Source: Chthoniobacteraceae bacterium
Lineage (GTDB): Bacteria; Verrucomicrobiota; Verrucomicrobiia; Chthoniobacterales; Chthoniobacteraceae
Direction of reading: 5' to 3'
Assembly (NCBI GenBank): GCA_031409655.1
Contig: JANNXQ010000293.1
Location: 1 to 31,250, forward strand
DNA: 31,250 nucleotides
This document shows, piece after piece, positions 1 to 31,250 of this stretch. A program made the translations under genes and the position numbers. The notes below the pieces were generated by a model, which was not told the DNA's origin, did no database searches, and saw only the letters and a program-made list of their open reading frames with translations. Numbering within the stretch: position 1 is the first letter of the stretch; the number at the start of each line of letters is the position of its first letter.

Positions 1-1
1 C

Positions 2-850
2 AAATTCGTGCAGCAGGCGCTCGACACCTACCTGCACAAGAACCGCGAGACCGCCGAAATCATCCGCAAGAAAATCGAGGAGAACGAGCACGAGCGGAAG
101 GAACTCGCCGGCATCCGCAACATCGCCAAGGAACGCGCGAAGAAAGCCTCGCTCCACAACAAGAAGCTGCGCGACTGCCGCCTCCACCTCGGCGACAAAA
201 ACCCGCGCGCCGAGGAGAGCACGCTGTTCATCGTCGAGGGCGACTCCGCCGCCGGCTCACTCACCGCCACACGCGACGTGCAGACGCAGGCCGTCTTCGC
301 GCTGAAAGGCAAACCGCTCAACACCTACGGCCTCACCAAAAAGGTCATCTACGAAAACGAGGAGTTCCACCTTCTCCAGGCCGCCCTCAACATCGAGGAC
401 GGACTCGACGGCCTGCGCTACAACAAGATCGTCATCGCCACCGACGCCGACGTGGACGGCATGCACATCCGCCTGCTGCTGCTCTCGTTCTTCCTGCAGT
501 TCTTCCCCGACGTCATCCGCAACAACCACCTCTTCATCCTGCAGACGCCGCTCTTCCGCGTCCGCAACAAGAAGGTCACGAAGTATTGCTACAGCGAGCA
601 GGAGAAACAGGCCGCCGTCACCGCGCTCGGCGCCAGCCACGAAATCACGCGCTTCAAAGGCCTCGGCGAAATCTCCGCTGGCGAGTTCAAGGACTTCATC
701 GGCGAAAACATCCGCCTCGACCCGATCAACCTCCACCACCTCTACAGCTCCGACGAACTCCTCTCGTTCTTCATGGGAAAGAACACGCAGGAGCGGCAGG
801 AGTTCATCATCAACAACCTCCGCGTGGAGAAGGACCTCATCGAGGTCTGA
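2..850 (+). CDS. parE: Type IIA topoisomerase subunit B, C-terminal part (likely topoisomerase IV ParE); 5'-truncated by the window edge
   Basis: TOPRIM motifs LFIVEGDSA and [12 protein letters not shown], plus [15 protein letters not shown] in place of PLRGKILN, and the [12 protein letters not shown] end, resemble the Bacteroidota/PVC-type ParE rather than canonical GyrB. The frame is open from position 2. Confidence 0.8.
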
Positions 851-924
851 GATGGCCAGGAAACAAACCGCGGCGCTGCCAGCCCGGGAGCACCTCCGTG
901 AGTCCTGCCTCCGCGGCCGTGGCG

Positions 925-999
925 TGGTGCGCGGTACAGGGTTCGAACCTGTGACCCCTACAGTGTCAATGTAGTGCTCTACCACTGAGCTAACCGCGC
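925..999 (-). tRNA. tRNA-Val (anticodon GAC)
   Basis: The reverse complement folds as GCGCGGT-TA-GCTC AGTGGTA GAGC-A-CTACA TT GAC AC TGTAG-GGGTC-ACAGG TTCGAAC CCTGT-ACCGCGC-A-CCA, with an encoded CCA end. Confidence 0.97.
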
Positions 1000-1044
1000 T
1001 TCGCGCTCGGATGCTCCCGTTTCCGGGCGCATCGAGGGGGGCGA

Positions 1045-1073
1045 AAGGTGCCGGGGATTTTTCCTCGCGGCAA
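1045..1073 (-). promoter_or_regulatory. Candidate sigma70 promoter for tRNA-Val
   Basis: Minus strand TTGCCG-N17-CACCTT, followed by a GC-rich discriminator and a GAAA-loop leader hairpin just before the tRNA. Confidence 0.35.
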
Positions 1074-1187
1074 GGCTTTTTGGTTCCGGGTTTGAGCGCA
1101 CCGCGACCGGCCCTTTGCCGCGCCCGCGATTCGGTGCCGGCCGCGGCATTTTCCTCTGCCTGATTGGCCAGACACTCCCGCGCCGCC

Positions 1188-1496
1188 CTACGGATTCGTC
1201 GGCGCGAAGACTTCTTCGCCTTCCTCCACCGCCACCGCGTCGTCCACTTCCTGGTAGGAAAGCGGCGCAAACCGCTCCGCATTGAACCCGCGCTCCACGC
1301 CCACCTTGTTCGTCGGATTCACCACCCCGATCAGATACACCGCCACCTCGCCCTCCGCGCCCGAGAGCGCCTGACCCGGCACCACATCGCGGATCACATA
1401 GATCTGATCCTTCACCGGGAATTGATTGTAGAGCTTCTCAATGCCGAGCGGAAACTTGGCATCGATACAGACGACCTTTTGATTGGGGATAAACAT
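1188..1496 (-). CDS. Small hypothetical protein (102 aa)
   Basis: The ORF from ATG 1496 (MFIPNQKVVCIDAKFP...ERGFNAERFAPL) has a protein-like composition and an acidic tail. The upstream extension to 1562 looks non-coding. Confidence 0.7.
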   Translation of the reverse strand: MFIPNQKVVCIDAKFPLGIEKLYNQFPVKDQIYVIRDVVPGQALSGAEGEVAVYLIGVVNPTNKVGVERGFNAERFAPLSYQEVDDAVAVEEGEEVFAPTNP

Positions 1497-1563
1497 GACG
1501 CGTGGGGATCGAGAATCTGCGCGCAATTCCTCAACTGCCAAGCTCCATTGGTCGTCCGTCAAC

Positions 1564-1733
1564 CTAGCAGCCTTTTGAGGAACACCCCGACGCCCCGGAG
1601 CACAGGCTTCCAGCCTCTGGGTTTCGCCCGCCGCAGACCGATGAATGCTGGGTTTGCAGGCGGGACGCCCCAGGCCCCACCGCCGGGACGGCTGTGCTCC
1701 GCCGCGTCGCCGCGTGTTTCAAAACGCTGCTAG
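1564..1733. mobile_element. MITE-like element, 170 bp, CTAG-bounded
   Basis: Terminal inverted repeats CTAGCAGCCTTTTGAGGAACAC and GTGTTTCAAAACGCTGCTAG. Nested internal IRs CGACGC/GCGTCG and GGAGCACAG/CTGTGCTCC. Confidence 0.65.
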
Positions 1734-1780
1734 AGCGTGTCGTGCTCTCCCGCCGAAGGGCCGGCCCCGGTCTAATCGGA

Positions 1781-3598
<1,818 letters not shown>

Positions 3599-3632
3599 GC
3601 GGAGTGCTGGCGTCCTCCGGTTGCGTTAAAAG

Positions 3633-3730
3633 GAACATCGAACGTCGAACGTCGAACATCGAACATCGAACGATGAATGCGGCCCTCTTCCTTTCGACGT
3701 TCAGTGTTCGACGTTCGATGTTCGATGTTC
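3633..3730. repeat. Heptamer tandem-repeat inverted pair (GAACRTC)n / (GAYGTTC)n between nuoK and nuoL
   Basis: gaacatc gaacgtc gaacgtc gaacatc gaacatc gaacgat ... gacgttc agtgttc gacgttc gatgttc gatgttc. Confidence 0.92.
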
Positions 3731-3737
3731 TGCATTT

Positions 3738-4061
3738 TCAAAATTTCAGCGAGTTGATGTCCTCGACGTGGGTCGTCTGCCGGGCGCGGTAGAGGGCGAC
3801 GATGATGGCCAGACCGACGGCGACCTCCGCGGCGGCGACGGTGATGATGAAAAAGACGAGGACTTGCGCGTTGTAGTCAGGGAGGCCATTTGCGCCGACG
3901 TTGAAGCGGCTAAACGCGACGAGCGAGAGGTTGGCGGCGTTCAGCATCAATTCGAGGCACATGAAGATGATGATGATATTCCGCCGCAGCATCACGCCGG
4001 CGAAGCCAATGGCGAAGAGCAGGCCGGAGACGAGCAGGTAGTCGTTGAGCGTGAGAATCAT
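3738..4061 (-). CDS. nuoK: NADH-quinone oxidoreductase subunit K
   Basis: [20 protein letters not shown] and [12 protein letters not shown] carry the two conserved Glu; three TM helices. Confidence 0.97.
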
Positions 4062-4576
4062 TTCAGTTCGCGCTTGGAGAGGACGACGACGCCAATCGTG
4101 GCCACAAGGATGAGCACGCCGATGACTTGGAAAGGGAGCGTGTGGATCGAGAACAGGGTCTCGCCGACTTGGCGGACGTCATCAAGGCGTTGTCCGGGCA
4201 GACTTTCCAGATTGAGCGGCGGGAAGGGCTTCTGGCCTTCGGGAAAACGGCGCAGGACGAGGGCGATCTGGAGCATGAAGACGACGGACACGAGCCCGCC
4301 GCCTGCCCAGGCGATCACGTTATTCTTCCGCCGCGCTTCGGCTTTGAGATCCAGCAGCATGATGATGAAAAGGAAGAGCACCATGACAGCGCCCGCGTAA
4401 ACGAGAATCTGAATGACCCCGATGAAGTAGGCATCCAGGCCGATGAAGAGCGACGCGAGGCCAAGGAAGGAAACCACGAGGCAAAGGGCGCACGCGACGG
4501 GGTTGCGATTGGCGACGACGGCCACGCCGAAGCCCAGCATCAGGATGGCGAAGAACCAGAAGAGCAGGGGATTCAT
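4058..4576 (-). CDS. nuoJ: NADH-quinone oxidoreductase subunit J
   Basis: NPVACALCL and [20 protein letters not shown] motifs; 4-bp overlap with nuoK. Confidence 0.96.
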
Positions 4577-4582
4577 CGGCAG

Positions 4583-4688
4583 GATTGCAGATCGCAGATT
4601 GCAGATTGCAGTTGTCGCAGCGTTGGACCTCCGGCGAGGGATTCGGATGCACCGTTCAATCCGAAATCCGAATTCTGAAATCTGAAAT
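4583..4688. repeat. Heptamer tandem-repeat inverted pair (GATTGCA)n / (CYGAAAT)n between nuoI and nuoJ
   Basis: gattgca gatcgca gattgca gattgca ... ccgaaat ccgaatt ctgaaat ctgaaat; the best-matching units pair at 6 of 7 positions. Confidence 0.85.
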
Positions 4689-5222
4689 TCACTTCAGAGG
4701 GTTCCATTTGTGGACCAGGCCGTCGAAAACTCCTCCGAGTTCGTAGAGCTTGCGCTTGTCATTCACCATTTCGGCGCGGGTGATGCCGGTAATGGCGTAA
4801 TCCTTCCGCAGGTAAATGGCTTGCTCCGGGCAGACTTCCTCGCACATGCCGCAGTAAATGCAGCGGATCATGTCGATCTTGAATTCCTTCGAACGCTTCT
4901 CGACTTTCGCCCACTTGTCATCGGCGGGGATTTCCTCCGGGGTGATGGTGATGGCTCGCGGCGGGCAGATAAACTCGCAGAGCTGGCAGGCGACGCAGCG
5001 TTCGCGACCATGCCCGTCGGTCACCAGAGTCGGCGCGCCGCGATAGTGCTCCGGCATGTTGGCGTCCCACTTCTCCTCGGGATACTGCATGGCGACTTTC
5101 GTCTTTCCCTGCAGCATGCGTTTGAGGTGATTGAAGGTAATGACCAAGCCAGCGACGATGGAGGGAAGATAGATCTTTTCCTTCCAGGTCAAATTGGGGC
5201 GAGGGACGACGTAGGAGGCCAT
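4689..5222 (-). CDS. nuoI: NADH-quinone oxidoreductase subunit I
   Basis: Two [4Fe-4S] motifs, CVACQLCEFICP and CIYCGMCEEVCP; QYPEEK. Confidence 0.97.
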   Translation of the reverse strand: MASYVVPRPNLTWKEKIYLPSIVAGLVITFNHLKRMLQGKTKVAMQYPEEKWDANMPEHYRGAPTLVTDGHGRERCVACQLCEFICPPRAITITPEEIPADDKWAKVEKRSKEFKIDMIRCIYCGMCEEVCPEQAIYLRKDYAITGITRAEMVNDKRKLYELGGVFDGLVHKWNPLK

Positions 5223-5239
5223 TGGTTATGAGGAAAGGC

Positions 5240-5335
<96 letters not shown>

Positions 5336-5337
<2 letters not shown>

Positions 5338-6496
5338 ATTTCGTGAAGGCGAGGATGCCGGCGGTGATGAAGATGTTCACCAAAGCAATTTCGAAGAGAT
5401 AGAGCCAACCGAGCTTCATAAGTTGATCATAACGGAAGCGCGGGAGCGTCCAGCGGACCCAGATAAAGAACAGAAGAAGCAGGCTCACCTTGCCGAAGAA
5501 GGTCGCAATATTCACCAAGCCCCAGACCCAACCGGGGACACTGTGCAGGATAGCCAAGCCGATGGTATTTGCACCATCGGGGATGAGCGGCAGGTGCCAG
5601 CCGCCAAAGAAGAGGACGACGATGAGGGCGCTGCCGGCAATCATCGCGGTGTATTCCCCGAGGAAGAAGAGGGCGAATTTCATCGACGAATACTCGGTAT
5701 GATAACCGGCGACTAACTCCGTCTCCGACTCCGGAAGATCGAAAGGAAGACGGTTCGTCTCCGCGAACATCGAGATCGTGAAGGTGATGAAGGCGATGAT
5801 GACCGGAATCCAGAGGAGGATGTCGCGTCCGTTAAGACCGCCGTCCGTGAACGGTGCGAGCAACCAGCCGTGATTTACCTGGTAGTTGATGATACTGCTG
5901 AGTTGGGTGGAGCCGCAGATGAGCAGGACGGGCACCGCGCTCAGCCCCATGCAGAGTTCGTAGCTGATCATCTGCGAGGTGCTGCGGATGCCGCCGAGGA
6001 AGGGGTACTTGGAATTTGACGACCAACCGGCGAGGACGATGCCATAGACGCCGACGCTCGAGATCGCGAACATGAAAAGCAGGCCGACATTGATGTCTGC
6101 GACGACCATCGGAACGCCGAGGAAAGTGCTGCCGAAGGGAATCGCCGCGAGGGTGACGATGGCTGGCATCATCGCCAGACACGGGGCGAGCCAGAAGTAG
6201 ATCGTATTCACGTGCCGCGGCACAAAGTCCTCCTTGAGGAGGAACTTCACCGCATCAGCGACTGGCTGACCGAGGCCGCCGAGGAAAGGCGAGAAGTCTT
6301 TCTTAAAGCCAAGAAGCGTGAGCGGGAAGCCGGTGCGGTTCGGACCGATTCGATCCTGGATCAAGGCTGAGACGCGGCGTTCCGCATAGACGGTGTAACT
6401 GACCATCGGCAGCACCACGAGGAAGATCAGGAAGATCGTCTTCCCGAGCGAGGTGCCGATCTGAAACCAGAAGTCGAAGGAGGTCAGGAAATCCAT
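5336..6496 (-). CDS. nuoH: NADH-quinone oxidoreductase subunit H
   Basis: ERRVSALIQDRIGPNR, GWSSNSKYPFLGG, AETNRLPFDLPESETELVAGYHTEYS and PRFRYDQLM motifs. Confidence 0.97.
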
Positions 6497-6500
6497 TACT

Positions 6501-8162
6501 TCACCCAGCCGTTGGCGTGGCTTCTCCGACTAGTTGTACCCCTTGGTCGCCGATCATACTCAGGCTCAGGTCGGCAAATTCCTTCACTTCGCCAGCCATC
6601 GCGCGGAAGACGTCCTCGATCACGGCAATGCCATTCGAGCCACTGAAGGCTTGGATAAAATCGCGCAGAATCTCCCAGTCGTCGCGAGCATTGCCGGGTG
6701 GGTTCACCGCACGGTTGAGACGCTGGAGGCGCCCTTTGAGATTGATCATGGAGCCGCGCTTTTCGACCCAGGCGCTGGCGGGAAAAAGGACGGTGGCCTT
6801 TGCGGTGGTGGCGTTTGGCAGGATGTCGAGCGCGATGATGGCGTCGAGCTTCCTAAGATCGGCTTCGGTGAGGCCAGCTTTAGTAAGGTCTTCGCCCAAG
6901 GTAATGACGGTCTTGATCTTTCCGGCGCGGATCCCTTCCACGAGCTGCGGCAGCCGCGAGCCGGGAGTGTCGCTGGCGAGACCGAGTAACTTGGCGCCCG
7001 TGGTGTTCGGATTGCGGTCGGCGGCGATCAGGAGTTGATCGGGCTCGGCGAGGCGCGGGAGGATGTCGTGCTGATTGGCGATCTTGCAGGTGGTGACGAG
7101 GCGTTTGGCGAGAAAGAGTTCCTCATTGGTCGCGCGCCCGGAAGCGACGAGCCAGACTTGCTCCTTGGTGTGCGCTCTCAGGATCTCCGCGGCTATGGCG
7201 GTTGCCGTGCGCCAATCGACGGGCTGTCCCTTGACCATCGGTGTCTTGAGCCGGCGCTCGTCCCCAACGTATTTGAAATTCAGCCGATGCGAATCCGGGA
7301 GCCAGCAGCCATTGACATCACCATTTTCCCGCGGGGTGATCCGGTAGATGACATTCTCGCGGGAGCCGATGGTGATGTTCGAGCCAGTGCCGCAATTGAC
7401 GTCGATCGTCGGCGTCTCGCGCAGGAACCAGACGCGCATCTTAAAACGGAAGTCGGTCGAGGTGAGCGCACCGACCGGGCAGATATCGACGGTGTTGAGC
7501 GAGTAGTTGTTATCGAGCGTGCGATTCGGGTGACAGGAAATCGAGTTGAAGCTCCCGCGCTCGACGATGCCGAGCACGTCGTCATCCGCCACCTCTTTCA
7601 TGAAGCGGATACAGCGGGTGCAAAGGATGCAACGTTCGGCGTCGAGCGTGACGCGCGGTCCGAGATCAACGGACTTCGGCTTCTTGACCTTATGCTCGAG
7701 AAAGTGCGACTCGCCATTGCCATACTCAACGGCGAATTCCTGCAGCTTGCACTCGCCAGCCTGATCGCAGATCGAACAGTCCAGGGGGTGATTGATGAGC
7801 AGGAACTCCATCACGCCCTTGCGGCAGTCCTGAACCATTGGCGAGTCGGTGCGCACGCCCATTCCTTCGCTCACGTCCTGGGCGCAGGAGATTTGCGGAC
7901 GGGGGATCCAGGAGATCTCCGGCTTGCCGTCCGGGCCGAGGACTAACTTCCGATCCGGCGTCATCTTCGGGGTGCCCAGTTCGATGAGGCACATGCGGCA
8001 GTTACCCGGCGACGAGAGCTTCTCGTGGTAGCAGTAATGCGGGATGAATTTCTTGGCCTGCTTGCAGGCTTCGATTACGCGGGTGCCTTTGGGAAATTGC
8101 AGCCAGACGCCGTCAATCTGGACGTTGACCATTTGGACAGGCGCGGCGATTTCGGTGGTCAT
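6501..8162 (-). CDS. nuoG: NADH-quinone oxidoreductase subunit G (short form, 553 aa)
   Basis: N1b CYHEKLSSPGNCRMC...C, N5 HPLDCSICDQAGEC, N4 CILCTRC...CP, and a molybdopterin-oxidoreductase-like C-terminal fold. Confidence 0.95.
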   Translation of the reverse strand: MTTEIAAPVQMVNVQIDGVWLQFPKGTRVIEACKQAKKFIPHYCYHEKLSSPGNCRMCLIELGTPKMTPDRKLVLGPDGKPEISWIPRPQISCAQDVSEGMGVRTDSPMVQDCRKGVMEFLLINHPLDCSICDQAGECKLQEFAVEYGNGESHFLEHKVKKPKSVDLGPRVTLDAERCILCTRCIRFMKEVADDDVLGIVERGSFNSISCHPNRTLDNNYSLNTVDICPVGALTSTDFRFKMRVWFLRETPTIDVNCGTGSNITIGSRENVIYRITPRENGDVNGCWLPDSHRLNFKYVGDERRLKTPMVKGQPVDWRTATAIAAEILRAHTKEQVWLVASGRATNEELFLAKRLVTTCKIANQHDILPRLAEPDQLLIAADRNPNTTGAKLLGLASDTPGSRLPQLVEGIRAGKIKTVITLGEDLTKAGLTEADLRKLDAIIALDILPNATTAKATVLFPASAWVEKRGSMINLKGRLQRLNRAVNPPGNARDDWEILRDFIQAFSGSNGIAVIEDVFRAMAGEVKEFADLSLSMIGDQGVQLVGEATPTAG

Positions 8163-8167
8163 CGGGG

Positions 8168-10141
8168 TTAGCGCGTTGCTGCCGGAGCCATAAATTCGTG
8201 TCCGTTGCCACGCGGGGCTGGGATGGCTTCTATTTTCTCGTTGGCGATCAATTCCTCCGAGGTGTACTCCGGTGGCATCGGTGGCGGGAGCGGCTTGTGC
8301 GCTTTGGCGATGAATTCTTCGCGGAACTTGGCGACGAAGGATTGCGTCGGCCAGGAGCAGGCTTCGCCAAAGGCGCAGATGGTCTTACCGGCGATATTGT
8401 CGCCGATTTTCTTGAGTTGATCCGGATCCTGCTCGGTGCCGCCGCCGGCGAGGATGCGATCGGTGATCTTTCGCATCCACTGCGCGCCTTCGCGGCAGGG
8501 CGTGCATTGGCCGCAGCTTTCGTGAGCGTAGAAGGTGTTAATGTTATTCAGGCACTCGACCATGTTGCGCGAGTCATCCATGACGATGACGCCGCCAGAA
8601 CCAGCCATCGAGCCCGCTGCCGCGAGGGTGTCGAAGTCCATGGGGAGATCTTCGAGGGTCATCTCCTGGTCCTTGATTTTGTACTTCTCGCCAGCTTTCA
8701 AAACCTTGGCCGATGAACCGCCGGGGATCACAGCCTTGAGCTTCCGTCCCGGCTGGAGTCCGCCACAAATGTCGTAGATCAACTCGCCCATCGTCACCGT
8801 GCCTACCTCCACTTCGTAATAACCCGGCTTAACGACATCGCCGCTGACGCAGAGGATTCGGGTGCCGGTGTTGTTCGGCTTGCCGAGCTTGGCAAACTCG
8901 CCGCCACCCATCGCGATGATGTGCTTCACGTCGCAGAGCGTCTCCACGTTATTGACGATCGTCGGGCACATCCAGAGGCCGAGCACGGCTGGGAAGTAGG
9001 GAGGTTTGATGCGGGGATAAGCGCGCTTGCCTTCGAGGGATTCGATGAGTCCGGTCTCCTCGCCGCAGATGTACGCTCCCGCGCCGCGATGCACGTGGAT
9101 CTCACAGTCAAAACCGCTGCCGAGGATGTTCTTGCCGAGAAAGCCGCGCTTGCGGGCGTCCGCGAGGGCAGTCTCCAGGATCCGCGCACCTTCCGGGAAT
9201 TCTCCGCGGATGTAGATGTACGCCAGACTCGCACCGACGGCGAAGCACGAGATGATCATGCCTTCCAGGAGCTGATGCGGATCCTGATGGATGATGTAGC
9301 GGTCCTTGAAAGTGCCGGGTTCGGACTCGTCCGCGTTGCAGATCAGATAGGTCGGCTTCGGGCCGCCGCGTTTGATAAAGCCCCATTTTACCCCGCACGG
9401 AAAACCCGCGCCGCCGCGGCCGCGCAGTCCGCTCTTCTTCACCTCGTCGGTGATTTCCTCCGGCTTCATCCCGAGCGCCTTCTTTAAGTCAGTGTAGCCA
9501 CCATTGTGGAGGTAGCACTCGATGTCGTTCGTCCAGCCCTCGCGGTCGATGTTTTTAAAGACCAGTCGCTTCTCGCGCGGATGCGGCGGCAGCACTTTTG
9601 GCAAGGTGGCATCCGAGCGTTGCAGCTTCAGGAGGTCCGGTGCGTCCGCAGGCTTGATGTTCTCTTTGAAAAGGTCATCCACCATCGCCACGGGCGCGCT
9701 CCCGCAGGAGGCAAGGCATTCCACGAATTCGATGCTGTATTCGCCATTCGCGCTCACGGCCACCGGGTTGCCGTGCTCCTTGTTCGCGTGATGCGCGTTT
9801 TCGTGCTCCCACTGGTGAATGTCGATGCCCGCCGCTTTCGCCACGGCATCGCGCAAGCCAAGACTGCCGGCCAGCGAACAGGAGAGGGTGCGGCAGACGC
9901 GGATGTGCCGTTTGCCCGCGGGTTGCCGGCGGAACATCGGATAGAAGGTCACCAGTTCCAGCACATTGATCGGCGAGAGTCCGAGCTTTGCCGCGATCCA
10001 GGCCACGGCATCGTCCGACACATAGCCGAAGTGCTCCTGCCACAAATGCAGCAGCGGGAGCGACGCCGCGCGCTTTTTATCCGCGGGGTAATGCGTGATC
10101 GCGTCGTCGATGTGGGAGAGCAGGTCAGCAGGGAGATTCAT
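8168..10141 (-). CDS. nuoF: Fused NADH-quinone oxidoreductase subunits E and F (NuoE-NuoF), 657 aa
   Basis: One ORF from ATG 10141. NuoE part: LPLLHLWQEHFGYV, VTFYPMF, [2Fe-2S] ligands CRTLSC...CLASC. It continues without a stop into NuoF: GLRGRGGAGF, NADESEPGTFKDR, YICGEETGLIESLEG, ESCGQCTPCREG...TIC. Confidence 0.93.
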   Translation of the reverse strand: MNLPADLLSHIDDAITHYPADKKRAASLPLLHLWQEHFGYVSDDAVAWIAAKLGLSPINVLELVTFYPMFRRQPAGKRHIRVCRTLSCSLAGSLGLRDAVAKAAGIDIHQWEHENAHHANKEHGNPVAVSANGEYSIEFVECLASCGSAPVAMVDDLFKENIKPADAPDLLKLQRSDATLPKVLPPHPREKRLVFKNIDREGWTNDIECYLHNGGYTDLKKALGMKPEEITDEVKKSGLRGRGGAGFPCGVKWGFIKRGGPKPTYLICNADESEPGTFKDRYIIHQDPHQLLEGMIISCFAVGASLAYIYIRGEFPEGARILETALADARKRGFLGKNILGSGFDCEIHVHRGAGAYICGEETGLIESLEGKRAYPRIKPPYFPAVLGLWMCPTIVNNVETLCDVKHIIAMGGGEFAKLGKPNNTGTRILCVSGDVVKPGYYEVEVGTVTMGELIYDICGGLQPGRKLKAVIPGGSSAKVLKAGEKYKIKDQEMTLEDLPMDFDTLAAAGSMAGSGGVIVMDDSRNMVECLNNINTFYAHESCGQCTPCREGAQWMRKITDRILAGGGTEQDPDQLKKIGDNIAGKTICAFGEACSWPTQSFVAKFREEFIAKAHKPLPPPMPPEYTSEELIANEKIEAIPAPRGNGHEFMAPAATR

Positions 10142-10160
10142 GTAGGGCGATACGTGCTGC

Positions 10161-10508
10161 TCACTTGACTGGTTTCTCCGGCGCTGGACTGCCGAGCAGT
10201 TGCACCTCGGAGACGAGTTTATTGTCCACGAAATGCAGGACCACGGTCTCGCCATCCTGCTCATAGAAATAACGGACGACATCCACCTCCTTCTTCTGCG
10301 TCTCGAGCGGCAGCTTCGTGGATTCCACCTGTTTCGGCAGACCGAGGATGGACTCCACCTCCTTCGGGCTCACGCCTTTACCCACCTTCTCCAGAGCGTC
10401 GCGCTGCTTGTTCACCACGGCAATATTCGCGTTGGTGATGCGCGGCCCGCAGCCTGTGAGGGCGAAAAGCGGGATGGAAAGCAGGACAGTGAGAGTCATG
10501 CGGCGCAC
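10161..10508 (-). CDS. Small lipoprotein, possibly BamE/SmpA-OmlA-like fold
   Basis: A GTG start at 10508 gives MRRMTLTVLLSIPLFALTG-C (lipobox). GVSPKEVESILGLP and LHFVDNKLV resemble the SmpA/OmlA pattern. It ends 19 bp before nuoEF. Confidence 0.75.
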   Translation of the reverse strand: MRRMTLTVLLSIPLFALTGCGPRITNANIAVVNKQRDALEKVGKGVSPKEVESILGLPKQVESTKLPLETQKKEVDVVRYFYEQDGETVVLHFVDNKLVSEVQLLGSPAPEKPVK

Positions 10509-10518
10509 GATGCTGGTG

Positions 10519-10547
10519 AGAATGCGAAGGGCTCGGATGGCTCGCAA
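10519..10547 (-). promoter_or_regulatory. Candidate sigma70 promoter for the lipoprotein-nuoEF...L operon
   Basis: Minus strand TTGCGA-N17-CATTCT, ending 10 nt before the GTG start. Confidence 0.5.
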
Positions 10548-10552
10548 GGAAT

Positions 10553-10570
10553 TTGTGAAATATTTCACAA
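10553..10570. promoter_or_regulatory. Perfect 18-bp palindrome, Rex-type operator (also fits the CRP-family core)
   Basis: TTGTGAAATATTTCACAA matches TTGTGAA-N4-TTCACAA exactly. It is AT-rich in GC-rich DNA and lies 5 bp upstream of the candidate -35. Confidence 0.75.
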
Positions 10571-10838
10571 GCGCCGCAGCTACGGCCTGAGATGGGGCGC
10601 TCCGATCCGGCTGCGGACGGATTCTAGCAGTTAGATGCGGAGGAAAATTTTCCGCCGATATAGCCACCAACAGGCCAGCAAAAGCATGATGATCCCGCGA
10701 TAGGCGTCGAGGGAGGCGAGACGCGGTGAAAGCGCGGCGCCGGCGGGTGCGGCTGCACTTTGGGGGGACGGCGCGGTCATGGGAGCCGAAGTCGCGTCAG
10801 GGTGACTGCGGGCGACGAGCCGCGAATTGCGGCGACCT

Positions 10839-12689
10839 TCACTCCACCGTCACGCTCTTGGCCAGGTTCCGTGGCTTATCCACGTCGCAGCCGAGGGCGA
10901 CGGCGGTGTGGTAGGCGAGGAGTTGGAGCGGGATGGCGGTCAGGATGGGGCTGACGAAATCGGCGCAGCGCGGAATGTAGATAACGTCGTCGGCGATTTT
11001 CTCCAGCTTGGTGCTGCCTTCGGTGCCGATGACGATCACGGGGCCTTTGCGGGCTTTCACTTCTTCGATGTTCGAGACGTTTTTATCGAAGATGGCATCG
11101 TCGGGGGCGATGAAGACGCTCGGGACTTCGGGGCTGATCAAAGCGATGACGCCGTGCTTGAGTTCGGCGCTGGGGTGGCCGCTCGCGTGGATGTAGCTGA
11201 TCTCTTTCATCTTCAGCGCACCCTCCATGGCCACGGGGTAGTTGAACTGCCGGCCGAGGAACATCATCGCTTTCGCGTGGGCGTATTTTTCGGCGACGGC
11301 TTTGATGTGATCGGTCTGCTCGAGGATGCGCGCGACTTTGTCCGGGAGCGCTTCGAGTTCGTCGATGATGTGCAGACCTTCGCTGTGGGAAAGGTGACGG
11401 ATGCGGCCGAAGAGCAGGCCGAGCAGCGTGAGGATGGTGACTTGCGAGGTGAAGGATTTCGTCGCGGCGACGCCGATCTCGGGGCCGGCGTGCATATAGA
11501 CGCCGCCGTCGCTCTCGCGGGCGATCGTCGAGGCGACGTTGTTGCAGACGCCGAGGGTGCGGTGGCCTTTCCGCTGGCTTTCGCGCATCGCGGCCAGGGT
11601 GTCGGCGGTCTCGCCGCTTTGGCTGATGCAGAAGACGAGAGTGTCCTTGGTCATCGGCAGATTGCGGTAGCGGAACTCGCTCGCGAACTCGATCTCCACC
11701 GGCACGTGCGCGAGCGTCTCGATCGCATATTCGCCGCACATCGCGGCGTGGCAGGCGGTGCCACAGCCCGTGAGGATGATGCGGTCCACGTCGCGCAACT
11801 GATTATTCGTCATGTCGAGGCCGCCGAGCTTGGCGGTGCCTTCCTCGCGGGAAAGGCGGCCGCGCATCGCATCGCGGAGCGTCTCGGGCTGCTCATAGAT
11901 TTCCTTGAGCATGTAATGCGGGTAGTCGCCTTTGCTCACGTCGGCTTCGCTGAATTCCACCTGGCTGACCTCAAAGCCGCTCTCGCCACCGACGAGGCTG
12001 CTGATCTCAAATTTGTCCCGCTCAATCGTGGCGATATCGAAGTCCTTCAAATAGACCGCCTCCCGGGTGTAGGCCACGATGGCGCTGACGTCGCTGGCGA
12101 GAAAGTTTTCCCCTTTGCCGATGCCGAGCACCAGCGGACTGCCGCGCCGCGCGCCGACGATGGCATCCGGGACGTCGCGATGCACGAGCACGATGCCGTA
12201 GGTGCCGACGACCTGCTTGAGCGCCCGTCGCAGCGCTTCCACCAGATGCGCCGAGCTGGGCGCGCCGCCGATGGCGTCGTAGTGCTTGCCCACGAGGTGG
12301 GCGAGGACCTCGGTGTCCGTCTGCGAGAGGAAGGTGTGGCCCTCCTTGACGAGCTGCTCCTTGAGCACGGCGTAGTTTTCGATCACGCCATTGTGGCAGA
12401 GGAAAAGCTGACCGCTCTGGTCGCTGTGCGGGTGCGCATTCTGATCCGTCACGCCGCCGTGCGTGGCCCAGCGCGTGTGCGAGATGCCCACGGAGCCGTG
12501 GGGTGGCGAACTTGCGATCAGCTCGGTGAGATTTGCGATCCGTCCGACGCACTTGCGCACCTCGATTTTTCCTCCCTCGAGGATGGCCACCCCGGCGGAA
12601 TCGTAGCCGCGATATTCCAGCCGACGCAGACCGTCGAGGAGGATGGGAGTTGCTGTTTTGTTACCGATATAGCCGATGATGCCGCACAT
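10839..12689 (-). CDS. glmS: Glutamine--fructose-6-phosphate aminotransferase (isomerizing)
   Basis: N-terminal MCGIIGY, RLEYRGYDSAG, HTRWATHG, ISQSGETADT, and C-terminal DVDKPRNLAKSVTVE. Confidence 0.98.
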   Translation of the reverse strand: MCGIIGYIGNKTATPILLDGLRRLEYRGYDSAGVAILEGGKIEVRKCVGRIANLTELIASSPPHGSVGISHTRWATHGGVTDQNAHPHSDQSGQLFLCHNGVIENYAVLKEQLVKEGHTFLSQTDTEVLAHLVGKHYDAIGGAPSSAHLVEALRRALKQVVGTYGIVLVHRDVPDAIVGARRGSPLVLGIGKGENFLASDVSAIVAYTREAVYLKDFDIATIERDKFEISSLVGGESGFEVSQVEFSEADVSKGDYPHYMLKEIYEQPETLRDAMRGRLSREEGTAKLGGLDMTNNQLRDVDRIILTGCGTACHAAMCGEYAIETLAHVPVEIEFASEFRYRNLPMTKDTLVFCISQSGETADTLAAMRESQRKGHRTLGVCNNVASTIARESDGGVYMHAGPEIGVAATKSFTSQVTILTLLGLLFGRIRHLSHSEGLHIIDELEALPDKVARILEQTDHIKAVAEKYAHAKAMMFLGRQFNYPVAMEGALKMKEISYIHASGHPSAELKHGVIALISPEVPSVFIAPDDAIFDKNVSNIEEVKARKGPVIVIGTEGSTKLEKIADDVIYIPRCADFVSPILTAIPLQLLAYHTAVALGCDVDKPRNLAKSVTVE

Positions 12690-12836
12690 AGAGATGAAGA
12701 GTCAGTGTTCCGAGGTTGAGGAGCGTGGCAGAAATGCCGGACGGGAAGCAAGGGCAGCGCCTTGGGCAAATTTTTCCCAAGCGAAAGCTGACAGATGCTG
12801 GGGGAAGTGAGCATGATCTCGGTCAATCCCTGCTTT

Positions 12837-14129
12837 ATGAGTCTCACCAACTGGCCTTCCATCACCGAAAAAACCCTCGCCGTCATCATGGGCGGCGGCG
12901 CCGGCTCGCGGCTTTTCCCCCTGACCAAAGAACGCTCCAAGCCCGCCGTGCCGCTCGCCGGCAAGTATCGCATCGTCGATATCCCGATCTCGAATTGCAT
13001 CAACTCTGGCCTGCGCCGCATCTACGTGCTCACGCAGTTCAACTCCGCTTCCCTGCACAAACACATCCACTCAGCGTTCAAGTTTGACACCTTTTCGCGC
13101 AGCTTCGTCGAGATCCTCGCCGCCCAGCAGACGCCCACGGATACGACCTGGTATCAAGGCACCGCCGATGCCGTGCGGCAAAATCTCCGCGACTTCCTCC
13201 AGTATCCCTACCAGTACTTCGTGATCCTCTCGGGCGATCAACTCTACCGCATGGACTTCCGCGAAGTGCTCGCCCAGCACATCGCCACGAAAGCGGAACT
13301 GACCATCGCGACCATCCCCGTGGGCCGGGAGGCCGCGCAGGATTTCGGGATCATGCACACGGATGCGGAGCGGAAGATTGTCCGTTTTGTGGAGAAGCCG
13401 AAGGATCCCGAGAAGCTCGATGCGCTGCGGATCCCGCCAGCACTGCTGAAGGAACTCGGCCAGCCCGCGGACGCCGATCTCTATCAGGCCTCGATGGGCA
13501 TCTACATTTTCAACCGCGAATCGCTCGTGGCGGCGCTCGACAACAACTACGTGGACTTCGGCAAGCACGTGATCCCCGAACTCATCCACAAGAACCGCGT
13601 GATGGCCTATATCTATCAAGGTTACTGGGAAGACATCGGCACGATCCGCTCGTTCTTCGACGCAAACCTGATGCTCACGGACAAGGTGCCGACGTTTAAT
13701 TTCTTCGACACGGCGTCGCCGATCTACACTCACGCGCGCTTCCTCCCCGGCAGCAAGCTGAACGGGGCCACGATCAAGGAGGCGATCGTTTCCGATGGCT
13801 GCATCATCGACGACGCGCACATCGAGCGCGCGGTCATTGGCATCCGCAGCTTCATCGGCGCGGGCACCACGATCCGCAACTCGATCGTGATGGGCGCGGA
13901 TTTCTACGAAGCGGACAGCGCCGCAGCCGGCGGCGGCCCACCCGTGGGCATCGGGCGGAATTGCGTGATCGACCACGCGATCATCGACAAAAACGCCCGC
14001 GTCGGCGACGGCGCCGTGGTCACACCGGAAGGCAAGCCGTCGAACTTCGATGGGCCGAATTATTTCATCCGCGACGGCATCGTGATCGTGCCGAAAGGCG
14101 GGACCATCGCGGCGGGTTCCTGGATCTAG
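12837..14129 (+). CDS. glgC: Glucose-1-phosphate adenylyltransferase (ADP-glucose pyrophosphorylase)
   Basis: GGGAGSRLFPLTKERSKPAVP, WYQGTADAVRQ, SGDQLYRMD, FVEKP, ASMGIYIF, YWEDIGT and a C-terminal beta-helix. Start placed at ATG 12837. Confidence 0.97.
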   Translation: MSLTNWPSITEKTLAVIMGGGAGSRLFPLTKERSKPAVPLAGKYRIVDIPISNCINSGLRRIYVLTQFNSASLHKHIHSAFKFDTFSRSFVEILAAQQTPTDTTWYQGTADAVRQNLRDFLQYPYQYFVILSGDQLYRMDFREVLAQHIATKAELTIATIPVGREAAQDFGIMHTDAERKIVRFVEKPKDPEKLDALRIPPALLKELGQPADADLYQASMGIYIFNRESLVAALDNNYVDFGKHVIPELIHKNRVMAYIYQGYWEDIGTIRSFFDANLMLTDKVPTFNFFDTASPIYTHARFLPGSKLNGATIKEAIVSDGCIIDDAHIERAVIGIRSFIGAGTTIRNSIVMGADFYEADSAAAGGGPPVGIGRNCVIDHAIIDKNARVGDGAVVTPEGKPSNFDGPNYFIRDGIVIVPKGGTIAAGSWI

Positions 14130-14251
14130 CGCTGGGAGCGCCGCCGTCCCGTGCGGCATCGAAACCACCCGCGCGAAGCGCCGCGATCAGAACAGAAGGG
14201 CGCTGCGCGCATTCGTTCACGATGCCGCCCGCGACGGCGGCGCTCCCAGCG
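14130..14251. repeat. REP/REPIN-like long inverted repeat, family A copy 1 (after glgC)
   Basis: 32-bp arms CGCTGGGAGCGCCGCCGTCCCGTGCGGCATCG and CGATGCCGCCCGCGACGGCGGCGCTCCCAGCG (2 mismatches), starting at the base after the glgC stop. Confidence 0.85.
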
Positions 14252-14296
14252 GCACGCCGCTTGCAATGGAACGAACTCCACCGATTTTCCACGCTC

Positions 14297-15172
14297 ATGC
14301 GCCGCTTCGTTTTTCTGCTTCTCCTTTTGCTCGGCCCGCTCGCGGCCAGCGCGCAGTTGCCGTTTGAGACCGTCTTCAAAGGGCGCGCCACTTTCGACCG
14401 CCTCGTGAGAGAGGCCGAAGCCGGCCAGTGGAAAGCGCTCCCCATCGGCGAGCGCACCGCCGTGGTCGGCAAGTCTCTCGTGGGCACGCCCTACAAAGGC
14501 TACACCCTCGAGATCGACGACCGCATCGAGGCGCCCTCGGTGAATTTCACGGGCCTTGATTGCTGGACCTTCTTTGAGATCTCGCTCGCCTTTGCCCGCA
14601 TGCTCTACTGCCCGCGGGAGGATTGGACGCCGCAGATGCTGCTCCGCTACATCGAACTCGATCGCTACCGCAATGGCCGGTGCGATGGGAACTACCTGTC
14701 GCGTCTGCACTATCTCGAAGACTGGCTAGCGGACAACGAGCGTCGCCGCCTGGTCCGCGATCTGACGCGCGACCTCGGTGGCATCCGCGGCCCGCACGCC
14801 ACCGGCGAAATGACCCGCGGATGGAAGAACTACCGCTACATGGTGAAAAATCCTGAACTGCGGATTGCCATCGCGGAGATGGAGGCTCGGTTTGCCGAAA
14901 CGCCGCTCTACTACATCCCCAATGCTCGCGTCCCTGGCATCGAAGGCCGGCTCCAGACTGGCGACATCATTGGCATTTGCTCAAAGGACGGCGAGGGCGT
15001 GGGCACTTCGCACGTCGGCATCGCCGTGCGGGATGAGGCGGGCGTGCTCCGTTTTATGCACGCTTCCGCGCCGCGGAACTTTGGCAAAGTGGTGCTCGAC
15101 GCGCGGCTCTCGGAATATCTCGTCCGCTACAAAAGCAATGTGGGGATCATCGTTGCGCGGCCGATTCGCTGA
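14297..15172 (+). CDS. Secreted DUF1460 (NlpC/P60-like, N-acetylmuramoyl-L-alanine amidase-like) protein
   Basis: Signal peptide MRRFVFLLLLLLGPLAASA; LVGTPY..YTLE, GLDCWTF (catalytic Cys), RYRNG...YLSRLHY, SHVGIA, FMHAS. Confidence 0.88.
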   Translation: MRRFVFLLLLLLGPLAASAQLPFETVFKGRATFDRLVREAEAGQWKALPIGERTAVVGKSLVGTPYKGYTLEIDDRIEAPSVNFTGLDCWTFFEISLAFARMLYCPREDWTPQMLLRYIELDRYRNGRCDGNYLSRLHYLEDWLADNERRRLVRDLTRDLGGIRGPHATGEMTRGWKNYRYMVKNPELRIAIAEMEARFAETPLYYIPNARVPGIEGRLQTGDIIGICSKDGEGVGTSHVGIAVRDEAGVLRFMHASAPRNFGKVVLDARLSEYLVRYKSNVGIIVARPIR

Positions 15173-15212
15173 GACTGCGGCGTGGGCGGGTTGCGTCTTG
15201 GAGCGGGAAGAG

Positions 15213-15332
15213 AACGCCAAACTTCAAACGCCAAACACCAAACTCTAAACGGAGCTATCTCGAGTCCGCTCCGACGTCTCGCGATGCCGTCGGCGTTTGA
15301 AGTTTAGAGTTTGGCGTTTGAAGTTTGGCGTT
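15213..15332. repeat. Heptamer tandem-repeat inverted pair (AACNYCA)n / (TGRNGTT)n upstream of smc
   Basis: aacgcca aacttca aacgcca aacacca aactcta ... cggcgtt tgaagtt tagagtt tggcgtt tgaagtt tggcgtt; the outer 21 bp are perfectly complementary. Confidence 0.92.
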
Positions 15333-15432
15333 TTCCCCGCGCCGCAGAGCGCTCGGGTGCCCAATCCGCCGTGGATTTGCCGAAGCACTACATCTTGTGC
15401 CCTAAAATTTACGCAACCACTCCGAATAGTGC

Positions 15433-15461
15433 TTGCCTGCAAATTGCCGCTTGAGGATGCT
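15433..15461 (+). promoter_or_regulatory. Candidate sigma70 promoter for smc
   Basis: TTGCCT-N17-GATGCT, 30 nt upstream of the ATG. Confidence 0.35.
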
Positions 15462-15491
15462 CCCTCCACTCAGCGCCCTTTTTCCCCGTCC

Positions 15492-18400
15492 ATGTATCTC
15501 AAATCCCTCGAAATTTTCGGCTTCAAATCCTTCGCCGCCCGGACCGTCCTGAACTTCCACGACGGCGTGACCTGCGTCGTGGGGCCGAATGGCTGCGGTA
15601 AATCGAACGTCCTCGACGCCATCCGCTGGGTGCTCGGCGAGCAGTCCGCCAAGGCCCTCCGCGGCGGCGAAATGGCGGACGTCATTTTCTCCGGCACCGA
15701 CTCCCGCGCGGCGGTCGGGATGGCCGAGGTCTCGATGACCTTTGACGAATGCGAAGAGGCACTCGGGCTCGACTGGCGGGAGGTCACGATCACGCGCCGC
15801 GTTTTCCGCGACGGCGGCAGCGAGTATCTGCTGAACAAAACGCCCTGCCGGCTCAAGGACATCCACCAGCTCTTCATGGACACGGGCATCGGGCGCTCCG
15901 CCTACTCGATCATGGAGCAGGGGAAGATCGACATGATCCTCTCCTCCCGGCCGGAGGATCGCCGCGCCATCTTCGAAGAAGCCGCCGGCATTACGAAGTA
16001 CAAGTCGCAGAAGAAGGAGGCGCTGCGGAAGCTGGAGGCCACGGAAGCGAATCTTCTGCGCATCACCGACATCATCCGCGAGGTGAAGCGGCAGATCGGC
16101 TCGCTCCAGCGGCAGGCGGGCAAGGCGCGGCGCTATCAGTCCCTGCTCAGCGATCTGAAACTGCTCGAGACCCATAATGCGAAGCGGCAATACGACAGCA
16201 TCGAGGAGCAGCGTTCGGCGACGGCGGATGAGCTGTCTTCGCTCACCTCGCGGCAGGCAGAGCATGAGCAGGAGATCGAGCAGCAGGAAAGTGAAGTGGC
16301 CGTGCAACGCGCCGCACTCGAGGAAATGGAGCAGAAGCTCAACGTCGCCCGGCAGGCGGTGAACGAACTGCGCACGCGCATCTCGAATCACGAAAACCGG
16401 ATCATTTTCAATCAGGAGCGCGTGCTGGAATTCTCCGGCCTCGCCGAGCGCTACAGCGCCGAGGTCGCGGGCTCCGAGGAGCGGCTGCGCGTCGCTGAAA
16501 CGCAGCTTCACGACACCGATGCCGAGCTGGCGCAGATCACCGAGATGCTCGCGGGCGAGCTCCGGCGCATGGAGGAAAAGCAGGCTGCCACGGCTGCCCT
16601 CACCGGTCAGCGCGCGGAGGCGGAGCAGGAAATTTCCACTGCCGCGAATGAAGCGGCGCGTCTCGAGAGCCGCTTGAGCGGACTGCGCGGACAGATCGGT
16701 AGTGTACTCCAGCAGCGCGACGGCGCCGAAGCGCGCCTCGCCGTGCTGAGCAATGAGTGCGACCAGCTCACCTTTGCCTTTGATGCACTCACGCAGCAGC
16801 AGAACACCACGAAGTCCGACCTCGACGCCGCGCTCGCCGACAGCGAGGCGCGCACTTCGGCCCTGACCGCTGCGGAACACACGCTGCGCGAAGAGCAGTC
16901 TGGGCTCGGCGAAGTGGATCGCCAATTGCGCGAGACGCAGAAGGTGATGGCCGAAAAGGAATCGAAGCTCGAAGTGCTGCGCGCGCTGAACGCCGGGGGC
17001 GAAGGTTTCTCCGAAGGCACGCAGGCGGTGCTGCGCGGATTGGACAATCCCGACTTCTTTCGCCCTGCCGTGCTGGGCGCGCTGGCGCAATTCATCGACG
17101 TGGCTCCGGAATACGTCACCGCCGTGGAAGCCGCGCTGGGAGCCAATCTCCAGACCATCGTGATGAAGGATACGATGGTCGCCGAGTCGGCGATCAGGAC
17201 ACTCACTTCCCACAAGATGGGCCGTGCGGCGCTAGCGCTGCGGGATTTCAGATTTCAGATACCGGATTTCAGATTGGGAACCGCGTTACCCGAAGGCGCG
17301 CTTGGCTGGCTGATCGACAAAGTGAACGCCGCAGCGGGTGAAGATGTGGCGTGGTTAATTTCCCACCTGCTCGATCGAGTCGCGCTGGTCGCCGACCTCG
17401 AAACCGCGCTCCGGTTGCGAGCCAGTCTGAAATCTGAAATCGGCGATCTGAAATTTGTCACCCTCACGGGCGAAGTCCTCACCGGTCACGGGGTGCTCCA
17501 TGGCGGCGTCACGGGCGAAGCGACGAACTCGGTGCTCCAGCGGAAGAATCAAATCGCCGCGCTCGAAGCCGAGGAAGCGATCGTTCGGGCCCAGGTCGCG
17601 GAACTCACCAGCCGGCGCGAGATCCTACTGGCGGCGATCGAGACCGGCGTCGCGCGGCTCGAGGAAGCGCGCGAGGAAAAGCAGAATGCCACGCTGCTCG
17701 TCTCCACGCTCCGCGGGCAACTCGCCCTCCTCGAACGCGAAGCGAAGGACACCGAGCGCAAGCAGCAGAGCCTCGATGGTGAACGCGCCAGCAGCGAAGC
17801 CCGGCACGCGGAAGCCGCCGCGCGGTTCGTCCAGCTCGAGATCGAATCCCTCGCGCTCGAAGAACAATCCGTGGGCCTGCGCGAGCGCCGCAGCGAGGCC
17901 CAGAGCCGGCTCGAGATCTTGCGCGCTCAGGAGGCCGAGGTTGCCGGTGAGCTCAATGAACTGAAGATCAAAGTCGCCACCGAACGCCAGCGGCATTCCT
18001 CGCTGCATCATCAGCGCGCGCCGATGGAAGCGCGGCTCGAGGAACTGCGCGACCTCATCGTCCAGCGCCAGGCGGACATCACCACCTACACCCAGCGGGC
18101 CGCATCCACCGCGGCGGAAAGCGCGGAGATCGAAGCCAGTCTCGAAGGCCTGCGCGGTCGGACGGGTGAAGCCGAACTCGCCGTCGCCAGCCTGCTCGAC
18201 GAACGCGCGAACATCGCTGCGGCCGCCGAAGAACTCGGCAACACCTTGCGCATCCTGCGCCACCAACTCAGCGAGTGCCACGACCGCCGGAGCCGGCTCG
18301 AAGTGAAGACCACGCAGCTCGAGATGAAGCTGACTGCGCTGACGGAGCACGTGCAAAAGCGTTACCAACTCGACCTCGCAACTTTCGAACGCGACCTCCA

Positions 18401-19355
18401 CGGCCTGCGCGTCGCCATCCGCGACCTCGCCAAGCGCCAGCGCAACGGCGGCAGCGAAATCTCCGGCGGCGAAGAAGCACTCAACGTTTCACCATCCGCC
18501 GAAGCGCCCGCAGCGAGCGACGAACCGGCGGAAGTCAGCGAGCCGACCAGCTTCACCGAAGACGCCTTCGCCATCGACTGGGAACGCGTGGATGCGCTCG
18601 TCCGCGAACTCGACGGCAAGCTCGATTCCATGGGCCCGGTGAATATGGACGCAATCCAGGAATACGACGAACTCGAGCAGCGCCACACCTTCCTGGAGCA
18701 GCAGAACACCGACCTCATCAACGCGAAGACCGAGTTGATGGACACGATCACGAAGATCAATCAGACGACCAAAGTTCTCTTCGCTGACACCTTCGAAAAG
18801 ATCCGTGCGAACTTCGCCGAGATGTTCACCGAGCTCTTCGGCGGCGGCAAAGCGAACCTTGTCCTGACCGACGAAAGCGATCCGCTAGAGTGCGGCATCG
18901 AAATCATCGCCAAGCCGCCCGGCAAACAACTCCAGTCCATCACCCTGCTCTCGGGCGGCGAAAAGACGATGACCGCCGTCGCGATGCTCTTCTCCATCTA
19001 CATGGTGAAGCCGTCGCCCTTCTGCGTGCTGGATGAAATGGACGCGCCGCTCGACGAATCGAACATCAGCCGCTTCATCAAAATCCTCGATCGGTTCGTG
19101 GCGCAGAGTCAGTTCGTGGTCATCAGCCACAACAAACGCACCATCGCGCGCGCCGATGCGATCTACGGCGTGACCATGGAAGAGCACGGCGTCTCGAAGC
19201 TCGTCGGCGTGAAGTTCAGCAGCCGCGAACCAAACGGGAACGGCGGCGAAGACGTGATGAGTTCGAGCACCGGCGGCCACATCCCGAGCGTCGCCGAGAC
19301 CTTCGGCAAGAGCGGCGACCTGCACAGCGAGAACGTCGCCAACGGCGCCGCGTGA
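15492..19355 (+). CDS. smc: Chromosome segregation protein SMC (1287 aa)
   Basis: MYLKSLEIFGFKSFA, Walker A GPNGCGKSN, long coiled coils, hinge (GEVLTGHGVLHGG), signature LSGGEK, Walker B/D-loop LDEMDAPLDESN. Confidence 0.98.
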   Translation: MYLKSLEIFGFKSFAARTVLNFHDGVTCVVGPNGCGKSNVLDAIRWVLGEQSAKALRGGEMADVIFSGTDSRAAVGMAEVSMTFDECEEALGLDWREVTITRRVFRDGGSEYLLNKTPCRLKDIHQLFMDTGIGRSAYSIMEQGKIDMILSSRPEDRRAIFEEAAGITKYKSQKKEALRKLEATEANLLRITDIIREVKRQIGSLQRQAGKARRYQSLLSDLKLLETHNAKRQYDSIEEQRSATADELSSLTSRQAEHEQEIEQQESEVAVQRAALEEMEQKLNVARQAVNELRTRISNHENRIIFNQERVLEFSGLAERYSAEVAGSEERLRVAETQLHDTDAELAQITEMLAGELRRMEEKQAATAALTGQRAEAEQEISTAANEAARLESRLSGLRGQIGSVLQQRDGAEARLAVLSNECDQLTFAFDALTQQQNTTKSDLDAALADSEARTSALTAAEHTLREEQSGLGEVDRQLRETQKVMAEKESKLEVLRALNAGGEGFSEGTQAVLRGLDNPDFFRPAVLGALAQFIDVAPEYVTAVEAALGANLQTIVMKDTMVAESAIRTLTSHKMGRAALALRDFRFQIPDFRLGTALPEGALGWLIDKVNAAAGEDVAWLISHLLDRVALVADLETALRLRASLKSEIGDLKFVTLTGEVLTGHGVLHGGVTGEATNSVLQRKNQIAALEAEEAIVRAQVAELTSRREILLAAIETGVARLEEAREEKQNATLLVSTLRGQLALLEREAKDTERKQQSLDGERASSEARHAEAAARFVQLEIESLALEEQSVGLRERRSEAQSRLEILRAQEAEVAGELNELKIKVATERQRHSSLHHQRAPMEARLEELRDLIVQRQADITTYTQRAASTAAESAEIEASLEGLRGRTGEAELAVASLLDERANIAAAAEELGNTLRILRHQLSECHDRRSRLEVKTTQLEMKLTALTEHVQKRYQLDLATFERDLHGLRVAIRDLAKRQRNGGSEISGGEEALNVSPSAEAPAASDEPAEVSEPTSFTEDAFAIDWERVDALVRELDGKLDSMGPVNMDAIQEYDELEQRHTFLEQQNTDLINAKTELMDTITKINQTTKVLFADTFEKIRANFAEMFTELFGGGKANLVLTDESDPLECGIEIIAKPPGKQLQSITLLSGGEKTMTAVAMLFSIYMVKPSPFCVLDEMDAPLDESNISRFIKILDRFVAQSQFVVISHNKRTIARADAIYGVTMEEHGVSKLVGVKFSSREPNGNGGEDVMSSSTGGHIPSVAETFGKSGDLHSENVANGAA
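17244..17455. repeat. Heptamer inverted-repeat arms embedded in-frame in the smc hinge
   Basis: gatttca gatttca gataccg gatttca gattgg (17244-17277) and ccagtc tgaaatc tgaaatc ggcgatc tgaaatt (17422-17455). Confidence 0.8.
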
Positions 19356-19364
19356 GAAGATTTT

Positions 19365-19437
19365 GTGAATGGTGATTGGTGATTGGTGAATGGAGTTTGC
19401 GCTCCACCACCATCCACGATTCACCGATCACCATTCA
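19365..19437. repeat. Heptamer tandem-repeat inverted pair (GTGAWTG)n / (CAWTCAC-like)n after smc
   Basis: gtgaatg gtgattg gtgattg gtgaatg ... catccac gattcac cgatcac cattca. Confidence 0.85.
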
Positions 19438-19451
19438 GTCCAGACCAGCGG

Positions 19452-19549
19452 GGCCGCCCAGCCCCGCGCGGGAACGCGAAACGCGGCGGTGCTGCGCCCA
19501 ACCACCGACCGCCGTGTTTCGCACCACTTCCGCGCGGGGCTTGGCGGTC
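19452..19549. repeat. Long GC-rich hairpin
   Basis: Outer arms GGCCGCCCAGCCCCGCGCGGGA / TTCCGCGCGGGGCTTGGCGGTC; inner arms GCGAAACGCGGCGGT / ACCGCCGTGTTTCGC. Confidence 0.75.
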
Positions 19550-19565
19550 ACGGAGATCGAGGCCA

Positions 19566-19689
19566 TGGAGGGACATGCTCCGTCATGTCCTTGATCAAGA
19601 GGACGGAGGCGGCGCGGAGCTGGGGCGCACGGTCGCTCCGCACCGCCTTCGCCCCCGAAGTATGGGACATGACGGAGCCTGTCCCTCCA
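19566..19689. repeat. REP/REPIN-like inverted repeat, family B (3' of the ABC gene)
   Basis: TGGAGGGACATGCTCCGTCATGTCC / GGACATGACGGAGCCTGTCCCTCCA (25 bp, 1 mismatch). Each arm is itself a short hairpin, and there is an inner stem GGAGGCGGCGCGGAGC/GCTCCGCACCGCCTTC. Confidence 0.8.
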
Positions 19690-19692
19690 AGC

Positions 19693-22600
19693 CTACATCC
19701 CGCGCGTGCGCAATTGCCGCTTCAGCACGTAGTGCAGCAGGGCGAGCAGGGCCGTGGAGGTCAGCACGAGGATGCCGGTGTTGAAAATATAGACGCTCGT
19801 GCGCAGACTGACGTCGAGACTTTCCTTCAACCCGAGAAACTTGAGCCAGCGCGGCGTGAGCGTGAAGAAGTGGTGGTGCTTCTCCGGGCTGAAAAAGACG
19901 TTGATCATCCGCTGGCGCCGGTAGTCGCTTTGCTCCGTCTCGGCCTTGGCCACGAGGTCGTTGACCTTTTGATTCGTGTAGAGTCGCTCGGCTGTAAGGC
20001 CGCTGGTCTTGCTGCGGAGTTCGGCAGCGTCGAGCGGTCCGCCGCCGATCACTTTGTCCACCCGGCGCAGGCGGCGCTCGATCTCGGGGAGGGTCGCGCT
20101 TTCGAGTCCGCTGAGGAGCGCGAGGGTATCTTTCAAATCTTCGAGCCGGTCATCATCGGCGGAGGCGCGCGGGCGTTTCGCGACGAGCGCATCGATCTGC
20201 CGCTGGATGCGATCCTGCCGCGAGGCGAGGGGGTTCAATTTCGCCTGCGCCACGATGAGCGCCTCGTAGGTGTAGTGCGTGGCCACGAAGCGGCTGATCA
20301 GCGGCACTTGCAGGCGGGAGTCGTCGCGATCCGCGACGGTCGCCGGATTCGCGTGCGTGCTGAACCAGCGTTTGAAGGTGTAGATGCTGTCGAGGTTGCG
20401 ATTCATCTCCTCGTACTTGATCAGCGCGCCGCCAAAGATGAGCTGCGGGATGAGCACGAGAGGGACGATGTTTGCCGCCGCTTTCCCGTCTGGTGCGAGC
20501 GAGGAAATGGCGAGACCCAGGCTCGTGCCGCTCATCGCCGTGATGAACATGAAGAACCAGTACTCGAAGAGCATGCCGCGGATCTCGAGGATGGAATTGC
20601 CGACGATCACGAAGAGTGCGCACTGCACGCCGGAGAAAAGCGCGAGGGTGTTGAATTTCGCGAAGATGTAGTAGGGCAGGCGGACGTCGAGATTGCGCTC
20701 CCGGTGCAGCACCACGCGATCGCGGATGATGTCGTCCACGGAGTTCATGAGGGCCAGAAACATGGCCACGAGCAGCGCGATGAAAATGTAGGTGGGAATG
20801 TGAAAGGCGCTGGCGAACTCGTAGGTCTTGACGGCTTCGTCGTCGGTGAACAAGAGCGCCCAGCCGATGAGCGCGGCGAGCGCTGGTGGGACCACGGCGG
20901 TGATGATGAGATTGCCGCGGTTGCGCATCTTCGAGATGAAGGCGCGGCGCATGAGGGTGCGAAATTGCGTCCACTCGTCGCGCCAGCGGATCGACTCGCG
21001 GCGCCGCACTGGCGGCTCCTCCGGGACCGTCGCGGCGCGCTCGGCCTGCTTGCGCAGATTCACCAGGCGCATGTCCTGGTAGAGGCGATGGCTCTCGTAT
21101 TTGTCCCGCCAGTAGTCGGGAGAGAAGCGGCGCGCGGGCACGAGTTGTCCTTGCGTGTTTTCCTCGTAGATGATGTCGCCGCTCAGGTCGCGGAGCGGCG
21201 TCTCGAGCACGTCGAAGATGAACTCCGGCCGCGTGGTGCCGCAGGCCGGGCAGCCGCCGAGTTCGGTGCCGAAGTGCTGCTCGTGTTCGGCCGCGGCGAA
21301 GTATTGCAGCATCTCACTCGGCGTCCCGTAGAAGACCATCTTGCCGCCCTTATCCAGGAGCAGGGCCTTGCTGAACATCTGGAAGAGTTTGCTCGTCGGC
21401 TGATGGATCGTGACCATGACGATCTTGTTGTGCCCCATGGAGCGGATGATCTCGATGACGTGCTCGCTGTCCTTCGAGCTGAGGCCGCTGGTCGGCTCAT
21501 CAAAGAGGAACACGTCCGCGCTCGAAATCATATCGAGGCCGATGTTCAGGCGCTTGCGCTCGCCACCGGAGAGGCGCTTTTTCACCGCGCTGCCGACCAC
21601 TGCGCCACGCCGCTCCACGAGACCCAACTCGACGAGTCGGCCCTCGATGCGCCGCGTGCGATCGCGCCCGGAGAGATGGGGCGAGCGGATGGCGGCGGCG
21701 AATTCCATGTTCTCTTCGATTGTCAGATGATCGTCGAAGGCATCGTCCTGCGGGATGTAGGCGATGAATTTTTTCAGCGCATCGCGATCCGCGTAGAAGG
21801 ACTGGCCATTGAGCAAGATCTCGCCCTGCTGCGGCTGGAGCTGTCCGGCGAGGCTGCGGAGCAGCGTGCTCTTTCCACAACCGCTCGCGCCCATCACGCA
21901 GACCAGTTCGCCGCGATTCACGCTGAAGGAGATCCCGTCCATCGCCGTCTGGTCGCGGCGAAATTTATGCGTCACATCGCGCACATCGAGCGAGGAGATG
22001 ATGTTCCGCTCCTCCTCCACGATGCGGTCCGTGAAGTTGCAGCGCAGCACCTGGCCGGTGTCGATGCGGATGGTGTCCCCGTCCTTCAGATCCGCGGTGC
22101 CTTTCACCGGCACATCGCCGATCTGGATTGGCCGGTCCGAGTGCAGCACCTCCAGCTTGCCGACCTTGTGTTCGTAGTCGCAGAGGATCTTCAGCAGCAC
22201 CTCGCCACCCGTGCCGGGCGAGAGGAGGATGTCGTCCTGATCGAGCAGCGAGGGGTTGTTCGAGACGAGATAGCCGGACTTGTAAGCCTTCAGTTGAAAG
22301 CGACCGCCGAGGGCGCGGGCGCGGCGCCGCAGATCGCTCAGCGGGAGTTCGGAGTTATTGTGAAAGACGATCCGGTCATCGAGCGTCGCGTCGAGCGTCA
22401 CGCCCTGCCGGAGCGCCACCCCATTGAGCAGCGCGTCCACATCCTTGAGGGCGCGCACCTGCACCTTCAGGCCGAATTTCACCTCCAGGCAGGACTCGCG
22501 CGTCCGCACTTTATCCAGCTCCACTTCGTCCGTGGCGTCGATGTTCAGATACACCTGCGCGAGCGAGACGTTCTTCTTCGCATTAAAATAGTAGGCGAGA

Positions 22601-23373
22601 TCCTGATAAGTGAGCACCTGCTCCCCGAGCACGATGCGCTGGCCCGAATACACGCGGCAAAAGGAACCCGGCCCGAGCGGCCGCCCGCGCACCACGATGC
22701 CTTTGTTCGTCTGATTCTTGAGCAGGATCAGATCGTGATAGCGGAAGGCCACGAGCCGCTCCGCGCCCTCGAGCCCCTTCAGCCGCACATCCGCCCGCGC
22801 ATTCGCCCCGAAGGTCAGCGACTCCAGCGGCGACTGCCCTTGCTGGAAAATATTGCGGTCCGCGTCATCCGCAGCATTGAGCTGATAGACGATGTCGATC
22901 GCCTGCGTGGCCATGCCGAGCTGGGTCATGAAGCCGTAGAAAGTCACGACCTGCTGCTGATCCATGCCCGCCTTGGAGATCAGATCGTAGAGCTGCACCC
23001 CGAGCATCACCTTCCGCTCCGTGGAAAGTTCCGTCGCGAGCTTCGCCGCCATCGCGCTCAGATCCTGTTGCTCGTTCAGCGCCTGGCGGAAAAGTTTCCG
23101 CAGCTCCGCATAGACCGCCTCCGGATAGTCGTAGCGCAGAAAACCGAGCGAGGAATCGATTTCCTCCTCGATGACCTCTCCATTCGCCTTTGAGAAAGCC
23201 GCCAGCACATGGATGAGATGCGGCAGCAGATTCGGGCTCTCCATCACCGTCCGCGGCTTGCCCATCACCCGCCGCCCGAGGAATCCCGCAAGCCGGCGCA
23301 CCCGATGCAGCAGAGGCGAACTCTGGAGCTTCTGCTCGAGCTGTTGTTTGAGTCCGTCAGGTATCGAAGTCAT
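19693..23373 (-). CDS. ABCG/White-type ABC transporter (NBD + ABC-2 permease) with N-terminal TerB-like and FHA-like domains, 1226 aa
   Basis: Walker A GASGCGKST, IPQDD Q-loop, LSGGERKRLNIGL, LFDEPTSGLSS, TIHQPT, and a TMD with RERNL and IPQLIFGG. Start placed at ATG 23373 (MTSIPDG). The accessory domains were assigned by eye. Confidence 0.88.
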   Translation of the reverse strand: MTSIPDGLKQQLEQKLQSSPLLHRVRRLAGFLGRRVMGKPRTVMESPNLLPHLIHVLAAFSKANGEVIEEEIDSSLGFLRYDYPEAVYAELRKLFRQALNEQQDLSAMAAKLATELSTERKVMLGVQLYDLISKAGMDQQQVVTFYGFMTQLGMATQAIDIVYQLNAADDADRNIFQQGQSPLESLTFGANARADVRLKGLEGAERLVAFRYHDLILLKNQTNKGIVVRGRPLGPGSFCRVYSGQRIVLGEQVLTYQDLAYYFNAKKNVSLAQVYLNIDATDEVELDKVRTRESCLEVKFGLKVQVRALKDVDALLNGVALRQGVTLDATLDDRIVFHNNSELPLSDLRRRARALGGRFQLKAYKSGYLVSNNPSLLDQDDILLSPGTGGEVLLKILCDYEHKVGKLEVLHSDRPIQIGDVPVKGTADLKDGDTIRIDTGQVLRCNFTDRIVEEERNIISSLDVRDVTHKFRRDQTAMDGISFSVNRGELVCVMGASGCGKSTLLRSLAGQLQPQQGEILLNGQSFYADRDALKKFIAYIPQDDAFDDHLTIEENMEFAAAIRSPHLSGRDRTRRIEGRLVELGLVERRGAVVGSAVKKRLSGGERKRLNIGLDMISSADVFLFDEPTSGLSSKDSEHVIEIIRSMGHNKIVMVTIHQPTSKLFQMFSKALLLDKGGKMVFYGTPSEMLQYFAAAEHEQHFGTELGGCPACGTTRPEFIFDVLETPLRDLSGDIIYEENTQGQLVPARRFSPDYWRDKYESHRLYQDMRLVNLRKQAERAATVPEEPPVRRRESIRWRDEWTQFRTLMRRAFISKMRNRGNLIITAVVPPALAALIGWALLFTDDEAVKTYEFASAFHIPTYIFIALLVAMFLALMNSVDDIIRDRVVLHRERNLDVRLPYYIFAKFNTLALFSGVQCALFVIVGNSILEIRGMLFEYWFFMFITAMSGTSLGLAISSLAPDGKAAANIVPLVLIPQLIFGGALIKYEEMNRNLDSIYTFKRWFSTHANPATVADRDDSRLQVPLISRFVATHYTYEALIVAQAKLNPLASRQDRIQRQIDALVAKRPRASADDDRLEDLKDTLALLSGLESATLPEIERRLRRVDKVIGGGPLDAAELRSKTSGLTAERLYTNQKVNDLVAKAETEQSDYRRQRMINVFFSPEKHHHFFTLTPRWLKFLGLKESLDVSLRTSVYIFNTGILVLTSTALLALLHYVLKRQLRTRGM

Positions 23374-23660
23374 GCGTGGGCGCGGCGGCCCGTATCCTTT
23401 GAAAGTAGCTGCCGTGGACGAATGCGGCGAGGGAGAAATCGAGCCGCCTGGTGCAAGGAGCCCGCCAAATGGAGCAAACCACCGTGGACAAAACGGGGAG
23501 ACCCACGCGCCGCGGCGGGCGGCTGGCGGGTGCCGGTGCGCAGTTTCCCCGACCGGCGTCGGAAGCGAGACCGAACGGTGGATAATTCGCCACACTTGGT
23601 AAAAGAACGACAGAGGTCGCCGTCCCGTGGCGGTAAATCCCCATTTTCCGCGAAACAAAT

Positions 23661-23737
23661 CCCGAACCTGCAGACCTAAACGCCAAACCCGAAGTCCGAA
23701 ACGCCGAACCAGGACACCGAAACGCCGAACCCGATGG
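23661..23737 (+). repeat. Degenerate heptamer tract with a 21-bp (3x7) superperiod
   Basis: cccgaac ctgcaga cctaaac / gccaaac ccgaagt ccgaaac / gccgaac caggaca ccgaaac / gccgaac ccgatgg. Confidence 0.7.
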
Positions 23738-23775
23738 GGGATGAGAAACGGAGGAGTCCCCTGATTTTGGCGCTA

Positions 23776-23942
23776 AGAGCCCTGTTAAAATATCCGGCCT
23801 CGGTGGATGGCGCGCTCCGCCGCGCCATGAGCACATCCGCGCGCATCGCCACCCTGCGCAGATGGGCCTGCGGCGAGCGTTTGGCATGGCGGGACAGAGC
23901 GCACCATCCACCGAGCGCCGAGAGGTCTTTCCACAGCCTTCT
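23776..23942. mobile_element. Degenerate MITE-like element containing a REP-like hairpin
   Basis: Ends AGAGCCCTGTTAAAA ... TTTCCACAGCCTTCT. Internal IR CTCGGTGGATGGCGCGCTCCGCCGCGCCATG / CATGGCGGGACAGAGCGCACCATCCACCGAG. Confidence 0.5.
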
Positions 23943-23988
23943 CGTCGGACCGCAGGAAAGAGGTGCGCCGCTCCGGGCCTCCCGGAGA

Positions 23989-24016
23989 TTGACGCTCCGG
24001 GCGAGCTTGCTAGTTT
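23989..24016 (+). promoter_or_regulatory. Candidate sigma70 promoter for korAB
   Basis: TTGACG-N16-TAGTTT with an extended -10 (TGc), 60 nt upstream of the ATG. Confidence 0.45.
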
Positions 24017-24076
24017 GCCGTCCCTCCCGGCTCCCGGGAGGCTGTCTGCCCCACCTTTTTTCATCCTATCTACGCC

Positions 24077-25885
24077 ATGAGCGAATCCTCTCTTGCCGCC
24101 ACTTCCGACGACGGCTCCAAAGTCTTCAAGATCTCCGAAGCCGTGATCCGCATCGCGGGAAATTCGCAGGACGGCATCCAGGCTATCGGCGGTTTCCTGG
24201 CGCGGCTCGCGGGGCGCAGTGAGCAGGAGGTGATGACGTTCATGACGATCCCTTCGACGATCTCGGGCGGGCCTTCGATCTTTCAGGTGCGCATCGGCTC
24301 GGGCGAGGTGCTGAGCGCAGGGGATGAGGCGGATGTGCTGCTTTGTTTTTACGATCATAGTTATGCGAATCACATCTCGTCGCTGAAGACGGGCGGGATT
24401 GTGCTTTATGATTCCGATCATGTGACGCCGGCGGAGGAGATGCTCGGCACTTACCGGCATGTGGGGGTGCCCATCTCGTCGCTCACGGTGGAGGCGGTCG
24501 GCGGCACGGGGCGGGATAAGGGGAAGAATATCTACTCGCTCGGTTTGCTGGCGCGGATTTTTGATCTCGATGTGCCGAAGCTCACGAAACTGATCGAAGA
24601 ACGTTTCGGCGGGAAGGATCCCTCGGTGGTGCAAAATGCACTCGCCTGTTTCACCGCGGGCTACGGCCATGAGGTGCAGGGTTTGATGCACGCGTTTCAA
24701 TTTCAACACGCGGACAAAGGCGGCCGGCAGCAGGTGGTGATGAGTGGCAATGAGGCGCTGGCTTTCGGGATCATCGCGGCGGGGGTGCGCTTCGGCGCGG
24801 GATATCCGATCACGCCTTGGAGCGACATCATGGAGCTGCTTCGGCGCGAGTTGCCGAAGTATGGCGGCAGTTTCATCCAGACGGAGGATGAGATCGCGGC
24901 GATCTCCATGGCCATCGGCGGTAGTTACGGGGGCCGGGTGGCGGTCACGGGGTCGAGCGGGCCGGGGATCTCACTGAAGACGGAGGCGCTGGGCTGGGCT
25001 TCCATGGCGGAGGTGCCGGTGGTGATCATCGACGTGCAGCGCGGCGGGCCGAGCACCGGGATGCCGACGAATGTGGAGCAGAGTGATCTGAATATCGCGT
25101 GCTTCGGTGGCCACGGGGATAGCCCGCGCGTGGTCCTCGCGCCATCCAGTGTGGAGGATTGTTTCTACACCGCGATCGAGGCGGTGAATATCGCGCGCAA
25201 ATACAGCACGCCGGTTTTCATCTTGTCCGATCAGGGCATCGCCACGCGGATCGAGGCCTTCCCGTACCCGGACCTCGAGAAAGTCTGCCAGGACATCTCG
25301 CCGGACTTTTCACCGGTGGCGGATCACAAGCCCTACGACCTGAGCGCGACGGACGGCATCACCCGCCACCTCGCGCCGGGCACGCGCGTGGAGAGTGGGA
25401 AGTATCCCGTGGTCACCGGGCTGGAGCACGACGAACTCGGCCACCCGACGGGATCGGGGAAAGTGCATACGCAGATGAATGCGAAGCGCCGCAATAAGCT
25501 GAAGAAGCTGGGCGCCGAGCTGCCGCTGCCAGTGATCTACGGCGCCTCCGAAGGGCACGTGCTGCTGGTCGGCTGGGGTTCGGCGAAAGGGCCGATCGAA
25601 GAAGCGGTGAAGAAAGGGCGCACCCAGGGCGAAGCCGTGTCGGGTCTGCATCTCAAGTATCTGAACCCGCTGCCGAATGGTCTGGAGAAGATCTTCAGCG
25701 GCTTCACCCACGTGGTGGTGGTGGAGCTGAATGACGAAGGGCTCTACGGTTACGGCCAGCTCTGCGCCATCCTCCGCGCGCGTTACTGCGATGCGCGCAT
25801 CAAAGGCCTCACGAAGACGGATGGCCTCACCTGGAAAGTCGGCGAAATCCTCAACCGCGTCCTCTCGCTCACGAGTAAGAAGTAA
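24077..25885 (+). CDS. korA: 2-oxoacid:ferredoxin oxidoreductase subunit alpha (gamma-alpha fused type)
   Basis: IRIAGNSQDGIQ, SGNEALAFG, GYPITPWSDI, QTEDEIAA, SSGPGISLKTE, DVQRGGPSTGMPT, GLEHDE. Substrate specificity cannot be determined from sequence. Confidence 0.9.
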   Translation: MSESSLAATSDDGSKVFKISEAVIRIAGNSQDGIQAIGGFLARLAGRSEQEVMTFMTIPSTISGGPSIFQVRIGSGEVLSAGDEADVLLCFYDHSYANHISSLKTGGIVLYDSDHVTPAEEMLGTYRHVGVPISSLTVEAVGGTGRDKGKNIYSLGLLARIFDLDVPKLTKLIEERFGGKDPSVVQNALACFTAGYGHEVQGLMHAFQFQHADKGGRQQVVMSGNEALAFGIIAAGVRFGAGYPITPWSDIMELLRRELPKYGGSFIQTEDEIAAISMAIGGSYGGRVAVTGSSGPGISLKTEALGWASMAEVPVVIIDVQRGGPSTGMPTNVEQSDLNIACFGGHGDSPRVVLAPSSVEDCFYTAIEAVNIARKYSTPVFILSDQGIATRIEAFPYPDLEKVCQDISPDFSPVADHKPYDLSATDGITRHLAPGTRVESGKYPVVTGLEHDELGHPTGSGKVHTQMNAKRRNKLKKLGAELPLPVIYGASEGHVLLVGWGSAKGPIEEAVKKGRTQGEAVSGLHLKYLNPLPNGLEKIFSGFTHVVVVELNDEGLYGYGQLCAILRARYCDARIKGLTKTDGLTWKVGEILNRVLSLTSKK

Positions 25886-25910
25886 CATTTTCCCAGACCT
25901 AACCTTGACC

Positions 25911-26864
25911 ATGAGCACGCTCGCTTTTCCCGCTGAATCCCTCACTCGCACGACCGATGCACCCGCTGCCGGCCCCATCCCGCCGGAGGCTGAACGCAAG
26001 GGGCTGACGAAGAAAGAGACCGCCGCCGATCACCCGACGTGGTGCCCTGGTTGTGGTGACTTCTCGGTGCTCGCGCTCTACTACAAGCTCATCGAGAAGC
26101 GGAAAGTCTGGCACGAGAAGATCTGCACCATCGCGGGCATCGGTTGCTCGTCGCGCTTCCCGTATTTTGTGCAGGCGCACGGGGCGCACTTCATCCATGG
26201 GCGAGCCCTGGCCTTTGCCAGTGGCGTGTCGCTCTCGCGTCCGGATCTCCATGTCTTTGTCTTCGGCGGCGATGGCGATGCCTTTTCCATCGGCGGTAAT
26301 CATTTCACCCATACCGCGCGGAAGAACGTGAAGATGACTTATGTGGTCATGGATAACTTTGTCTATGGGCTGACTAAGAAGCAGACCTCACCGACGTCGC
26401 CGATCGGCTTTAAGTCGAAGACCGACGTCTGGGGTTCGCAGGATCGCCCGATCAATCCGCTGAAGCAGGCCATCGCCGCGGGCGCGACCTTTGTGGCTCG
26501 CTCCACGGCCACGAATATCCCGCAACTCCTGAAGATGATGGAAGCCGCGATGGATCACGACGGCTTTAGTTACATCGAGTGCTTGAGCGAGTGCATCGAG
26601 TTTTACCCCGGCGCCTTTGACGGCGCAAACCCGCGCAAGGGTGGCACCTTCCCCGAAGTGCCCGCCGAGCACGACGTGACGGACGAGGTCGCCGCTTACA
26701 AGCTCGCCGGCAATGAGTGGCCGGGGATGTTTGGCATCTTCTATCAAGCCACTCGCCCAACGAAGAACGCGAATGAAGCGAAGATTGTCGCCGACCATCG
26801 CGCGAAGGTCGAAGGGCTCGCCGACTGGCAGATCTTGAAGAAGAATTTCGACCGGATGAAGTAG
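25911..26864 (+). CDS. korB: 2-oxoacid:ferredoxin oxidoreductase subunit beta (TPP-binding)
   Basis: PTWCPGCGDF, GIGCSSR, IHGRA, and TPP motif GDGD...GGNH...DNFVYGLTK. Start at ATG 25911. Confidence 0.9.
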   Translation: MSTLAFPAESLTRTTDAPAAGPIPPEAERKGLTKKETAADHPTWCPGCGDFSVLALYYKLIEKRKVWHEKICTIAGIGCSSRFPYFVQAHGAHFIHGRALAFASGVSLSRPDLHVFVFGGDGDAFSIGGNHFTHTARKNVKMTYVVMDNFVYGLTKKQTSPTSPIGFKSKTDVWGSQDRPINPLKQAIAAGATFVARSTATNIPQLLKMMEAAMDHDGFSYIECLSECIEFYPGAFDGANPRKGGTFPEVPAEHDVTDEVAAYKLAGNEWPGMFGIFYQATRPTKNANEAKIVADHRAKVEGLADWQILKKNFDRMK

Positions 26865-26876
26865 CGGGCGACCGCT

Positions 26877-26998
26877 GGGAGCGCCGCCGTCCTCGTGCGG
26901 CAACATTTGTGCGCGCAGCGCCATCTCAGAGAGCAAAGTTGCGCAGGTGGCGCGCTGCGCGCGAGCAGGACGAGGCCGCACGGGACGGCGGCGCTCCC
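26877..26998. repeat. REP/REPIN-like long inverted repeat, family A copy 2 (after korB)
   Basis: GGGAGCGCCGCCGTCCTCGTGCGGC / GCCGCACGGGACGGCGGCGCTCCC; essentially the same arms as 14130-14251. Confidence 0.85.
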
Positions 26999-27014
26999 GG
27001 AGATTTCCCTTGCG

Positions 27015-27034
27015 TGGATTACGTCTGTAATCCA
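27015..27034. promoter_or_regulatory. BlaI/MecI/CopY-type operator palindrome
   Basis: TGGATTAC-GTCT-GTAATCCA. The core TACGTCTGTA is one mismatch from TACA-NN-TGTA. It lies 31 nt upstream of the repressor ATG and next to a TTGCGT -35-like hexamer. Confidence 0.8.
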
Positions 27035-27065
27035 TAGCTGTTTCACGTCCCCGCTTTCTCCCCCA

Positions 27066-27488
27066 ATGAGCCTCTCCGAACCCGAACGCGCACCCCGTAT
27101 CTCCGATGCGGAATGGACGGTGATGAAGTGCTTCTGGAGTCTCGGCCCGATGGGGATGGGCGAGGCGATGAAGGCGCTCGAGGGCGTGCTGCATTGGAAG
27201 CCGCGGACCGTGCAGACGCTCATCCGCCGGCTCGTGGACAAGGGCGCGCTGCGGGCCGAGAGCCTCGGTCGGGACTTTCGTTACCATCCAGCGGTGGCGC
27301 AGGAGGATTGCCAGCGCGACGAAGGGCGCTCCTTTCTGCAACGCGTCTTCGATGGTCGGCTCGCGCCGTTTGTGGCTTCGATGGTGGATCGCGAGGAGGT
27401 CTCGCGGGATGAACTCGCGGCCTTGCGGAAACTCCTCGACGACGCGGAAAGCAAGTCTGCGCGCCCGGCGAAAACGGGAAAGAAGTGA
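27066..27488 (+). CDS. BlaI/MecI/CopY family transcriptional repressor
   Basis: ISDAEWTVMKCFW, WKPRTVQTLIRRLVDKGAL, FRYHPAV, FLQRVFDGRLAPFVASMV. Start at ATG 27066. Confidence 0.93.
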   Translation: MSLSEPERAPRISDAEWTVMKCFWSLGPMGMGEAMKALEGVLHWKPRTVQTLIRRLVDKGALRAESLGRDFRYHPAVAQEDCQRDEGRSFLQRVFDGRLAPFVASMVDREEVSRDELAALRKLLDDAESKSARPAKTGKK

Positions 27489-29071
27489 TGAGCACTCTGC
27501 CCGATTCGCTCTGGCCCTGGCTGCTCCGCACGACGGTCGAAGGCGGGCTGCTCATTGGCCTGGTGCTGGCGCTTTGCTGGGCTGGTGCGGCCTATCTTTC
27601 ACCGCGGTCGCGGGTGGCGCTGTGGGTCGTCGTCGGGTGCAAGCTGCTCGTGCCCGCCGCGCTGCCGTTGGGCGTGGGCTTTGGTACACTTTTCAGCGCG
27701 CGGGTCGAGGTCGCGGGGGGGCCGCTGGTGGCGGTGGGGAGCCTCGGCTCCGAGATTTTCGCTGGGGGCGAGGGCGCCCCAACTCCTTGGAGCAACTCCA
27801 CAACCCCTCGATTTGAGAGCGTGCTCGCGGGCCTGTGGGCTGTGGGAGCGGTGGGCGTGATCGTGGCTCTGCTGATCCGCGAGGCGCGGTTCCGGCGCTC
27901 CCTGCGTGGCCTGCGAGTGGGCGAAGATCGCGAGTTGCTCGCGCTCGTGCGCGAGTGCTCTGTGCTGTGTGGGGTGAAGAGCGCGCCGCGAGTGCTCTTG
28001 CTGCCGGAGCGTTCCGGCCCGGCGCTGGCCGGCCTCTTTTCGCCGGTGCTCCTGCTGCCCGCAGATTGGCGGGAACGCTTCGATCGCGAGGCGCTGCGCC
28101 AGGTGATCTTCCACGAACTCGAGCACCTGCGCAGCCGAGACCTCGTCTGGAACTGGCTCGCCGCGCTCGTCGCCGCGGTGCATTGGTTTAATCCGCTGGT
28201 CTGGCTCGCCGCGTCGCGCTTTCAAGCAGACCGCGAACTCCGCTGCGACGCGCGCGCGCTCCGCCGCCTGGCCCCAGGGGAGCGGATCGCCTATGGCCGC
28301 ACTTTGCTCCGGATCTCCGAAGACTTTCTCGCACCGCCCGCCAGCGCAGGGCTGGCGCCGTGCGTGCGCAAAAACCCCGCCCTGCATCAACGCCTCACCA
28401 TGATCACCCGTCCACCCACCTCCACGCCCGCGCGGCAAGTCCTCTCCGCCGGAGCGCTCGGCCTGCTCGTCTGTCTCTCCTTTGGCTCCGCGCGCGCCGA
28501 GGAGGAGCCGGGAAAAGACCGCACCCGTGAGGGCCAGCGCAGCCCCGAAGCGCAGGGAGCAAAGCCTGCGGTGCGGGAAGGCGAACGGCCGCGCGAAGGC
28601 GGAGAAAAAATGCGCGAGGGTGATGGGCAAAAGCCGCGGGCGCGGGAAGGGGACGGTGATCGTCCAAAGACCGGGGAACGCGACGGCGAACGGCCAAAGA
28701 GTGGCGTGCGTGATGGCGAACGCCCGCGCAGCGGCGAACGGGATGGCGAGCGGCCGAAGAGTGGTCCGCGCGAAGGAGAAGGGGGACGCGCGCGCGAGGG
28801 CGAAAAGATGCGCGAGGGCGAGGGGACTGGTGGGCAGCCCATCGAGATCCGCGTGCTCGGAAACGGGGCCGAAGTGCGGATCGCAGAGCGCACCGTGCCG
28901 ATGAACGAACTGCGCGGATTCCTCTCCGGCTATCTGGTGGACAAGGCGGGGCGTCCGGTGGTGATCGATGCGGATGCGACCACGCCCTTTGCCGCCGTAG
29001 GCAAGGTGCTCGACGCTGCGCGGGACAGCGGTGCGAAGAACGCCCAGATCCGCCCCGCAGCCGCGCGGTGA
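27485..29071 (+). CDS. BlaR1-like M56 metallopeptidase sensor with a charged repeat linker and C-terminal ExbD/TolR-like domain
   Basis: GPALAGLFSPVLLLP, zinc motif HELEH, HWFNPLVW, RELRCD, YGRTLL. The C-terminal VVIDADATTPFAAVGKVLDAARDSG resembles the ExbD periplasmic domain. Overlaps the repressor stop codon. Confidence 0.88.
   Translation: MMSTLPDSLWPWLLRTTVEGGLLIGLVLALCWAGAAYLSPRSRVALWVVVGCKLLVPAALPLGVGFGTLFSARVEVAGGPLVAVGSLGSEIFAGGEGAPTPWSNSTTPRFESVLAGLWAVGAVGVIVALLIREARFRRSLRGLRVGEDRELLALVRECSVLCGVKSAPRVLLLPERSGPALAGLFSPVLLLPADWRERFDREALRQVIFHELEHLRSRDLVWNWLAALVAAVHWFNPLVWLAASRFQADRELRCDARALRRLAPGERIAYGRTLLRISEDFLAPPASAGLAPCVRKNPALHQRLTMITRPPTSTPARQVLSAGALGLLVCLSFGSARAEEEPGKDRTREGQRSPEAQGAKPAVREGERPREGGEKMREGDGQKPRAREGDGDRPKTGERDGERPKSGVRDGERPRSGERDGERPKSGPREGEGGRAREGEKMREGEGTGGQPIEIRVLGNGAEVRIAERTVPMNELRGFLSGYLVDKAGRPVVIDADATTPFAAVGKVLDAARDSGAKNAQIRPAAAR
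28652..28771 (+). repeat. Four 30-bp coding tandem repeats (DGERPKSGxR)
   Basis: DGDRPKTGER DGERPKSGVR DGERPRSGER DGERPKSGPR; synonymous positions have diverged. Confidence 0.85.
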
Positions 29072-29074
29072 CCT

Positions 29075-31093
29075 ATGTGGCGACCGGCCCAAGGAGTAGG
29101 GGCGCTCCCGCCCCGAGTGGCAAAAACGGGACGAGGGCGTCCCTGCTCTTGGTGGCTGCTCGTCGTCTTTTTCAGCACCGCGGCGTTCGCGGAGACCCCG
29201 TGGTCTTATCGACCAGTCGTGCGGGCCGCAGCTCCCGCCGTGCGGGATGCGGCTTGGGCGAAGGGTGATATCGACAGTTTCATCCTGGCCAAGCTCGAAG
29301 CAGCCGGACTGCGGCCAAACGGCGACGCCGATCGCCGCACCCTGGTCCGCCGTGCGGCGCTCGATCTCACCGGCTTGCTGCCGACCGCGCCGGAGATCGA
29401 CGCCTTCCTCCGCGATCCCGCGCCCGACGACGCGGCCTTCGCCCGGGTGGTCGATGCGTATCTCGCCTCGCCGCGCTTTGGCGAACGCTGGGGGCGACAC
29501 TGGCTGGATGTGGTCCGCTACGCGGACAGCGTGGGCCGCACTTGGAATGCGCCTTTCACCTATGCGTGGAAATATCGCGACTGGGTCATCGACTCGCTGA
29601 ATGCGGACAAACCCTACAACCGCTTCGTCGCGGAGCAGATCGCGGGTGATCTTCTGCCAGCGCAGACGGTCGAGCAGCGGCGGGACCAAATCATCGGCAC
29701 TGGCCTGCTCGCACTTGGCGCGATGGAGTTGCCTGGGGGGCAACTCGAGCGCTTTGCCATGGATCGCGTGGACGATGAGATCGATGTGGTCACGCGCGCT
29801 TTCCTCGGGCTCACGGTGGCGTGCGCGCGCTGCCACGATCACAAGACGGAACCAATCGCGAAGCGTGACTACTATGCGCTCGCCGGCATCTTCTCCAGCA
29901 CGCGCACGCTTTCTGGACAGGGCCACGGGGGTGATCTGACGGGCGCGGGTTACGTCGATCCGGAGTTGCTCGTCGATCTGCCGACGCGGCTCGATGCGGT
30001 GGTCGGTCCGCCGAAAAAACTCCCCTCTGGCATCCACTCCATGGGCGATGCGATGGCGCTCGGGGGCGGGCTCAAGCAAGCGCCGCGCTATGATCTCGAT
30101 CCGCACTTTGCCCTCGGCGTGGTCGAAGGCGAGGCGCGCGACTGCGCGATCCGCATCGGCGGGGATCCTTTTGAAAAAGGGGAAGTACCGGCGCGCGGCG
30201 ACCTGCGCATCCCTGGCCTGCCGACGCTCCCGCCCGTGCCCGCAGCCGCGAGCGGCCGGCTGGAACTCGCGCGCTGGATAGCCTCGCCGACTCATCCGCT
30301 GACGGCACGGGTGCTGGCGAATCGTCTCTGGCAGCATCTCTTCGGGCGCGGGCTCGTGCGGACGGTGGATGACTTTGGGAAAACTGGCACTGCACCTTCG
30401 CATCCCGAGTTACTCGATCATCTCGCGACGCGCCTCCTCGAGAATGGCTGGAGCATGAAGAAGACGGTCCGCGAGCTGCTGCTGAGCCGCCCGTATCGGC
30501 TGAGCAGTGCGAGCGCAGCGGCAGCGCGGGAGAAAGATCCGGACAATGAACTTTACTGGCGGATGAGTCCGCGGCGGCTGGAACTCGAACCGCTGCGCGA
30601 CACCATGCTCCAGATTGCGGGGGTGCTGAAAGGGGAGCGGCCCGCAGGAATCCAAGTGGCGGGTTACGGCGGCAAAGGACGCGCGGGCTCGACGGTGAGT
30701 CTGCTCGATCTCGAGGCGCCCTACCGGACGGTTTATCTGCCGGTGCTCCGCGACAAACTGCCCGACGCTTACGGCACCTTTGACTTTCCTGAGCCGACGC
30801 AGATCAAAGGCGAGCGCTACGTCACGACTTCGCCTCCGCAGGCGCTCTTCGCGCTGAATAGCGACTTCGCGCTGCTGACGGCCCGCGAGACGGCGGCGCG
30901 CTTGATCGAGGCTGGGGCAAAGAAGGACGACGAGTTGGTGCGCGCCGCTTACCAGCGGGTTCTCTGTCGCGAGCCGGATGCCTCGGAGGTCGCCGCCGCC
31001 CGCGAATTGCTCGCGAGCCTCGAAAGGCAGCAGGGAGTCGCCGTCCTCGCGCAAGCGCTCATGGCCACGGCGGAGTTTCGACATGTGTGGTGA
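29075..31093 (+). CDS. DUF1549/DUF1553 (PVC-type cytochrome c-like) secreted protein
   Basis: [43 protein letters not shown], CxxCH motif [61 protein letters not shown]. Confidence 0.93.
29094..29148. repeat. GTAG-REP-like hairpin inside the 5' end of the DUF1549/1553 ORF
   Basis: GAGTAGGGGCGCTCCCGCCCCG / CGGGACGAGGGCGTCCCTGCTC form a 22-bp stem with 3 G-U pairs and 2 mismatches on the + strand. Confidence 0.6.
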
Positions 31094-31250
31094 GCCACAC
31101 CTGGGAGCGGGGCCGGCTCGTGGGGGTACGGGAAACCCCGCCCCGCGCGCGCAAATGAAACAATGAGCCCGAGGCCCGCGGGGTGCGAACGCAGCCGATC
31201 GACGTACAGGATCCCGCCCACGCGCCCGCCCACGAGCTTGATCGCGATCT

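Follow-up and report, generated by a model that had tools for sequence, protein, structure and literature searches.

The window, i.e., the whole stretch of 31,250 nt that was analysed, carries an intact smc gene with two heptamer arrays in inverted orientation in the coding sequence of its hinge. Further inverted heptamer pairs are situated on both sides of smc and in the nuo operon.

3633..3730, no strand assigned: intergenic heptamer pair nuoK/nuoL, GAACATC family
4578..4689, no strand assigned: intergenic heptamer pair nuoI/nuoJ, one arm identical to the smc unit
5239..5337, no strand assigned: intergenic heptamer pair nuoH/nuoI, GAACATC family
15213..15333, no strand assigned: intergenic heptamer pair upstream of smc, AACGCCA/GTTTGGA units
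15492..19355, + strand: smc, 1287 aa, intact (Pfam SMC_N; SMC_hinge 525-643)
17244..17277, + strand: arm 1, ~4.6 GATTTCA units, in frame, hinge loop 1, residues ~585-596
17278..17421, + strand: enclosed hinge coding DNA, 144 nt, homologous, with a history discordant with its flanks and lowered GC3
17422..17455, + strand: arm 2, in frame, with reverse-complement units at a helix end and in loop 2, residues ~644-655
19365..19437, no strand assigned: heptamer pair with a GTGAATG unit directly past the smc stop codon (assignment of the second arm by eye, end approximate)

Period-7 arrays were detected by TRF at 17244-17275 (4.6 copies of GATTTCA) and 17426-17454 (4.1 copies of TCTGAAA), as described in the first-pass annotation, and constitute an inverted pair of 33 nt with 79% complementarity (26/33) and a spacing of 144 nt. 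The peptides previously assigned to both arms are present in the intact ORF, and the match of the unit to one arm of the nuoI/nuoJ element was found again. Between the arms, 48 hinge codons are located, and the reading frame is intact with this segment retained. None of the smc units GATTTCA, AATTGCC, GATTGCG, and GAACTCG contains a GGG tract.

The smc arm pair is genuine and represents neither chance nor an assembly artefact. Contigs of run X3, which belongs to the same study as the possible source runs, span each arm without any difference, and 17228-17395 is covered by a contig of a separate study that deviates at 16 of 168 nt. Although 668 period-7 arrays in the genome leave room for a chance pairing of two simple repeats, all seven arm-2 arrays found in related hinges co-occur with arm 1, the register is fixed, and independent contigs span both arms, so that chance or artefact has a practically negligible probability. 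In runs X3-X6, summed contig depth over 17244-17280 amounts to 790-5586 compared to ~10 nearby, with many unrelated spacers, which shows how abundant this heptamer family is in the metagenomes concerned.

An AlphaFold model with a mean pLDDT of 73.6 shows arm 1 as coil, whereas arm 2 covers a helix end together with the loop that follows; the model of an armless hinge was uninformative (pLDDT 45). Hinge loop 1 comprises 17 aa compared to 14-17 aa in eight outgroup hinges, and loop 2 comprises 18 aa compared to 14 aa. Both arms are thus placed in loops and add little length, in good agreement with the earlier expectation: the net gain is ~4-5 residues, and the repeat-derived part consists of the two 33-nt arms only. 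The enclosed residues align to the solved SMC hinges 5h69 and 1gxl.

The genome of the window (G000; 6.85 Mb, 63% GC, 95% complete) contains 668 period-7 arrays, whereas 75-127 arrays were counted for periods 5, 8, 10, 11, and 13. Within 1500 nt, 206 period-7 pairs are inverted and 30 are direct, and arm length peaks at 28-42 nt, i.e., four to six units. According to script-made gene calls, on which this placement relies, the 194 pairs within 450 nt comprise 143 intergenic pairs, 32 pairs with one arm in a gene, six pairs around a gene, and 13 pairs inside a gene. Among these 13, one is due to an erroneous call of a four-helix-bundle gene and the spacer measures 12-54 nt in 11, which leaves smc as the sole pair enclosing long homologous coding DNA. 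A more sensitive scan for arm pairs in the 5472 script-called genes yielded 14 matches (eight loci) compared to three and one in two synonymous-codon shuffles and is therefore above chance; a clear second smc-like case was not among them. A gene at G000:C239:16373-18386, which by eye resembles an acyltransferase-heptosyltransferase fusion, carries two complete in-frame heptamer hairpins ~430 nt apart.

Considering the family as a whole, the 157 short spacers in this genome are nearly all unrelated, with only seven similar pairs. Most elements (131 of 178) are located between co-oriented genes, and nine of 178 lie between convergent genes compared to 327 of 2397 gaps, i.e., without the enrichment expected of an intrinsic terminator or REP-like hairpin. 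Neither arm is of consistently better quality: a comparison of the 5' with the 3' arms (58 vs. 71 of 144, p 0.08) did not clearly favour one side, and sorting by GC skew revealed no bias either (42 vs. 57).

The heptamer pairs of the nuo operon are insertions: G001 and G002 lack them at the nuoH/nuoI and nuoI/nuoJ sites, whereas G000, G012, and G085 carry pairs with differing units and spacers there. At the nuoK/nuoL site, where G000 has a short element, G002 (L167:2340-2835) contains an insert of 496 nt that is bounded by inverted arms and holds a frameshifted ORF, GxxExxY-like by eye. The same 39-nt REP-like hairpin occurs within a heptamer arm at two places, the nuoK/nuoL element of L168 and smc arm 2 of L004 (G012), in the latter case in frame and adding 13 aa.

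Arms of the same family also frame genes. In G000, inverted heptamer arrays flank both sides of seven out of ten TIGR02436 four-helix-bundle genes (background 0.0002), and inspection by eye revealed a complex arrangement, degenerate arms, and hexamer arms for the remaining three, and 9-10-mer arms for both GxxExxY genes. The seven genomes with paired smc arms contain 10, 5, 8, 1, 10, 12, and 8 TIGR02436 genes compared to a median of two in the other 144 (nominal p 4e-4, with kin being non-independent). The genome with a single gene of this type in spite of its arms, G121, is 71% complete. By association, the four-helix-bundle and GxxExxY proteins are candidate enzymes for the arm system. The smc arrays are best explained as arms of this Chthoniobacteraceae family of heptamer inverted-repeat elements, whose arms elsewhere surround either four-helix-bundle/GxxExxY genes or short spacers that are unique, and here frame a piece of the host smc.

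Searches of 41 and 151 genomes matched smc in 37 and 135, respectively. Of 136 aligned loci two partial ones were dropped, resulting in 134 hinges (126 from the family, eight from the order); six genomes of the order and seven of the family, the latter matched only in fragments, are not part of this set. Both arms were observed in seven hinges (two each in genera g1 and g10, one each in g41, g5, and g13), arm 1 only in two (L078 and L149), arm 2 only in none, and no arms in 125. All nine arm-1 arrays begin at one and the same codon and agree in phase, register, and length, and the outer arm ends pair without shift in all seven two-armed hinges. The match between the arm-1 and arm-2 units of the same hinge scored 39 compared to a permutation mean of 30.4, a value reached by eight of 5040 permutations. 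With respect to the check proposed in the first-pass annotation, both arms are gained, lost, and switched in unit jointly among these hinges.

The smc unit is commonest in its own genome in case of G000 (26 matches vs. 0-12), G085 (47 vs. 0-25), and G007 (55 vs. 0-14). This tracking is weak in G002, where three of four matches lie within smc and one outside, and fails in G015 (2 vs. 7 in G007). The two arms are linked, share a single register, switch their unit together, and tend to carry the common unit of their genome. Some rewriting process holds the smc arms periodic and complementary, and to this extent the earlier idea of in-place rewriting or conversion holds. Two separate origins of the arms had been assumed as well, but the shared register of the nine arm-1 arrays fits a single origin at least equally well. 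Relatives with conserved peptides encoded by codons that break the 7-nt periodicity were not encountered. Decayed 7-periodicity in 40 other armless hinges did not exceed background, and the longer loop 2 of g8, g9, g18, and some g44 members can consequently not be called arm remnants. A metagenome scan yielded ten weak loci, none of them a close smc relative.

A conserved armless block is common to 77 hinges, and in the flank tree five arm-bearing loci nest inside the clade defined by this block on short branches. The interior of our locus (L001) is 41% identical to that of the armless congener L003 at a flank identity of 87%, whereas armless pairs at 85-90% flank identity have a mean interior identity of 90% and a lowest value of 73%. 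Among 48 nearest-neighbour pairs, ten of which contain an arm-bearer, interior identities of 35-51% at 82-87% flank identity were observed for eight of these ten; no such sharp drop was found in the 38 armless pairs, with a lowest value of 70%. Other windows in SMC residues 300-937 showed zero to two such drops, and identity is restored within ~20 residues beyond the arms. Within SMC residues 300-937, the sharp break between close relatives coincides with the arm-to-arm block and occurs only where an arm-bearer is involved.

A protein search with the block retrieved six further proteins, P0002-P0007, which were compared as protein sequences and represent a selected sample due to their retrieval by likeness to our block; P0007 was assigned to the arm type by its interior only. 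P0002-P0005 have a block of the L001 type, recognisable by a Trp and additional residues, and their closest flank relatives are armless. The Trp, an LDR/LER motif, and the extra residues are common to five proteins dispersed across the flank tree (L001, P0002, P0003, P0004, and P0005), whose interiors are 57-76% identical among themselves. A clade of these five is rejected by the flank tree (AU p 7e-7), while neither the g1 clade of our own genus (p 0.004) nor P0002+L064 (p 0.04) is accepted by the interior tree. As kin are not independent, the p values overstate the significance, and the interior tree comprises 41 columns only, with two of 27 branches starred and the arm-bearers on long branches.

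At the nucleotide level, synonymous identity between arm-bearers and their armless sisters is 28.7 compared to 37.3 expected of 60. In armless cross-genus pairs it is 0.508 compared to 0.505 expected, so that a recent sweep of the armless block leaves no synonymous signal, in a test limited by saturation, and was rejected. Amino-acid-corrected interior GC3 falls below expectation in eight of nine arm-bearers (-0.09), with lowered values also in arm-bearers outside the armless clade; the deviation is +0.035 in the 77 armless hinges and -0.028 in others, and adjacent windows are near zero.

Taken together, the drop in interior identity, the tree conflict, and the lowered GC3 indicate that the arm-to-arm block was replaced or rewritten as a unit. 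The earlier statement that a block event can be excluded is thereby not supported, since the block is abruptly unlike that of armless sisters and clusters with blocks from arm-bearers outside its genus. For the same reasons, the description of the enclosed DNA as genuine hinge sequence holds with respect to its homology, but it is not simply the untouched sequence of this lineage.

The search for a close donor of the enclosed block gave no result; in case of L002 and L069, no interior match exceeded ~60%, and the interior of L004 had close matches only among relatives of its own genus. Divergent blocks without detectable arms occur in 11 hinges, four of g41 (L137, L138, L140, and L147) and seven of g44, and nest among armless relatives. 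L003 resembles an armless import, judged from loop lengths of the g41 type only, which hints that the armless block moves as well.

The first-pass annotation had also considered selection for a long-range stem in the smc mRNA. According to such an explanation, an RNase III site or a binding site for a pentameric four-helix-bundle protein would tune expression, and the differences in the block would be a side effect. The smc arms do pair in the MFE and centroid RNA folds (z -2.65; 2/200 shuffles), the stem heptamer repeats of the Coxiella 23S intervening sequence (IVS) are described as cut by RNase III in the consulted part of PMC4990558, and the preferred arm length of four to six units and the location between co-oriented genes would suit an RNA element. 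On the sense strand of 144 elements, however, G-U mismatches (142) are not in excess of A-C mismatches (155), arms are missing from 125 of 134 hinges, no Rfam match was obtained for 15100-19600 at E up to 1, and a stem by itself leaves the replaced interior unexplained. The claim of selection for an mRNA stem is hence unsupported and such a stem improbable; in spite of the stable RNA fold, the lack of a G-U excess favours a process at the DNA level.

DGR-like retrohoming, in which an arm-framed RNA is reverse-transcribed with the help of an Avd-like four-helix-bundle protein and rewritten with errors, would account for the restriction of change to the framed block, and PF05635 resembles Avd according to the relevant part of PMC10053308. 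However, PF00078 has no match in G000 (95% complete), and a template copy was not observed, with a single smc match per genome. Changes by base in the block and the flanks are 0.50/0.08 for A, 0.40/0.07 for C, 0.24/0.05 for G, and 0.07/0.01 for T, i.e., change in the enclosed block is raised ~5-7-fold for all four bases and is not adenine-specific. This route is very improbable and largely refuted.

The reading we prefer, with a probability of about one half, is that a DNA-level heptamer-arm element took up a segment of a core gene as cargo and that the block was transferred. The smc arms would pair as DNA in a hairpin or cruciform, whereby the framed segment would be cut or exposed. Its repair would then proceed by conversion over a short tract, with a different smc allele with or without arms as the source, or by error-prone rewriting. 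Such repair would move the block between genera and raise local change, and the arms may be kept periodic and matched by slippage, by template switching, or by other copies acting as conversion donors. Due to the location of both arms in loops, the SMC protein presumably tolerates a change of the block. Against this reading, gene conversion between genera at ~75-80% identity is normally rare.

In-place writing with convergence would dispense with block transfer: single arms would arise independently in tolerant loops, template switching would fix pairs, and the interior would then change rapidly by local hypermutation and protein compensation. The existence of single arms (arm 1 alone in L078 and L149, lone arrays in DUF1549-type paralogs of G000) is consistent with such a course, as are the nearly all unrelated spacers, the lowered GC3 of arm-bearers outside the armless clade, and the missing close donor. 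It is difficult to reconcile with the recurrence of the Trp, the LDR/LER motif, and the extra residues in five dispersed proteins and with one register and one length in all arm-1 arrays; the lowered synonymous identity to sisters also argues against it, though hypermutation would give the same result. We regard it as possible, on the unlikely side. In a further reading, the arms might be the ends of an undescribed homing-type mobile system without a gene of its own at the site, on which four-helix-bundle/GxxExxY proteins act in trans and whose cargo, a segment of an essential gene, is replaced across genera (~75-80% identity, 220-nt tracts); this reading appears doubtful.

Although both heptamer repeats and four-helix-bundle (IVP) proteins occur widely, neither has a settled function. 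In this respect the smc locus offers a phenotype that is sharp and accessible to testing: a core gene contains 220 nt with a history of their own, and the breaks fall exactly at the arms. Should exchange be driven by the arms, essential genes would have a new way of becoming mosaic at domain scale across genera, the function of the IVP family would become testable, and single-gene trees of such bacteria would contain hidden mosaics. In case of local hypermutation instead, the arms would mark mutation hot spots in core genes.

Several known systems share features with the smc element. Rehm et al. 2015 (PMC4692102) describe GGGAATC heptamer arrays of Xanthomonas with a preference for about four units, many of which (70 and 75 cases) form convergent inverted pairs, mostly between aligned genes, as observed here. 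In contrast to those pairs, the units of the present family are not of the G-quadruplex type and vary between genomes, and the passages of PMC4692102 considered contain no in-frame pair that encloses homologous host coding DNA and acts as a block. The 23S rRNA IVS with its S23p/IVP four-helix-bundle ORF is bounded by terminal inverted repeats of tandem heptamers and horizontally acquired, as stated in the corresponding part of Warrier et al. 2016 (PMC4990558), and likewise the arm family of smc frames seven out of ten TIGR02436 genes in G000. However, the smc pair frames hinge sequence without a four-helix-bundle ORF, and while the IVS is an insertion excised from rRNA by RNase III (PMC4990558, same part), the smc segment is translated and replaces homologous sequence.

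As for RPE elements, which are in-frame translated palindromes in tolerant protein sites and whose orthologs may hold different element types at one site (PMC3767692, in the part available), the likeness ends at the body. An RPE is a block insertion of 100-150 bp with a family consensus (PMC3767692, same part), whereas the smc interior is host hinge, a conserved family body is absent, and spacers are nearly all unique genome-wide. DGRs also rewrite one gene segment locally, with an Avd protein akin to the four-helix-bundle family (part of PMC10053308), but they differ by an RT, a template repeat, and adenine-specific change, none of which applies here. The TAACTGA heptamers of the Beggiatoaceae (short arrays; PMC4679880) and the tandem repeats of Borgs (PMC9879509) are fast-evolving tandem arrays near or inside genes, but direct and, in the parts of these reports considered, almost never present as inverted pairs. 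PF05635 is present in cas loci as well (PMC3936711, section considered). The smc element acts like an IVS-type or RPE-type repeat, yet misses defining features of each. An account of heptamer arms around homologous coding DNA moving as a block was not found in the literature covered, outside of which most subscription journals as well as supplements fall.

The smc design is not unique, as two DUF1549/PSCyt genes of G085 (L171:703-986 and L172:752-1041) share it with in-frame arms around ~220 nt of a conserved domain. A further G085 gene (L176) has the second arm only, and in the DUF1549-type paralogs of G000 the lone arrays are located in the first loop. Block exchange between the two G085 paralogs was considered, their interior being 68% identical compared to 54% and 62% in the flanks, but is not shown, as interior values of up to 74% also occur among paralog pairs in G000.

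In G007 (L175 and L177), heptamer matches are strongly strand-biased, with 46 reverse and nine forward matches for one unit, and runs of unpaired arrays in the same direction lie between small genes that by eye are toxin-antitoxin-like. Elsewhere in the window, a period-21 array of related heptamers is located at 23662-23734, for which no partner was detected, and non-periodic long intergenic hairpins occur at 1564-1733, 14130-14251, 19566-19689, and 23799-23915, with a motif of 14134-14161 repeated near 26863-26998. At 28644-28764, a 30-nt tandem repeat encodes a tract rich in G, E, R, and P in a protein that by eye is BlaR1-like and follows a BlaI-like repressor.
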